64,000 bases of DNA from an uncultured Verrucomicrobia subdivision 3 bacterium (GCA_903865745.1 CAIPKV010000059.1:69487-133486); one strand, 5' to 3'; counted from the first letter of the stretch, positions 1 through 64,000 are shown. The notes: generated by a model from the sequence alone, not told the origin. Made by a program: numbers and translations.

Positions 1-342
1 TAACCGAAAGGCAAAGTCTTTTCGAGTTGCCGCCTGCTTGAAAAAGTCTCGTTCGCCAAGCGTAATCAAGCCTGAAAGGCGATCCGGAAAAACCGAAAAA
101 TAGAACAGGCACATGGGGTTTAATTGGCTGGCAAGGATGCGTCCCTCAATCTCTCCAGCCAGCATGAATACTGTTCCAGCCGCCAGTTCTGTGCGAGATT
201 GCTCTTGTAGCCAGTAGCCGCTACCACTCCCGATTTGAAGTAAAGTCCAGCCAGTTAGGTTTGGCCGCCACTCTTTTCCGGCCGATAGAGAAAACTCCCT
301 AATCTCCAGATGCGGCTCATAAATGTAATCTGGTTTATTCAT
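1..342 (-). CDS. AraC-family regulator, N-terminal sensor part only (gene continues past the left edge)
   Basis: My own minus-strand translation from the ATG at 342 is open to position 1: MNKPDYIYEPHLEIREFSLSAGKEWRPNLTGWTLLQIGSGSGYWLQEQSRTELAAGTVFMLAGEIEGRILASQLNPM... It is collinear with the N-terminal half of the AraC-type ORF at 17275 (GWTCVRIATGVGYWMHGG...FVVASKPGMAVRASQLG). It is absent from the ORF track because no stop codon lies inside the window. Confidence 0.5.
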   Translation of the reverse strand, partial: MNKPDYIYEPHLEIREFSLSAGKEWRPNLTGWTLLQIGSGSGYWLQEQSRTELAAGTVFMLAGEIEGRILASQLNPMCLFYFSVFPDRLSGLITLGERDFFKQAATRKDFAFRL

Positions 343-971
343 GACGTAGATGTTTTTAAAAATGCACCTAGTTCATCCGCCTATGCAGATGTGTCTCCGG
401 CCGGCAGCCAGCCGGGTTTTTGTCCCATCTGGCAGCAAGAGTTATTCTTAAACCATAAAAAATAGTTAGGATTTGTTACAAACCGATGTCGGTTTGGCAA
501 CAGATGGGAAACTGTTTCGTAGGCTTTTCAACAGTTTTTTAGCCTGCGCCAATAAATTAAATCATTTTATAGTTTCACCCATCGCCAAAAATATGCGGCG
601 TGGTCTGTAGGTTTTTATGTCGAAATAGTTTGGTTAGAACTTTTTTGTCACCGGATTGTCACCATTCTGACAGGAGTTTGTAATATAGAATGCCCAGCCT
701 ATCCCGACGCAGAGTTTTTAGATGCATCCTGCCATTAACGGCAAGGAAGTGGTCGTAAACTTTAGTGCCTGGCCTTGTTGTAGGCTGGCTGTTTTTTAAC
801 AATACCGATTGCGAACGGACCGCCGGACAACAAATTATAGGCAACCATGAACATATTTACTTTGTTCACCAGCAAAGCCGCCTCAAGCCGCCAAGGCGTA
901 AAATCCGTGCGGCTGGCAAAGTGTGCTGTTTTGACTGATTTCTTGCTAGTCTGGCTGAGCATCGGGCTGGA

Positions 972-3401
972 TTGCAAATTTCCAGCCAAATGAGCCTGTT
1001 TAAATTCATGCCGACCGACAAATGCGGCCCACATTTCGGGGAGCGTGTTTGTTGGCTGATGATTTTCTGGCTGTTGTCGATTTGCTGTTGGGCAGCAAAT
1101 GGGAGGCTGTCCGCAGCAGACATCTCAAGCAATGCCGGTGTCATTAGCACTGACGCTACTTCACACAGTTTCAATGTCACCGCTTATTTAGTTGAAGGTA
1201 GCACCCTGCTCTCCTCAAACGATTTAGTCCCGCTGTTTACCAAATACACGGGCAATAATATCGGCATCGAAGACGTAGTAAACGTCGCCACCAGCTTGCA
1301 CTGGGAATTTTACAAGCGTGGGTATCCCCTCATGAGCGTCGCCATTGCCAAAGATCGAATTACCAACGGCATTGTTACGTTGAATGTTTTTCAAACGGCC
1401 ATTCCTCAGATTGTCGTGTCTGGTGAATGTTATCTCCGGTTTACTAATAGTCCTCCGACCGTGCCAGCTACCCCGGCAGAAATGGCTGCGGCGCGTGCCG
1501 CTTTAGCCCAACGGATGGCTGACCTGAGCGTCGAGGAGAAAACTGCCGAACTAAAGGCTAACGATACTCGGGTTCACGTAGCGTCCACGAATGCTGGTCC
1601 CCGATTTGCCGTTAACAAATACCTGATTGATGGCAATTCCATCCTGCCGCCGAAAGCCATGGCCACTGCCCTTACTAACATCGATGGAGCTTTCGGAACA
1701 AATGTTAGTTTTGATGGAATTATCACCGCTGCCACAGAACTTCAGCGGGCCTATCGGGAGCGCGGCTATGTAACGGTGTCGGTAACTGTGCCGCCCCAGA
1801 AGCTTACCAATGCCGTCGTAAAACTCGCGGTAACCGAAGGTCGTCTTGTCGTTATTACCGTCACTGGAAACCATTATTTTAGCTCCAACAATGTTATGCG
1901 CTCGCTGCCAAGTCTGCATACCAATGTGATTCTCGATGGCCCGGTGTTTCAGGCGGAACTAAACCGGGCTAATGCCAATCAAGACCGGCAAATCTATCCC
2001 GTCATCAGTCCCGGACCTGACCCCGGCACCAGCGCGCTCAACCTCAAGGTGAAGGACCAATTGCCAATTCACGGCAAATTAGAATTAAATAATCAAAGTT
2101 CGCCCGGCACACCTGTAATGCGGGTAAACGCATCTCTAGTGGATGACAACCTATGGCAGTTGGAGCATTCATTGGGCGTTCAGTATAGTTTTGCACCCGG
2201 TCAGTTTAAGCCGGGCGACTGGCCTTTTTACGATGTGCCAGCGGTGGCCAATTACAGCACGTTTTACCGCCTGCCGCTGGGTAACCCTGAGCCGATTGAA
2301 AATCTAATCGCAAATAAACCCGGAAATTTCGGTTACGATGAAGCCACCCACAAGTTTAACTTGCCGCCGCCGACCGGCCGGCCTGACCTGACCTTTTTTG
2401 CCAGCCGCTCGACCATTGATGACGGTGTAACGGTATTGTCCCAAACTACCCTTTATAACACCAACGGCAACAGCTTGGTTAATACCGTGGATCATCAAGA
2501 CACCACGGTTAATCAAGACTTTGGTACGCGCCTGAACTGGCCGCTACAGACTTCGGCTGATTTACAAACGACGCTCTCCGGGGGCTTGGATTTCAAGACC
2601 TACCGGTTGAGCAGTGCCCAGACTAACCTTTTTACGCTGACCAGTTCCGAGATTAATTACAACACCACCCCACCCTCAACTAACATTGTAGTTTCGACTG
2701 ACCGTTCCCCGGTTCCATTTACTGTAAAACGAATCCAATATCTTCCTTTGGCTGCCAGTTATAATCTCAACTGGCGCGACCCGCTGGGCACCGCCAGCCT
2801 TGGTCTGGGATTGAGTGCCAACGTCTGGTATTCTAGTTATGTGTCAAAATCGTCCAGTGTTACCAATATCAATACTTACGGCGAGAAGGCACTTCAAGAG
2901 ATCACGGGTTCCAAAGAGTCCACTGGTTATTGGGTAGCGTTGACGCCGGCCTTTTCCCACAACTTTCAGTTCTATACCAATTGGCCCACCTCCCTCCGGG
3001 CTGACGGCCAATGGGCTAGCGAACCGCTGATTAGCAACGAGCAATACGGCATCGGTGGTGTCAACAGCGTGCGCGGCTATCACGAAGGGGAGGCATTCGG
3101 CGATACCGGTTGGCATGTCTCGCTCGAACAGCAGACTCCGGCCCATGTCATCGGCATGGCCTACGGCAATACGCCGCTCACGGTTCGGGGCACGCTATTC
3201 ATGGATTATGGGGCCGCCTATTTGTTGGACCCCCAAGGTCGGCCAGACTGCGTTCAACTCTGGGGCACTGGAATGGGGATGACCGCCTCAGTCGGTGCGC
3301 ACTGGCAATCCCGCTTACTAGTTTCGCTGCCGTTGATTGGGACCAGTGCCACGCAACAAGATGAGCCATTTTTTAATTTTGTCCTGACCGCGCAGTTCTA
3401 A
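972..3401 (+). CDS. Two-partner-secretion outer-membrane transporter (TpsB, ShlB/FhaC/HecB family)
   Basis: It has several POTRA-like segments (FNVTAYLVEGSTLL.., FAVNKYLIDGNSILP.., RLVVITVTGNHYF). These are followed by a long beta-barrel ending ..FFNFVLTAQF with a terminal aromatic residue. It lies directly upstream of a TPS-domain exoprotein. The start is uncertain, with Met codons at 972, 990, 1008 and 1059. The last precedes a signal-like MIFWLLSICCWAANG. Confidence 0.8.
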   Translation: MQISSQMSLFKFMPTDKCGPHFGERVCWLMIFWLLSICCWAANGRLSAADISSNAGVISTDATSHSFNVTAYLVEGSTLLSSNDLVPLFTKYTGNNIGIEDVVNVATSLHWEFYKRGYPLMSVAIAKDRITNGIVTLNVFQTAIPQIVVSGECYLRFTNSPPTVPATPAEMAAARAALAQRMADLSVEEKTAELKANDTRVHVASTNAGPRFAVNKYLIDGNSILPPKAMATALTNIDGAFGTNVSFDGIITAATELQRAYRERGYVTVSVTVPPQKLTNAVVKLAVTEGRLVVITVTGNHYFSSNNVMRSLPSLHTNVILDGPVFQAELNRANANQDRQIYPVISPGPDPGTSALNLKVKDQLPIHGKLELNNQSSPGTPVMRVNASLVDDNLWQLEHSLGVQYSFAPGQFKPGDWPFYDVPAVANYSTFYRLPLGNPEPIENLIANKPGNFGYDEATHKFNLPPPTGRPDLTFFASRSTIDDGVTVLSQTTLYNTNGNSLVNTVDHQDTTVNQDFGTRLNWPLQTSADLQTTLSGGLDFKTYRLSSAQTNLFTLTSSEINYNTTPPSTNIVVSTDRSPVPFTVKRIQYLPLAASYNLNWRDPLGTASLGLGLSANVWYSSYVSKSSSVTNINTYGEKALQEITGSKESTGYWVALTPAFSHNFQFYTNWPTSLRADGQWASEPLISNEQYGIGGVNSVRGYHEGEAFGDTGWHVSLEQQTPAHVIGMAYGNTPLTVRGTLFMDYGAAYLLDPQGRPDCVQLWGTGMGMTASVGAHWQSRLLVSLPLIGTSATQQDEPFFNFVLTAQF

Positions 3402-3531
3402 TTTGGATTTAAAATGAACGGTAGATGGCAAAATGCTGAAGTCCTAATTTAGGATAATTTTGTCCGGCAAGTTGAAAGAAACTCTTGAATAATGTGTTAG
3501 AATCGATGCAAAAGTATTTAATGCCACGCTT

Positions 3532-6500
3532 ATGAAAAAGCTTTTTAAAAATCAGGTATACCAGATACCGGGTGCTGCCCTGCTCCTTTTGGCTGGGCTG
3601 GTTTGTCCGCCCCAGACGAGAGCCAATCCTGTCGGTGGTACGGTCGCCCAAGGCACCGCTTCGATTTCGTCGGCAGGCTCCCAGACGACGATTAATCAAT
3701 CATCCGCCAGCGCATTTATCAATTGGCAAAGCTTCAACATCGGAGCCGGCGAAACGACGACGTTCAATCAGCCTTCTGCCTCCTCGGTGACTTGGAATTA
3801 CATCAGTGACCCCAGCGCCTCCAGTATCAACGGAAATATTAATGCCAATGGGTACGTGGTGTTGCAAAACCCCAATGGTTTCACCATCGGCGGTGCGGCC
3901 ACCATTTCTGCCCATGGTTTGGTTATGACCACGGCTGCTACGCCCGCTCTGGATCTTTCCAGCGGGGGTGCCTGGTCTTTCAGTGCACCGCCGCCTACCG
4001 CCAAAATAATTAATTACGGACAGATTAACATCGCCGGTGGCGGCTCCGCCTATTTGATTGCCAACGACATCGAAAACAACGGCACGATTTCGGCACCGGG
4101 TGGAAAAATCGGCCTTTATGCCGGCAAAACCGTTTTAGTTTCCATGAGCCCGGATGGCCGCGGCTTGAGTGCCCAAGTGACGCTGCCTCAAGGCTCCGTT
4201 GATAATGAGGGCAATTTGGTTGCTGATGGCGGCAGCATTGCCGCTCAGGCCAAAATGGTGAATCAAAATGGACTGGTCCAAGCCAACTCCGTTCAAAACG
4301 TAAACGGAACCATCGAGCTCGTGGCAAGTGATTCGGTCAATCTGGGAGCCAAATCCGTAATTTCCGCGCAGGGTGACAGCCAGGGTTCGAGTGCGGGCGG
4401 AACAGTGACTATCAAGTCCGACACAAGTTTTTCTGATCAGGCTGGTTCCACTATCAATATTTCCGGCGGTGTTCAAGGCGGTAACGGCGGACAGGTTTCC
4501 ATCTGCGCGCCGTCGATGAATTCGGTACAATCAGTCATTAACGGTCAGGCGACGGCCGGATATCTGGGGGGGGCTTTAAGCATTGACCCGGCGAATATCT
4601 GGCTGGCTTCCTCGTCCAGCGATTCCAGTGCGCCGAGCGGCTACACAGTTATTGATGTTAATTCTTTTAGCGGCCTGTCGCTCATTAACCTCCTGGCGGA
4701 TAACAATATCACTTTAAACACCGTTTGGAATCTGGCCGATCAATCCGCCACCGCCAGCTTGAGCCTGACCGCTGGTAACAACATCACTCTGAATGACGGA
4801 TCGGCCATCAAAGCCGGTCAAGACTGGAATGTCAGTCTGACCGCCGGTACCGCAGTGACAATGAAATCTGAAATAACCGCCGGTAATGACGGCATATACC
4901 TCGACGGAAGTGCTTATCTCCAATCCCAGAATGGCAACTTGACCCTTTCGACTGCTAATGAAGTTATTGTCCAAAACGGTGCCATCCGGACCGTCGGTGG
5001 CGGCAATATTGATGTGACGGCGCAATACGGAGATGTGAACTCTGGCAATAACATCAACGGTTTTTCCTTTGGCCAGAGAAAGGCACCTTATTATATCGTA
5101 AATTCTGGTAATCTGGGCGGCATCAGCACAGCGGCTGGGGGCAATGTCAACATCACTGCCGGTGGAGATGTCATTAGCTTTTTACCCATTCAGAGTAATT
5201 ATGCCGCCGCTAAAAATGATGCGGGCACTGGTGCTTTTGGTTCCCAACCCGGTAATGTCACCATTACTGCCGGCGGCAACGTAATTGGCCATTACGTATT
5301 GGCCAATGGCGTGGGCAGCATCACGGCGGGCGGCAACATCGGCGCACCCCTCACTGACCCCAATCCTTCCGACGGTTTTGCCCTCAGCCTCATTTCGGGC
5401 AGTTGGAGCATCAAGGCCCCGCATGGCAGCATCTATGTGCAGGAAGTGCGGAATCCAAACGGGATTTTTGGGGAGCGATCCGCGAATTCTTCGCCGAACA
5501 ATTATGCGGGTTATCATTATTTTAATTATGACCCCAACGCCTCGGTGCAGTTTAATGCCGGTAATTCGGTTGAATTCACCGGCAACGACGCCCCGGACTC
5601 ACCGCCTTCCGGAGGTGGCCTAACCATTCCGATTTTGTATCCTCCGTCACTTTCGGTCATCACCGGTTCCGGCGATTTCATAATGGACACTTCCGTCATC
5701 CTCTTTTCTTCAGCCAATCAAAACTTAAATCTTAATATTGGCGGAAATTTTATGAGCGGCAATGGTGCTAATGCTGTTAGCTTGGAAATGTCCGACAGCG
5801 CCGCCGTTCGCTGGATTGCTGACTCAACCACCTTTGGAACAAGCGACCACGCAGCCAGCCCGCCGAATGTCAACAACCCTAACCCGGTTGATATTACGGT
5901 CGGTGGAAACGTGGATTATATCGATCTTTACACCACGCACGTAACGCATATGACCGTGGGCGGCGACTTGAATAATTCCGGTTTTGCGGGAGAAAACCTC
6001 CACGCCAGCGACATCACCACCATCAAAGTAAACGGTAAAATTTACAATAGCCCGATTTATACCTTTGCCAGTATCGGTAATAATACCATCGTGAGTGCCA
6101 ACCCCCAACAGCCTGGGCTGTGGGATTCGGTCTTTAATTTGGCGGTGGACCCAGCCTTGGTCTCGCAAATCACGAGTTTTGACGCCACCAAAAATAATCC
6201 CCAGATTGCTGCCAATGGACTGGCCTACTACATGAAACAAGCAGGTTATCTGCTTTTTCCCAGCGGGCTGGGTTCCAGCTCTCAATATGGCATCAATCCT
6301 GGCTTCCTATATGACCCTAGTTCCAAACAGTTGGCGTTTAGAGGCAATATGTCTAGCGTGCTGTCTGCTAGCCAGATTGCCGCTTTGGAGGGTGGCACGT
6401 TCACCGTTATCGTGGCAAATACCCAAGGCCAACCCATCTTGGATGCTAACGGCCACATCCAAGTAACCACCTATAAATTTGCTGGGCAAACGGCCATAGC

Positions 6501-7779
6501 CAAGTTGGATTCCGAAAGCGTAAACTCAACCTTAAATCAAGCCCTCGGTTTTTTGATTGGCGGTCCTGGCAATTTTAATATTTCGGCCGCTTCCTTAGAT
6601 TTAGGTTTTTCCCCTGGAATACTTTCGTTTGGCTTCGGTGGACCTTACTCGAGCCTGCAATCCGTGACAGGCACCCTTGCCTCAGGCGGGGCTGGCGTCA
6701 ATGTGATGGTGGGGGGCGATATCAATTTGGTTACCTCGGCGATTGCTTCGCTGGATGGTGGCAATGTGAACGTCAACGCCGGCGGTCAGATGGTTCTTAG
6801 CGAGGGCACCTTTAACTTTGCCAACAGCACCTGCTATGGCATCTACACTACCGGGCATAGTGATGTCAACGTGACTGCCGGTGGCGACATCGATGTAGGG
6901 GGCGGATGCATCGGAACCTTTAACGGCGGCAATGTCTTTGTTGAATCCTTTACTGGGTCGGTAAACGCTGGCAGCGGGGAAAACCGGGCCCTCTACGTAG
7001 AAGGTGCGTATCTTGATGCGAATGGCCAGCCAGCCTTCACGGAATACGGAAACCTTACGGATATTGAGGCCTTGAAATTAGATCCAGCCCCGTATGGCAG
7101 CGGTATTTTAGCAGAGTATCCTACCAAAAAATATCAGACTCCGGGCGGCAGTGGCCTGCCGGGCAATATTACGGTGATTACGCCTAAAGGTAATATTGTT
7201 TCCAGCCGTGGTGGTATTTCCCAATTCGCCTTAGATGGCAGTATCGCCGGTGGCCCAATCGTAAATTTAATTGCTGGCACGAAGGGCGTTACTGCTACTC
7301 CAGATCAGGGTAACATTATTCTGGGCGAGGGCGGGGTAGTCGGCGGTACCGTCAATCTTACCGCTTCCGGCAACATTCAAGGTTTAATCGTTTCCCGACA
7401 GAACGCCAATGTTTCCGCCCAGCAAAACGTCGGCATCACGTTGCTGTCCGGCGGCGACGCCAATGTTTCATCGGGTGGTACCACCTCCGGCACCATTGTC
7501 GGCATTGGGGCAGTGAATGTCGCTGGCGGCGGCGGGGTGACGGCGTCATTGCTCGGCCAGAATGTTTCGGCGAATGGTGCGTCCCTCGGCAGCACCTTGG
7601 GCACCAGTTCCGGCGCCACGGCTTCCAGCCAGGCGGCCGCGCAACAATCGAGCCAGGCGAGCACACAGCAGGATACCACCGGCAATTCTGACGATGATAG
7701 TAAGAAGAAAAAGAAACCGGCCCTCCACAAGATAAGCCGGGTCACGGTCCTCCTCTCTTCAGCAGTGCCAGCGCACTAA
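3532..7779 (+). CDS. Two-partner-secretion exoprotein (TpsA, filamentous-haemagglutinin type)
   Basis: It has a signal peptide (..LLLLAGLVCPPQTRA) followed by a TPS/haemagglutination-activity domain: NPVGGTVAQGTASISSAGSQTTINQSSASAFINWQSFNIGAGETTTFNQP...GNINANGYVVLQNPNGFTIGG (NPNG motif). The body is more than 1000 aa of G/N/S/T-rich beta-helix-type repeats (GGNVNVTAGGD, GGNIDVTA). The tail is S/Q-rich and ends in KKKKKP. Confidence 0.85.
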   Translation: MKKLFKNQVYQIPGAALLLLAGLVCPPQTRANPVGGTVAQGTASISSAGSQTTINQSSASAFINWQSFNIGAGETTTFNQPSASSVTWNYISDPSASSINGNINANGYVVLQNPNGFTIGGAATISAHGLVMTTAATPALDLSSGGAWSFSAPPPTAKIINYGQINIAGGGSAYLIANDIENNGTISAPGGKIGLYAGKTVLVSMSPDGRGLSAQVTLPQGSVDNEGNLVADGGSIAAQAKMVNQNGLVQANSVQNVNGTIELVASDSVNLGAKSVISAQGDSQGSSAGGTVTIKSDTSFSDQAGSTINISGGVQGGNGGQVSICAPSMNSVQSVINGQATAGYLGGALSIDPANIWLASSSSDSSAPSGYTVIDVNSFSGLSLINLLADNNITLNTVWNLADQSATASLSLTAGNNITLNDGSAIKAGQDWNVSLTAGTAVTMKSEITAGNDGIYLDGSAYLQSQNGNLTLSTANEVIVQNGAIRTVGGGNIDVTAQYGDVNSGNNINGFSFGQRKAPYYIVNSGNLGGISTAAGGNVNITAGGDVISFLPIQSNYAAAKNDAGTGAFGSQPGNVTITAGGNVIGHYVLANGVGSITAGGNIGAPLTDPNPSDGFALSLISGSWSIKAPHGSIYVQEVRNPNGIFGERSANSSPNNYAGYHYFNYDPNASVQFNAGNSVEFTGNDAPDSPPSGGGLTIPILYPPSLSVITGSGDFIMDTSVILFSSANQNLNLNIGGNFMSGNGANAVSLEMSDSAAVRWIADSTTFGTSDHAASPPNVNNPNPVDITVGGNVDYIDLYTTHVTHMTVGGDLNNSGFAGENLHASDITTIKVNGKIYNSPIYTFASIGNNTIVSANPQQPGLWDSVFNLAVDPALVSQITSFDATKNNPQIAANGLAYYMKQAGYLLFPSGLGSSSQYGINPGFLYDPSSKQLAFRGNMSSVLSASQIAALEGGTFTVIVANTQGQPILDANGHIQVTTYKFAGQTAIAKLDSESVNSTLNQALGFLIGGPGNFNISAASLDLGFSPGILSFGFGGPYSSLQSVTGTLASGGAGVNVMVGGDINLVTSAIASLDGGNVNVNAGGQMVLSEGTFNFANSTCYGIYTTGHSDVNVTAGGDIDVGGGCIGTFNGGNVFVESFTGSVNAGSGENRALYVEGAYLDANGQPAFTEYGNLTDIEALKLDPAPYGSGILAEYPTKKYQTPGGSGLPGNITVITPKGNIVSSRGGISQFALDGSIAGGPIVNLIAGTKGVTATPDQGNIILGEGGVVGGTVNLTASGNIQGLIVSRQNANVSAQQNVGITLLSGGDANVSSGGTTSGTIVGIGAVNVAGGGGVTASLLGQNVSANGASLGSTLGTSSGATASSQAAAQQSSQASTQQDTTGNSDDDSKKKKKPALHKISRVTVLLSSAVPAH

Positions 7780-7979
7780 GCGGCGTCAGCTGCGGATAAA
7801 AATTAGCGCCAACATTCCTTGGCTGATTTGTTTTTTAACCGTCCAGTCGTCTTGGCCGATCAGGACTGAATCCGGACAATGGAAAAGACGGAACCGGGTT
7901 TTTAATTCCCTGTCTCCGGCTTTTCTTGTTTGAATTTTACTTAGCGAGCTTAGCGAGCTTGGCGTCTTGGTGGTTAATT

Positions 7980-8597
7980 CTACGTGCTCATGTGGCTGAC
8001 TGACTCGCTCCATTCGCTGCGCTGGTTGCCCACGCCCAATACGCGGATGCGGATGCCATATAACTGGCCGGGCACGAGGCCTGCCAGCACGATATTATGC
8101 GGGTCGGTGAAGTTTTCCCAATGGCCCCAAACGCCTGCCACCGTGCTGATTTCCACTTGATACGTCCACGCCTCCGGGTCGATTACCACCGTGAGACCGA
8201 GCTTGGTGGAGGCCACGTTGGCGATGGCGGTGATGGAGGAACCCGTGACAATCGACGCATTATGGGTCAGGTTGGCAAGCTCGAAGCCGGAGGAGAGAAT
8301 GGTTTCCGCATCATTCTGGGCAATGTTTTCGACATAGTTGGCTTGCGTATCCATTTGCCCGATGACCAGCGCTTCGAGGATGTGCTTGTGCTCCGTATCG
8401 GCCATGGTGCCTTGCTCCGTTTTCACCGTGGCGGCAATCAGGTCTTTAGCCGTGGTATCCATCAGCGCCGGGTCTACGTCCGGCTTGATGAATTTGATGT
8501 TGCCGTTCATTTTGCCACTCACCGCCAGGGATTTGTTGGCGAGCGGTGCGCCCGTGAGCAGCCGATACGCGCGTTTGATTTTGTTTTTAGTTTTCAT
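7980..8597 (-). CDS. Small protein with helical N-domain and C-terminal FN3-like domain (family member P1)
   Basis: This 205-aa ORF has a C-terminus with an FN3 signature: WTYQVEISTVAGVWGHWENFTDPHNIVLAGLVPGQLYGIRIRVLGVGNQRSEWSESV. It has the same length and architecture as the ORF at 32232-32852 (..FSGLIPGQIYCVQVSVAGTAGTSDWSAW..). The antisense 197-aa ORF at 8097-8690 has no recognisable features. Confidence 0.6.
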   Translation of the reverse strand: MKTKNKIKRAYRLLTGAPLANKSLAVSGKMNGNIKFIKPDVDPALMDTTAKDLIAATVKTEQGTMADTEHKHILEALVIGQMDTQANYVENIAQNDAETILSSGFELANLTHNASIVTGSSITAIANVASTKLGLTVVIDPEAWTYQVEISTVAGVWGHWENFTDPHNIVLAGLVPGQLYGIRIRVLGVGNQRSEWSESVSHMST

Positions 8598-8719
8598 AAT
8601 CAGAAGTTTCCCGTCGTCTACTCAATGAACGTTCCGGCGAAACCCCCGATGCGAGCGCGTTGGATTGTTAATTGCTACCTACTGTGTTAACAGTCTGCAA
8701 CCCCACGTCAATGGCAATC

Positions 8720-9120
8720 ACGACCTTTCGGGCAGATATATTTTATGCCAGGCGGAATGAAATTGACGATGCTTCCAGCCAAGTTGACTGCAAGCGCAGT
8801 GACTTGACCGATTAGCGCGGCCACAAAACCTGCCAGCCACGGCAGATTTACCGCCGTCGGCATGACGGCGACGACAGTCGGTGCCACGTTTACTACTCCC
8901 GGCATGGCGATGACTGTAGTCGGCATGACAAACCTTACAGTGTTCGTGACGAACCCTGTAGTCGGGATGACAAACCAAATCTTCGGCAAGGCAAACTCAA
9001 CAGTGAACGGTGGCAAACACTATCTTCGGGATGACAAACCTTACAGTGTTCGTGGCATCGCTTACAGTCGGCGTGGCAAACCCTGCAGTGTTTGTGGCCC
9101 CCAAACGGGCAAAAAGTGGC
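8720..9120 (-). repeat. Array 1: about 19 degenerate tandem units of 21 bp (two units are 22 bp)
   Basis: On the minus strand, units begin GCCAC/GTCAT at 9120, 9098, 9077, 9056, 9035, 9014, 8992, 8971, 8950, 8929, 8908, 8887 and 8866, and continue in register to about 8720. The consensus is GYCAYGMMGACTGTAAGGTTT. The units at 9056 and 8950 match at 20 of 21 positions. Confidence 0.85.
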
Positions 9121-9732
9121 TTTTTCGTCATAAAAACGCATAAAACCCTGAAATTTGCTCTTTTCTCGCTGGCAGATGGTCAAATAGCGACAGTTGCAGC
9201 CGGGGGAATTTAACGCCAAGGCGCGAAGACGCCAAGACGCGGGATGACAGGTGGAGCGAGACCGGCCAATTGGTTCTGGCGAATCCTGAAAAGATCAAAT
9301 TACCAGCCCAAGCTTGTCCGGCTTGCGCAGCCTTGGGTATGAACACTGCGATTCTTTCTACCTAGAATGAATTTTATGATTCAAACAAATCAATTCCGTA
9401 TTCTCTGTGGTTGCCACAGTAGATTTTAGTTTCAGCAATCGAAACCACTGCCAGCTAAGTGGAAAACCCCGATTCGACAACAAAATCTAAAAACGTTCAA
9501 AGTGAACTTTTGGTGACAAAGCCAGAAGTGGACCTTCATTTTAGAATGAAATATTTATAAAATACATAAATTCAATATTTTACAATATATTTTAACGCGT
9601 CATAAAATCGGCGCAGCATGTCCTAAGACATGAAGTTTTTGTTTCGCTAGTCTGTTAGAGTGTTCGGACTTGAAGCCCCACTTGGGTGGGTCAAGCTACG
9701 TAGAAAACCAAAAACCGGAACAAAAAATAAAA

Positions 9733-10434
9733 ATGAAAAATAAAATGTATCAAGCTGCGATACTCGCCGTCCTCGGACTGGCCAGTGTCTCGGCGGTGCA
9801 AGCGGCCTCGTACAATGGCGACTTGCTGATCGGCCTCACCACGCAGAGCGGCAACGACGTGGTCTATGACCTCGGCTCGTACTCCTCCCTCACCTACGGC
9901 GAAACCTGGGATTTGTCCTCGGCCATTTCCGCTGCCGGCCTCTCCCTCACGGGTTCCACGCTCTGGGGTATCATCGGTGCCCAGAACGTCAGCGGCACCC
10001 GTTACGCTTATATCACTGGCAATAGCGCCAACAGCATTCCCGGCATCACGGCTTGGAACAAAATTAATACCGGCGTGGCCACCATTTACAACTCTTTGAG
10101 CACGGCTGGCGCAGGCAATTACGGAACTCCTAGTTCGTCGCTTACCTACAGCTGGAATCAGCAAACGGCCCAAGGCGGTGCCGCCACCGGCACGGCGTTC
10201 TCAGCTGTTTCCGCTAATCCGAACTCGACGGGTTTCAATTACTTTCAAGCAATTTACCAGCAGGTTGCTGGTGGTTCACCGGCTACGGATGTTGGCGGTT
10301 TCAGCCTCTCCTCCGCTGGTGTCTTGACGTTCGAAACCGTTCCGGAGCCCGGCACCTACGCCATGATGGCCGTGGGCGGCGGTTTCCTGATGCTCGTTGG
10401 TCGCAATAAATTTGGTCGCAAACAACAATCCTAA
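9733..10434 (+). CDS. PEP-CTERM-anchored secreted protein
   Basis: It has a signal peptide (MKNKMYQAAILAVLGLASVSAVQA). The C-terminus reads VPEPGTYAMMAVGGGFLMLVGRNKFGRKQQS, which is a PEP motif, a TM helix and a basic tail. The track ORF starts at a TTG at 9670, and the ATG at 9733 is preferred. Confidence 0.8.
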   Translation: MKNKMYQAAILAVLGLASVSAVQAASYNGDLLIGLTTQSGNDVVYDLGSYSSLTYGETWDLSSAISAAGLSLTGSTLWGIIGAQNVSGTRYAYITGNSANSIPGITAWNKINTGVATIYNSLSTAGAGNYGTPSSSLTYSWNQQTAQGGAATGTAFSAVSANPNSTGFNYFQAIYQQVAGGSPATDVGGFSLSSAGVLTFETVPEPGTYAMMAVGGGFLMLVGRNKFGRKQQS

Positions 10435-10485
10435 AAAAACCTAAAACAAAACAAACAAGTAAAATTAGTAAACTAGAAAATTAAT

Positions 10486-11682
10486 ATGAAAATCAACAAT
10501 GCAATCATTACGGCTGCCCTCGCTTTGGGCGTGGCTGGCTCCAGCTTCGGCGGCACCGTTTACATCTCCGGTTCGACGGCTATGCGCGGCACGATTTATA
10601 ACGTGCTGTCTGCGACCAACACCGTTTTCAACGGTATCCCGGCCGTCACGGCTGACAGCACCAGCCCCAGCGGCGCCAATCACATGGCCTTCGTTGGTAC
10701 GCTCAAAGGTGGCAGCGGCACGACCACGATCCTGACCTCCTGGTCCGGTTCTGAAGCCGGTATCGCAAACGTTGCTTCCAATACGGCGACGGCATTTTAT
10801 GCCAGCTTCCTGAATTCCGGCATCAACGTGACCAGCAACTCGGTTTCGGCGCTTAACGCGACCAACTTCACCTACGCCAACTTCCCGGTTGACTTGGCGA
10901 TGGCTGACAACGACATCCAGTACTCACGCACCCCCAGCGCCTATAACTCCTGCGCCCAGGCCGAGGTTGGGATTGTAACGTTCAAATGGGTGCGCAACAA
11001 AGGTCTCTGGACTGGTGCTAACACCAACGTCACGGATTCTCAAGTCGTACAGGCCCTCTCCGGTGGTACGCCGCTCGCCACGTTCACTGGCAATGCGGCT
11101 GACACGAACAGCTGGGTGTACGTCTCCGGTCGCGATAACCAGTCGGGTACCCGCGTGAATGCCTTCGCCAACGCTGGCTATGGTATCTTCACTTCACCGC
11201 ACCAGATCATCCTCAACGGCTCCGGCAACATGATTACCAACGCTGCGTTTGATTCTGCTTACAGCTATTATGCCGGTGACTTCGGTCAGAGCAGCGGCGG
11301 CACCTTGGCCGGCACCTTGACCAACAGCACGACCAGCTCGGCTGATCAGATCGCTGGTTTCACTGGCTTCTCGGTCATTGCTTACCTCGGTTACAACGAC
11401 GCCGCCACGGCTATCGGTGGTGGCGCCACGGAATTGGCCTTCAATGGTGTCGGCTACTCGCCCGCCGCGATCTCCGAAGGCACCTACACCTTCTGGGGCA
11501 ATGAATACATCGTCAAGGCCCACACGGTCGGTTCGACCGATGCGACCGCGGTTTACAACTCCATCATCACCAACACCCCGTCGTTCTGCTATCCTACGGG
11601 CAGCTCGAACCCGAACGGTATCGACCTGACCTGGATGCACAGCACCCGGAACAGCCCGATCTCGGCTCCGGCTCACAACTAA
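10486..11682 (+). CDS. Secreted protein with PstS-like periplasmic-binding fold (PBP-like)
   Basis: It has a signal peptide. The motifs ISGSTAMRG, SWSGSEAGI and SGRDNQSGTRVNAF resemble phosphate-binding-protein-like (PBP_like_2) domains. The assignment is from motif memory only. Confidence 0.5.
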   Translation: MKINNAIITAALALGVAGSSFGGTVYISGSTAMRGTIYNVLSATNTVFNGIPAVTADSTSPSGANHMAFVGTLKGGSGTTTILTSWSGSEAGIANVASNTATAFYASFLNSGINVTSNSVSALNATNFTYANFPVDLAMADNDIQYSRTPSAYNSCAQAEVGIVTFKWVRNKGLWTGANTNVTDSQVVQALSGGTPLATFTGNAADTNSWVYVSGRDNQSGTRVNAFANAGYGIFTSPHQIILNGSGNMITNAAFDSAYSYYAGDFGQSSGGTLAGTLTNSTTSSADQIAGFTGFSVIAYLGYNDAATAIGGGATELAFNGVGYSPAAISEGTYTFWGNEYIVKAHTVGSTDATAVYNSIITNTPSFCYPTGSSNPNGIDLTWMHSTRNSPISAPAHN

Positions 11683-11704
11683 TTTGTAATTAGTTTTTCA
11701 CGCC

Positions 11705-11735
11705 GGCGTGAACCGAGAGGTTCACGCCGGTTTTT
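11705..11735 (+). terminator. Rho-independent terminator after the 10486-11682 gene
   Basis: There is a perfect 10-bp stem, GGCGTGAACC-gaga-GGTTCACGCC, followed by GGTTTTT. Confidence 0.7.
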
Positions 11736-11772
11736 AGTTTCCAGAGATAATTTCGAAGTATAAATTCAAGCC

Positions 11773-12717
11773 ATGAAGACAGCCTTGACCGTATCCGCCC
11801 TGCTGAACCTGGCACTAGCTGGCAGCCTCGTCTTCCTGTTCGCCCAGCGAAAGCAGCCCAGTGAGCGCCCCCTGCCACCGCCCACTGCGGCCGGCGGTGA
11901 ATCAGCACCGGTGGCAACCACCACCGCGCCAGTCGTAGCACCGGTAAAAGCCAAACCTTTTAGCTGGCACGAGTTGGAAGCCTCTGATTACCGCACCTAT
12001 GTCCGCAATCTTCGAAACAGCGGCTGCCCCGAAGCAACCGTGCGCGCCATCGTCACGGCCGATGTAGCGGTCGTTTACCGCCTCAAAACCCATGAACTAG
12101 AACAGAAGTTGGCCGCGCTGGCCAATGGCTCTTGGTCGGTCCAGTTGGCCTCCTATGCCGAGCAGCAGGCATTGAAGGCTGCCCTGCAAAAAATGCCGGC
12201 GGAAGAAAGTTCTGAGGTCGCGTACCTGCTGGGTTTGGCGCCAGCGCCGGTGGCAGCGATCTCGGATGCGAGTAAAGCTTCGGCAATAACGTCGGCGGGT
12301 ACGGATTCGGCCCCAGTGGTACCAGCCATTCGATCGGCTTCGGATTACGCCAGGGCTTCAGCAACAACCGCTGCGGGTGCAGAACTTACCGCCATGCCTT
12401 TGCCAGCTACCGACGGCCAAAACAATCTGGCGGCTAATTCCGTTTCTTACCCCTTGGTTTTCCAAAATGTGGACCTGACTTCATTACATTTAGGCCCCGA
12501 CCAAATGCAGGCCGTCGAAAATCTAAAGCAAAGTTTTGTGAACCAGATTGGCGGTCAAAATCAAAATCCCAATGACCCGGCCTATCGGCAACGTTGGCAG
12601 GAAGCTCAGGATACCGCGGACAATATGTTGCGGGATTTACTGGGTTGGACCGGCTTTCAAAGCTACCAAATTGCGGCCCGAGCAAATCCCAGTACGGCGG
12701 TGCCAGTAACTCCGTAA
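11773..12717 (+). CDS. Hypothetical N-terminally membrane-anchored protein
   Basis: This 314-aa ORF has an N-terminal hydrophobic helix (ALLNLALAGSLVFLF), a Pro/Ala-rich linker and then a globular part. I recognised no family. Confidence 0.5.
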   Translation: MKTALTVSALLNLALAGSLVFLFAQRKQPSERPLPPPTAAGGESAPVATTTAPVVAPVKAKPFSWHELEASDYRTYVRNLRNSGCPEATVRAIVTADVAVVYRLKTHELEQKLAALANGSWSVQLASYAEQQALKAALQKMPAEESSEVAYLLGLAPAPVAAISDASKASAITSAGTDSAPVVPAIRSASDYARASATTAAGAELTAMPLPATDGQNNLAANSVSYPLVFQNVDLTSLHLGPDQMQAVENLKQSFVNQIGGQNQNPNDPAYRQRWQEAQDTADNMLRDLLGWTGFQSYQIAARANPSTAVPVTP

Positions 12718-12753
12718 AGCGATAAGTTGGCCGCGATAATAAACCTTTAGTGC

Positions 12754-13686
12754 CTATTTGGCCGGAGATTTTTCCGTATTTGCTTTGAATTCATCGGCTT
12801 GCCGGATCGCTTCGGCCCGCTCGTCGGCGCTCAATCTTTCTTTATTCATAGGCAGCATGCCCGCCATCAACTCCAGGTAATGTCTTGCCATGCCGACTCG
12901 ATTGCGCAGGGCCAAAGTAAACCATTTGTAAGCTGCCACCGGATCCTTGGCCACCCCCCGGCCGTCCATATAAAGACAGCCGAGGTTTAACATGGCCTGG
13001 CCATTCATATTCTCGGCGGCTACCTGATAACATTGGATGGCTCGATGGATATCCTGAGTTGTTCCGAATCCATTTTCGTACATGAACCCGAGCGAATTTT
13101 GACAAGCTGTACAGCCGTTCGTGGCGGCGATTTGATAATATTTAAAAGCGGTTGCATAGTCTCGGGGGACGCCTTGGTCGCCAAAATAATAAAGATCGCC
13201 CAGGGCAGTTTGTGCTTCCAGTTGATTTTGCGCTGCCGACTTTTGATACCATTTGATGGCCTCGGAAATATTCGGGGCCACCCCACGTCCTGTGGCATAG
13301 CTAACGCCTAAGCTGAATTCAGCCAGCGGGTCCCCTTGCGCGGCTGCCTTTTGAAACCACTGATCAGCAATTTGCGGATCTACTTTTACCCCTTTGCCAC
13401 TAAGGTAATAGCCGCCCAGATCATTCTGGGCGAAGGCGTAACCGCCCGCAGCTGCCTGCTGCATATACTCCGCCGCCTTGGTTATGTCACGCGGCACTCC
13501 GTCGCCTTTGGCATAATGGATGGCCAGAAAGTATTGGGCCTTGGCATCGCCTTGACCGGCAGCTACCAAGGCCGTGACTATGGAGTAGCTTTGCTCGCCT
13601 GCGGCAGCACAAACCGGTATTGAAAATATGGCCAAAACCGAACCAATCATCGCCACCCGCAGGAATTTTATAGCTAAATTTTTCAT
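12754..13686 (-). CDS. Sel1-repeat (SLR) secreted protein
   Basis: It contains tandem Sel1 motifs (AQYFLAIHYAKGDGVPRDITKAAEYMQQAAAGGYAFAQNDLGGYYLSGKGV.. and WFQKAAAQGDPLAEFSLGVSYATGRGV..). The ATG at 13686 gives a signal peptide (MKNLAIKFLRVAMIGSVLAIFSIPVCAAA). The track start at 13797 is probably too far upstream. Confidence 0.85.
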   Translation of the reverse strand: MKNLAIKFLRVAMIGSVLAIFSIPVCAAAGEQSYSIVTALVAAGQGDAKAQYFLAIHYAKGDGVPRDITKAAEYMQQAAAGGYAFAQNDLGGYYLSGKGVKVDPQIADQWFQKAAAQGDPLAEFSLGVSYATGRGVAPNISEAIKWYQKSAAQNQLEAQTALGDLYYFGDQGVPRDYATAFKYYQIAATNGCTACQNSLGFMYENGFGTTQDIHRAIQCYQVAAENMNGQAMLNLGCLYMDGRGVAKDPVAAYKWFTLALRNRVGMARHYLELMAGMLPMNKERLSADERAEAIRQADEFKANTEKSPAK

Positions 13687-13996
13687 AATCACGTCTCTGA
13701 TTGACAAAAGTAAGCCCGCATTGTCAGGTAAAAAACGCTGGCATAAAGCAACAAAGAGGTTACGAAGACTGCCAGCAAGGTTACAATTGATTGGCAAAAT
13801 GACTTAAAACCAAAAACTAATCTTAAAATGCGGTGCAAATAATTGATTATTAAATCATAACAACAAATTTAAAATTGTCATTTTATAGCCTGTCAATGTC
13901 TTAAATGCGGTAGAACATCCCACTTAAAGCCAGTATTGTATGCCTCCCTAATGTTGGGAGAAAATCCAAAAACACACAACGCAAAACAAAAAACAG

Positions 13997-15178
13997 ATGA
14001 AAAAAACATTTAAAGCTGCATTAATCGCAGCCCTCGGTCTGGCTGGTATAACGACCGTTCAGGCCGCTACCTATAACGGCGACGCGCTGGTAGGATTCAC
14101 CACCGCCAGTGGCAATGACTTGGTTTACGACCTGGGCAGCCCGACGACATTTACCAACGGGCAAAGCTGGAGTTTGGGCGCAGCCCTTTCAAGTGCCAGT
14201 CTTAGCAACAGCCTCGCCAGTGTGAATTGGGGTGTGGTTGCCACCTACAATACCGGCTCCATAGCTGCAAAATTAGCATATAGCGACCAGACCCAAGCCA
14301 CCGGAACTCCCAACAATTTTAACGGTAGCCCCGCATGGGGTGCCATTAACACCCAGGTTGGCACCCTGGTGAATAATGATTTTTCCGCCGTCGGAGCGGG
14401 CAATTTTGTGGTCGTTGATCACAGTTTGACCTATTCTTGGAATTCAGTTGTGGGAAACGTTGGAAATCAGCTCAGCCCCTATACCGGCACGGCATCCTAT
14501 CCGGGTACGGTCGGAACGGTTTCCATTCCTTTCTACTCGACTCGTGACAATAATTCGTCGCCGGTTCTGCTGGGCAATTTTGCATTAAGCAGCACGGGCG
14601 TTCTTACCTTCACCACGCCGTCGACCTCGGTCAGCTCCAACGCCTACCTCACCTCGCTGGTGTTGAGCCCGGCGGGTTTGACCTCGACCTTTGTGTCCAA
14701 CACCTTTAGCTACTATGCTACCAACGCCTACGGCAATACGCCCACCGTTACGGTGGTGAACGCCGACACGACGGCGACCAACCAGTTGATTTATAACAGC
14801 ACGACCAACTTGCTGACCTCTGGTTCGCCGAGCGCTGGTTTGGCCCTGACCTTGGGCTCCACGAACGTGGCGCAAGTCCAGGTGACCGCGCAAGACGGTG
14901 TGACGGTTCAGACCTACACTGTGAACATTGTTGAGCAGCCAAGCCTGACCGCGCCGAAGCTGACGAACAGCGTCAGTGGCAGCAACCTCGCTCTGAGCTG
15001 GGCGGCTGACCACTTGGGCTACCGCTTGCTGGTCCAAACGAATAACCTGAGCAAGGGTGTGAGTGGAAACAGCAGTGACTGGGGCACGGTGACGGGATCA
15101 ACCAGCGTTACCTCCACGAATATCGCCATCATCAAGACGGGCGTGACAAACGAGTATTACCGCTTGGTTTACCCGTAA
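13997..15178 (+). CDS. Secreted protein with an N-domain paralogous to the 9733 gene, a cadherin-like beta-sandwich segment and a conserved C-terminal module
   Basis: It has a signal peptide. AATYNGDALVGFTTASGNDLVYDLGS matches AASYNGDLLIGLTTQSGNDVVYDLGS in the 9733 product. The central part reads AYLTSLVLSPAGLTSTFVSNTFSYYATNAYGNTPTVTVV...VTVQTYTVNIV. The C-terminus reads LALSWAADHLGYRLLVQTNNL...EYYRLVYP. Confidence 0.7.
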   Translation: MKKTFKAALIAALGLAGITTVQAATYNGDALVGFTTASGNDLVYDLGSPTTFTNGQSWSLGAALSSASLSNSLASVNWGVVATYNTGSIAAKLAYSDQTQATGTPNNFNGSPAWGAINTQVGTLVNNDFSAVGAGNFVVVDHSLTYSWNSVVGNVGNQLSPYTGTASYPGTVGTVSIPFYSTRDNNSSPVLLGNFALSSTGVLTFTTPSTSVSSNAYLTSLVLSPAGLTSTFVSNTFSYYATNAYGNTPTVTVVNADTTATNQLIYNSTTNLLTSGSPSAGLALTLGSTNVAQVQVTAQDGVTVQTYTVNIVEQPSLTAPKLTNSVSGSNLALSWAADHLGYRLLVQTNNLSKGVSGNSSDWGTVTGSTSVTSTNIAIIKTGVTNEYYRLVYP

Positions 15179-15199
15179 GCTGACCTTTAGCTTTATTCG

Positions 15200-15233
15200 C
15201 CCCCTGCAAAATTGATTTTTGCAGGGGGTTTTG
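15200..15233 (+). terminator. Rho-independent terminator after the 13997-15178 gene
   Basis: There is a perfect 12-bp stem, CCCCCTGCAAAA-ttgat-TTTTGCAGGGGG, followed by TTTTG. The track start of the next ORF (15212) lies inside this hairpin loop. Confidence 0.75.
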
Positions 15234-15427
15234 TTTATCTAACGCCTTGGTTAATCTGTCGAAGAACCCAAATGCGCCCATTAAAAAGAGTAATATTTGC
15301 GGTTTCGGCGGAATTGGCCGACGCGGTTAACCGGAGCTGTTATGTCGCAGGCTTGCTGGCTGATTGTCACACATTTGTAACCAAGCTGACATGGTTTTGT
15401 AGCGTGGTGTTTGCACCATTGCCCGCC

Positions 15428-17173
15428 ATGCGAAAGAACGAAACGAATCGCCAGGCTGCCTGGCTGACCAGCCTGCTGCTGATTCCGGCGGTTTTATGCG
15501 CAGATAACGCTTTGTGTGCTGATGCTGCCAGCGCCAACAATGCCAGCGATGCGAGCGATCTGCTGTTGAATTTATTTATTGAAAAGGGCTATGTCAGCAA
15601 AGCCGAGGCGGAAAAAGTCAAGGCTGAGGCGGAAAAGCGTCAGGCGGAACTAGATCAATACAAGGCTGAGGCGGAGCAGTACAAGACCGAGACCGAACAG
15701 CTCAAGGCGGATGTGGCCCAACTCAAAGCCAACGAGGAATCGTATCGGACTAATGCCGTACCCAGCTATTTGCCGGCCGCTAAATGGAAAATTAATCCTG
15801 GCGACAAATCTATCGAGCTGTTTGGCGATATCCGGATGCGTTACGAAGACCGCCAAATTCAAGACCCCAAAGGTAACAAGGTAACTTGGGATCGGCTGCG
15901 TTATTCCTTGCGCCTAGGTATGCGGGGAGAGGTCTTTGATGATGTTTATTACGGTTTCCGGTTGGAAACTTCCTCCAACCCGCGCTCGTCCTTCAACACG
16001 TTGGGTACGCCCACCGGCTCGTCGACTGCCCAGTATCCGAATCCGTTCACTAAAAACAATGAGACCTTGAATGTTGGTGAGGCCTATATTGGTTTAAAGT
16101 ATGGTGGTTGGCTGGATGTAGTGATGGGCAAGATGCCCAATCCGCTCTTTACCTCGACGATGGTCTGGAGTCCGGCCATAAGCCCCTCTGGTGCTGCCGA
16201 AACTCTGACCCACGCGGTGGGCGATATGGATTTATCCGTGACCTTGGGCCAGTTCATTTATCAGGCCACCAACCCCAACCAGTCATCGCAAGGGTTTTTG
16301 CCGCAGAACGCGAATAATTCCAGCCAGCCTTTTTTGATGGCCTTCCAAGGCAAGATCGACTATCACCTGACCAAAACGGTAAACTTCAAGGTGGCACCCG
16401 TTTTGTACTATTACACCCGTTATCAAAACGGCCAGAACCCGTCCGCAAATGGTGCTTATTACAGCCCGGACTTTTCGGGAACCTATGTGGGTCAGGGACA
16501 AAAAGTCGGGGTAAATGGTGTGCCGGCTTCCTATAACTTGGCCGGTAGCACTCCGGGCTTTGACGGCTATTATGCGAATCAAACCGGCATCAACGATCTG
16601 TTGGTTCTCGATATTCCTTTGGAAGTCAGCGTAAACCTTAAAAAAGTAAAAGTGCGTTTCTACGGAGATTACGCCCAGAACCTTCAGGGTAAAGAACGTG
16701 CCGATGCCGCGTACAATGCGGCTAATTCATTCTACTTCTCGGACAACGGTCCCGGCGCGGGGCAGATCAACCCGATTAATTCACCCCAAACGCATGATAT
16801 TCGCGCTTATCAGTTTGGCATTGGCGTGGGCAGCACCAATCTCATTTATGGGCCGTCACAAGGATTAGTTTACGGCAACGAATCAAAAAAGAACGCTTGG
16901 GAAGTGCGAACCTACTGGCAGCATATCGAACAATACTCACTGGATCCCAATCTGATTGACTCTGACTTCTTTAATGCCACCGAAAACGAACAGGGCGTCT
17001 ATGCCGCAATTGCCTATGGTTTGTTTGACAATGTGATAGCGACGGTGCGCTACGGCTATGCCCGGCGTATCAATGACCAACTGGGTACTGGTGGCAGCAG
17101 CGGCGATCTTCCGCAAATGAATCCGCTGAACTGCTACAGCATCTTTCAATTTGATCTAGGTGTCAGATTCTAA
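15428..17173 (+). CDS. Porin-like outer-membrane beta-barrel with N-terminal coiled coil
   Basis: The ATG at 15428 gives the signal peptide MRKNETNRQAAWLTSLLLIPAVLCA. It is followed by a KAEAE-rich coiled coil (AEAEKVKAEAEKRQAELDQYKAEAEQYKTETEQLKADVAQLK). The rest shows an alternating beta-strand pattern and ends FQFDLGVRF (terminal Phe). Confidence 0.65.
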   Translation: MRKNETNRQAAWLTSLLLIPAVLCADNALCADAASANNASDASDLLLNLFIEKGYVSKAEAEKVKAEAEKRQAELDQYKAEAEQYKTETEQLKADVAQLKANEESYRTNAVPSYLPAAKWKINPGDKSIELFGDIRMRYEDRQIQDPKGNKVTWDRLRYSLRLGMRGEVFDDVYYGFRLETSSNPRSSFNTLGTPTGSSTAQYPNPFTKNNETLNVGEAYIGLKYGGWLDVVMGKMPNPLFTSTMVWSPAISPSGAAETLTHAVGDMDLSVTLGQFIYQATNPNQSSQGFLPQNANNSSQPFLMAFQGKIDYHLTKTVNFKVAPVLYYYTRYQNGQNPSANGAYYSPDFSGTYVGQGQKVGVNGVPASYNLAGSTPGFDGYYANQTGINDLLVLDIPLEVSVNLKKVKVRFYGDYAQNLQGKERADAAYNAANSFYFSDNGPGAGQINPINSPQTHDIRAYQFGIGVGSTNLIYGPSQGLVYGNESKKNAWEVRTYWQHIEQYSLDPNLIDSDFFNATENEQGVYAAIAYGLFDNVIATVRYGYARRINDQLGTGGSSGDLPQMNPLNCYSIFQFDLGVRF

Positions 17174-17274
17174 GCGGTCAGTCATTATCAGCGACTGGAA
17201 CTAAGAAATCAGCAGACGTTGTCAATTCACCTATAAACCGGTTGTTTCGGGAATGTAATATTTTTGAAACCTGA

Positions 17275-18246
17275 ATGACACAAGGCGCGAGTATCCTTCG
17301 CGCTAACTTAATGAGGACAGACTGTCATTTGATTTTGCAAAGCACCGTTTTGTCGCCAGCGGCGGAGTGGTCGCCCACTACACAGGGGTGGACCTGTGTC
17401 CGGATTGCTACCGGGGTCGGCTATTGGATGCATGGTGGACAGGTGCGCGAGTTAAAAGAGGGCGACGGTTTTGTGGTGGCCAGTAAACCGGGCATGGCGG
17501 TGCGCGCCAGCCAGCTGGGAATCTTGAAGCTGGAATTTTATTTGCTTCAGCCTTCGCTGCTCAATGGCCTCCTGACGGTAACTGAGGAAAATCGGCTGGA
17601 ACAAATCGTCAGCCAATCACAGGTTCCGATTGTGTTTTTTACCGCTACCGACGCCTTGGGACAAAAATTTTCCCGGCTAGTGCATCAGGCGCAGCCGGAA
17701 AGTCTGCCGGCCCGAGCGGCGCTGGTTCAATTCTGGTCACAGGCCGTGACCACTCTATTGACACAGCCATTACGAGATAATAACGGGAATAAATTGCAAC
17801 AGCGGTTTATTCAAATGCTAGCGCAAATGCCGGATGCCGAACTGGCACGTTTGTCGTTGCCGCAATTGGCTGGGATGCTAGACTGCAGTGAGCGGCATTT
17901 CCGGCGCCTATTTATTCAGGAATTTGGCGTATCGCTGCGAACGCGGCAGATAGAATCAAGGCTGCAAAGGGCTCAACAGCTGCTTGAAGAGACCGACGAC
18001 AAGGTCAGTAACATTGCCTTTGAAAGTGGCTATCGCAATCTTGGACTTTTTAACGCCACCTTCAAAAAACGCTTTGGGCTCACGCCCAGCGCCTGGCGCG
18101 AGCGGAACAATGCCTCGGCGCCAAATAATTTCCGGACGGACGCCGGGTTTGCCCCGGTCAATTCAGAAACCAACCGTTGGGAAATGTCCGAAGAAAAAAT
18201 TACAAACATCAATACGGCTTTAAAATTAAAACCTAAAAAACCATGA
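17275..18246 (+). CDS. AraC-family transcriptional regulator
   Basis: It has a C-terminal AraC HTH: SERHFRRLFIQEFGVSLRTRQIESRLQRAQQLLEETDDKVSNIAFESGYRNLGLFNATFKKRFGLTPSAWRE. The stop overlaps the exbB start by 4 nt. Confidence 0.85.
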   Translation: MTQGASILRANLMRTDCHLILQSTVLSPAAEWSPTTQGWTCVRIATGVGYWMHGGQVRELKEGDGFVVASKPGMAVRASQLGILKLEFYLLQPSLLNGLLTVTEENRLEQIVSQSQVPIVFFTATDALGQKFSRLVHQAQPESLPARAALVQFWSQAVTTLLTQPLRDNNGNKLQQRFIQMLAQMPDAELARLSLPQLAGMLDCSERHFRRLFIQEFGVSLRTRQIESRLQRAQQLLEETDDKVSNIAFESGYRNLGLFNATFKKRFGLTPSAWRERNNASAPNNFRTDAGFAPVNSETNRWEMSEEKITNINTALKLKPKKP

Positions 18247-19070
18247 TCATGCAACCTATTCTGGCCAATGCGGCCGTCTATGCCATCAAGAACGCCACCG
18301 CCGAGGGCAAAACCACGTGTGCCGTCTTGGTGCTGCTGTCGCTGTTCAGTTGGACGATTATCATCTCCAAGATTCGACAGCTAGCGATTGCTCGCAGCTC
18401 GACCAAGAAGTTTATGGCCGCCTACGCGAGCACGCGCGACCCGCTGGACATCAAGAAGCGCGGCGAGGAATTCGAAGGGGCGCCGGCGTATGCCCTTTAC
18501 GAGCGCGGGGCAGAGGAAGTGCTTTATCATCTAAAGAACAACCCCGTTGAAGTGAAGGGTAGCGTAGTGGTACAAAGTTTGGGTGAAGGGAATACCGATC
18601 ACCTGGCTCGGGCGAATACCACCAAAATTACGACCGCGTCTTACGAGGCGGTCAAAGTGGTCTTGGAAGAGGCAGCGTCGGCCCAGGCGATGTCCTTGGA
18701 AAAAGGCATGATCGTACTGTCAACGGCGGTGGCCGGCGGGCCTTTCATTGGATTGTTGGGAACGGTTTGGGGCGTTATGTCGACGTTTGCCGGCATCGCC
18801 GAATCGAACTCAGCGAGCCTGACTGCGATGGCTCCGGGTGTGGCTGCCGCACTAGTTGCCACCGTTACTGGTCTGCTCGTCGCCATTCCAGCGATGTTCG
18901 GCTATAACTTCATGGTGACGACGATCCGGCACATTACGCAGGAACTGGACGGGTTTGCCACGCGCTATGCCAACCAGATTGAACATGCCTATGTGGACAA
19001 CCGCGATATCGAGGACAAGATTGCCGGCGCTTTGAAGCGCCATGAACAACCCGCTCCTGCGCAGTTCTAG
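18243..19070 (+). CDS. exbB: MotA/TolQ/ExbB proton-channel protein
   Basis: It has three TM segments and the family motif GPFIGLLGTVWGVMSTFAGIA...APGVAAALVATVTGLLVAIPA. Confidence 0.85.
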   Translation: MIMQPILANAAVYAIKNATAEGKTTCAVLVLLSLFSWTIIISKIRQLAIARSSTKKFMAAYASTRDPLDIKKRGEEFEGAPAYALYERGAEEVLYHLKNNPVEVKGSVVVQSLGEGNTDHLARANTTKITTASYEAVKVVLEEAASAQAMSLEKGMIVLSTAVAGGPFIGLLGTVWGVMSTFAGIAESNSASLTAMAPGVAAALVATVTGLLVAIPAMFGYNFMVTTIRHITQELDGFATRYANQIEHAYVDNRDIEDKIAGALKRHEQPAPAQF

Positions 19071-19080
19071 GAGTTCTTCG

Positions 19081-19488
19081 ATGAAGAAGTGTTCGCATAC
19101 CGCGCACGAGTCGCTGACGGAGCTAAACATTACGCCCATGCTGGATTTGGCGTTTGTGTTGCTCGTAATTTTCATTATCTCGACGATTCCGCCGGTAAAA
19201 AAGATGGACTTGACCCTGCCCGTGGCTTCAAAGCACCAGAAGGATCCACCGCACAAGGCAAAATACATTTCAGTTCAAGCGGATGGCAACGTGTTTATTG
19301 ACCGCGAAGACTGTCTGTTGAGCGATTTACAGACTCGTTTGCTTGCTGTCCGGGAAGCGGACCCTGAGGTTAATGTCATCATTCGTGGCGATGCTAAGAC
19401 GAAATATAAGCAGATTCGCGCAGTGCTGGATATCTGTCAGCAGGTCAACTTCGTGAAAGTGGATCTAGCCACGGAGGTGAACAAGTGA
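19081..19488 (+). CDS. exbD: ExbD/TolR biopolymer transport protein
   Basis: It carries the LNITPMLDLAFVLLVIFII signature. The ATG at 19081 is preferred over the track start at 19042. Confidence 0.85.
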   Translation: MKKCSHTAHESLTELNITPMLDLAFVLLVIFIISTIPPVKKMDLTLPVASKHQKDPPHKAKYISVQADGNVFIDREDCLLSDLQTRLLAVREADPEVNVIIRGDAKTKYKQIRAVLDICQQVNFVKVDLATEVNK

Positions 19489-20144
19489 TTCCACAGTCCC
19501 AGCCCAAGAAGCCAAAGAATAATTCCAAGGTAAACCTAATCATCTCGGCGGTGTTTCATGGTATTCTGTTGCTGGTGATGTTCTATTTCGCTGCGCGGTC
19601 AGGGATTTTGGGACATCAAATTCAAAGTATCACCGTAACGAAGGTGGAAAAGCCGAAGGAAAAGCCAAAAGAACCCGAGAAAAAGCCCGAGCCGCCGAAA
19701 GAGACCCCAAAAGAATTACCAAAAATTACAGAAGCTCCGAAGCCCGCCCCAGCGAACACGGCTCCCCCCGTGGTGGCTCCACCGGCGGCGGAGGCTCCGG
19801 CGATTGAAGGTTTCTATGGTAAGGAAGTGGTCTCAGAGAACGACCCAGTCCAGCTTTACAAAGGGTTTATCGAATACACCCTACGCTCAAAATGGAACCG
19901 ACCGGACAATATGGAGGACGACAAATATGTTGTCGAAGTCGCGGTCAACGTGGACCGCACTGGCAACATAAGCCAGGCGCAATGGTTGAAAGGCTCAGGG
20001 AACGTGAAGTGGGACCAGACGGTCAAGGACGTGTTCAAGGCGGTATCCAACATTGGACGGCCGCCGCCGACAAATTTTCCGCCGAACGTAACGATCCGTT
20101 TTGACGTGCAGGAGGAGGAGATGGAACCCGTGCTGAACCAATGA
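19485..20144 (+). CDS. tonB: TonB-like energy transducer
   Basis: It has an N-terminal TM helix, a Pro/Lys/Glu-rich spacer (KPKEKPKEPEKKPEPPKETPKELPK) and a TonB_C-like C-terminal domain. The GTG start overlaps the preceding stop. Confidence 0.75.
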   Translation: MIPQSQPKKPKNNSKVNLIISAVFHGILLLVMFYFAARSGILGHQIQSITVTKVEKPKEKPKEPEKKPEPPKETPKELPKITEAPKPAPANTAPPVVAPPAAEAPAIEGFYGKEVVSENDPVQLYKGFIEYTLRSKWNRPDNMEDDKYVVEVAVNVDRTGNISQAQWLKGSGNVKWDQTVKDVFKAVSNIGRPPPTNFPPNVTIRFDVQEEEMEPVLNQ

Positions 20145-20548
20145 GCCTGAAAAAAACAACGAAGCGCGGTCACGGCACGATGAATGAGTTGAACATCACG
20201 CCGTTGTTGGACTTGGTGTTCGTGCTCTTGGTGATTTTCATCATTACGACGCCGCAACTAGTTAACAATCTGGAAATTAGCCTGCCCTCAGGTAAAAAAC
20301 CGCCGGTAGATCATAAGCCGAAACCGCCGAGCCGTATCAATGTCTCGGCGGCTGGTCAGATTACATTGAATGATGAGGTGGTGACGGTGCCGCAGTTGAA
20401 AGATCGACTGGCTCAACTCAAGTCAGATAACCCGGACTTTGGTGTCGTGGTTAAGGGAGCAGACGAGGTTGACTATCAAGTCATGGTTAATGTCATGGAC
20501 ACCCTCCGCCAGCTCGACATCACCAAAATGGGCTTAGCCACTGAATAG
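20141..20548 (+). CDS. exbD: ExbD/TolR biopolymer transport protein (second copy)
   Basis: It carries the LNITPLLDLVFVLLVIFIITTP signature. It has an ATGA overlap with tonB. Confidence 0.85.
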   Translation: MSLKKTTKRGHGTMNELNITPLLDLVFVLLVIFIITTPQLVNNLEISLPSGKKPPVDHKPKPPSRINVSAAGQITLNDEVVTVPQLKDRLAQLKSDNPDFGVVVKGADEVDYQVMVNVMDTLRQLDITKMGLATE

Positions 20549-20789
20549 CAGACGTCTTGTGTCTGTTATTCAAATTAGCCTCGTTCGGCATTAATCCGGC
20601 GAAGTTAGTTAATGCTTCCTTGGGAAAGGTCCAAACCACTTTCAAAGGTTTTAAAATACAAGTTTCTTTGGATGTTGTCTTAATTGCGGTTAGAGACAAA
20701 GTGATCTGCAAGCATCGGTAATTCTGAGGGTTTAATTGACGGGTTTTTTCGCGATGGTAGTGTATCGCTGTATCCGCTAGTTTTTTCTC

Positions 20790-22529
20790 ATGAACCTCAG
20801 CTTTTCCACCGGGGTGGGCGCTTTGCTGGTTTGCGCCACTAATATATTCGCGCAGACAAATCTTTATGTTGCCGCTGACGGCAGCGCACCCTTCAAATCG
20901 GTACAGGACGCTATCATGGCTGTGCCTTCGGGAAGTCGCGAAAATCCAGTGGTCATTCACATCGCGCCCGGCGTTTATCGGGAGCTAGTTTATATCCAGC
21001 GCGAAAAATCTTTCTTTCGGCTCGTCGGAGAAAATCCGACGAACACCATTCTGACCTTCAACCTTTACGCCAGCATCACCAACGCTGAAGGTAAACCCAT
21101 TGGCACTTTCAAGACGCCTTCGACGACGATTGATGCTGACGATTTTACGGCAGAGAACCTCACTTTTGAAAACTCCGCTGGTGCGGTTGGTCAGGCGTTG
21201 GCAATTCGTGTGGATGGCGACCGGGCCGTGTTCCGCAAATGCCGCTTTCTCGGCTGGCAGGACACGATTTTGCTGAACCGTGGTCGGCAGTATTTTGAAG
21301 ATTGTACTATCACCGGCGCAGTAGACTTCATTTTTGGCGCGGCAACGGCGTGGTTTGAAAACTGTAATATCCACTGTGCCGGCAACGGTTACATCACCGC
21401 CGCTTCGACGCCGATGGATCAGTCATTCGGCTTTGTGTTCTCGCATTGCAAAATCACCGGCGCGCCAGGCGTGAAAACTTATCTTGGCCGCCCATGGCGA
21501 ATTCACGCCAGCACCACTTATTTGAACTGCGAAATGTCCGAAGTTGTCCGGCCCGAAGGTTGGAATGATTGGAAAAAACCGGAGGCTCACGCAATGGCAC
21601 GCTACGCCGAATTTGATACCACCGGTCCCGGTGCCAATCCAACAAACCGACCAAATTGGACGAAGCAGTTAAAAAAATCCGATGCTCAAAGTATTACAGT
21701 GAAAAATGTTCTTGCTGGCGTAGATAACTGGAATCCTGATTTGAGCCAGTCTTTTAGTGCCAACCGCCTAAATCTCCTATATGGCGAGGCGGGTGGTGAA
21801 AAACTAATGCTCGACGCGCACGTTCCGACGGGTGACGGAAAATTTCCAGTCGTACTCATTGTCCACGGCGGTGGCTGGAGCGGTGGGGACAAGGAGACGG
21901 ACATTGTCCCCGTGCTTGCTCCTTATTTGACAGATTTTACCTGGTTTACAATCAACTACCGCCTCGCGCCCACTAACCGCTGGCCGGCATGTTTTGACGA
22001 TGTCCAATTGGCGATCCGCTGGGTGAAGGCGCATGCAGTGGAATTCAAGGGCGACCCAGAACGTATTGCGCTGATGGGCTATTCGGCGGGTGGGCAACTG
22101 GCTCTATTATCAGGCACGCTAGCCGAAGCTGATACCCGCGTGCAGGCTGTTGTCGGCTTCGCGCCGCCGGCAGATGTCTATGGCGACGCCACCCGGCGCG
22201 GTCTGGAAAAATGGTCGGCGATGAAAAATCTGCTCGGTGCGAGTGCGCTCGACGAACCAACGCTGGCTTTGATGAAAGAGATTTCCCCGGTCGATCACGT
22301 TCGCCCTGGGTTGCCGCCGTTTTTTTTAATTCAGGGTAATGCGGACCACTCGGTGGCTTATGATTTCACCGAGGCCTTCGCGAAGAAATTGCGGGCGGCC
22401 AAGGTTCCGTGCGATTTCATTACGCTCACCAACGCGAGTCATCGCATTGTGGAATGGGAGCAGTTTGATCCGTTGTGGCAGAAAAAGACGGTGACGTGGC
22501 TTAATGAAAAGCTTGCTGCAAAAGAATAG
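20790..22529 (+). CDS. Pectinesterase (CE8) fused to a C-terminal alpha/beta-hydrolase esterase domain
   Basis: It has a signal peptide. The CE8 motifs are GQALAIRVDGDRAVFRKCRFLGWQDTIL, GAVDFIFG and YLGRPW. The C-terminal half has VVLIVHGGGWSGGDK and the nucleophile elbow LMGYSAGG. Confidence 0.85.
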   Translation: MNLSFSTGVGALLVCATNIFAQTNLYVAADGSAPFKSVQDAIMAVPSGSRENPVVIHIAPGVYRELVYIQREKSFFRLVGENPTNTILTFNLYASITNAEGKPIGTFKTPSTTIDADDFTAENLTFENSAGAVGQALAIRVDGDRAVFRKCRFLGWQDTILLNRGRQYFEDCTITGAVDFIFGAATAWFENCNIHCAGNGYITAASTPMDQSFGFVFSHCKITGAPGVKTYLGRPWRIHASTTYLNCEMSEVVRPEGWNDWKKPEAHAMARYAEFDTTGPGANPTNRPNWTKQLKKSDAQSITVKNVLAGVDNWNPDLSQSFSANRLNLLYGEAGGEKLMLDAHVPTGDGKFPVVLIVHGGGWSGGDKETDIVPVLAPYLTDFTWFTINYRLAPTNRWPACFDDVQLAIRWVKAHAVEFKGDPERIALMGYSAGGQLALLSGTLAEADTRVQAVVGFAPPADVYGDATRRGLEKWSAMKNLLGASALDEPTLALMKEISPVDHVRPGLPPFFLIQGNADHSVAYDFTEAFAKKLRAAKVPCDFITLTNASHRIVEWEQFDPLWQKKTVTWLNEKLAAKE

Positions 22530-23849
22530 CTATTTCGCCGACTCAATACTGCAATCCACCAGCTTCACGTCTGCGTCAATGACGGTGTCTGGTTTCTTGA
22601 TGCCCTTGAAAGTTGAATGGTAAATTCGCACGCCGCTAATTTCCGCCTTAGGAAAGCCGCGCACGTTCAAAACGCGTGGCGTTTGTGAGACAAGTATGTG
22701 TTCCATAATCACATTTCTTGCGATTGGCTTGAACTCACCCACAGCACCTTCCTCGTAAAGAAAATCAATCTGCAAGACGGAATCTTTCACCTGTCCGACA
22801 TTCACATTCCGTATAAATATATTTTGCAGTGTGCCGCCGCGCATGGCGTTTGATTTCAGGCGCAGCGCACAGGTCAGATTTGGACTGCTCATCTCACAGT
22901 TTTCAACAAAAACATTGCTGCAACTGCCAGAAATCTCGCTGCCAATCGTTACTCCACCGTGGCCGTCGCGCATGCTGCAATCGCGGATGATGATGTCCTT
23001 CGCCGGCACCCCGACGCGGCGGCCATCGCTATTCCGCCCGGATTTTATAGCAATACAATCATCGCCGGTGTCGAAAACACAATTTTCAATGAGTACGTTG
23101 CGGCAGCTTTCCGGGTCGCAGCCGTCATTGTTCGCGCCGTGCGAAAAAATGTCCACGCCGCGTACAGTGACATTCGTGCAGAGCAATGGATGAATTTCCC
23201 ACATCGGGGAGCGACGAATTTTTATACCCTCGATCAGCACGTTCTGACAGCGGTTGAACTCGATGAAGTCTGGGCGCAGATGATCGGCTTCGCCAAATTG
23301 ACGGTTTTCCACCGGCACATTGTCCTCGGCCATTTTTGCCAGCCGCTTGCGTGCCGAAGATTTGCCCCACGCGAGCCAAGTTGAGGCATTTGCCTGGCCA
23401 TCCAATATGCCTGTGCCAGTGACCGCGACATTGGACTGACCGAGCGCGTAAATGAGTGGTGAAAGATTGTAGCATTCGGTGCCTTCAAATCGTGTGAAGA
23501 CGGCTGGCAAATATGCATGCGGGTCGGTGCTAAATTTTAAAACCGCATTCGTTGCAAGGTGCAGTTCCACATTACTTTTCAGATGAATTGCACCTGTCAA
23601 AAAATCTCCGGCTGGAATGATTACGCGTCCGCCGCCGGTTTGTGTACAGGTGTCAATCGCCTCATGAATCCCTTTTGAAGAATCCGTTTGGCCATCCGCC
23701 ACCGCACCAAAATTGGTAATATTGAAGTCGTGCGCGGGAAAGGTAGGGGGGCTGATACGTGCAAGTATTTCTGGTACCTGCGACCATTCAGCAGTTTCCG
23801 CAAAGACCGTCAATGTCAGGCAGAAAAAGGCAAACGCAGCGGTTTTCAC
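22530..23849 (-). CDS. Glycoside hydrolase family 28 (polygalacturonase type)
   Basis: It has a signal peptide. The GH28 motifs are NNDGCDP, GDDCIAIKSG and RDGHGGVTIGSE. Confidence 0.85.
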   Translation of the reverse strand: MKTAAFAFFCLTLTVFAETAEWSQVPEILARISPPTFPAHDFNITNFGAVADGQTDSSKGIHEAIDTCTQTGGGRVIIPAGDFLTGAIHLKSNVELHLATNAVLKFSTDPHAYLPAVFTRFEGTECYNLSPLIYALGQSNVAVTGTGILDGQANASTWLAWGKSSARKRLAKMAEDNVPVENRQFGEADHLRPDFIEFNRCQNVLIEGIKIRRSPMWEIHPLLCTNVTVRGVDIFSHGANNDGCDPESCRNVLIENCVFDTGDDCIAIKSGRNSDGRRVGVPAKDIIIRDCSMRDGHGGVTIGSEISGSCSNVFVENCEMSSPNLTCALRLKSNAMRGGTLQNIFIRNVNVGQVKDSVLQIDFLYEEGAVGEFKPIARNVIMEHILVSQTPRVLNVRGFPKAEISGVRIYHSTFKGIKKPDTVIDADVKLVDCSIESAK

Positions 23850-23852
23850 GGT

Positions 23853-25265
23853 TTACTTCACGCCGGGGAACGCCATGAACTTCTTTGCGTTGGCGTAGCA
23901 AATGTTTTTGATCATCGGGCCAACCAGCTCCTCATCATTGGGAATCAACCCGTTCTTGATGTCACGACCGATGAGGTTGCAAAGTGTCCGGCGAAAATAC
24001 TCGTGGCGCGGATAGCTCATGAACGACCGCGAATCAGTGATCATGCCGATGAAGCGCGAGAGCAGCCCGAGATTCGAGAGCGCGTTGAGCTGCCATTCCA
24101 TGCCTTCCTTCTGGTCGAGAAACCACCAGCCAGAGCCGTATTGTATTTTTCCGGGAATCGTACCGTCCTGAAAGTTTCCAATCATCGCGGCAAATACATA
24201 ATTATCCGCCGGATTCAAATTGTAGATAATCGTTTTTGGAAGCAGATTGTCTGAATCCAGTTTGTTCAGATACGCCGCGAGCGTCTGCGCCTGTGGAAAA
24301 TCGCCGATGGAATCAAAGCCCATGTCGGGTCCAAGCTGTTTGAGCAGTCGGTCGTTGTTGTTACGCAAGGCGCCGAGGTGGAGCTGTTTCGTCCAGCCGC
24401 GTTTCGCGTCGAGATGACCAAAGAACACCATCATGAATGAGGCGAACTGTGAATGCTCCAGCGGCGAAACCTCCACCCCTGCCCGGGCCTTGTCGAAAAT
24501 TCCCGCCGCTACTTTCTCCGAACAAAAGTCCGCGAAGCAATGATTCAAACCATGGTCGGACAGCCGGCAATTCTGCGAATGGAAATACTCGTGCCGCTTT
24601 TCCAACGCGTTGATGAAGGCGCTGAAACCGTTGATGTTCGTATTTGCGGCTGCCGAAAGCTGCTCCACCCATTTATTAAAGCTCGTAGGCGAGTTGACTG
24701 TCAGCGCCTTGTCAGGCCGGAACGCCGGCAACAGCTTCGTCGGATGTCCGCTCTTCGCGAAAGCACGGTGATACTCCAGACTGTCCACCGGATCGTCCGT
24801 GGTGCAAACGACCTTTACCATCATCTTTTTCAGCAGGCCATGCGTGGTGAATGCCGGCGTGGCGAGTTTGGCATTGGCCAGTTTCCAGATTTTGGCGGCG
24901 GTCTTTTCGTTCAGCAAATCCGTGATGCCGAAGTAGCGCTTTAGCTCAAGATGCGTCCAGTGGTAGAGCGGATTGCGCAGCGTGTGCGGAACTGTTTTTG
25001 CCCAGGCATTAAACTTTTGATCCGGCGTGGCATCGCCGGTGACGTATTTTTCGGCAACGCCGTTGCTGCGCATCGCGCGCCATTTGTAATGGTCGCCTTC
25101 CAACCAGATCTCAAATAGGTTTTTGAACTGCCGGTTTTCCGCGATGTCTTTCGGCGAAATGTGGCAGTGATAGTCAAAGATGGGTTCGGCCTCGGCGTAT
25201 TTGTGATACAGCCGGCGCGCGGGCTTGCTGCCTAGCAGAAAATCATCGTTGATGAAGGCTTTCAT
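23853..25265 (-). CDS. uxaC: Glucuronate isomerase
   Basis: The N-terminus MKAFINDDFLLGSKPARRLYHKYAEAEPIFDYHCHISPKDIAEN and the 470-aa length are typical of UxaC. Confidence 0.9.
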   Translation of the reverse strand: MKAFINDDFLLGSKPARRLYHKYAEAEPIFDYHCHISPKDIAENRQFKNLFEIWLEGDHYKWRAMRSNGVAEKYVTGDATPDQKFNAWAKTVPHTLRNPLYHWTHLELKRYFGITDLLNEKTAAKIWKLANAKLATPAFTTHGLLKKMMVKVVCTTDDPVDSLEYHRAFAKSGHPTKLLPAFRPDKALTVNSPTSFNKWVEQLSAAANTNINGFSAFINALEKRHEYFHSQNCRLSDHGLNHCFADFCSEKVAAGIFDKARAGVEVSPLEHSQFASFMMVFFGHLDAKRGWTKQLHLGALRNNNDRLLKQLGPDMGFDSIGDFPQAQTLAAYLNKLDSDNLLPKTIIYNLNPADNYVFAAMIGNFQDGTIPGKIQYGSGWWFLDQKEGMEWQLNALSNLGLLSRFIGMITDSRSFMSYPRHEYFRRTLCNLIGRDIKNGLIPNDEELVGPMIKNICYANAKKFMAFPGVK

Positions 25266-25268
25266 GGC

Positions 25269-26534
25269 TTATTTGTCCAACAGTAGCGGTTTCATGTGCC
25301 GCTCGAAAAGATTTTCCGTAACGTTTTTGGCGATGATGGCTTCGTGTTTTTTCAACGCATTGAGGTAGCGGTCACCTTTCTTGGCGGCGACTTTGAAGCT
25401 GACGTGCAACAACTGGCGGAAGCTGGGATTGAACGCCGGATTCTTCTGGTCGTGTCGTAGCGCGTCGGTGAATTGCTGAGAACTCCAGCCGTTCACGCTG
25501 GCTGCCGCTGGCAGTTTGGTCTTATCAATATCAATGACGCTGGCATACGGCGCGCAAAATTCGTCCACGTGCTCGATGGCATAGGCGTAAATCTCCTTCG
25601 CGATCTCAAGCCCATCGCCATCCGCTTCCGCAAGACCGATAAGTTCTTCAAGCCAGGTTGTACCGGCGGTCTTGATATGCACGCCCGCGTCGAATTTCTT
25701 CAGCGCCTTGCGCATCGGCTCGTAGATAGAAAACTTATCGCTCCCGGAATGCACGCTCAGCTTAAGCGATGGCGGCAAGCCATATTTCTGAATGGCGAAG
25801 GCGATGACCGCGAGGTCTTCATTGAACTCCTGCTCGAACTGCTTAACGTCGCCGACATAATCCACGCCCTTGTTGAACCGGCCGGTGAACTTCGGCGCGA
25901 TGGTTTGGAGCGGGATTTTTTCATCTGCCAGCGCGGCGAGAATGATCAGCAATTCCGGCGGCGTCTGCGGGCTGTCGGTTTCATCCATCGAAACTTCGGT
26001 GATGAAGTTTGCCGCGCCCTTGGCTTTGGCGATGTGCTGGTAAATTTTTCCGGCGTCCTGCACGGCGAGCAAAAACTTATTTGCCACACGCTCGACTTCG
26101 GCGCGTTTGATTTCAAAAGGCCGGTCAATGTACGGGATGGAAATCTGGCCGATGAGTTCGGGATGCCGGTCAACAAACGCCTGCACGTCCGCCGCCGCCG
26201 CCGCCGGCTTGGCGATGGAATCCGCAACGTCAATCGTGAAGAAATCAGACGGTGCAATGAAACGATCCACCGTTTCGAGCCGGATGTGGTCGGCATCCAC
26301 GTGATAGCTTTTCTTCCAGCCGAGCGAGGCCGCGGCGTGATCCGCCTCGGCTCTGAGGCTGGCTGGCTCGGTGCCGATAAAGGTGTGCTCACGGTTGGAC
26401 TTGTTCCAGACGGGAATGAATTCCGCGCCCAGTTCCGTGGCCTTGACGCAAGCAGCAAGTTGAGCCTTACCCTGATGGCCAAAGCGGTCGCCCATGCCGA
26501 AGGAGAATTTGCCGAGACGTAGGTATTGGTTCAT
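25269..26534 (-). CDS. uxaE: Tagaturonate/fructuronate epimerase family protein
   Basis: It begins MNQYLRLGKFSFGMGDRFGHQGKAQL and is about 420 aa. It sits next to uxaC in a pectin locus, which resembles the UxaE family. The ATG at 26534 is preferred to the track start at 26582. Confidence 0.6.
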   Translation of the reverse strand: MNQYLRLGKFSFGMGDRFGHQGKAQLAACVKATELGAEFIPVWNKSNREHTFIGTEPASLRAEADHAAASLGWKKSYHVDADHIRLETVDRFIAPSDFFTIDVADSIAKPAAAAADVQAFVDRHPELIGQISIPYIDRPFEIKRAEVERVANKFLLAVQDAGKIYQHIAKAKGAANFITEVSMDETDSPQTPPELLIILAALADEKIPLQTIAPKFTGRFNKGVDYVGDVKQFEQEFNEDLAVIAFAIQKYGLPPSLKLSVHSGSDKFSIYEPMRKALKKFDAGVHIKTAGTTWLEELIGLAEADGDGLEIAKEIYAYAIEHVDEFCAPYASVIDIDKTKLPAAASVNGWSSQQFTDALRHDQKNPAFNPSFRQLLHVSFKVAAKKGDRYLNALKKHEAIIAKNVTENLFERHMKPLLLDK

Positions 26535-26694
26535 AAATTGATGTTGGCGACAGGGTAATAAATCCCTGCGGTCCTGCGCCATGCGATAATGGCCAAATAC
26601 TATTCCAGTAGGTCAACCGGTGGTATCGCCAAAACGGGTTAGGCACTGGGCAGTTAACTAATCTCCTGGGAACCCGGTTTATTACAGCGTAGGC

Positions 26695-28860
26695 TTAGTG
26701 GGTCGTGAAGGTGCCACGATAGTAAATATCAACGTAGTCGTTATTGGTATCGTACTGGCTCCAAAGAATATTACCGGCGTTGGTATTCTTGAAGTTTAGC
26801 TGCAACCAGTCAGTGCCGATGACAGTATTGGAATAAAGATAGCTCAATTGCACCATGGCAGTACCAGGACTGAAGTTCGTGTAGGTGTAGTTCCCAGAAT
26901 AGGTGCTGGGAAAGAAGGGATTATTGTAGATGGTGTAGACAAAACTTCCAGTATTGGTGAATTGGATGTTGGCATAGAAGCCAATTGGCAAAGTTAGGTT
27001 CGTGATACTGGCCGGCGCGTAATTGGAAGCGGTCGTCATCACAAACGAACTGAGAGTGCCGTCGCCGTTGGTGAATAGACCGGTATTGGGGGCGAAGAAA
27101 ATGAGCCGGGCGGTGCTGTTGGTCCCAGACAGTATGGGTGGTTCGGTGGCCGTAAGATTGAGTTGCCCGATGTTGGTGGCGGCACGGTTGTAAGTGTAAT
27201 TGCCCACGTCGTTGTCAAAGTTGGTGTTCACCGAAGCCTGACCGTAAGTATCCACGCCAAACTGCAAGTTGAAACTGCCATCCACGGAATAAATCTGAAA
27301 GCTACGATTGCTAACCGTAAGCGGTGCGTCTCCGCCAGCCACTTGCGAGTCGATGAAAAACCGTCCGGTGTCTGTGCCATTGGTCTGGCCGCTGGCGGTG
27401 TAATCAGACTCGGAATACCCACCATAATTGGTAGCGTCGAAGCTGGCTATTAGGTAGGTCGTGCCATTGGTCCCAGTCAGCTTGAGCAGCGCGCCAATGG
27501 GGCTGTATTGCGTGTAGGTGTAGCTGCCGGAGTTGGTGTCCCCGGAAATCAGGCCGGTCGTTGTGTAGGTCGTGGTATTATAAAGTGTGCCGTTGCCGTC
27601 GCCCTGACTGCCAATGGACCAGATTAATTTGCCAGTAACGTTTGCCGGGGCGAAATTGGAAGCAGCGGTGAACTGCATATAGCCGGTGTTCGTCCGAGTG
27701 GAGTTGGTGATGCCGACCTGTGCAAAGCTGGGGGTGTAAAACGCCATGCTAAAATTCTCCGGATTATTAACGATGCTAGGCGGGGCGGTGTATTTGAACC
27801 GCAACGTGCCGCCGCCGCCGGAGGGAGTGTAAGTGTACGTGCCCACCCCGTCAGGGTAGTTGGTATTCTGGGAAACTTGACTGAAGGTGCTTTTGCCTAA
27901 GGTGACCGTGAAGAGCGTTGTGTTACTCACATCGGTTACGCCAGCGGTCTGTCCCGCTAAACTCGCCGGCGCACTGTTATAAACCAAGTTGACAACAAAG
28001 GTCGCGGAAGGATTATTGCTAGAATTCACGGCATATGCATTGAAGGTGTTTGCACCAGGTAACAGACGGACATTGGCCGTCCAATTGGTCCAGTGATTGG
28101 TGGTGGCGGCAGACTGCCAGAAGCCACTGTTCAGTTGATAATACACGTTGGTTACTCCGACTTTATCCGAGGTGGTGCCTTGGATGACAAAATCGGCAGG
28201 ATATCCGTTGGTGCTAGGAAGTGTGCTCCCCACGCTGATCGTCGGCTTGCCCAGATAACCGAAGTTGGCAACGAGGGTGAGGTTGGAAGTCATGAGAAAC
28301 GTCACCTTAGCGGCGGTGGTCAAGACGTTGCTGTTACCGTCCGTCCAGTTCCTGAAACCGTAGCCCTTTTGGGTGCCTTTGCCTGCCTTTGCCGACATAT
28401 AATAGCTCTTGCCGATGACCAGTTGCTGGCCGTTGTAATTCGGAGTGACGGTGCCGTTACCGTTGATTGCCACGGTCATAGCGGTGCTCACGGAGTAAAA
28501 TACCTTCACGGTGTTGGTCGCCGAAGATTTCCCGGTGTTATCCAAGGCGCTGGCGGCAAAGGTGTTGGTTCCCGGAATCCAAGTAATCGGGGCGGACCAG
28601 CTCGTCCATGGGCTGGCACCTGTTGCATTATTCCAACTGCCTTGATTTAGCGAGTAGACCACGTTGGAAATCCCGGCGCTGCCGGAGGTCGTGCCGGTAA
28701 TGGTGTAAGCAGCGCTGGTGAATGTTTGGCCCGACTTGAGGTTGGTGAAGGATACCGTGGGCTTGGTGGCAGCCAGAATGGTGTTGGTCGCACCCGTTAG
28801 CGCGACAATCAAGCACAACAGCGGTAAATGAACCGACAACTGACGGCAATATGGTTTCAT
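26695..28860 (-). CDS. Large secreted repeat protein with two Ig-like domains, a bacterial-repeat domain and four C-terminal modules of about 100 aa
   Basis: The ATG at 28860 gives a signal peptide (MKPYCRQLSVHLPLLCLIVALTGATNTILA). There are two paralogous Ig-like domains (KPTVSFTNLKSGQTF..NTFAASALDNTGKSSATNTVKVFY and KPTISVGSTLPST..NTFNAYAVNSSNNPSATFVVNLVY). Four modules are centred on GTYTYTPSGGGGTLRFKYTAPP, GSYTYTQYSPIGALLKLTG, GNYTYNRAATNIGQLNLTATEPP and GNYTYTNFSPGTAMVQLSY. Confidence 0.7.
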   Translation of the reverse strand: MKPYCRQLSVHLPLLCLIVALTGATNTILAATKPTVSFTNLKSGQTFTSAAYTITGTTSGSAGISNVVYSLNQGSWNNATGASPWTSWSAPITWIPGTNTFAASALDNTGKSSATNTVKVFYSVSTAMTVAINGNGTVTPNYNGQQLVIGKSYYMSAKAGKGTQKGYGFRNWTDGNSNVLTTAAKVTFLMTSNLTLVANFGYLGKPTISVGSTLPSTNGYPADFVIQGTTSDKVGVTNVYYQLNSGFWQSAATTNHWTNWTANVRLLPGANTFNAYAVNSSNNPSATFVVNLVYNSAPASLAGQTAGVTDVSNTTLFTVTLGKSTFSQVSQNTNYPDGVGTYTYTPSGGGGTLRFKYTAPPSIVNNPENFSMAFYTPSFAQVGITNSTRTNTGYMQFTAASNFAPANVTGKLIWSIGSQGDGNGTLYNTTTYTTTGLISGDTNSGSYTYTQYSPIGALLKLTGTNGTTYLIASFDATNYGGYSESDYTASGQTNGTDTGRFFIDSQVAGGDAPLTVSNRSFQIYSVDGSFNLQFGVDTYGQASVNTNFDNDVGNYTYNRAATNIGQLNLTATEPPILSGTNSTARLIFFAPNTGLFTNGDGTLSSFVMTTASNYAPASITNLTLPIGFYANIQFTNTGSFVYTIYNNPFFPSTYSGNYTYTNFSPGTAMVQLSYLYSNTVIGTDWLQLNFKNTNAGNILWSQYDTNNDYVDIYYRGTFTTH

Positions 28861-28990
28861 GATAAAATCTCCGGCTATTTGGTGCAGTTCACGATGGAAT
28901 TGCATCGTGAAACGTTGCACTAAACTTGTGAGCTTTCAATAAAAAAGGATGACAGTTCGGACCGGGAAATATTATGCGGTAAAATGAAGA

Positions 28991-30694
28991 TTACTCGCCG
29001 CCTAGTTTTGGTTCCTCGACGTCTAGAAATCCATTCAATTGCCTGAGTCGCGTCGGATGCCGCATCTTGCGCAGCGCCTTCGCCTCGATTTGGCGGATAC
29101 GCTCGCGGGTCACGCGGAACTGCTGGCCAACTTCATCCAGCGTGCGCGCGTTGCCGTCGCCCAGGCCGAAGCGCAACTCCAGCACCTGCCGCTCGCGCTC
29201 CGTCAGGCTGCACAGCACGTCGCCCATCCGCGACTTCAACAAGCTGAAGCTCGTCATGTCCAGCGGATTGTCGGCCGCCTTGTCCTCGATGAAATCGCCG
29301 AAGCTCGCCTCGTCGCCGTCACCCACCGGCGACTGGAGCGACACTGGCTGCTGCGCCATCCGCAGCACCGCATTCACGCGGGGAACTGATAGCTGCATCT
29401 CTTCCGAGATTTCCTCCGGCGTCGCCTCGCGGCCCAGCTCTTGGAAGAGCTTTTTCTGCGCGCGCAACAGCTTGTTAATGATGTCAATCATGTGGACCGG
29501 GATGCGAATAGTCCTGGCCTGATCCGCAATACAGCGGGTTATGGCCTGCCGAATCCACCAAGTAGAGTAGGTCGAAAACTTATAGCCTCGCTTATACTCA
29601 AACTTATCCACCGCCTTCATCAAACCAATGTTGCCCTCCTGTATCAAATCCAGGAACGACAGTCCGCGGTTGGTATATTTTTTGGCGATGGAAATCACCA
29701 GGCGCAGATTCGCCTCCACCATTTCTGTCTTGGCCTGTAGCGACCGCGTAGCCGCATCACGTAGGTGGTCGAACGCTTCCAGGAAATCCGCCGCCGGCAT
29801 CCGCACAAATTCCTCCAGCGCCCGCAGCTTCTGCTGTTCCGCCTCGACGAGATGTTTTTGCGCCGAAGATTCGCGCTGATCCTGCGCATCCGCGAGCGCC
29901 CGCAGTGAGTAGCGGATTTTTTCGTGGATGTTTTCGGCCACCAGCGCCATCTCCTCGTTCACCTTGTGCTTGAAACAGAATTTCGGAAAAAGCGCCGCCA
30001 GTTTCTTGTCCAGCTTGAGAAACTCGTCGTGTTCGCGATTGCGCTTGGCGTTCTGATGCGCCGCGCGCCAGAGATTAAAATGCCGGTCCACCTCCGCGTC
30101 CAGCGCGCGCGCTTGCGCCACCAATTTGCGCAGCGTCTGCAAATGCGTCTCGCGGTTGGCGATATGTTTATCGATGACCACCCGGTCAAAGCGTTCGCGC
30201 GGCGGATCGGCCAGCAGCTTCTCCGCCAGCGCAATGTGTTCCTTGCCCGTAAAACCGAAACTATAAACCACCACGCACAATTCGTTATCCGCCTTTTCGA
30301 TCCGCTTGGAAATTTCTACCTCCTGCTCGCGCGTCAGCAATGGCACCGCGCCCATCTGCCGGAGATACATCCGCACCGGGTCGTCCAGCGCCTCGAGGTG
30401 GCGGGATTCAATTTCTTCCTCTTCCGCCTCCTTGCCCGCTTCCGCGTGGTCCAGGATTTCAATCTCCAGTTCACGGAGCTTGGTTAAAATTTCATCCAGT
30501 TCCTCCGGCGTGGATAATGATTCGGGCAGCGCCTCATTGATGTCGTCGAAGGTGAGGTGCCCCTGTTCTTTGGCGAGGAGGACCAGGTCCCGGATTTTCG
30601 CAGCCAACTCCGTGGCGCGATCCACCGGCGCGGCGGCGGCCGGCAGCCCGGGCGGCGCGGTCGGGGAAGTTTTTTTGGGCTTGGTTTTGGGCAT
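28991..30694 (-). CDS. rpoD: RNA polymerase primary sigma factor (sigma-70)
   Basis: It carries the region 2-4 signatures [17 protein letters not shown] and [30 protein letters not shown]. It has an acidic region 1. Confidence 0.95.
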
Positions 30695-30780
30695 GCCACC
30701 ACCGGCACGGATAAAAAATCCGGTGGGCTGCGAATATGAAAACTACGGACGACAACGTCAAGCGGCGAAACGCTGTTCGC

Positions 30781-32109
30781 TCACTTTTTTTTCTCTACCA
30801 AAATGCCCCGCCGTTCGAGGTGGGGCAGAATCATCTCCACCGTGCGCTCCACGGCCCCGAGATTTTCGGCGACCAATGCCAGAGCCGCGCGCCCCAGCGC
30901 TACGCGGCGCGGTTCGTCCGCGAGTAATTCGCCGATAACGCGCTCCAATTCTTCCGGCGTCGGTACTTGGAGCGCGGCGTTTTTCTGGAGAAAGGCGCGG
31001 GTGATGTCGGCAAAGTTCTGCATGTTTGGGCCGAACACAACCGCCTTGCCCAGCGCGGCCGGCTCGATCGGGTTCTGGCCGCCGATGGCCGTGAGGCTTT
31101 TGCCGATGAACACCACCGTGGCTGCATCATAGAAAAATTTCAGCTCGCCCGTCGAATTGACCAGCAGGCACTCCAGTCCACCGGGCGGCAGATGCGTGTC
31201 CGCAAAAATTTCAGTGCGGCAGACAAATTTCACACCGCGCACTTTCAGGCCATGCCCGATGTCTTTGGCGCGTTCGAAATGGCGCGGCACCAAAATCAAG
31301 AATAGCTTGGGGAATTTCACCCGCAGCCGCCGCACCATGTCGGCTAGAATAATTTCCTCCCCGTCATGCGTGCTGCCGGCCACCAGAATCAGCGCATCGT
31401 CCGGCACGCCAATCTGGCGGAGCAAACCGCGCACGTTTAACCGGCTGACTTCACTAAACTTGGCCGCATCAAACTTCATGTTCCCCACCACTTTTACCGC
31501 GTTTTCCCGACAGCCCACAGCCCGGAGGCGCACGGCATCCGCTTCATTCTGGCAGCCGACGCCGGTGAACGATTGGAACAAGGACCGGAAGATAAAACCG
31601 AACTTCAGGTAGCGCGGATAAGAGCGATCGGAGATCCGGGCGTTGGCGAGGAAGACTGGAATTTTCAAAGTAGCGGCTCGCCAGAGAAAGTTCGGCCAAA
31701 TTTCCGCTTCCACGAGGATGATGGCCTGCGGGTTGATGGTGGACATCGCGCGCCGCACATATTTGGCGCGGTCAATCGGGTAATAAATCTTGCTGACGCG
31801 CGTCGGCAGCCGGCGGCGCAGTTCTGACATGCCGGTGGTGGTAGTACAGGAGACGACCATCTTGGCATTTGGGGCACGCGCTTCCAGCGCATTGATGAGC
31901 TGGGTGCAGAGGTTGACCTCGCCCACACTGACAGCGTGCAACCAGATCACGTGGCGGTTGGTGAGGGCTTGCTTAAGCGCCGCATCGTATTTGGAAAAAC
32001 GCTCGCCGAAACCGGTGCGCCAGCTGCCGCGCCGCCGCATGCGCCAGAAATAATACGGCGATGCCAGTATAAAAAATACCAGGAACAGTATGTTATAGAG
32101 TGTGCGCAC
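30781..32109 (-). CDS. waaA: 3-deoxy-D-manno-octulosonic-acid (Kdo) transferase
   Basis: It has an N-terminal membrane helix and the VIWLHAVSVGEV motif. The length and GT30-type C-terminal half fit this family. Confidence 0.85.
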   Translation of the reverse strand: MRTLYNILFLVFFILASPYYFWRMRRRGSWRTGFGERFSKYDAALKQALTNRHVIWLHAVSVGEVNLCTQLINALEARAPNAKMVVSCTTTTGMSELRRRLPTRVSKIYYPIDRAKYVRRAMSTINPQAIILVEAEIWPNFLWRAATLKIPVFLANARISDRSYPRYLKFGFIFRSLFQSFTGVGCQNEADAVRLRAVGCRENAVKVVGNMKFDAAKFSEVSRLNVRGLLRQIGVPDDALILVAGSTHDGEEIILADMVRRLRVKFPKLFLILVPRHFERAKDIGHGLKVRGVKFVCRTEIFADTHLPPGGLECLLVNSTGELKFFYDAATVVFIGKSLTAIGGQNPIEPAALGKAVVFGPNMQNFADITRAFLQKNAALQVPTPEELERVIGELLADEPRRVALGRAALALVAENLGAVERTVEMILPHLERRGILVEKKK

Positions 32110-32231
32110 TTTGAAATTCCCATGCCCCGCTAAGCCTTGGGCCGACGGCTGGTGCAGAAAATTGTTACAGAATCGTAACCCGATTTCAACTTCGGAAAAA
32201 CCCTAACGCCCGCCGCCAGGGCTGTGCCGGT

Positions 32232-32852
32232 TCACACTACCATGAGAATGGCCCACGCGCTCCAGTCGCTGGTGCCGGCGGTGCCTGCCACGCTCACTTG
32301 CACACAATAAATCTGTCCGGGAATCAGACCGCTAAACGTCGTGTAGGTCGCCGTGGACTGCTTGGTTTGCAGGATTACATCCGGGTTGGCAGCGAGCGCC
32401 AGCCGCCAATTATGAATGAGCGTGCCATAGACCGGCGCCACGCTGGCATCCAAATCCCCGCTGTAAGTTCCCCGGGAGAGCTCGGGCATCGTCGGTTTGG
32501 GCAGGTCGCCAATACGGAAACGTAGCGGCTTTTGAATGGGAAAATTACTGGTCAGTAGCACCGTGAGGTTGCCGTGACATTCCTCCGTCACATCCAAGGC
32601 GAGTGAGCGGACCAAGGGATAGAGCGCCCGCCGTTTTTGAACTTTAAGCGAAATCGCGCCCCGGGCAAAATCGGACGCCTCCACTAGCGCGCGCTCAAAT
32701 TCAGCCAGCGCCGCCTTGATCAGCAGCAGCAACGCCACCGCTTTGGGATAGGCCGCATTGCCGGTCATGCCGGCGAGGATTTTTTTGATATCCAAGACCA
32801 AATCGGTATCAGTGCGCCGGGTGAGGAAACGAATGGAAGGTTTTACAATCAT
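32232..32852 (-). CDS. Small protein with helical N-domain and C-terminal FN3-like domain (family member P2)
   Basis: This 206-aa ORF is a paralogue of 7980-8597. Its N-terminus is ..ILAGMTGNAAYPKAV...RALYPLVRSLALDV..LLTSNFPIQK. Its C-terminus is ..YTTFSGLIPGQIYCVQVSVAGTAGTSDWSAW. Confidence 0.6.
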   Translation of the reverse strand: MIVKPSIRFLTRRTDTDLVLDIKKILAGMTGNAAYPKAVALLLLIKAALAEFERALVEASDFARGAISLKVQKRRALYPLVRSLALDVTEECHGNLTVLLTSNFPIQKPLRFRIGDLPKPTMPELSRGTYSGDLDASVAPVYGTLIHNWRLALAANPDVILQTKQSTATYTTFSGLIPGQIYCVQVSVAGTAGTSDWSAWAILMVV

Positions 32853-32988
32853 AAAGATGGGCTATGAGTTGAGTGTTGGTGGGGCAGACTCACTATGCGA
32901 GACAATTGTATGAATACTTTCGGCGTGTCTGCGAACGGTGACCGCCCGGCTGTCTAGTTTTCCCGCCGTTTAACTCGGTTGGGAAAGA

Positions 32989-33008
32989 CTTTTAACAACT
33001 GTTAAAAG
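32989..33008. repeat. Perfect 9-bp inverted repeat, CTTTTAACA-ac-TGTTAAAAG
   Basis: I read this directly from the sequence. It lies between array 2 and the P2 start, about 137 bp upstream of it. A related TGTTAACA palindrome occupies the equivalent spacer of locus 1 (8683-8690). Confidence 0.5.
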
Positions 33009-33012
33009 CATT

Positions 33013-33285
33013 TCGTCACCTGACCCGCCGCGTAAGCCACTTGGTAAAGCGCCAGTGGATGTTAAAGAAACCCGCTTGCCACCGTTCACAGCCTCGCTGT
33101 CAATTGGCAAAACAAATCCGCCACCTGACATAAGCGCTTTGCCATGTGTCAAAACGACTGACTTAACTTTAAAAACTGCTTTGTCACCTGGCTTAATTAG
33201 GCTGCCACCTGTCAGAGCCGTCGTGGCAGGTGGCAAAATGATGGCGGAACTCATTGCCAAGCCTGTGTCAGGTGGCATCGTGGGG
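33013..33285 (+). repeat. Array 2: 13 degenerate tandem units of exactly 21 bp
   Basis: Units start at 33013 and recur every 21 bp. The core TTGCCACCTGWCA is clearest at 33076, 33118, 33139, 33181 and 33202. Inverted copies lie at 33223 and 33265. The sequence at 33076-33089 is identical to the complement of 9003-9016 in array 1. Confidence 0.8.
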
Positions 33286-33394
33286 TTTTATAAGGTGGTT
33301 GTTAGGAAATCTCTGTCTCCAACTAAAGTTTTACCCTCCGATTATCCAATATTTAGGGAGTTTTGCGGTATATCGGTTTCCGCCCTCGCCTATG

Positions 33395-34654
33395 TCAATT
33401 CGTACGGAAAAAGATCAGCCAGATAATCACCAGCACTGGCAGGAGGAAGGGCAGGGAGTATTTTAGGACATAATTGATGAATGACGGTACCGGCACACCG
33501 TTCTGTTCGGCAATGGCCTTGACCATGAAGTTCGGGCCATTGCCAATATAAGTGGCCGCCCCGAAAAACACGGAGGCGATGCTGATGGCCAGCAGATGAT
33601 GCGCATGGGTCACCAGCAGCGGCTGGATGTCTTCCGCCCCGGCCGTAGCGTGCAGCGAGGTCAGAAAGCCCAGATAAGTCGGTGCATTGTCCAGCGTGCT
33701 CGAAAGAACGCCGGTGCCCCAGTAGAAAATAGCCGGCGACGGATGCTGGCCGAGCAGGTTCGTGCTGTTTTGATTCAGCCAGTTCAAGGCCGGCATCATG
33801 GTGCTGAACAGTCCGGCAAAGAGAATGGCAACTTCCTGCACGGGATGGAAATCAAACTGGTTGGCCGCATGCACGGATTTCTTGGTCGTGAAATAAGAGC
33901 CCGCCGCCGCCGCGAGCATCAGGCCTTCGCGCAGGAACAGGGGTTTTTCCACAAACACCGCCACGAGGATGACCGCGAGAAAGAATAAGTTGGGCAGACC
34001 TTCGATTTTCCACGCTTCACCCGCTGGTTTATCCTCGCGCTGGGCGGGCAAGGTACGGAGGTAATGTCGTTGATCCACAAAATAGAAGATGGCGAGCAGC
34101 AGACCGCCGCCCAGCAGCCACAGCGGCCAGCAGTTTTGCGTCACCCACCAGAACGGGACACCTTGCAGATAGCCGAGGAACAGCGGCGGATCGCCAATGG
34201 GCGTGAGACAGCCGCCAATATTCGCCACGAGAAAAATAAAGAAGACGATGTGATGCGCCGCAATGCGGGATTTATTCAGTTGAATCCACGGCCGGACGAG
34301 CAGCATCGCCGCCCCGGTGGTGCCAAGGACGTTGGCAATAATGGCGCCGATGAGCAGGAAAACCACGTTGGTCAGCGGGGTGGCTTTGCCTTTGGTACCG
34401 ATGTGGATGCCGCCGGACACGACGAACAGCGAGCCGACGAGCGCGATGAAGCTGACGTATTCGTGAGCCGCTTCCGCGAGGCTATGGGTATCATGTAAAG
34501 CCAGCAGATAGTACCCCGCGGTGATGGCCCCGAGACCGAGCGCGACTTTGGCGTAATGCCGCAGCCACCAGCCCGGCGCAAAGATGGGCGTAGCCGCCAT
34601 TGCGCCGAGTAATAGCACGAAGGGCAGCAGCGTCAGGAATTCAGCCATCGTCAT
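33395..34654 (-). CDS. Polytopic ion transporter (ArsB/NhaD-permease or sodium:proton-antiporter-like superfamily)
   Basis: It is about 420 aa and has at least 10 hydrophobic helices. The assignment rests on overall resemblance only. The start is either the ATG at 34654 or the one at 34648. Confidence 0.5.
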   Translation of the reverse strand: MTMAEFLTLLPFVLLLGAMAATPIFAPGWWLRHYAKVALGLGAITAGYYLLALHDTHSLAEAAHEYVSFIALVGSLFVVSGGIHIGTKGKATPLTNVVFLLIGAIIANVLGTTGAAMLLVRPWIQLNKSRIAAHHIVFFIFLVANIGGCLTPIGDPPLFLGYLQGVPFWWVTQNCWPLWLLGGGLLLAIFYFVDQRHYLRTLPAQREDKPAGEAWKIEGLPNLFFLAVILVAVFVEKPLFLREGLMLAAAAGSYFTTKKSVHAANQFDFHPVQEVAILFAGLFSTMMPALNWLNQNSTNLLGQHPSPAIFYWGTGVLSSTLDNAPTYLGFLTSLHATAGAEDIQPLLVTHAHHLLAISIASVFFGAATYIGNGPNFMVKAIAEQNGVPVPSFINYVLKYSLPFLLPVLVIIWLIFFRTN

Positions 34655-34714
34655 GGCGCTGAATTGTGGGGAGGTTCTGGCGGTGGTCAAACCCAAACGT
34701 AAGCGGACGGTGAC

Positions 34715-37700
34715 TTGACGGCGTGCTGGTTCGCTGCGAAGGTTTTGCGCTTGCCGCAGGATTTACCAGCAAAGGCGACGAGCACCTTGTTCGCTGACCT
34801 CGCTAAGACTCCCGCTGTGCAGACGCTCGCACGGCGCTTGGAGGTGGGCGGAGCGCTGTCGGTTGCCGGCATCGCGTCTACGGCCCAGCCGTTCTTCGCT
34901 GCATTGGTGCAAGCGCTGTTTCCGCAAAGGCCGGTTGTCATCGTCACGGAAAACCTGAAGGCGCAGGAAAGCTTTCAGCAGGATTTGGAGACGTGGCTGG
35001 CGGTTGAGTCCAATGGCCAAAGTTCAAATGCCAAAGCCGAGCCGTCCCAAATTCCAACTGCCAACTCCCAACTGCTCTTCTATCCGGCGTGGGAGATTTT
35101 GCCGCATGAAGAGAAATTGCCGCATGCCGACGTCATCAGCGACCGTCTGCAAACGCTCGTGGCACTTTCAGACAACTCAAAACTTAAGACTCAAAATCCA
35201 AAACTGCTCGTGGTGACGAGCGTCATTGCGCTGCTGCAAAAAACCTTTCCGCCGGGCGAGATTCAGGAACGGACGCGTAACTTCAAACGCGGTGACCGGA
35301 TTGCGCCGTTGGATTTGATTGAGTGGCTGGAAGCACAGGGCTACGAACCGGAGGCGCAGGTTTCGCAGAAGGGTGAAATTGCGTTGCGCGGTGGCATAGT
35401 GGACATATTCCCACCGACCAACCCGTGGCCAGTACGATTGGAGTTTTTTGGGGATGAACTGGAATCGTTGCGCGAGTTTGACCCGCTCACACAAGTTTCG
35501 CGGGGAGAGATTTCCATGGTGGTTTTGCCGCCCGCGGGCGAGTTGGGAATCTTAAAGCAAAGGCAGCATGCAAAGCCGTTAGCTTCATTGCTCGACCATT
35601 TGCCGCGTGAAACGGTTTTTCTGCTTTGTGAGCCGGAAGCCATCGCGGTTCAAGCGGATGCTTACGAACAGCAGGTTCCGAAGGCTGATTCCTTCTTCAT
35701 TTCGTGGCCGGATTTCCTGGTGGAACTATATCGGCGAAGATTTACGGCGGTTGAATTGGTTGAGACCGTAGATAGTGGCGAAGCTAATCCGCTCTTTGAA
35801 AACCTCGACGCCTTTCGGCCATTGGCTGAACGCGCTCCGGAGCCGCAGGTGGCCGAAGCCCTGCGCCGCGAATTCTTTCAGCAGCTTCACCGCTGGCTGC
35901 GGCAGGATTACGCTGTCCACGTCTTTTGCAATAATGACGGCGAGCGCCAGCGGTTCGAGGAAATCTGGAAGGAACATGGTTTTAGCGCGGAAGAAAAATT
36001 AGCTGTTCAAGTCGGCTCGCTGGCTCGCGGCTTTATTTGTGCCGAGGCAAAGCTGGTGGTGGTCACGGATGCGGAAATCTTTGGGCGTTATAAAATCCAG
36101 CGGCCGCGTCGTCAGAAAAGTTCTCATGCTCAGGCGGCGCGCTCGGCGCTCGATATTGATTTCACGGATTTGGAGGAAGGCGATTTGGTGGTGCATTTGC
36201 AGCACGGCATCGGGCGTTATCGCGGTTTAAAAAAGATGCCGGCGGGCAACAGCCGGCATGTTTTGGAGGGTAATCCGCAAACAGCCGATTCAATCGAATG
36301 TCTGGTCATTGAATACGCGCCGGCGAACGATGGTGAAGCAGCGCCCAAACTTTATGTGCCCGTCAGTGAGGCGCATCTCGTCAGCAAATACGTCGGCGCG
36401 GGTAAGGTGAATCCACCGCTTAATCAACTGGGCGGCACGCGTTGGGCAAAGGCGAAAGAGCAGACTGAAAAGGCGGTGCGCGACATTGCGGCGGAAATGC
36501 TGCGTATTCAGGCGGTGCGGGAAACTCAGGCTGGTCATGCGTGCAAGCCGGATACGCAATGGCAGCGGGAATTTGAAAGCGCTTTCATCTACGAGGAAAC
36601 GGCGGACCAGGTCACTGCCATTGCGGCGACCAAAGCGGACCAGGAGCGGGCCAAGCCGATGGATCGTTTGATTTGCGGTGACGTGGGTTTTGGTAAAACG
36701 GAAGTGGCCATCCGGGCTGCTTTCAAATGCGTGATGGACGGAAAACAAGTGGCGATTCTCGTCCCGACGACGGTGCTGGCGCAGCAGCATTATAATAATT
36801 TTCGCGATCGCATGGCGGATTACCCGATACGCGTCGAACTGCTTTCGCGTTTTCGCACGAGGCGGGAGCAGGATCTGGTGGTGAAAAATCTCGCGGCGGG
36901 GGCGGTGGATATTTTGATTGGCACGCATCGCATTGTGCAGGAAGACATCGCGTTCAAAGATTTAGGGCTGGTGGTGATTGACGAGGAGCAACGGTTTGGG
37001 GTTGTGCACAAAGAGCGGTTCAAGCGGCTGCGGACGATGGTGGATGTGCTGACCTTGAGCGCCACGCCGATTCCGCGCACGCTCTATCTTGCACTCACCG
37101 GCGCGCGCGACATGAGCACCATTCAAACGCCGCCGCATGATCGGCTGCCGGTCGAGACGATTGCGACGCCTTATGACGAGCGTACGATTCGCGATGCCAT
37201 CCAGCGCGAAATGAATCGTGGCGGGCAGACCTTTTTCCTGCACAACCGCGTGACGACGATTGAGACGATGCGCGAAAAATTACAGGCGCTCGTTCCGGAT
37301 GCGCGCATTGTGGTGGGTCATGGCCAGATGCATGCGGATGATTTAGAAGAGGTGATGACGAAGTTTGTCAACGGCGATGCGGATGTTCTCCTATCCACCA
37401 CTATCATCGAGAGCGGTCTCGATATTCCGAATGCAAATACCATTATCATTGACCGGGCGGATCGATTTGGTTTGAGCGAGTTGTATCAGTTGCGCGGGCG
37501 GGTCGGGCGCTACAAGCATCAGGCCTTTGCTTATCTGTTGCTGCCGCGCCACGCACGCTTGCTTACCGATGTACGCAAACGCATTAGTGCGATGAAGCAA
37601 TACGCGTCGCTCGGTAGCGGATTTAAAATCGCGATGCGTGATTTGGAGATTCGCGGTGCGGGGAATCTTTTGGGTGCGGAACAAAGTGGTCACATTACTG

Positions 37701-38158
37701 CCGTTGGCTTCGAGCTGTATTGCCAGCTGCTCAAGCAAAGTGTGGGTGCGTTGAAAGGCGAAAAAGTAAAGCCGCGCGTCGAGGTGCGTATCGCGCTGGA
37801 TTTTCTTGGTGACGCCAGCACGTTGCCGGAGAACTACGTCACCGAGCCGCACCATCGCATCGAGATTTATCGCAAGCTGGCGCAGGCTACGGACAAGCCG
37901 GCGCTCGATGGCTTGCAAAAAGAATTGCGCGACCGTTTCGGTCCGCTGCCGTCGCCAGTGGAGGTGCTGCTGGTCGTGGGCGAACTGAAAATTCTCGCCA
38001 GCGAAAAGGGTGTCACGAGCATAGAAGTTGACGAAGACAAATTAAAAATCACGCGTCATGGTGATTTTATCACGTTCGGTGGCAAATTTCCGCGGCTCAC
38101 CAAAAAAGAAGTGAAGGCGAAATTGAAGGAAATCAAGCGGTTACTGTTGGCGATTTAA
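34715..38158 (+). CDS. mfd: Transcription-repair coupling factor
   Basis: It has the CarD-like segment DLVVHLQHGIGRY, the helicase motifs GDVGFGKTEVAIRAA, VIDEEQRFGV and LSATPIPRTL, and a TRG/D7 C-terminus. The TTG start at 34715 is uncertain. Confidence 0.93.
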   Translation: MTACWFAAKVLRLPQDLPAKATSTLFADLAKTPAVQTLARRLEVGGALSVAGIASTAQPFFAALVQALFPQRPVVIVTENLKAQESFQQDLETWLAVESNGQSSNAKAEPSQIPTANSQLLFYPAWEILPHEEKLPHADVISDRLQTLVALSDNSKLKTQNPKLLVVTSVIALLQKTFPPGEIQERTRNFKRGDRIAPLDLIEWLEAQGYEPEAQVSQKGEIALRGGIVDIFPPTNPWPVRLEFFGDELESLREFDPLTQVSRGEISMVVLPPAGELGILKQRQHAKPLASLLDHLPRETVFLLCEPEAIAVQADAYEQQVPKADSFFISWPDFLVELYRRRFTAVELVETVDSGEANPLFENLDAFRPLAERAPEPQVAEALRREFFQQLHRWLRQDYAVHVFCNNDGERQRFEEIWKEHGFSAEEKLAVQVGSLARGFICAEAKLVVVTDAEIFGRYKIQRPRRQKSSHAQAARSALDIDFTDLEEGDLVVHLQHGIGRYRGLKKMPAGNSRHVLEGNPQTADSIECLVIEYAPANDGEAAPKLYVPVSEAHLVSKYVGAGKVNPPLNQLGGTRWAKAKEQTEKAVRDIAAEMLRIQAVRETQAGHACKPDTQWQREFESAFIYEETADQVTAIAATKADQERAKPMDRLICGDVGFGKTEVAIRAAFKCVMDGKQVAILVPTTVLAQQHYNNFRDRMADYPIRVELLSRFRTRREQDLVVKNLAAGAVDILIGTHRIVQEDIAFKDLGLVVIDEEQRFGVVHKERFKRLRTMVDVLTLSATPIPRTLYLALTGARDMSTIQTPPHDRLPVETIATPYDERTIRDAIQREMNRGGQTFFLHNRVTTIETMREKLQALVPDARIVVGHGQMHADDLEEVMTKFVNGDADVLLSTTIIESGLDIPNANTIIIDRADRFGLSELYQLRGRVGRYKHQAFAYLLLPRHARLLTDVRKRISAMKQYASLGSGFKIAMRDLEIRGAGNLLGAEQSGHITAVGFELYCQLLKQSVGALKGEKVKPRVEVRIALDFLGDASTLPENYVTEPHHRIEIYRKLAQATDKPALDGLQKELRDRFGPLPSPVEVLLVVGELKILASEKGVTSIEVDEDKLKITRHGDFITFGGKFPRLTKKEVKAKLKEIKRLLLAI

Positions 38159-38206
38159 TTTGGCTTCCGGGGTCTGTTTATTGGATAATTTCCCCCTCAC
38201 CTTTCT

Positions 38207-41200
38207 ATGAAACATTTACTTGTTCTACTGTCCGCAGGTGTGCTGTTTTTATCAGTACGCACGGAAGCCGCTGATTCGCTCGAGCAAAATTTCAAAAACC
38301 CGCCCGCTGATGCCCGTCCCTGGGTCTATTGGTTTTGGAACAACGGTAACGTGACGAGTAATGGTATCACCGCTGACCTCGAAGCCATGCAGCGTGTCGG
38401 TATTGGCGGCGTGCTGATCATGGACGTGAAGGAGCGATTTGCACCACCGCAAGGCACGGCGGAGTTCATGAATCCGGAATGGCAAAAACTATTTGAGTTT
38501 TCGGTGCAGGAGGCTGGGCGGCTTGGCTTGGAGATTAACATGGACAACGGGCCAGGTTGGACTGGTAGCAGCGGCCCGTGGATTACGCCGGAACTTTCCA
38601 TGCAGAAGCTGGTCTCGGCCAATCTCACAGTCACGGGGCCGACGAATCTTGCCACCGTGCTGCCCAGGCCGGCCTTGAACAATGTAGTCCAGAATTACTT
38701 TAATTCGCAGATCAAGTTCAAGGAATACTACGAGGACGTCGCGGTTCTGGCCTGGCCGGTGACGACGAACGCCATTATTCCCGCTAACGCGGTGGTGAAC
38801 CTGACCGCGCAGGTCGGCGCGGATGGAAAATTGAATTGGACCGTGCCGCCCGGGACCTGGCAAATCCAGCGCATCGGTCACACGACGACGGGTTCGAGTA
38901 CGCGGCCGCCGGTAGCGGGCGGTAATGGACTGGAGTGCGACAAGCTGAGTGCCGACGCGATGGATGCGCATTTTGCCGGCATGATGGCGAAGCTTATCAA
39001 AACGGCGGGCCCGCTCGCGGGTAAGGCGCTCGTGGCGACGCACATTGACAGTTGGGAAGTGGGGGCGCAGAACTGGACGCCGAAGTTCCGTGAGGAATTT
39101 CAGAGGCGGCGCGGTTACGATCCGCTGCCCTGGCTGCCGTGTGTCACGGATGCGGCGCACGAAAAAATAAATGGGAAAACCGTTACCACCTTTAAGCACG
39201 ATCTGGAAAGTACGGCGAAGGCGGCGCGGTTCCGTTGGGATTTTGACCAAACAATCGCAGAACTGCTCGCTGAGAATTATTCCGGGCGGATCGAAAAACT
39301 AGCGCGAGAAAATGGTTTGAGGTTCACGTTGGAAGGCTACGACCTGCCCTTCGGCGATGAGTATACCTACACGGCGCGGGCGGATGAACCGATGACTGAA
39401 TTCTGGACGATGGGCTGGAGCGGGAGGACGACCAAGTCCAAGGCGGAAGAGATGGCGTCTGTCGCACACGTCTATGGCCATGCAATTGTTGGGGCGGAAT
39501 CGTTCACCTCGGGCGACAAGGAAGAATGGAAGCTTACGCCGGCGGATATCAAGTCGCTGGGGGATTATGAATTTTCGCAGGGCGTGAACCGTTTTGTGGT
39601 ACATCGTTACGCGCATCAGCCCTACCTTGACCGCGTGCCAGGCGCGACCATGGGACCATGGGGGCTGCATTATGAGCGCACACAGACGTGGTGGGAAATG
39701 TCTGGTGCCTGGCACGAATATCTGGCGCGCTGCCAGTATTTATGCCGGCAGGGAAAGTTTGTGGCCGACTTGCTCTATCTCCGGCCAGAAGTGCCGAACC
39801 AGACATTCTTTACGCCCAATCCAGCGCCGCCCGCCGGTTATCGGTTCGATGAAATCAGTGCGGAGGCTTTGTTACAACGCGTCTCGGTGCAGGATGGGAA
39901 ACTCATGCTGCCGGACGGGATGGATTATCGCGTGCTGGTACTGCCGCCGGTAAAAACGATGACGCCCGCGCTACTCGAAAAAATTAATAATCTAACACGC
40001 GCGGGCGCCACGGTGGTTGCGAGCGGTGCGCGGCCGCAGGCTTCCCCGAGTTTGCAGAATTTTCCCAAGTGCGATGAAGTTGTGGCCCAACTGGGTCGGG
40101 AGATTTGGGGAGATTGCGATGGGAAGACGACAACCGAAAATGCTTCAGGTCAGGGCAGAATGATTTGGGGTCAGCCGCTGGAAAAAGTCTTGGCTGACTT
40201 GAAGGCTTCGGCTGATTTTACGGCTAATGTGAACCTTAACTGGATTCATCGCCGTGTCGATGGTGCCGAGATATATTTTGTTGCAAATCCGGCCAGTGCG
40301 GCGGTCGAAGCGCGCTGCACATTCCGCGTGAAGGGGCTGCGCCCGGAATGGTGGAATCCAGAGACCAGTGAGACTACCTCGCTTGCGGCTTACGAAGAAA
40401 CTGCGGCTGGCATCACTGTGCCGCTTAGGTTTGGGCCGAGCGGGTCGGCCTTCATCGTGTTTCGCCAGCCAAACGGTAATTTTGATCCGGTGGTAAGAGT
40501 TCTGCGCAACGGCCAGCCTTTGCTTGAGACGTCGTCAAAGGTTGATGACTTCAAGGTTCTAAAGGCCAGCTATGGCATTCCCGGTGATGCGTCGCGAACA
40601 CGAGATGTGCGTGCGCAGGTGCAAGCGCTAATTGACCAAGGCAAAACTACGTTTGCAGTCGGGGATTTGGCAGAAACGGGCGATCCGGCTTATGGCGTTG
40701 TGAAAACACTTGCTGTGGAATATGTCGTTGCCGGAAAAACTAATAAAGCCACCGGCAAAGATCCCGAAACAATCACACTTGGTGGTTCGGTGGCGGAGTC
40801 GGAACGGCCGGCGGAAATTCTCTGTGATGGAGCGGGAAACTTGCGCCTCGTTGCCCGTGAACCGGGCAGCTACGAATGGATTACGGCGTCCGGCCTAACG
40901 AATCGCGCGAATCTTGCGGAAGTCTTGCCGCCGATTGATATCACTGGTCCGTGGCAGTTGAGTTTTCCACCCAAATGGGGTGCCCCAGAATCGGTGACGC
41001 TGACAAATTTGGTTTCGTGGGCTGACAACTCGGATACCGGAATAAAATACTTTTCCGGCACGGCGACCTATCGGTCATCCTTCGATCTTTTCAATACAAA
41101 GCTGGTATCCCAGGGTTCAAGATTGTTTATTAACTTGGGCGATGTGCGGGTGGTGGCGCGGGTAAAGGTGAACGGTCAGGACTGCGGCATCGCATGGCGT

Positions 41201-41416
41201 CCGCCATTTCGTGTTGAAATTACTGGCGCGGTGCGCCCGGGTGCAAACGCGCTTGAAATCCAGGTTGCGAATCAGTGGCCTAACCGCATGATCGGTGACG
41301 CTTCGCTGGCGGTGGAACAGCGGTTTACGTGGAGTTCGTGGGAACCATTCACCAAGGATACGTCACTGTTGCCGTCGGGACTCCTGGGTCCGGTGAGAAT
41401 CGAAATAAAACAGTGA
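38207..41416 (+). CDS. Large secreted glycoside hydrolase, GH106-like (putative alpha-L-rhamnosidase)
   Basis: It has a signal peptide. The N-terminal signature is FKNPPADARPWVYWFWNNGNVTSNGITADLEAMQRVGIGGVLIM, as in GH106-type enzymes. It has a C-terminal sugar-binding-like domain. The assignment is by motif memory. Confidence 0.55.
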   Translation: MKHLLVLLSAGVLFLSVRTEAADSLEQNFKNPPADARPWVYWFWNNGNVTSNGITADLEAMQRVGIGGVLIMDVKERFAPPQGTAEFMNPEWQKLFEFSVQEAGRLGLEINMDNGPGWTGSSGPWITPELSMQKLVSANLTVTGPTNLATVLPRPALNNVVQNYFNSQIKFKEYYEDVAVLAWPVTTNAIIPANAVVNLTAQVGADGKLNWTVPPGTWQIQRIGHTTTGSSTRPPVAGGNGLECDKLSADAMDAHFAGMMAKLIKTAGPLAGKALVATHIDSWEVGAQNWTPKFREEFQRRRGYDPLPWLPCVTDAAHEKINGKTVTTFKHDLESTAKAARFRWDFDQTIAELLAENYSGRIEKLARENGLRFTLEGYDLPFGDEYTYTARADEPMTEFWTMGWSGRTTKSKAEEMASVAHVYGHAIVGAESFTSGDKEEWKLTPADIKSLGDYEFSQGVNRFVVHRYAHQPYLDRVPGATMGPWGLHYERTQTWWEMSGAWHEYLARCQYLCRQGKFVADLLYLRPEVPNQTFFTPNPAPPAGYRFDEISAEALLQRVSVQDGKLMLPDGMDYRVLVLPPVKTMTPALLEKINNLTRAGATVVASGARPQASPSLQNFPKCDEVVAQLGREIWGDCDGKTTTENASGQGRMIWGQPLEKVLADLKASADFTANVNLNWIHRRVDGAEIYFVANPASAAVEARCTFRVKGLRPEWWNPETSETTSLAAYEETAAGITVPLRFGPSGSAFIVFRQPNGNFDPVVRVLRNGQPLLETSSKVDDFKVLKASYGIPGDASRTRDVRAQVQALIDQGKTTFAVGDLAETGDPAYGVVKTLAVEYVVAGKTNKATGKDPETITLGGSVAESERPAEILCDGAGNLRLVAREPGSYEWITASGLTNRANLAEVLPPIDITGPWQLSFPPKWGAPESVTLTNLVSWADNSDTGIKYFSGTATYRSSFDLFNTKLVSQGSRLFINLGDVRVVARVKVNGQDCGIAWRPPFRVEITGAVRPGANALEIQVANQWPNRMIGDASLAVEQRFTWSSWEPFTKDTSLLPSGLLGPVRIEIKQ

Positions 41417-41595
41417 ACATATTGAAGTCAGGTTGTTTAACTGTGGGAAAAGAGTTGAATTTTAGCTCAAAAAAAACTACACATACGCTCCTTGAAATGC
41501 TCAAGGTCGCCCTGATTGTTTTTAGCTTTAATCCGGTTCAATCGCGTGGCGGTGGTTTGCATTCATTAAAATAAAAGAAATAATTTAAATTACCC

Positions 41596-42498
41596 ATGTC
41601 CATCCTCGTCACCCCCGCCACCAAGGTTCTCGTCCAAGGCATCACCGGTAGCTTTGGCGCGAAGCACGCGCAACTCTCCATTGATTATGGAACCCACATT
41701 GTCGCCGGCGTCACGCCTGGCAAGGGTGGGCAGTTTTTTGAGCACGGTGGCAAGAAGGTGCCGATTTTTGACACTGTCGCCGATGCGGTTAAGCAGACCG
41801 GAGCAACCGCCAGTGCGGTGTTCGTGCCGCCACCGTTTGCAGCGGATGCGATTCTCGAAGGCGCCGATGCCGGTCTTGAACTTGTAGTTACGATTACGGA
41901 AGGCATTCCCGTGCGCGACATGGTACGGGTGAAACGCGCTCTGCAAGGGAACACAAAAACTCGGCTCATCGGGCCGAACTGTCCCGGTATCGTCACTCCA
42001 GGCGAAGGCAAGGATTCACACGGCGGCTGCCGCATCGGTATTGCCCCCGGCTACATCCATAAAAAAGGTAATATTGGTGTTGTTTCGCGGAGCGGTACGT
42101 TGACTTATGAGGCGGTGTGGCAGCTCACCTCGCGTGGCGTTGGTCAGTCCACGTGTGTTGGCATTGGTGGTGATCCGGTGAACGGCACATCTCATTTGGA
42201 CGTGATAAAACTTTTTAACGCTGACCCGGAAACAACCGGAATCATCATGATTGGTGAGATTGGTGGCAGCGCCGAAGAAGAAGCCGCCGAGTGGATTAAA
42301 GCGAATTGTAAAAAGCCGGTCGCTGGGTTTATTGCCGGTGCGACCGCGCCGCCCGGACGCCGCATGGGCCACGCTGGTGCAATCGTAAGCGGAGGCAAAG
42401 GCACAGCGGAAGCGAAGATAGCTGCGTTTAAGGCTGCGGGCATAGGCATCGCGGTGACGCCAAGTGAGATGGCGGACACGCTGCTGAAGCTGATGTGA
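41596..42498 (+). CDS. sucD: Succinate--CoA ligase subunit alpha
   Basis: The sequence [45 protein letters not shown]...[17 protein letters not shown] is typical of SucD. Confidence 0.93.
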
Positions 42499-42561
42499 TT
42501 CGTTAAATCGTTGAATGGTTGAATCGATTCAACAATTTAACTTTTCAACGAATTAACACTT

Positions 42562-43386
42562 GTGGCTTTTGTCGATTTCATCCTGAACCTTGCCGGTCTA
42601 CTGCTATGGCTAAACTGGCGTTCCATTCGTTTCGACCCTCTCGCAAAACGTAAGCCGGCCACGCTCATGGGTACGCTGCGGCCCGCTGCGCCCAAAAAAT
42701 TGCGGCGTTGGCATCTGCTGGTTTTTCTCGCAGCGCTGCTTTTTTTGCGCGCCATTTTTTACCGTTGGATTGCGCCATTATGGATTGGGAAGCTGGATTT
42801 GGGTGTGATCGCGCCGACGTTTCGAAGTGACTGGTTTTCAGGAATCCTTCTCTTTTCGTTTTTGAGCTTTGGGCTGACGCTGGGGGTGTTTTACATCGGA
42901 CTTTTATTTTTGTCCTTGTTGGCCGGGCCGGAGCCGATTCACGGGCTGGTGAAAATCCCGCTGGGACGCCTGGATGGCTGGCCACGCTGGGCAAAAATCC
43001 TGTTACCGCTTTTTTGCACAGCCGGATGCTGGTGGTTGACTAGCTGGCTGCTTGGCTGGCTGCAGGTTTTGCCACCGCCGGTTTCCATGGCGGAACGTTT
43101 GGAGCAGTCGTTCGTCATTGGGCTGGGTAGCTATCTGGTCTGGAAATTTCCAGCGGGTGCAATCCTTACGCTGCACCTGCTGAACAGTTATATTTATTTC
43201 GGAAGAAATCCATTTTGGAAATACCTTAACGTGACCGCGCAGACATTTCTGGCACCGCTGAAAAAAATCCCGTTGCGCGCAGGGAAGGTGGACTTTGCCC
43301 CGGTTATTGTAATCGGCCTGATATTTCTTGCGGCGGAATTTGCCGCGCGCCTGCTTAATATTCTCTACGCTCGCCTGCCTATTTGA
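42562..43386 (+). CDS. Hypothetical polytopic membrane protein (possibly YggT-like)
   Basis: This 274-aa ORF has a GTG start and 6-7 hydrophobic helices. Its resemblance to YggT-type termini is weak. Confidence 0.4.
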   Translation: MAFVDFILNLAGLLLWLNWRSIRFDPLAKRKPATLMGTLRPAAPKKLRRWHLLVFLAALLFLRAIFYRWIAPLWIGKLDLGVIAPTFRSDWFSGILLFSFLSFGLTLGVFYIGLLFLSLLAGPEPIHGLVKIPLGRLDGWPRWAKILLPLFCTAGCWWLTSWLLGWLQVLPPPVSMAERLEQSFVIGLGSYLVWKFPAGAILTLHLLNSYIYFGRNPFWKYLNVTAQTFLAPLKKIPLRAGKVDFAPVIVIGLIFLAAEFAARLLNILYARLPI

Positions 43387-43392
43387 ACGTCG

Positions 43393-44502
43393 TCACGCAA
43401 TCTTCGACTTGGGCAGCCTGACGGTGACGGTGGTGCCGGTATCTTTGTTGCTGGTTAGCGACAGTCGGCCACCATGAAGTTCCGCCAGTTTTTTGGCAAT
43501 GGCCAGACCGAGGCCGAGGCCCTGTTCATCCTTCATATTACGTTCGAACTGGACGTAAGCGTCTATGTGCCTAATGTGTTCGGTGGAAAATCCGCAGCCA
43601 TAGTCGTGAACTGAAAACTCGATGTCTTCGCCGGTGGTTTTCAGGGTGACCTGAACAGACGAGCCTGACTCAGAAAACTTGAAGGCATTCTGCACCAGCT
43701 CTGAAATGATTTTTTTGAAGTATTCCTCAGCCATGGCCAGCGGGGCATCGGTAAGCTCAAGCGTCAGGTCGGGCAGGCGTCCGGCGATTTCCGCCAGCGA
43801 CATGGCGACGGGTCGCACAGTGTTGGACGGTGCGGTGATTTTCGCGGAGCGCAACGCGATGACGCTATCGGCGTCGGTGGCAACCATTTCCAACCGGGCG
43901 TAAAACAAAAAGTTTTCAATGAGCCGTTCGAGACGCAGTCCTGAATTACATATTTCCTTACCCATCTCGGCGACGGTGGCGGGGCCGAGGGTGTCGGCGG
44001 AAGTAACCAGCAGTTCGGCGTTGGCGATGATGCCGTTGAGGGGTGTGCGCAGTTCGTGCGGCATCATCATCGAGATGTGCGTGCGCAGCGTGGTGAGTTT
44101 CCGTTCGGCGTCGTCGCGAACTGTTTTCACCTTGCGAAGCCGGGCGTTCACGGCGGCATAAAGCTCGTCCACTTTAAACGGCTTTGGCAGGTAATCGTCT
44201 GCGCCGAGTTCCATGCCGTGGCGCATTCCGGCGGAATCGGCCATGCCCGTCATCAGGATGAATGGGATGGCAGCCGTTGAAGCGTCGCCGCGCAGTTTTT
44301 CCAAGGTGGTGTAGCCCGACCCGTGCTTGTCCATGTTGACATCGCAGAGGATGAGGTCGGGCAAATGATGGCACGCCTTTTGAACGCCATCGGTGCTGTT
44401 ATGGGCCTCAATGACTTCAAAGCCCTGCTGTTCCAGCGCGATTCGAATCATTTCGCGCAGCCAGGTTTCGTCATCGATGACTAGAATCTTACTCATGGGC
44501 AA
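43393..44502 (-). CDS. Hybrid response-regulator receiver and histidine kinase (no obvious sensor or TM domain)
   Basis: It has an N-terminal receiver (KILVIDDE...DLILCDVNM...IPFILMTG), then an H-box (MMPHELRTPLNGI), then the HATPase motifs (DYGCGF, GLGLGLAIAKKLAELHGG). Confidence 0.85.
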   Translation of the reverse strand: MPMSKILVIDDETWLREMIRIALEQQGFEVIEAHNSTDGVQKACHHLPDLILCDVNMDKHGSGYTTLEKLRGDASTAAIPFILMTGMADSAGMRHGMELGADDYLPKPFKVDELYAAVNARLRKVKTVRDDAERKLTTLRTHISMMMPHELRTPLNGIIANAELLVTSADTLGPATVAEMGKEICNSGLRLERLIENFLFYARLEMVATDADSVIALRSAKITAPSNTVRPVAMSLAEIAGRLPDLTLELTDAPLAMAEEYFKKIISELVQNAFKFSESGSSVQVTLKTTGEDIEFSVHDYGCGFSTEHIRHIDAYVQFERNMKDEQGLGLGLAIAKKLAELHGGRLSLTSNKDTGTTVTVRLPKSKIA

Positions 44503-44568
44503 TGTTTTGCCTAAGAAAGCAATTTTCGCGCCGCCGACCCCGTTTTACTGCGAAAGACTGGCCTCAAA

Positions 44569-45864
44569 TTATTTCCGCTGCTCCAGCGGGATGTAAGGAT
44601 TAATCGTCTTGCCCGTGTAAATCTGGCGGGGCCGGTAAATGCGGCTCTTCGGCTCCTCCATGATTTCCTTATAATTGGCAATCCAGCCGGGCATACGGCC
44701 AATGGCAAAGATGACCGTGAACATCTCCAGCGGAATACCGATGGCGCGCATGATGATGCCGCTATAGAAATCCACGTTCGGATAAAGTTTCCGCTCGACG
44801 AAATAAGGATCCTTCAGCGCGGCCTCTTCCAGCTTCTTCGCAATGTCCAGTAACGGGTCAGTGATGTGCAATTTGGACAGGACCTCGTCACAGGCTTGTT
44901 TAATAATCGTGGCGCGCGGATCGTAGTTTTTATAAACGCGGTGGCCGAAGCCCATGAGTTTCTTGCCACTGTTCTTGTCCTTGGCGGCTGTAATAAATTT
45001 TGAACCGTCGTCGCCGGAATTGTGGATGTCCGCGAGCATTTCGAGCACCGCCTGGTTCGCGCCGCCGTGCAGCGGGCCCCAGAGTGCGCACACGCCGGCC
45101 GCGCAGCTCGCAAATAGATTTGCCTGGCTGGACGCCACCATGCGGACGGTTGAGGTGGAACAGTTCTGCTCGTGATCCGCGTGCAACAGAAAAATCAAGT
45201 CCAGCGCCTTAACCACTTCCGGCTTGATCTCAAAATCCTCATACGGCATCGAGAACATCATGTGCAGGAAGTTCGCCGTGTATTTGTAGTTTTGCTTCGG
45301 ATAAATCAGCGGCAACCCCTTGGACTTGCGATACGAATACGCCGCAATCGTTCGCACCTGCGAAATCAGCTTCGCCACATAGATATCAAATTGATTGTTC
45401 TTGCCCCACTTCCAGTTCATCAAGCCCTCGTCAAAGCAGCTCGCAGCGTTAATCATCGAGGACAAGATGGCCATCGGATGGGCGCCCGACGGGAAACCCT
45501 CGAAGTGATACTTCATGTCCTCGTGCAGGTACTGGTGGTCGGTCAGCAGGTCGGAGAAGGTCTTCAACTGCGTGCGGTTCGGCAGCGCGCCATAGATGAT
45601 CAGGTACGCCGTCTCGATAAAATTGGATTTCTCGGCCATCTCCTCGATGGGGATGCCGCGGTAGCGCAGGATGCCCTGGTCGCCGTCGATGAACGTCACA
45701 TTACTGGCGCACGAGCCGGTATTGCCATAGCCATCATCGATGGTGATGTAGCCGGTCGTCGCGCGCAGCGCCGAAACGTCCACGGCCTTTTCATTCTCGC
45801 TGCCCGTCAGGGTGGGCAGGGTGTAAACTTTTCCGTCCAGTTCTAGTTTGGCTTGATTGCTCAT
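44569..45864 (-). CDS. gltA: Citrate synthase
   Basis: This 431-aa ORF has [15 protein letters not shown] and [14 protein letters not shown], the classic type II citrate synthase motifs. Confidence 0.93.
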
Positions 45865-45976
45865 GGCTCCTTTAATTCATTGAAGGGTTAAAACTCAATT
45901 GCTTAAAAATTTGCCGTCGAAAAGAAAAATTGCAAGCCGTGAAAAGCAAAATCGCACGATTTTCCACGGCTGCCAA

Positions 45977-46135
45977 TTATCCGTCAGCGTTCTCGCCATG
46001 CCCGGCACAGCCACATCCGGCTAATTCAATGCAATCTTTGCAAAGCGTCTGCCCCGCCATTTCCACCACCTCAAAGCTCCCGCACCGCTCGCACGTGGCG
46101 TTTTCCGGGTCCTGACCTTCCGTAGTCGAGCTCAC
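45977..46135 (-). CDS. Candidate 52-aa zinc-ribbon micro-protein overlapping the trpE stop
   Basis: My own translation from the GTG at 46135 is VSSTTEGQDPENATCERCGSFEVVEMAGQTLCKDCIELAGCGCAGHGENADG. It contains CxxC-x15-CxxC. GTGA overlaps the trpE stop codon. It is below the 60-aa cutoff of the ORF track. Confidence 0.35.
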   Translation of the reverse strand: MSSTTEGQDPENATCERCGSFEVVEMAGQTLCKDCIELAGCGCAGHGENADG

Positions 46136-47646
46136 GCCTTGCCAAACCCCTCCGCCAACGCGATGGCCTTCCGCATTGCCATGGATTTGTTTACCGTCTC
46201 CTGATATTCGCCTTCCGGCGTCGAATCGTTCACCCAGCCGCCGCCGGCTTGGACGAAGGCCCGGCCGTCCTTGATGAGCGCCGTGCGAATGGTAATGCAG
46301 GTGTCCAGATTACCGTTGAAGGAAAAATAGCCCACGCAGCCCGCGTAAGTGCCGCGTGTGGTCTGTTCGAATTCAGAGATGATCTGCATCGCGCGGATTT
46401 TCGGCGCGCCGCTGACCGTGCCGGCCGGAAACGTCGCGCGCATCAAATCATAATTCGACTTATCGGCGGATAAATTCCCTTCCACCTGCGACACGATATG
46501 CATGACATGGCTGTAACGCTCCACGATCATCAAATCCTTCACCGACACGCTGCCGAAATCGCAGACGCGGCCGATATCGTTGCGCGCCAGATCCACGAGC
46601 ATCACGTGCTCGGCGCGTTCCTTCGGGTCGGCGAGCAGTTCCTTTTCCAACGCCTTATCCTCATCGTCCGTCTTGCCGCGACGACGCGTGCCGGCGATGG
46701 GGCGAATCTCCACCTTGCCCTCTTCGCAGCGAACGTGCAGTTCCGGCGACGCCCCGACCAGCGCGAAACCATCCAGCTCCAGCAGAAACATGTACGGCGA
46801 AGGATTGATGCTGCGCACTGCGCGATAAATATCCACCGGCGACGCCTTGACCGGCGCGGAGAACCGTTGCGAACCAACCACCTGTATGATGTCGCCCGCG
46901 CGAATGTATTTCTTCGCCGCCTCGACATTCGCAAAAAACTTCTCCGACGACTGGTTGGATTCAAAGGAAATCGGCGGCACCTCCGCTGGCAACGTCACCG
47001 GCTGATGTTCACTCGGCTGTTCCAGCAGCGAGACGATGCGGTCAATCTCGCTCGTCGCATTTTCGTAGGCCTCCGCGGGCGATTCAGCGTCCTCCAAGAC
47101 CGCGTTGACCAGAATGGTAATCGTCTGCTGCGCGCGGTCGAAGGTGAGCAATTGGTCGGCGATAAGGAAATACATCACCGGCGTCTTCAATTCATCCACC
47201 GGCGGACGCGGCACGGACGGTTCCACGTCATGGATGAATTCGTAGCCGATGAAGCCGATGGCACCCCCCGTGAAGCGCGGCAGACCAGGCGTCGTCACCG
47301 CGCGGAATTTCTTCATCACGCGCTCGACCACTTCCAAGCCGTCCTTCACGTCGCGACCGACCACGAAACTTTCCGTCACGCGCCCGTTCTCGAAGATTTG
47401 GACTTGGCTGCCGTCCTGTCGGATGACGGCGCGCGGGTTGCAGCCCACGAACGAGTAGCGCCCCACATGTTCGCCGCCTTCGACCGACTCGAACAGGAAC
47501 GATTCGCCCTGACCCCGGATTTTGCGATAAGCCGAGAGCGGCGTTTCGAGGTCGGCCAGGATGCGACGCGCGACGGGAATGAGATTTCCCTGCGTCGTGA
47601 GCTTCAAAAATTCAGCAGCAGTCGGCGAATACATAGAAATAAGCAT
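46132..47646 (-). CDS. trpE: Anthranilate synthase component I
   Basis: This 504-aa ORF has the chorismate-binding-enzyme motifs ..GTYAGCVGYFSFNGNLDTCITIRT.. and LFESVEGGE. Confidence 0.93.
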   Translation of the reverse strand: MLISMYSPTAAEFLKLTTQGNLIPVARRILADLETPLSAYRKIRGQGESFLFESVEGGEHVGRYSFVGCNPRAVIRQDGSQVQIFENGRVTESFVVGRDVKDGLEVVERVMKKFRAVTTPGLPRFTGGAIGFIGYEFIHDVEPSVPRPPVDELKTPVMYFLIADQLLTFDRAQQTITILVNAVLEDAESPAEAYENATSEIDRIVSLLEQPSEHQPVTLPAEVPPISFESNQSSEKFFANVEAAKKYIRAGDIIQVVGSQRFSAPVKASPVDIYRAVRSINPSPYMFLLELDGFALVGASPELHVRCEEGKVEIRPIAGTRRRGKTDDEDKALEKELLADPKERAEHVMLVDLARNDIGRVCDFGSVSVKDLMIVERYSHVMHIVSQVEGNLSADKSNYDLMRATFPAGTVSGAPKIRAMQIISEFEQTTRGTYAGCVGYFSFNGNLDTCITIRTALIKDGRAFVQAGGGWVNDSTPEGEYQETVNKSMAMRKAIALAEGFGKA

Positions 47647-47795
47647 GAAGAAATTCGCCTAAAGAAACAACCAGTTTAGTAGGTCGCCACTGAAAAGTCC
47701 GGCGCGGCTACCGGAACCGGCGCCGCCCCAATCGCCCATAGATTTGCCATTGCCGCGTCGAAAAACCCATAAATGAGTCCGTTTCACCCTCAAGC

Positions 47796-48026
47796 GCGTA
47801 TTCGTTTGCTACAAACGCATATGCAAATAGACCATCCGCATATGCAAACGTGGCATCCGCATATGCAACTGCGGTATTCGCGTATGCAAATGGGGCAAGT
47901 GCATATGCCATTGGGGCATTCGCATACGCAGATGCTCCAATTGCATATGCGGATGCGACAATCGCATAGGCGATTGCCATAAACAAACACGCGGATGTTC
48001 CAAAGGAACACGCAGTTGCCGTCCCC
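47796..48026. repeat. Array 3: 11 tandem units of exactly 21 bp carrying a GCATATGC palindrome
   Basis: Core starts lie at 47817, 47838, 47859, 47901 and 47943 (perfect GCATATGC). One-mismatch cores lie at 47880, 47922 and 47964. More degenerate units lie at 47796, 47985 and 48006. Confidence 0.9.
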
Positions 48027-48091
48027 GCGTGGGCCAGCCGGTATTCCATATCTGTGTTTCATCTGGGTCCATCTGTGGCTAAAATCCCCGC

Positions 48092-49168
48092 GTGCATCTG
48101 GCCCATTTGCGACTTCGTGACTTCCGCAATTACGCGCGGTTGGACGTGGATTTTGCGCCCGGCTTTCACCTGCTGCTCGGCGACAACGCCCAGGGCAAGA
48201 CCAACATTCTCGAAGCCGTTTATCTCATGGCCACCCTGCGCTCCTTCCGCGGCGTCGGCGGTGCCCAAATGATCCGGCACGGTGCGAAAGGCTACTTCGT
48301 CGGCGGCAATGTCGTGGGGCAGGGCGACCACGAGATCAAAATGTATTGGGCATTGCGCGAGCGGAAGCTCACGCTCGACGGCCAGCCCGTGAAGAAGCTG
48401 GCGGATTATCTGGGTGTGCTCCGCACGGTGGTGTTTTGCACCGAAGATTTGCAACTCATCAAAGGCACGGCGCGCGCGCGGCGGCGGTTCATCGATTTGC
48501 TCCTGGCGCAGACGCAGCCCAGCTATTTGCCATTGCTCCAGCGCTACATGCACACCGTCCGCGCCCGCAATGCCTTGCTCAAGCAGCGTGCGGTAGATGA
48601 AGCCGCGCTCGAAAGTTTTTCCACCGAACTCGTGAAGCTGGGTAATGAAATTATCCGTGCCCGCAGCGCCTTGGTGCCGAAGTTTTCACCACTCGCGCGG
48701 CTCGCTTATCGGCGCATCTCAAAGGATGCGGAGGAACTGCGCATCGAATATTCGCCGAGCGTGAAGCAGGATTTCGCCGTGGAACTCGCGCAGTCGCGTT
48801 CGCGTGAACGGACATTTCGCGCCACGCTGGTCGGCCCGCACCGCGATGACTTACAATTGTTGCAGAACGAGAAGTCCGCCGCGCAGTTCGGCAGCGAAGG
48901 CCAGAAGCGCACGCTCGCCATTGCCTTGAAGATGGCGCAGGCAGAATTTCTCGCCGGCATCCACGGCTCGCCGCCGATTCTGCTGATCGATGACGTAATG
49001 GGTGAACTGGATGTGAAGCGGCGCTGCGGCTTCCTGCCCTTGCTGGAATCGGCGCGCAAGAGCAGCGGCCAGGTCTTTATGACCTGTACTGAAGAAAACT
49101 GGCCGAGCGAACTCAACAAAGATTTACAGCGCTGGCAGGTGAAGACGGGAAGTTTGCAAAAGCTTTAG
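48092..49168 (+). CDS. recF: DNA replication and repair protein RecF
   Basis: The sequence is (GTG)HLAHLRLRDFRNYARLDVDFAPGFHLLLGDNAQGKTNILEAV (Walker A) plus the signature FGSEGQKRTLAIALKMA and LLIDDVMGELD. Confidence 0.9.
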   Translation: MHLAHLRLRDFRNYARLDVDFAPGFHLLLGDNAQGKTNILEAVYLMATLRSFRGVGGAQMIRHGAKGYFVGGNVVGQGDHEIKMYWALRERKLTLDGQPVKKLADYLGVLRTVVFCTEDLQLIKGTARARRRFIDLLLAQTQPSYLPLLQRYMHTVRARNALLKQRAVDEAALESFSTELVKLGNEIIRARSALVPKFSPLARLAYRRISKDAEELRIEYSPSVKQDFAVELAQSRSRERTFRATLVGPHRDDLQLLQNEKSAAQFGSEGQKRTLAIALKMAQAEFLAGIHGSPPILLIDDVMGELDVKRRCGFLPLLESARKSSGQVFMTCTEENWPSELNKDLQRWQVKTGSLQKL

Positions 49169-49291
49169 CCCGCAGATGACGCCGATTTTCACAGATTAGA
49201 AATGACTTCTTAAAATCTGCGCTTGTTTGCGTAAGCTGCGTAAGTAGTTTCCTGCTTTCCTGCTTTCCTCATTATCCGTTATGTTTGGTTC

Positions 49292-50257
49292 ATGCGTATT
49301 TTGTCCGGCATCCAGCCCAGCGGCACGTTGCACCTCGGAAATTATTTCGGGATGATGCAGCCCGCCATCGCGCTTCAGGAAAAAGGCGAGGCGTTTTATT
49401 TCATCGCGGATTACCACTCCATGACCTCGCTGTTCAACGCGGCTGAGCGGCGTAAAAACTCTTTGGATGTGGCGCTGGACTTCCTGGCGTGCGGCTTGGA
49501 TCCGAAGAAATCCGTCTTCTTCCGCCAGTCCGATGTGCCGGAAGTCACCGAGCTGGCGTGGATTCTATCCACGCTGACGCCGATGAGCTTGTTGGAGAAA
49601 TGTCATTCCTTCAAAGACAAGTCCGCGAAAGGTTTGCCCGTCAATCATGGTCTCTTCGCCTATCCAGTACTGATGGCGGCGGACATCTTGATCTATGATT
49701 CCAACATCGTGCCGGTCGGCCAGGACCAGAAACAGCACGTGGAAGTCACGCGTGACATCGCCGTCAAGTTCAACGAGGCGTACGGCGAGACGTTTGTGAT
49801 TCCTGAGCCGCAAATCCGCGGGGAGACGGCGAAAGTGCCCGGTCTCGACGGCGAAAAGATGAGCAAAAGTTACGGCAACACGCTGGAAATCTTCGGCGAA
49901 GAAAAGCCGCTGCGCAAAAAGGTCATGGGCATCAAGATGGATTCGCGCACGCCGGAAGAACCCAAGCCGGATGCCGACCAGAACCTTGCCATCCAGTTGC
50001 TCAAGCTCGTCGCGCCCGCCGAAGTCGCGGCAGATTTTGAGGCGCGTCTCCGTGCAGGTGGCTTCGGCTACGGTGATTTGAAGAAAGGTTTGTTTGAGCA
50101 CTACTGGAATCATTTCGCCGAAGCCCGGAAGAAGCGCGCCGAACTCGCCGCCAATCTGGACTACGTCAACGGCGTGCTCGCCGACGGTGCCACCAAGGCG
50201 CGCACGCTGGCGCAATCCGTCTTGAAGCGCGCCCGCAAAGCGAGCGGCTTGGAATGA
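49292..50257 (+). CDS. trpS: Tryptophan--tRNA ligase
   Basis: It has [20 protein letters not shown] (HIGH-type motif) and KMSKS (EKMSKSYGN). Confidence 0.93.
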
Positions 50258-51486
50258 GCCAGCCCGCCGCAAATCAGACTGCGGCGCGCTTGCGGCTGCG
50301 CCTGACGGCTACGGCGGAAACGATTGTTCGCTCCGGTCATCCGTGGGTTTTCGCCGACAGCGTCCGCGAGCAAAACCGCGCCGGTCAGACCGGTGAACTG
50401 GCGGTCATTTTCGACCGCAACGACAAGTTTCTCGCCGTCGGCTTGTTCGATGCCGATTCACCCATCCGCGTCCGCATCCTGCACGCCGGCAAGCCGCAGA
50501 ACATCGATTCAACTTGGTGGAGTGCCCGTTTAGAAAAAGCGCTAGGCGTCCGACGCGACATGTTTGATGCCCGGACGAACGGCTACCGCCTGATTCATGG
50601 CGAGAGCGACGGTTGGCCCGGCTTGGTGCTAGATCGCTATGATACGACGCTGGCGTTGAAACTTTATACCGCCGCCTGGCTGCCACGACTGGATGAAGTC
50701 CTGGCGTTGTTCAAAGAAAAGATTTCTTGCGAGCGCATCGTCCTGCGTTTGAGTCGGAATATTCAGCCGTTCGCGGAAAAACAATTCAAGCGGCGGGATG
50801 GCCAGATACTCATTGGGGCACCATTGGAAGATGCCGTGGTATTCTCTGAGAACGGGATTAGCTACGAAGCCGATGTATTGCGCGGGCAGAAAACCGGTTT
50901 CTTTCTCGACCAACGTGAGAACCGCGCAGAAGTGGAAAATTTGGCGCGCGGAAAACATGTTCTGAACGCGTTTAGCTTTTCTGGCGGCTTCTCAGTCTAT
51001 GCCGCTCGCGGCGGTGCGGTCTCCGTGACTGATTTGGACATCAGCGCGCACGCCTTGTTATCGGCTAATAGAAATTTCGCCCTCAATATAGATTATCCTG
51101 CGGTCGCCGCCTGTGAACATAAAACGGTACAGGCCGACGCGTTCGAGTGGATTGATAAAACCTCCGCCAAGTTTGACTTGATTGTGCTCGATCCGCCGTC
51201 ATTGGCCAAGCGCGCCACCGAGCGCGAAGGTGCCATTCGCGCTTATGAACGCTTGAATATGCTTGGGATAAACCGGCTAACGCGCGAGGGTATCCTAGTA
51301 GCTGGTTCTTGTTCCGCGCACGTGTCGGCGGTGGAGTTTTTCGAGGCCGTGCGCCGCGCGGCCGTTAAATCAGGCCGGAAGTTTTCCGAGCTGGCAATGA
51401 AACTACATCCGCCGGATCATCCCGCTGGCTTCAAAGAAGCTGAGTATTTGAAGGTGATTTATCTGAAATTTGCACGTGAAGCTTAA
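50254..51486 (+). CDS. Class I SAM-dependent rRNA methyltransferase (RlmI/RlmK-like, PUA + MTase)
   Basis: It has the PUA-like [10 protein letters not shown], the central [13 protein letters not shown], and the SAM-MTase LDPPS motif ([13 protein letters not shown]). Confidence 0.8.
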
Positions 51487-52490
51487 ACAATCTTCAGCTT
51501 TGGCAAATCCTGCGAATCAACCAAGCCAACCGGTTCGTTTTTCGCGTTCACGACGATGAGGTCGTCAATGTTCCGCTCGTTGAAGATTTTCAGCGCCTCG
51601 GCGGCTAGCGCAGTATCGCGGACGCAGATAGGATTTCGCGTCATGATTTTCTTGAGCGGTTGCGATAGTAGGTTTTCATCCGTCGCCATGTGCCGTCGGA
51701 AATCACCGTCGGTGAAAATGCCCGCCAGCTTGCCGCGCGCGTTCACGACCGCGAGGCTACCGGATTTGGCGTGCGTCATCACGAGCAAGGCTTCCTTTAC
51801 CGATAGATTTTCGCTGGCAATCGCGTTGCGCTCGCCGTGACGCATAATTTCGCCAACCTTGAGTAGCATCGCGCGGCCAATTGCGCCACTCGGATGATAC
51901 CTGGCAAAATCCTTCTGCTTAAAACCGCGCGCCTGCAAAATCGCCATCGCCAGCGCATCGCCCATGACTAGCGTGGCGGTGGTGCTGCTCGTGGGTGCGA
52001 GGTTGAATGGGCAAGCCTCCTTTGCGATTTTTACGTTAAGCGAAAGGTCGCTATGCAGCGCAAGGGAAGAATTTATATTGCCGGTCAGTGAAATGATTTT
52101 GACGGAAAACCTTTTCAGCGCGGGCAGCAAATTCAGCAGTTCCTCGGATTCACCGGAATAACTCAAAGCGAGAATCACATCGCCATCATTGACGATTCCA
52201 ACATCACCGTGTAGCGCGTCGACGCTGTTGAGTACCACAGCGGTAGAACCAGTGCTGGTAAGTGTGGCGGCGATTTTCGAGCCGACATTGCCGGATTTGC
52301 CGATACCGACGATGACGATTTTGCCGCGTTGTTTCAGAGCGGCGATGATGGTCTCGACGGCGCTGTTGAAAGATTTATCAAGCTGCGCGCGGACGGCTTT
52401 GAGCGCGGCGAGTTCGATGTCGAACACTTCACGGGCTTTGGCAAGATGGCTCACGCAGGGGAGATTGCCCGCATTGCCGCCGGATTTCAA
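51483..52490 (-). CDS. kpsF: KpsF/GutQ-family arabinose-5-phosphate isomerase (SIS + tandem CBS)
   Basis: It has the SIS motif [26 protein letters not shown] and C-terminal CBS pairs. Confidence 0.88.
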
Positions 52491-52565
52491 CCGCGAAGCG
52501 AAATGGCCGTTTGCTGCTGGATGGAAGTTATGCTAAAAGAAAGGGCATTTATTTATTTCAACGGC

Positions 52566-54089
52566 ATGAATCCTTCACTCAATTCTAAGAAGCATATCAT
52601 CGTAGTTGGTGCCGGTCCGGGTGGGTTGACGGCGGCGATGTTGCTGGGCGCGCGCGGTTTCAAAGTGACGCTCATTGAAAAAAACAGCCGCGTTGGTGGA
52701 CGCAGTGCGGCCATTGAACGTAACGGCTACAAGTTTGATACCGGACCGACGTTCTTAATGATGAAGTTCATTTTGGACGAAGTCTTCGAGGAAGCTGGGC
52801 GAAAGAGTGAGAACTATCTGAAATTCGTCAAGCTTGAGCCAATGTATCGCTTGCAGTTTGAGGATATGGCGTTTGAGCCGACGACCGACCACGCGGCCAT
52901 GCTCAAGCAGCTTAACGAAAAATTTCCCGGCAATGCCAAAGGTTACTGGCATTTTCTAGAGACGGAGCAGGAGCGCTTTCGTAAAATGTATCCCTGCTTG
53001 CAGAAAGATTACAGTTCGCTGACTAGTTATTTATCTACTGACTTGTTAAAAGCCTTGCCGCATCTCTCGCTTGGTAAGTCGGTGATGGATGTGCTGGGCG
53101 GCTATTTCAAGCCGGACCGGCTTAAGCTCTGCTTCACCTTTCAGGCCAAGTATCTCGGCATGTCGGCTTGGGATTGTCCCGGCCTTTTTGCGATTTTACC
53201 CTTTGTGGAACATGCTTATGGCGTCTATCACACGCAGGGCGGCTTGAGTGAAATCTCCGAGGCGATGGCCAAGGTATGCCGCGAATACGGCGTGGATATT
53301 CGCCTGAATTCACCGGTAAAACAACTCGTCCTCGCCGGCCGTGATGTGCGTGGCGTGGAATTGGAATCCGGTGAAAGAATCCTGTGCGATGAAGCCGTGC
53401 TGAACGCCGATTTTGGTTACGCGATGAATCATCTTGTACCGCCTGGCGTTTTGAAAAAATACACGCCGGAGAAAGTAAGCGAGAAGGAGTTCTCCTGTTC
53501 CACCTTCATGCTTTATCTTGGCTTGGACAAAGTTTACGACCTGCCGCATCACACAATATTCTTTTCCAAGGATTACCGGAAAAACATCGAAGACGTGTTT
53601 CAGCGCAAGGTATTGTCGGATGAATTATCGTTTTATGTTCGCAATGCCAGTGTGACTGATTCAAGCCTTGCGCCGCCAGGGCATTCGGCGCTTTATGTTC
53701 TCGTACCCGTGCCGAATAAGACGGCGGCGATTGATTGGTCAATAGAGAAACAATCTTTTCGCAACCGGTTGCTTGAAGAAATGGAAACCCGTGGCGGGAT
53801 GAAAGATTTGCGCCAGCATATCCGTGAAGAAATCATTCTCTCCCCAGATGGATGGCAAAACCAAAACATCCATTTAGGTGCCACTTTCAACCTGGCGCAC
53901 AAGCTGTCGCAGATGCTTTATTTTCGTCCGCGCAATAAATTTGAGGAACTTGGCAATTGCTATCTTGTCGGAGGCGGCACGCATCCTGGTAGCGGATTGC
54001 CGACAATTTATGAATCTGGTCGTATCGCCGCAAACCTAATTAGCAGGGCGCATGGGGTGGAATTTATTTCCAAGAATACGCAAGTGTGA
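52566..54089 (+). CDS. Phytoene-desaturase-family FAD oxidoreductase (CrtI/CrtN/CrtP type)
   Basis: The ATG at 52566 gives MNPSLNSKKHIIVVGAGPGGLTAAMLLGARGFKVTLIEKNSRVGGR (Rossmann GxGxxG). The C-terminus reads LVGGGTHPGSGLPTIYESG. The track start at 52329 would overlap kpsF. Confidence 0.85.
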   Translation: MNPSLNSKKHIIVVGAGPGGLTAAMLLGARGFKVTLIEKNSRVGGRSAAIERNGYKFDTGPTFLMMKFILDEVFEEAGRKSENYLKFVKLEPMYRLQFEDMAFEPTTDHAAMLKQLNEKFPGNAKGYWHFLETEQERFRKMYPCLQKDYSSLTSYLSTDLLKALPHLSLGKSVMDVLGGYFKPDRLKLCFTFQAKYLGMSAWDCPGLFAILPFVEHAYGVYHTQGGLSEISEAMAKVCREYGVDIRLNSPVKQLVLAGRDVRGVELESGERILCDEAVLNADFGYAMNHLVPPGVLKKYTPEKVSEKEFSCSTFMLYLGLDKVYDLPHHTIFFSKDYRKNIEDVFQRKVLSDELSFYVRNASVTDSSLAPPGHSALYVLVPVPNKTAAIDWSIEKQSFRNRLLEEMETRGGMKDLRQHIREEIILSPDGWQNQNIHLGATFNLAHKLSQMLYFRPRNKFEELGNCYLVGGGTHPGSGLPTIYESGRIAANLISRAHGVEFISKNTQV

Positions 54090-54115
54090 TGAACGAATCA
54101 GGGTGGCTTGCTGAT

Positions 54116-54604
54116 TTAATTCAGTTTGGCGGCGTGTTCCAACACTCGCATAAACCGTGCGCGATTGTAGCGTTGGACGAGAATGCACGGAAGATTGGCA
54201 GCCACTGCATAGCCAGCATTCACTGCGATGCCCCAGCCAGGATTCCAAATAGCAAACACCGGTAATGTCAGCAATGCCAGCCAATGCGTCAGTTCGCCGC
54301 GCCAAGTTTCGCGCAAAAATCTTTCTAAAAAATCCGGCGTGTACGCACGGAGTTTTGCTTTGGCAAAACCACCGTTGAACCAACTGGCCGCGTCGGGCAG
54401 CCAGTCTTTCCAGAGTTTAATAGCAAAAAATCTTGCGTAGACACCCCCGGAGCTTTCCCAAAGCCTCAGACGAGCCCACTTGCAGCGTGGATTGAATTGT
54501 TCTGGCAAAATCTGCGTCATCGTCCAAGCCAAACCAAGTTGGATGCCCAGCCAAGCCAGAACATTCAGTAGCACCGTCCAGAAGATGGGCAATTTAACCA
54601 GCAC
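54116..54604 (-). CDS. Small membrane acyltransferase (glycosyl-4,4'-diaponeurosporenoate acyltransferase-like)
   Basis: This 162-aa polytopic protein is the last gene of the carotenoid operon, after the GT2. Its size, topology and context resemble staphylococcal CrtO-type acyltransferases. Confidence 0.5.
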   Translation of the reverse strand: MLVKLPIFWTVLLNVLAWLGIQLGLAWTMTQILPEQFNPRCKWARLRLWESSGGVYARFFAIKLWKDWLPDAASWFNGGFAKAKLRAYTPDFLERFLRETWRGELTHWLALLTLPVFAIWNPGWGIAVNAGYAVAANLPCILVQRYNRARFMRVLEHAAKLN

Positions 54605-55694
54605 GAATTTCCCTGCCTTTCCAATCTACCGGTTGCTTGCGCACAGCGCGCCAGACCGAACGGGTGAAAATGATAAAATAAAAAAATAAAGGTCCGGGAA
54701 AAAACATCGCCGTGGTCCAATGAAAAGTGCCAACCCGCCGTAATAACAAACCAACCTGCGCTGCGTAAGCCGCATAGACTAGGAAATAAACTGGCATATT
54801 TTGGGCGAGGAGCAGATTGCTGGTTGCCATAATGAGGCCACTCATCCAAATGATTACCAAAAGCAGCAAGGGTAGTGGTGTCTTGCCCGCGCCTGCCGCA
54901 AAACCTTTTATCCAGCCAGCTATCATTTCACGCCAGCCAAGCGGATACATGCGAAAAGAAAAGACGTTTGTTCCACCGCGGCAATGCAATGTTACGCCAG
55001 CGGCACGTAATTTCTCTGCCAACCAGAAATTTTCCAGCACCTGCTGCTTCACTGCCTCGTGACCACCCACGCGAAAGTAAGCCGACTTTTCAATCAACAA
55101 GAATTGCCCGAGCAATCCACGTGGCACTAAATGGTCGCCTAGCAGTGTGAAGGCGCCCGTACCCGCGAGCATCACTAGATTGAAAAATGCAGAAAACTGT
55201 TCATGTAATCGATCAACTTGGTGAAGCGGAGCAACGGACAGGGCTCCGCCACCGACAGCGCAAAATTCGCTTCGCACGGCTGCCAGTCCGTTCGGCTCAA
55301 ACCACGTGTCAGCATCCAAAAAAAGTAGCCAAGTGCCATGTGCTTGCGCTGCGCCATGCTGGCAGGCCCACGTTTTTCCGCGCCAGCCATCTGGTAGCGT
55401 CGGCGGTCTGACAACGCGCGCACCAAGTTCCACCGCTACAGCCGCGGTGCGGTCGGTGGAGGCATCGTCGACAACAATGATTTCATCTGGTGGAAACGAC
55501 TGGTTTTGCAATGAGCGCAGTAAGCGCGGGAGGTTTTTTTCCTCGTTACGCGCTGGAATGATGACTGATAGCTTTTCAATCTTTCCCGCCGTGCCGTCGG
55601 CGACCGCCCGGCAGGGCTTGATGCGGGCTAGTGTTGCCCAACCCGCCAACCAGAATAGTGCGAGGACTATCAAAGTCATCATGACTTGTCCCAC
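54594..55694 (-). CDS. Family-2 glycosyltransferase (carotenoid glycosyltransferase-like, CrtQ type)
   Basis: It has LSVIIPARNEEKNLPRLLRSLQNQSFPPDEIIVVDDASTDRT and C-terminal TM helices. It overlaps both neighbouring genes. Confidence 0.75.
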   Translation of the reverse strand: MGQVMMTLIVLALFWLAGWATLARIKPCRAVADGTAGKIEKLSVIIPARNEEKNLPRLLRSLQNQSFPPDEIIVVDDASTDRTAAVAVELGARVVRPPTLPDGWRGKTWACQHGAAQAHGTWLLFLDADTWFEPNGLAAVRSEFCAVGGGALSVAPLHQVDRLHEQFSAFFNLVMLAGTGAFTLLGDHLVPRGLLGQFLLIEKSAYFRVGGHEAVKQQVLENFWLAEKLRAAGVTLHCRGGTNVFSFRMYPLGWREMIAGWIKGFAAGAGKTPLPLLLLVIIWMSGLIMATSNLLLAQNMPVYFLVYAAYAAQVGLLLRRVGTFHWTTAMFFPGPLFFYFIIFTRSVWRAVRKQPVDWKGREIRAG

Positions 55695-57160
55695 GCGACA
55701 ATTTTTTTGGCGACATTCTGACCGCAGAGCACAACCATCGGCATGCCGCCGCCGGGGTTCACCGAGCCGCCGACGAAGAACAGGTTCGGATAGAGAGTGC
55801 TTTGTTTCGGTGCTTTGAACGCGAGATTTTTCCAGCGGTCGCTGACGACGCCGTAGATTGAACCTTTGTTGGAATTATATTTTTCTCGGATATCGATTGG
55901 CGTCAGTACGTGCTCGAACACAATGTGCTCTCGCAAATCTTTGAGACCCATGCGTTCGAGTTTATCAATGATGCGATCCTTGAATCTTAAATAGTCTTCG
56001 CGAGTTAGAGGATGTTGGTCATTGATATAGGGAATGTGCGGCAAAATCTTCAGGCAATCGCATCCCGCCGGCGCGACGCTCGGATCAGTCTTGGAAGCGG
56101 CCACGAGATAAATCGTTGGATCGGTTGGTAATTCGTGTTTCTCGAAAACCGTTTTGAAATGTTTCTTCTGGTGATCAGTGAAAAAGAAATTGTGGTGCGC
56201 GAGTTGGGGATATTGGCAATCAAGTCCCAAATCCAGTACCAGCCCCGAACAGGCGGGCTCGAGTTTTTTCTCCAGCGAGGCAATGAAGGTTTTATCCGCG
56301 CGCAATAATTTTTCGTAAGCCGGAATGACTTCCATGTTTGATACGACGATGTCGGCGCTGTTAAATTTGCCATTGGCAACGAGGCCGGTGACGTGGCCAT
56401 TTTCCTGACGCACTTCGCCGACTTCAGCGTTAAGATTTACCTTAATACCGAGTTCGTTGAGCAGGCGGCCAAGCCCGCGCGCAATGTTGTAAAGTCCGCC
56501 GTCCACATACCAAAGGTCATATCGAAACTGGATTGTGGGCAGTGAATTCATGAACGCCGGCGCGCGATACGCTGACGAACCGACGTACTTGATGAAGAAA
56601 TCAAAGATGTCTCGAAAATAGCGCGTTTGCAGATGGGCTGCGACGCCTTGATGCATGGAGCGAAAGAGATCGAACTGGAAAAACTTCCACGGACCGTAGT
56701 GATTGGCAAAGCCCCGCCAGTTGTCCAAGCCGTTTTCAAAATAACCGTCGTTGGTCAGGTCGTAGAGGTCAGCGGAATATTTCAGGAAGCGCTCGATATT
56801 TTCTGGCGGTTCGCCGACTTTGCGTGCCTCGGCGGCCATTTTGTCCGGTTCCGGATACAAATCCAGTGTAACGCCATCTTCGAAGAAATTCCGCCAGTGT
56901 GGACGAAGTGGGCGCAGCGTAAAATAATCACTCATCCGCTTGCCGCTATTGGTAAACAGCCGCTCAAAGATATGCGGCAAAGTAAATATGGAAGGCCCAA
57001 GATCAAAAGTATAGCCCTGCGCTTGAAGTAAATTAAGTTTGCCGCCGATTTGTGGATTCTTCTCAAAAATCTCGACGGCATACCCGGCCTGTTGCAGGGA
57101 AATCGCGGCGGACAAGCCGCCCAAACCCGCGCCAATGACAACAACTTTTTTCTGCTTCAT
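55679..57160 (-). CDS. Phytoene-desaturase-family FAD oxidoreductase (second copy, CrtN/CrtP type)
   Basis: It begins MKQKKVVVIGAGLGGLSAAISLQQAGYAVEIFEKNPQIGGK and has the C-terminus FFVGGSVNPGGGMPMV. Confidence 0.85.
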   Translation of the reverse strand: MKQKKVVVIGAGLGGLSAAISLQQAGYAVEIFEKNPQIGGKLNLLQAQGYTFDLGPSIFTLPHIFERLFTNSGKRMSDYFTLRPLRPHWRNFFEDGVTLDLYPEPDKMAAEARKVGEPPENIERFLKYSADLYDLTNDGYFENGLDNWRGFANHYGPWKFFQFDLFRSMHQGVAAHLQTRYFRDIFDFFIKYVGSSAYRAPAFMNSLPTIQFRYDLWYVDGGLYNIARGLGRLLNELGIKVNLNAEVGEVRQENGHVTGLVANGKFNSADIVVSNMEVIPAYEKLLRADKTFIASLEKKLEPACSGLVLDLGLDCQYPQLAHHNFFFTDHQKKHFKTVFEKHELPTDPTIYLVAASKTDPSVAPAGCDCLKILPHIPYINDQHPLTREDYLRFKDRIIDKLERMGLKDLREHIVFEHVLTPIDIREKYNSNKGSIYGVVSDRWKNLAFKAPKQSTLYPNLFFVGGSVNPGGGMPMVVLCGQNVAKKIVAWDKS

Positions 57161-57939
57161 GGATTAATTATAGCTTGTATGCTAGTGATGCGAAACAGCC
57201 CGGTTCGCGCCAGATTATCCGCAGGATGTTCCGCCAGTGATTTGTGAAAAAACTCCGCTGCACGCGAGCGGTCGCCAAGTTTTTCATACGTCAGGCCGAT
57301 AAAAGTGTGGCAACTACTACGCCCCCAGTGCGGTTCGAGTGGATTTTGGGCGCGGCTAGCTTCGTCTGCAAAATAAGTTTCTGCGAGCAGTAAATCATTC
57401 AAGGCTTTGCGTAAATCCGCTTCGTCACTGGCCATGTAATATTCCCCCGTGGCCAGCAAGTAACGCACCCTTGGATTGGTGGCACCTTCTTTCATCGCTT
57501 TTTTGGAATGGCTCATGGCGCGTGGGCCCAGCGTCACGGCACGGATCCAGTGTTCCCCAATCCTGATGCCGTAAATCGTTGCGAGGAGCGCGTGGGTTTC
57601 GGCATTATGCGCATCTAAATTCAGGGCTTCATTGAGCGCGGCCAAGGCAGCGGTGTCGGCTTTTTCCGCAGCAGTATCATTTCCCGGAGTGCTGCGTAAT
57701 TGCAGCATGTGGTGGAACTCGGTCACGCCTAGCCAGTAGAAATTCGTCGCGTTTTTTGGTTCGCGTAAGGTTTCCTCCCGGAATATTTCGCCAGCGTGGG
57801 AGAATCGCTCACCATTCCAGGCCTGAAACGCGGCGTTAAATTCAGCAATCCCGGCCAGCGTGGAAGGCGGGTTGGTGACGTTGTCGGCGCGTATTGAAAA
57901 CGAGCCGAGCAATACGCTCAAAATCAAAAGATGAAACAT
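57157..57939 (-). CDS. Secreted TPR-like helical protein, first gene of the carotenoid operon
   Basis: The ATG at 57939 gives the signal peptide MFHLLILSVLLGSFSIRA. It has helical-repeat character. Its stop overlaps the desaturase start (ATGA). Confidence 0.55.
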   Translation of the reverse strand: MFHLLILSVLLGSFSIRADNVTNPPSTLAGIAEFNAAFQAWNGERFSHAGEIFREETLREPKNATNFYWLGVTEFHHMLQLRSTPGNDTAAEKADTAALAALNEALNLDAHNAETHALLATIYGIRIGEHWIRAVTLGPRAMSHSKKAMKEGATNPRVRYLLATGEYYMASDEADLRKALNDLLLAETYFADEASRAQNPLEPHWGRSSCHTFIGLTYEKLGDRSRAAEFFHKSLAEHPADNLARTGLFRITSIQAIINP

Positions 57940-57985
57940 CGCTTGCCAATTTATACGCTGCGAGACAACTTTCACCAAATTGTTT

Positions 57986-59368
57986 ATGCAATTCAACACC
58001 GCTGTCCTTCGCGCCCGCAGCTATTTCGCGACCGGTGTCACGCGCCCAGTGGTATTTCGGCGGGAACAGTTAAACAAACTTTCCGCCGCGCTTCGACAAC
58101 ATGAGCCAGCTTTGCTTGCCGCACTGCAAGCTGACCTTGGCAAATCACCTTACCAATCGCTGGCTTCCGAACTGGGTCTGGTGCATGCGGAAATCAATCA
58201 CGCCTTGCGCCATTTATCAAGTTGGGCTGCGCCATCGAAGCGGCGCACGCCGTGGCTCGTCGCGCCGGCAGACGGTTGGGTGCAAGTGGAGCCGTTCGGC
58301 GTCGTGTTGATTCTCGGTCCGTGGAATTATCCGGTGCAACTGCTGTTAGCGCCATTGGTCAGCGCCATCGCAGCCGGCAATGCGATTATTCTGAAACCGT
58401 CTGAACTCGCACCGCGCACAGCCGAAGCGCTCAGCATTTTAGTCGCCAAGACTTTTCCGCCGGAATACATCTCGGCAGTCAATGGCGGTTCGGAAGTTGC
58501 CGAGGCGTTGTTGCAGGAAAAGTTCGACAAAATATTTTTTACCGGGAGCGCGCGGGTAGGCCGCCTAGTGATGACGGCGGCGGCTAGGCATTTGACGCCA
58601 GTCACCTTGGAACTGGGTGGCAAATGTCCCGCCATCGTTTGCGCAGACGCAAAGGTGGAACTCGCCGCTCGTCGCATTGCTTGGGGCAAATTTATTGGCG
58701 CTGGTCAAACCTGCGTCGCGCCCGATCACGTTTGGGTTCATCGGAGTATCCGCGGGCCATTTTTAGCGGCGCTTAAAAAAACGCTGCGGGAGTTTTACGG
58801 GGAAGACCCATCTGCCAGTGCCGATTATGGTCGCATCGTCAACCAGCAACATTTTGACCGGCTGCTGAAATACCTCGGGGATGGAAAAGTCTTTCACGGC
58901 GGTGAAAATGACGCGGAGAAATTATATCTCGCACCGACAATTTTAACCGACGTACGGCCAAAGTCGCCGGTGTTGCAGGAAGAAATCTTTGGACCTGTTC
59001 TACCTGTTCTCGAATTTGACGACTTGGACGAAACCTTGACCCAACTGCAAGCTGCCCCCACGCCGCTGGCGTTATATGTATTCACCGAAAATCGTTCGCT
59101 GGAAGACAAAATCCTCAACACCGTGCGCTCCGGCGGCGCGTGTGTGAACGATGTCATCTCGCAAATGGTTGGAACCGGTTTGCCGTTCGGCGGTTTGGGC
59201 GAGAGCGGCTTCGGCAGCTATCATGGGCGCGCCGGATTTGATGCCTTTTCACACCAGCGTTCTGTGCTGCGGCGCGCCACTTGGTTGGATTTACCTTTCC
59301 GTTATCCGCCCGCGCGGCTTGCCATCCCCACCTTGAAACGTGCGCTTCGTTTTCTTCTGCGTGGCTGA
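57986..59368 (+). CDS. Aldehyde dehydrogenase (class-3 / fatty- or carotenoid-aldehyde type)
   Basis: It has the ALDH motifs ELGGKCPAIV and CVAPD (catalytic Cys) plus EEIFGPVLPV. It is divergent from the carotenoid operon. Confidence 0.85.
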   Translation: MQFNTAVLRARSYFATGVTRPVVFRREQLNKLSAALRQHEPALLAALQADLGKSPYQSLASELGLVHAEINHALRHLSSWAAPSKRRTPWLVAPADGWVQVEPFGVVLILGPWNYPVQLLLAPLVSAIAAGNAIILKPSELAPRTAEALSILVAKTFPPEYISAVNGGSEVAEALLQEKFDKIFFTGSARVGRLVMTAAARHLTPVTLELGGKCPAIVCADAKVELAARRIAWGKFIGAGQTCVAPDHVWVHRSIRGPFLAALKKTLREFYGEDPSASADYGRIVNQQHFDRLLKYLGDGKVFHGGENDAEKLYLAPTILTDVRPKSPVLQEEIFGPVLPVLEFDDLDETLTQLQAAPTPLALYVFTENRSLEDKILNTVRSGGACVNDVISQMVGTGLPFGGLGESGFGSYHGRAGFDAFSHQRSVLRRATWLDLPFRYPPARLAIPTLKRALRFLLRG

Positions 59369-59380
59369 TTTACCACCGCT

Positions 59381-60514
59381 TTAATCCACGTTGGGATACG
59401 AGCCGAGGATTTTTACGAAGTTGCAGTGCTTCCCGAGGTGTTGGATGGCTTTCGCCACCTTCGCGTCCTGATAATGTCCGGTGCAGTCAATAAAGAAGAA
59501 ATATTCCCACGCCTTGCGCTTACTCGGGCGGGATTCAATCTTCGTCATGTTGATCTTGAATTTGCGAAATGCGGCAATGGCCTCGTGCAGCGCGCCCGCT
59601 TTGTCCGCCACGCTCAACATTAGGCTGGTGCGGTCATCGCCCGTTGGCGGGCTGCATTGGCGGCCTAGAACGAGAAAACGTGTAACATTAGCGGCATTGT
59701 CCTGAATATTTTTCCCTAAAATCGCCAGCTTGTATTTTTCTGCGGCAAGTTCGGTCGTAATAGCACCAGTGGCGATTTCGGGACCCTTTTTTTCAAGTTT
59801 GACGCCCACATTTGCTTTTTCTGTTTGCCATGATTTAACTGGTTTGCTCGCAATTGCCGCTGACACCGCATTAGAAGTCGTCTCTACAATCACCGCATTA
59901 GGATAATGTTGACGCAACCAATTCCGGCATTGGCCAAAGGTTTGAGGGTGGGCATAAATAGTCGTAATTTTGTCTTTTGGAAAACGACTCGCAAAACAAT
60001 GTGATACCGGTAAAACAATTTGTGAAACTACTTTCAAATCACTATCCACAAACATGTCTAGCGTGTGTGTGACGACACCCTCGGTTGAATTCTCTACCGG
60101 AACCACACCGTAATCAGCATCCTTTTTAGAGACTTCAATGAAAACATCGCCAATTGTTTTTTGTGATGCGTACTGAAGGCTTGAGCCAAAGCGTTTCATT
60201 GCCGCCTGATGTGTAAAGGTTGTCTCTGGTCCGAGATACGCGATGGTCATCGTCTTTTCCAGCGCAAGTGCGCTGGACATGATTTCGCGGTAAATCGCGC
60301 GGAGTTGCTCGTTCGTGATCGGGCCGCTGTTGTGCGAGCAGACGCGGTCGAACACCGTGCGTTCGCGGTGGGGCGCGTAGATTTCCTCACCGGCCGCGAG
60401 CTTGATTTCGCCGATAGCGAGAACGTGGCGGGTGCGCGCGTTGAGCAGTTGGACGATCTGCGTGTCCAGCTTGTCAATCGCCTGACGATGTTCGGAAAGG
60501 CTCATGCCAAGCAA
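59381..60514 (-). CDS. pheA: Bifunctional chorismate mutase / prephenate dehydratase
   Basis: It has an N-terminal CM helix region (IDKLDTQIVQLLNARTRHVLAIGEIK), a PDT domain (IAYLGPETTFTHQAA...) and a C-terminal ACT domain (ESRPSK motif). Confidence 0.88.
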   Translation of the reverse strand: MLGMSLSEHRQAIDKLDTQIVQLLNARTRHVLAIGEIKLAAGEEIYAPHRERTVFDRVCSHNSGPITNEQLRAIYREIMSSALALEKTMTIAYLGPETTFTHQAAMKRFGSSLQYASQKTIGDVFIEVSKKDADYGVVPVENSTEGVVTHTLDMFVDSDLKVVSQIVLPVSHCFASRFPKDKITTIYAHPQTFGQCRNWLRQHYPNAVIVETTSNAVSAAIASKPVKSWQTEKANVGVKLEKKGPEIATGAITTELAAEKYKLAILGKNIQDNAANVTRFLVLGRQCSPPTGDDRTSLMLSVADKAGALHEAIAAFRKFKINMTKIESRPSKRKAWEYFFFIDCTGHYQDAKVAKAIQHLGKHCNFVKILGSYPNVD

Positions 60515-60634
60515 GCATGAAGAATGAAGAATGAAGAATCAAACCTTGTTTCACCGTTGTTTGCTGATCCTCATCGCCTTGAGATGGGGGGTGACGATTG
60601 CGCGGGGGAGCAGCGGTTTTTCTCAGAAAACAAG

Positions 60635-60662
60635 ATTGACTTAAAGCGTTAACAACCTATGC
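60635..60662 (+). promoter_or_regulatory. Candidate sigma-70 promoter for rpsU
   Basis: TTGACT (60635-60640), a 16-nt spacer and TATGCT (60657-60662) lie about 70 nt upstream of the rpsU ATG. This is a pattern match only. Confidence 0.3.
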
Positions 60663-60732
60663 TCCGCATTCCTAAAATTACGCGGGAACTGCCAGTGCAG
60701 TTGTCCCCGCCCCCCGGAAGGAAGTGAGTAGA

Positions 60733-60930
60733 ATGACAGAGATTAAACTGAAAAAAGGCGAACCTGTGGAACGTGCGTTGCGTCGGCTGAAGAAAAAAGT
60801 CGACCGCGAAGGCACTCTCAAAATCGTGCGCAGCCGCCGGCAGTTCGAGAAACCGAGCGCCGTCCGCCGTCGCAAGGAAAAGGTTTCCCGCTTCTCCGCC
60901 ATGCTCGCCGCGCGCCACGCCGACGACTAG
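60733..60930 (+). CDS. rpsU: 30S ribosomal protein S21
   Basis: The sequence is MTEIKLKKGEPVERALRRLKKKVDREGTLKIVRSRRQFEKPSAVRRRKEK. GGAAGGAAG lies upstream. Confidence 0.9.
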   Translation: MTEIKLKKGEPVERALRRLKKKVDREGTLKIVRSRRQFEKPSAVRRRKEKVSRFSAMLAARHADD

Positions 60931-60951
60931 GCCGCGATTTGCATTTCCCGC

Positions 60952-60985
60952 GCCGGGCGTGTCCGCTAGGATGCGCCCGGTTTTT
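60952..60985 (+). terminator. Rho-independent terminator after rpsU
   Basis: The stem is CCGGGCG...CGCCCGG, followed by TTTTT. Confidence 0.55.
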
Positions 60986-60987
60986 CT

Positions 60988-61902
60988 ATGTATTCCTTTT
61001 CAACCTGCTGGAATTCCGCCCGCCACACCGATGGCCGCGCCATGCTGCGTGAGATTCGGGAGCTGGGTTTTGAATATGCTGAATTAAGCCACGGCATCCG
61101 CATCAGCCTCGTTCCAGGTATTCTCGAAGCCGTGCAAGCGGGCGAGATTAAGATTTCCACGCTGCACAATTTCTGTCCCCTGCCAGTGGGCGTTGACAAG
61201 CCGTCGCCGAATCTTTTTGAGTTTTCCTCCGACAAAGAGCGCGACCGTCAGCTCGCCGTGAAGCACACCCTCAACACGTTTAACTTTGCGGTGAAGGTCG
61301 GCGCGCCGCTCGTCGTGCTGCACTTTGGCAGCATGGACCTGAAGGATTACACGGGCAAACTCAAGGAACTCCTCGAACGCGGCGAAAAAGGTTCGCCGAA
61401 AATATTGAAAGTTGTCGCCGAGGCCAATGCCGCGCGCGAGGCGAAGAAGAAGAAAGCCTACGACCATGCCCGCGATACGTTGCGCGAGCTTTATGGCGAA
61501 GCCAAGGCGCGCGGACTAAAGCTAGGCATTGAGATCCGCGAAGCCGTCGAGGAACTGCCCGTTGAATCCGACTTTGCCGCCCTGTTGAAGGAGTTTCCCG
61601 CGCCCGTCGTTTATTACTGGCACGATGTCGGCCACGCGCAGATCAAGTCCGACTTCGGGTTCATCGACCACGCGAAGTTTCTGGCCGAGCGTGCCGACCG
61701 GCTGGCCGGCTTCCACATCCACGACGTGAAATTTCCTGCCCGCGACCATTTTCCACCCGGCGGCGGCGACATTGATTTTGCCGCACTCGCGCCGCTCGTG
61801 AAACCGGAGCACATCAAGGTGTTTGAGTTAAGCCCCAAGGTGCCGGTGGATTCCGTCCGCCCCAGCGTCGCACATCTGAAACGTATCTGGGGCGAGGCAT
61901 AA
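60988..61902 (+). CDS. Sugar-phosphate isomerase/epimerase (xylose-isomerase-like TIM barrel)
   Basis: This 304-aa ORF shows the AP-endonuclease-2/TIM-barrel pattern (FEYAELSHG.., VVLHFGS.., LGIEIRE.., HIHDV). Confidence 0.7.
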   Translation: MYSFSTCWNSARHTDGRAMLREIRELGFEYAELSHGIRISLVPGILEAVQAGEIKISTLHNFCPLPVGVDKPSPNLFEFSSDKERDRQLAVKHTLNTFNFAVKVGAPLVVLHFGSMDLKDYTGKLKELLERGEKGSPKILKVVAEANAAREAKKKKAYDHARDTLRELYGEAKARGLKLGIEIREAVEELPVESDFAALLKEFPAPVVYYWHDVGHAQIKSDFGFIDHAKFLAERADRLAGFHIHDVKFPARDHFPPGGGDIDFAALAPLVKPEHIKVFELSPKVPVDSVRPSVAHLKRIWGEA

Positions 61903-62044
61903 TTAAATAGCTTGCGGTCTCAAATAAATGGCAGAGCATCGGAGCATTCCCCGCTGAATGGCGGGATGTAGTAGGCTGTAATCAAATGTTGGTTTTCGAC
62001 AACGACTCCCTGCCTGCGGGTCTTTGCCGAAGGAGCACAACATT

Positions 62045-62422
62045 ATGAGCTACATCGACCCTGATCAATTGCATGGCGCGCTGGATGGTTTGATCACCTT
62101 CACCGGCAAAAACGCCGCCGCCATCACCGCCGGTGACTTGGATCCCGTCGGTGTTACCACCAAGCTGACGGCCATCCGCGACGGACTCAAAGGCACGAAA
62201 GACATCCGTGACGGAATCAGAACCGAACTGACCACCGCGCAGCAGGCTTTTGCCGGAGCGGCCGCGACTAACTACACCGCCTTTAGCAGCCTGGTGGACG
62301 CCATCTCCGGTGCGTTGGGCAAGACCACGCCGCTCGCCCACCAGGCGTTGAACTACCGGATGCACCTCAACATCCCCGCGCAACATCGTACGCCCGCGCC
62401 CGTTCCGCCGGTTACTGTCTAA
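62045..62422 (+). CDS. Small helical hypothetical protein (P3, possible N-domain-only relative of P1/P2)
   Basis: The ATG at 62045 is preceded by AAGGAG with an 8-nt spacing. The sequence is MSYIDPDQLHGALDGLITFTGKNAAAITAGDLDPVGVTTKLTAIRDGL... A strong terminator follows. Confidence 0.6.
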   Translation: MSYIDPDQLHGALDGLITFTGKNAAAITAGDLDPVGVTTKLTAIRDGLKGTKDIRDGIRTELTTAQQAFAGAAATNYTAFSSLVDAISGALGKTTPLAHQALNYRMHLNIPAQHRTPAPVPPVTV

Positions 62423-62465
62423 GAATGGGACGATTCTTCGCAAGTCATTCAACTTAAGGTAGCAA

Positions 62466-62500
62466 CTGAGCCGCTTATTCAAAAAGCGGCTCAGCTTTTT
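62466..62500 (+). terminator. Rho-independent terminator of the P3 gene
   Basis: There is a perfect 11-bp stem, CTGAGCCGCTT-attcaaa-AAGCGGCTCAG, followed by CTTTTT. Its 3' arm is also the first unit of array 4. Confidence 0.8.
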
Positions 62501-62775
62501 GTAAAAGCGGCGTCGCTTTCGGGAAAAGCGGGTCCGCCTACGGCGACGGCGGGTCGGCTTTTTGGATAAGTGGCTCCGCTTTTCCCGTAGGCGGGACCAG
62601 AGTTGCCGACGGCGGGTTCGCCTTGGCCGACGGCGACGCGGCTTTTGGCAAAGGCGGGTCAGCCTTTTGAATAAGCGGCTCCGCCTTTCCCGACGGCGAC
62701 GTCGCTTTTTGCATAAGCGGGTCCGCCGGTGGCGACGGCGAACCCGCTTTCGCTGCCGGCGAGGCTGGATTGAAG
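62484..62775 (+). repeat. Array 4: 14 tandem units of exactly 21 bp (42-bp super-period) built from small GC hairpin/palindrome units
   Basis: The GCGG/GCGA core lies at 62486, 62507, 62528, 62549, 62570, 62591, 62612, 62633, 62654, 62675, 62696, 62717, 62738 and 62759. All spacings are 21 bp. Confidence 0.9.
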
Positions 62776-62818
62776 TTGTCTCGCCATTTGCGCGTAAATC
62801 GTCAATCGTAAATCGTAA

Positions 62819-64000
62819 ATGACCGCCGCGTCGTCCAGAGCCATCGCCAGAGATATTGTTGCCACCTTGCAACAGGCTGGCTTCGCCGCCTTCTGGGTGG
62901 GCGGTTGTGTGCGCGATTTCCTGCTCGGCCGCGAACCGCAGGATTTTGATATCGCCACGGATGCCAAACCGGAGTCGGTCGAAAAACTCTTCGCCAAGAC
63001 CATTCCGGTCGGCAAGAAATTCGGCGTGATCATCGTGGTCGCGGGCGGGCAGCAATTTCAGGTCGCCACGTTCCGGGCAGAGGCGGAATACCAGGACGGT
63101 CGCCGGCCGGAGAAAGTGGTTTTCGCCAACGCCGAGGCGGATGCGTCGCGCCGCGATTTCACGGTGAACGGGCTGTTCTACGATCCGCTGACGAATAAAA
63201 TCCACGACTGGGTTGGCGGCGAAACCGATTTGCGCGCTAAAATCATCCGGACCATTGGCCGGCCCGAGGAGCGTTTTGGCGAAGATCATCTGCGGATGCT
63301 GCGCGCGGTGCGGTTTGCGGCGCAGTTGGATTTTGAAATCGAGCCGGAAACTTTTGCCGCCATTAAAACGCTGGCGTCGAAAATTAAAATCATCAGTGCC
63401 GAGCGGGTGCGCGATGAGTTGCTTAAAGTATTTTTGCCGCCGCACGCCGCGCGCGGTTTGGTTTTGCTGCGCGACAGCGGGTTGCTGGAACATGTTTTGC
63501 CGGAACTCGCGGCGACGGTCGGCTGCGAGCAGTCGCCCGATTATCATCCCGAAGGCAGTGTGTTTAACCACATCCGCCTGATGCTGGAAAAACTTCCGGC
63601 CCAGCCTTCGCCGTCAGACGACTCCAGTGCGGCAGGCGGGCTGGAACTTTTGCCTTGGGCTGTGTTATTGCACGACATCGCCAAGCCGGTCACGGCGGCA
63701 AAGGATTTGGCGACGGGCAAAATTCATTTTTATGGCCACGAGAAAGTTGGCGCGGAAATGGCGGAAATGATTTTGCAGCGCCTGAAGTTTCCGAACCGGC
63801 CGACGGAAGAAATCGTCGCCGCGGTGCGGCATCACATGCAATTCAAGGACGTGAAGCTGATGCGCAAGGCGACGCTACGTCGATTGTTGCTGCGCGAAAC
63901 CTTCCCGCTGGAGCTGGCCTTGCACCGGCTGGATTGCCTGGGGTCCTCGGGCAATCTGGAGAACTACAACTTTCTGTTGGAGCAGGCGGAGGAATTAAAA
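62819..64000 (+). CDS. cca: CCA-adding tRNA nucleotidyltransferase (5' part, runs off the right edge)
   Basis: My own translation from the ATG at 62819 is MTAASSRAIAREIVATLQQAGFAAFWVGGCVRDFLLGREPQDFDIATDA...RRDFTVNGLFYD...ERFGEDHLRMLRAVRFAAQL...HD domain (LLHDIAKP). It is open through position 64000 (394 codons). It is missing from the ORF track because it has no stop in the window. The 529-aa minus-strand ORF at 61982-63571 is its antisense shadow. Confidence 0.9.
   Translation, partial: MTAASSRAIARDIVATLQQAGFAAFWVGGCVRDFLLGREPQDFDIATDAKPESVEKLFAKTIPVGKKFGVIIVVAGGQQFQVATFRAEAEYQDGRRPEKVVFANAEADASRRDFTVNGLFYDPLTNKIHDWVGGETDLRAKIIRTIGRPEERFGEDHLRMLRAVRFAAQLDFEIEPETFAAIKTLASKIKIISAERVRDELLKVFLPPHAARGLVLLRDSGLLEHVLPELAATVGCEQSPDYHPEGSVFNHIRLMLEKLPAQPSPSDDSSAAGGLELLPWAVLLHDIAKPVTAAKDLATGKIHFYGHEKVGAEMAEMILQRLKFPNRPTEEIVAAVRHHMQFKDVKLMRKATLRRLLLRETFPLELALHRLDCLGSSGNLENYNFLLEQAEELK

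Follow-up and report, generated by a model that had tools for sequence, protein, structure and literature searches.

A 21-nt phased repeat array inherited with a small helical protein gene in Verrucomicrobia: candidate binding sites for a protein

Between P3, a gene for a small helical protein, and cca in an uncultured Verrucomicrobia subdivision 3 bacterium lies a train of 21-nt repeats that begins inside a transcription terminator, and the question it raises is whether such an array works as DNA, as RNA or as coding sequence, or whether it is read by nothing at all. We analysed this locus within a stretch of 64,000 nt (the window), in which the gene order is rpsU, a TIM-barrel gene, P3 and cca, and compared it with about 50 P3 loci obtained from scans of genome and metagenome collections (individual loci are cited by L numbers). 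The features concerned, in window coordinates, are the following.

61898-61916, plus strand: candidate P3 promoter region, CATAAT followed by a GCTTGCG block conserved in class-A loci
61940-62044, plus strand: structured 5' leader of P3 (class A), conserved across aligned loci
62045-62422, plus strand: P3, a 125-aa all-helical protein, with its ATG start at 62045
62423-62465, plus strand: spacer between P3 and the array, with the family motif (T-rich)-CRTAAGTYRTTCA, in the window version CGCAAGTCATTCAAC at 62439-62453
62466-62501, plus strand: intrinsic terminator of P3, its stem made by the pairing of an inverted 'unit 0' with array unit 1, and with a T5 run after it
62482-62775, plus strand: array body, a non-coding run of 14 direct repeats, each exactly 21 nt long, consensus RAMGGCGGGTCCGCYTTTSSC

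The phasing of the array is as strict as the initial annotation had it. All 14 units at 62482-62775 are exactly 21 nt long, alignment to a cyclic profile needs no insertion or deletion in the window, and the described GCGG/GCGA core is found at unit positions 5-8 as GCGG or GCGA in 13 units and as GTGG in one. Identity at a lag of 21 nt is 0.564, against 0.269 +/- 0.027 in mononucleotide shuffles and 0.257 +/- 0.055 at other lags, and only two places in the 64-kb window match this level over 273 nt; lags of 42, 63, 84 and 105 nt give values as high as lag 21. A regular alternation of two unit types with a 42-bp super-period had also been proposed. However, units are just as alike at lag 42 (0.563) as at lag 21, and the 42-bp alternation holds only locally: the types follow one another in the order AAACAACCAACACC, TRF confines a 42-nt period to two copies at 62665-62750, and switching between types over 20 arrays is mildly above chance (135 of 227, against 117 +/- 6.8).

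The unit consensus is an 18-bp palindrome, and its degeneracy is mirror-symmetric: position 3 takes A/C where position 16 takes T/G, and position 8 takes G/A where position 11 takes C/T. The left half (GGCGG) is far better conserved than the right half, and the centre dinucleotide is far more commonly GT than AC. About half of the units read AAAR-GCGGGTCCGC-TTTTT, and some carry a GTAG or CTAC foot (GTAGGCGGG, CCGCCTAC). All body units share one orientation, only unit 0 being inverted. The array sequence is 100% identical in five independent contigs, as is the whole spacer between P3 and cca. The cca ATG at 62819 lies 44 nt past the end of the array, in agreement with the first description, and gene calls on identical metagenome contigs place the cca start at the same position. 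The small direct repeat reported near cca is also present, as four copies of CGTAAAT spanning 62793-62820; the fourth copy includes the cca start codon, so that a tandem repeat lies right over the translation start.

The terminator that had been recognized after the P3 stop is a hairpin, CTGAGCCGCTT-ATTCAAA-AAGCGGCTCAG, at 62466-62494, followed by CTTTTTGT. It has 11 pairs, seven of them G-C, and a loop of 7 nt, and lies 44 nt past the P3 stop; its 3' arm is indeed the first array unit, and the pairing of an inverted unit 0 with unit 1 is common to most P3 loci. In a consensus scan, this hairpin is the sole strong match to the terminator consensus. Over 25 loci, 97.4% of the cells in its stem pair, compared with 84.3% in shuffles, 7 of the 13 pairs show double compensatory changes, and its covariation score of 0.46, versus 0.18, was reached by none of 500 shuffles. 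Thus, the unit0:unit1 hairpin is a genuine intrinsic terminator, and the first array unit doubles as its 3' arm. With its T5 run it has the make-up that defines a Rho-independent terminator, whereas the other 13 units do not. Given that most of the array lies past this strong and covariation-backed terminator, most P3 transcripts should exclude it.

Because the covarying stem is built from the same sequence as the units, it serves as a positive control beside the negative result for the array body. When the right arms of 229 distinct units from 20 loci were dealt to other units, symmetric positions within the real units paired no more often than after this shuffling (all absolute z < 2). Pairing within units was 0.697 against 0.713 across units, and adjacent units paired at 0.722 versus 0.713 for random unit pairs. 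Hairpins within single units and between neighbouring ones were therefore rejected, and the array body is not a set of selected hairpins.

In the spacer ahead of the terminator, the motif CRTAAGTYRTTCA stands at the same place in most P3 loci, even where the array units differ, and it does not occur above chance elsewhere in the window. In three loci (L012 at ~805-875, L048 at ~2400-2465 and L054 at ~1020-1080) the P3 stop is separated from the array by an inserted nested palindrome of REP-like form, CCCTCACCC..CCCTCTCCCATCSGATGGGAGAGGG..GGGTGAGGG. This palindrome also lies 3' of a distant P3-like gene (L063 at ~515-580), and probably represents a mobile hairpin element that is dispersed in these genomes.

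The exact 125-aa product of P3 is called on 15 metagenome contigs, while a 132-aa form with a TTG start has no record among called genes; the N-terminus MSYIDPDQLHG is invariant in the family, and an excess at third codon positions confirms that the gene is coding. P3 has 39 close homologues, and a profile search gathers its relatives into 124 clusters. The named source records of the homologues are MAGs of Verrucomicrobiae, Verrucomicrobiia or Verrucomicrobia subdivision 3, with three titled Bifidobacteriaceae and two only 'bacterium'. The AF2 model (pLDDT 86) consists of four helices, one of them 58 residues long. No significant match was obtained in Pfam, NCBIfam, PADLOC, PHROGs, the PDB sequence profile search, or Foldseek against PDB and BFVD; weak ESAT-6/EsxB-like matches (E 0.16-9) are a lead only, and the distant P3-like proteins gave nothing informative against Pfam. 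The family is mildly basic (median pI 8.0; distant members 9.2; window copy 6.9). P3 was not found among viral contigs, nor was a paralogue found elsewhere in the window.

Upstream of P3, a promoter consensus scan gave one promoter-like site, ending at 61903, which is weak evidence, and a CTTGCR block is conserved ~130 nt upstream of the P3 ATG in class-A loci. The leader that follows contains a CCCGC/GCGGG hairpin at 61950-61965 with compensatory changes and a long-range helix of GTAGGC (61971-61976) with GCCTGC (62012-62017), near-invariant as GYAGGC/GCCTGC, after which comes the Shine-Dalgarno GGAG at 62032. In an alignment of 24 loci, 6 of its 14 predicted pairs show compensatory changes, and no Rfam family matches it; on this comparative evidence the class-A leader is a candidate new cis-regulatory RNA. 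Other P3 loci (L007, L020, L022, L015, L016 and others) have a second, different class of leader. We considered whether the array core is related to the GCGGGTC motif of the leader and rejected this, since the leader motif is constant where the core differs.

The central finding is that the array follows the gene. We counted only those distinct P3 loci whose sequence extends 150 nt or more past the stop, and a 21-nt phased array follows P3 in 39 of these 40, starting 0-100 nt past the stop on the same strand; in the 40th (L017), only a degenerate in-phase NNNGGC pattern is left. The association holds over P3 identities from 42% to 100%, and array position and orientation relative to P3 are identical at all loci. 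Elsewhere the neighbours of P3 are LNT, a chalcone synthase or a PEP-CTERM gene, and no ParA, ParM, TubZ or Rep partner gene recurs near P3 loci. That the array follows P3 in unrelated neighbourhoods makes gene and array look like one undescribed functional unit, a cassette of leader, P3, spacer motif, terminator and array in which the array is the non-coding cis element. Among distant P3-like genes, L063 and L067/L068 are without an array. At another, L064 (profile E 1.6e-10), the sequence CGGAAGATAC recurs at 21-nt spacing at 1893-1948 before the contig ends; its downstream sequence is too short to judge array presence, and the link between gene and array may thus reach beyond the MSYIDPD clade.

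What is kept between these arrays is the layout rather than the sequence. The core is GGCGGGTCCGCC in the main group, GGCACNNGTGCC in L015/L016 (that of L016 is also given as GGCACCGGTGCC) and GGGACGGTCGTCCC in L056; L052 has a core of the form GGCAGG..., L065 is dominated by GGGAGTTG-type units, and L046 and L047 by AGAGTTG-type units. In diverged lineages the core has been replaced in concert, with period, position and orientation unchanged. Units within arrays are only ~57-60% identical to one another, yet the units CCAGAGTTG, GCCTACGGC and GCCGGTGGC keep their relative order between lineages, and this conserved order of heterogeneous units indicates that the arrays are old and not newly expanded. 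Over 9,079 nt of arrays from 35 loci there are only ~9 indel events, one-base indels being present in the arrays of L012 and L054.

Taken together, the protected register, lineage-specific sequence, independent halves, two-turn period, position mostly beyond the terminator and co-inheritance with P3 lead us to favour, tentatively and short of an even chance, the reading that the array is a set of iteron- or centromere-like phased DNA sites for a protein, plausibly P3. The array would then act as duplex DNA, a series of degenerate, consensus-palindromic binding sites. Spaced 21 bp, exactly two helical turns, apart, such sites would all face the same side of the duplex, and a small oligomerising protein could assemble cooperatively along them; P3, as the sole conserved neighbour, is the obvious candidate reader. 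Independent halves with mirror-symmetric degeneracy are what is expected of half-sites for identical subunits and not of base-paired stems. Two other intergenic arrays in the window, which share the 21-bp period with unrelated motifs, also count in favour of phased DNA sites, as does the mildly basic character of the P3 family. The assembly could serve to titrate or autoregulate P3, to organise or insulate the chromosome locally, or to provide a handle like those used in segregation. That the relevant molecule would be duplex DNA and not RNA, that a protein would bind it and that P3 would be this protein are each inferred. The dimer-binding sites that had been offered as the alternative to a train of terminators, together with the link to P3, fit the data better than that train, with the binding itself putative.

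Several observations argue against phased DNA sites. P3 has no recognisable DNA-binding fold or structural neighbour, and the pI of the window copy is 6.9. No unit-like operator lies in the promoter or leader of P3, where even the highest scores do not exceed those in coding sequence, and there is no conserved ParA, ParM, TubZ or Rep partner. Many units and some whole arrays (L046, L047, L065) are not palindromic, so a symmetric dimer site is at best ancestral. The array drifts at about the rate of four-fold sites in P3, possibly faster between strains, and its fixed orientation to P3 and G.U-compatible centre GT would also fit a role as RNA.

Several known systems provide models for such phased loading. 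Iterons, F sopC (downstream of sopB), R1 parC and the O iterons of ori-lambda consist of ~20-bp repeats placed at integral helical turns; their units often contain a short dyad, and the array lies beside the gene of its reader protein, with Rep proteins loading on iterons, SopB on sopC and ParR on parC. In these arrays unit sequence is lineage-specific and copy number varies, while period and layout are kept. By analogy, the P3 array appears in its logic most like iterons and centromere arrays such as sopC and parC. It shares with them direct repeats at integral-turn phasing, here of exactly 21 nt with no indel in the window, as well as a lineage-specific unit sequence and a variable copy number under a constant period and layout. 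It also adjoins, and is co-inherited with, P3, its putative reader. In contrast to them, it is chromosomal, stand-alone and single-copy, begins inside an intrinsic terminator, has no partner ATPase, GTPase or Rep initiator at its loci, and has as candidate reader a 125-aa helical protein without a known DNA-binding fold.

Two further systems resemble the cassette in part. Like REP and BIME elements, the array consists of short G+C-rich extragenic palindromes clustered at the 3' end of a gene, some with a GTAG or CTAC foot, and tandem head-to-tail clusters have been described for some REP families (PMC3733652, PMC2817692, PMC3333891). Unlike REP and BIME elements, the body units keep one orientation without alternation and an exact spacing, their stems are without compensatory support, and they are tied to one gene family instead of occurring genome-wide. 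Outside the array, the unit has eight one-mismatch matches in 64 kb, seven of them inside long ORFs by the ORF list, and no similar family of short palindromes was found in the 64-kb window; identity with REP/BIME was rejected, as the unit is not dispersed within this window. The type III toxin-antitoxin system ToxI/ToxN likewise combines a small protein gene with a short direct-repeat array and a terminator between them, and its repeat sequence, too, co-varies with the protein lineage. However, the P3 cassette runs from gene through terminator to array, whereas ToxIN repeats lie upstream of ToxN, CptN or TenpN; the unit is 21 nt instead of ~34-40 nt, the arrays are far longer (up to ~19 units), and P3 is all-helical and without a PADLOC match.

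Among the alternatives to phased DNA sites, it is possible, though we consider it unlikely, that the array is transcribed and serves as an RNA platform, single-stranded or only loosely folded, that presents a motif every 21 nt to a multimeric protein, possibly P3. Such an RNA would arise by read-through of the P3 terminator or from a start of its own, and could be a sponge, a scaffold, an antitoxin-like RNA or a 3'-UTR element that determines the fate of P3 mRNA. The invariant orientation of the array to P3 and the sense-strand T-runs after the core in most lineages would fit this, and because GT is far commoner than AC at the unit centre, G.U pairing keeps the sense RNA self-complementary. 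In 19 of 20 main-type loci the sense strand has a more stable fold than the antisense (the two are equal in L033), the folding z-score of the whole array is -7 to -10 in the window, as it is at several further loci, and multimeric RNA-binding proteins likewise impose strict spacing. However, this excess of folding energy is not a conserved trait: z-scores vary among loci between -10 and -0.7, and lie at -0.7 to -3 in L013, L039, L043, L046, L047 and L050, AGAGTTG-type arrays (e.g. L046, L047) have neither a T-run nor excess folding energy, and in L015/L016 it is the antisense strand that folds better. A strong conserved terminator precedes 13 of the 14 units, covariation is absent within and between neighbouring units, and nothing in RNA favours a period of exactly 21. 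The array also has no match in Rfam at the gathering score, with only chance-level miRNA and sRNA matches (E at least 0.2).

No more probable to us is that the array is a neutral or nearly neutral minisatellite, in which the 3' arm and T-run of the P3 terminator act as a lasting slippage hotspot, whole units come and go and afterwards drift, and nothing reads the array. Unit number ranges from ~5 to 19. The comparison between strains that the initial annotation had called for showed differences of whole units (42, 63 and 21 nt) even with P3 96-100% identical, the pairs compared being L021 vs L023, L007 vs L024, L035 vs L036 and L030 vs L038. Whole-unit slippage would keep the phase automatically. 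Moreover, identity between orthologous arrays tracks, or falls below, that at P3 four-fold sites, and L021 and L023, whose P3 genes are 100% identical, differ at 10 of 301 array positions. The array may thus evolve faster than synonymous sites, or be error-prone in assemblies; the relatives are all metagenomic, and repeat assembly may add errors to these strain comparisons. Several observations count against neutrality: 39 of 40 loci have kept the array although bacterial genomes tend towards deletion, heterogeneous units keep their order, single-base indels occur only ~1 per kb when ~40% of positions have changed between units, diverged lineages have exchanged the entire unit consensus, and other terminators in the window have no such array. 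Absence or high variability of the array in relatives had been named as the sign of neutral slippage expansion. Variability was indeed found, in unit number and sequence, but absence almost never, and this weakens neutral slippage without doing more.

Quite improbable, in our view, is that the units are back-up terminators or an insulator, a series of weak hairpin-plus-U modules that would stop read-through from a strongly expressed P3 into downstream sequence and also transcription coming the other way. About half of the units do look like a minimal bidirectional terminator, and the cassette occurs in many contexts where insulation could help. However, the train of weak terminator-like modules first suggested for the array is not borne out, since the consensus scan gave two sites against 1.3 expected, with only one weak extra site (62691-62704) beyond unit0:unit1, and the stems of the units show no covariation, with an A.C mismatch at pair 8-11 in 22% of units. 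Arrays rich in AGAGTTG or GGGAGTTG lack T-runs, the arms in L015/L016 are only 2 nt apart, which rules out a stable hairpin there, and termination does not explain the exact 21-nt spacing.

That the array encodes a heptad repeat, read as KSGSAFx from the plus strand or as GPAYAKS from the in-phase antisense, or is what recently remains of one as a pseudogene, can be dismissed as extremely improbable. In favour of coding, the period equals seven codons, the codon-symmetric unit yields Gly/Ser/Ala heptads in both in-phase frames, no stop interrupts either of these frames in the arrays of L015 and L016, nor the plus frame in that of L019, and one gene caller places a 77-aa ORF in L008. Against it, stops occur in every frame in nearly all of 20 loci, L040 keeping several frames open, and the window array has no start codon; at 'codon 7', TGA should be depleted but equals TGC in frequency, the three phases hardly differ in information content (0.88, 1.00, 0.86), differences between orthologous arrays split 87:89:105 by phase (P3 for the same locus pair, e.g. 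13:7:39), the one-base indels of L012 and L054 shift the frame, and Pfam gives no match. A read-through or frameshift extension of P3 was likewise rejected: in most loci the array would be read in the -1 frame relative to P3, and the spacer has stops in that frame.

It is worth describing the other 21-bp arrays of the window in their own right. The second lies at 47806-47975, with eight units and the core palindrome GCATATGC, in the divergent region between the starts of trpE (47646, minus strand) and recF (48092, plus strand). It gives xAYAxxx heptads from both strands, and a 113-aa ORF (47708-48049, minus strand) that has no record as a called gene runs through it; no P3-like gene was found nearby. 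The third zone that is not part of an ORF, at ~8850-9090 with the motif GRNRTGRCAAAC, for which TRF also gives a 64-nt period, lies in a gap of ~1 kb between an ORF at 7980-8597 (minus strand) and a PEP-CTERM gene at 9670-10434; the adjacent 205-aa ORF was considered as a relative of P3 and rejected as unrelated. The fourth 21-bp zone, at 15578-15739, is ordinary coding sequence for KAEAEKx coiled-coil heptads inside the ORF at 15212-17173. Three unrelated intergenic arrays of the same period in 64 kb suggest a general phenomenon in this genome. It is possible, though less likely than not, that P3 and its array are an undescribed self-contained module of Verrucomicrobia (subdivision 3 and relatives) in which a small helical protein of a new fold class would assemble in register on its 21-nt phased array, as DNA or RNA, into a dedicated nucleoprotein structure, and that the other 21-bp arrays of the same genome would form with it one general, unrecognised class of phased non-coding arrays.

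Neither P3 nor its array is covered in Pfam, NCBIfam, PADLOC, PHROGs, PDB, BFVD or Rfam, and the two have travelled together through a large uncultured lineage of soil and peat. The locus also yields a practical rule for telling a palindromic consensus from real hairpins, namely that symmetric degeneracy occurs here without covariation while the terminator next door serves as the positive control. If nothing reads the array, it is an unusually long-lived bacterial minisatellite whose ban on single-base indels is unexplained. If a protein does read it, the array would parallel iteron and centromere systems as a stand-alone element of the chromosome, and a family of hypothetical proteins spanning 124 clusters would gain a function. 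There is a substantial chance that P3 and its array are a new kind of module.
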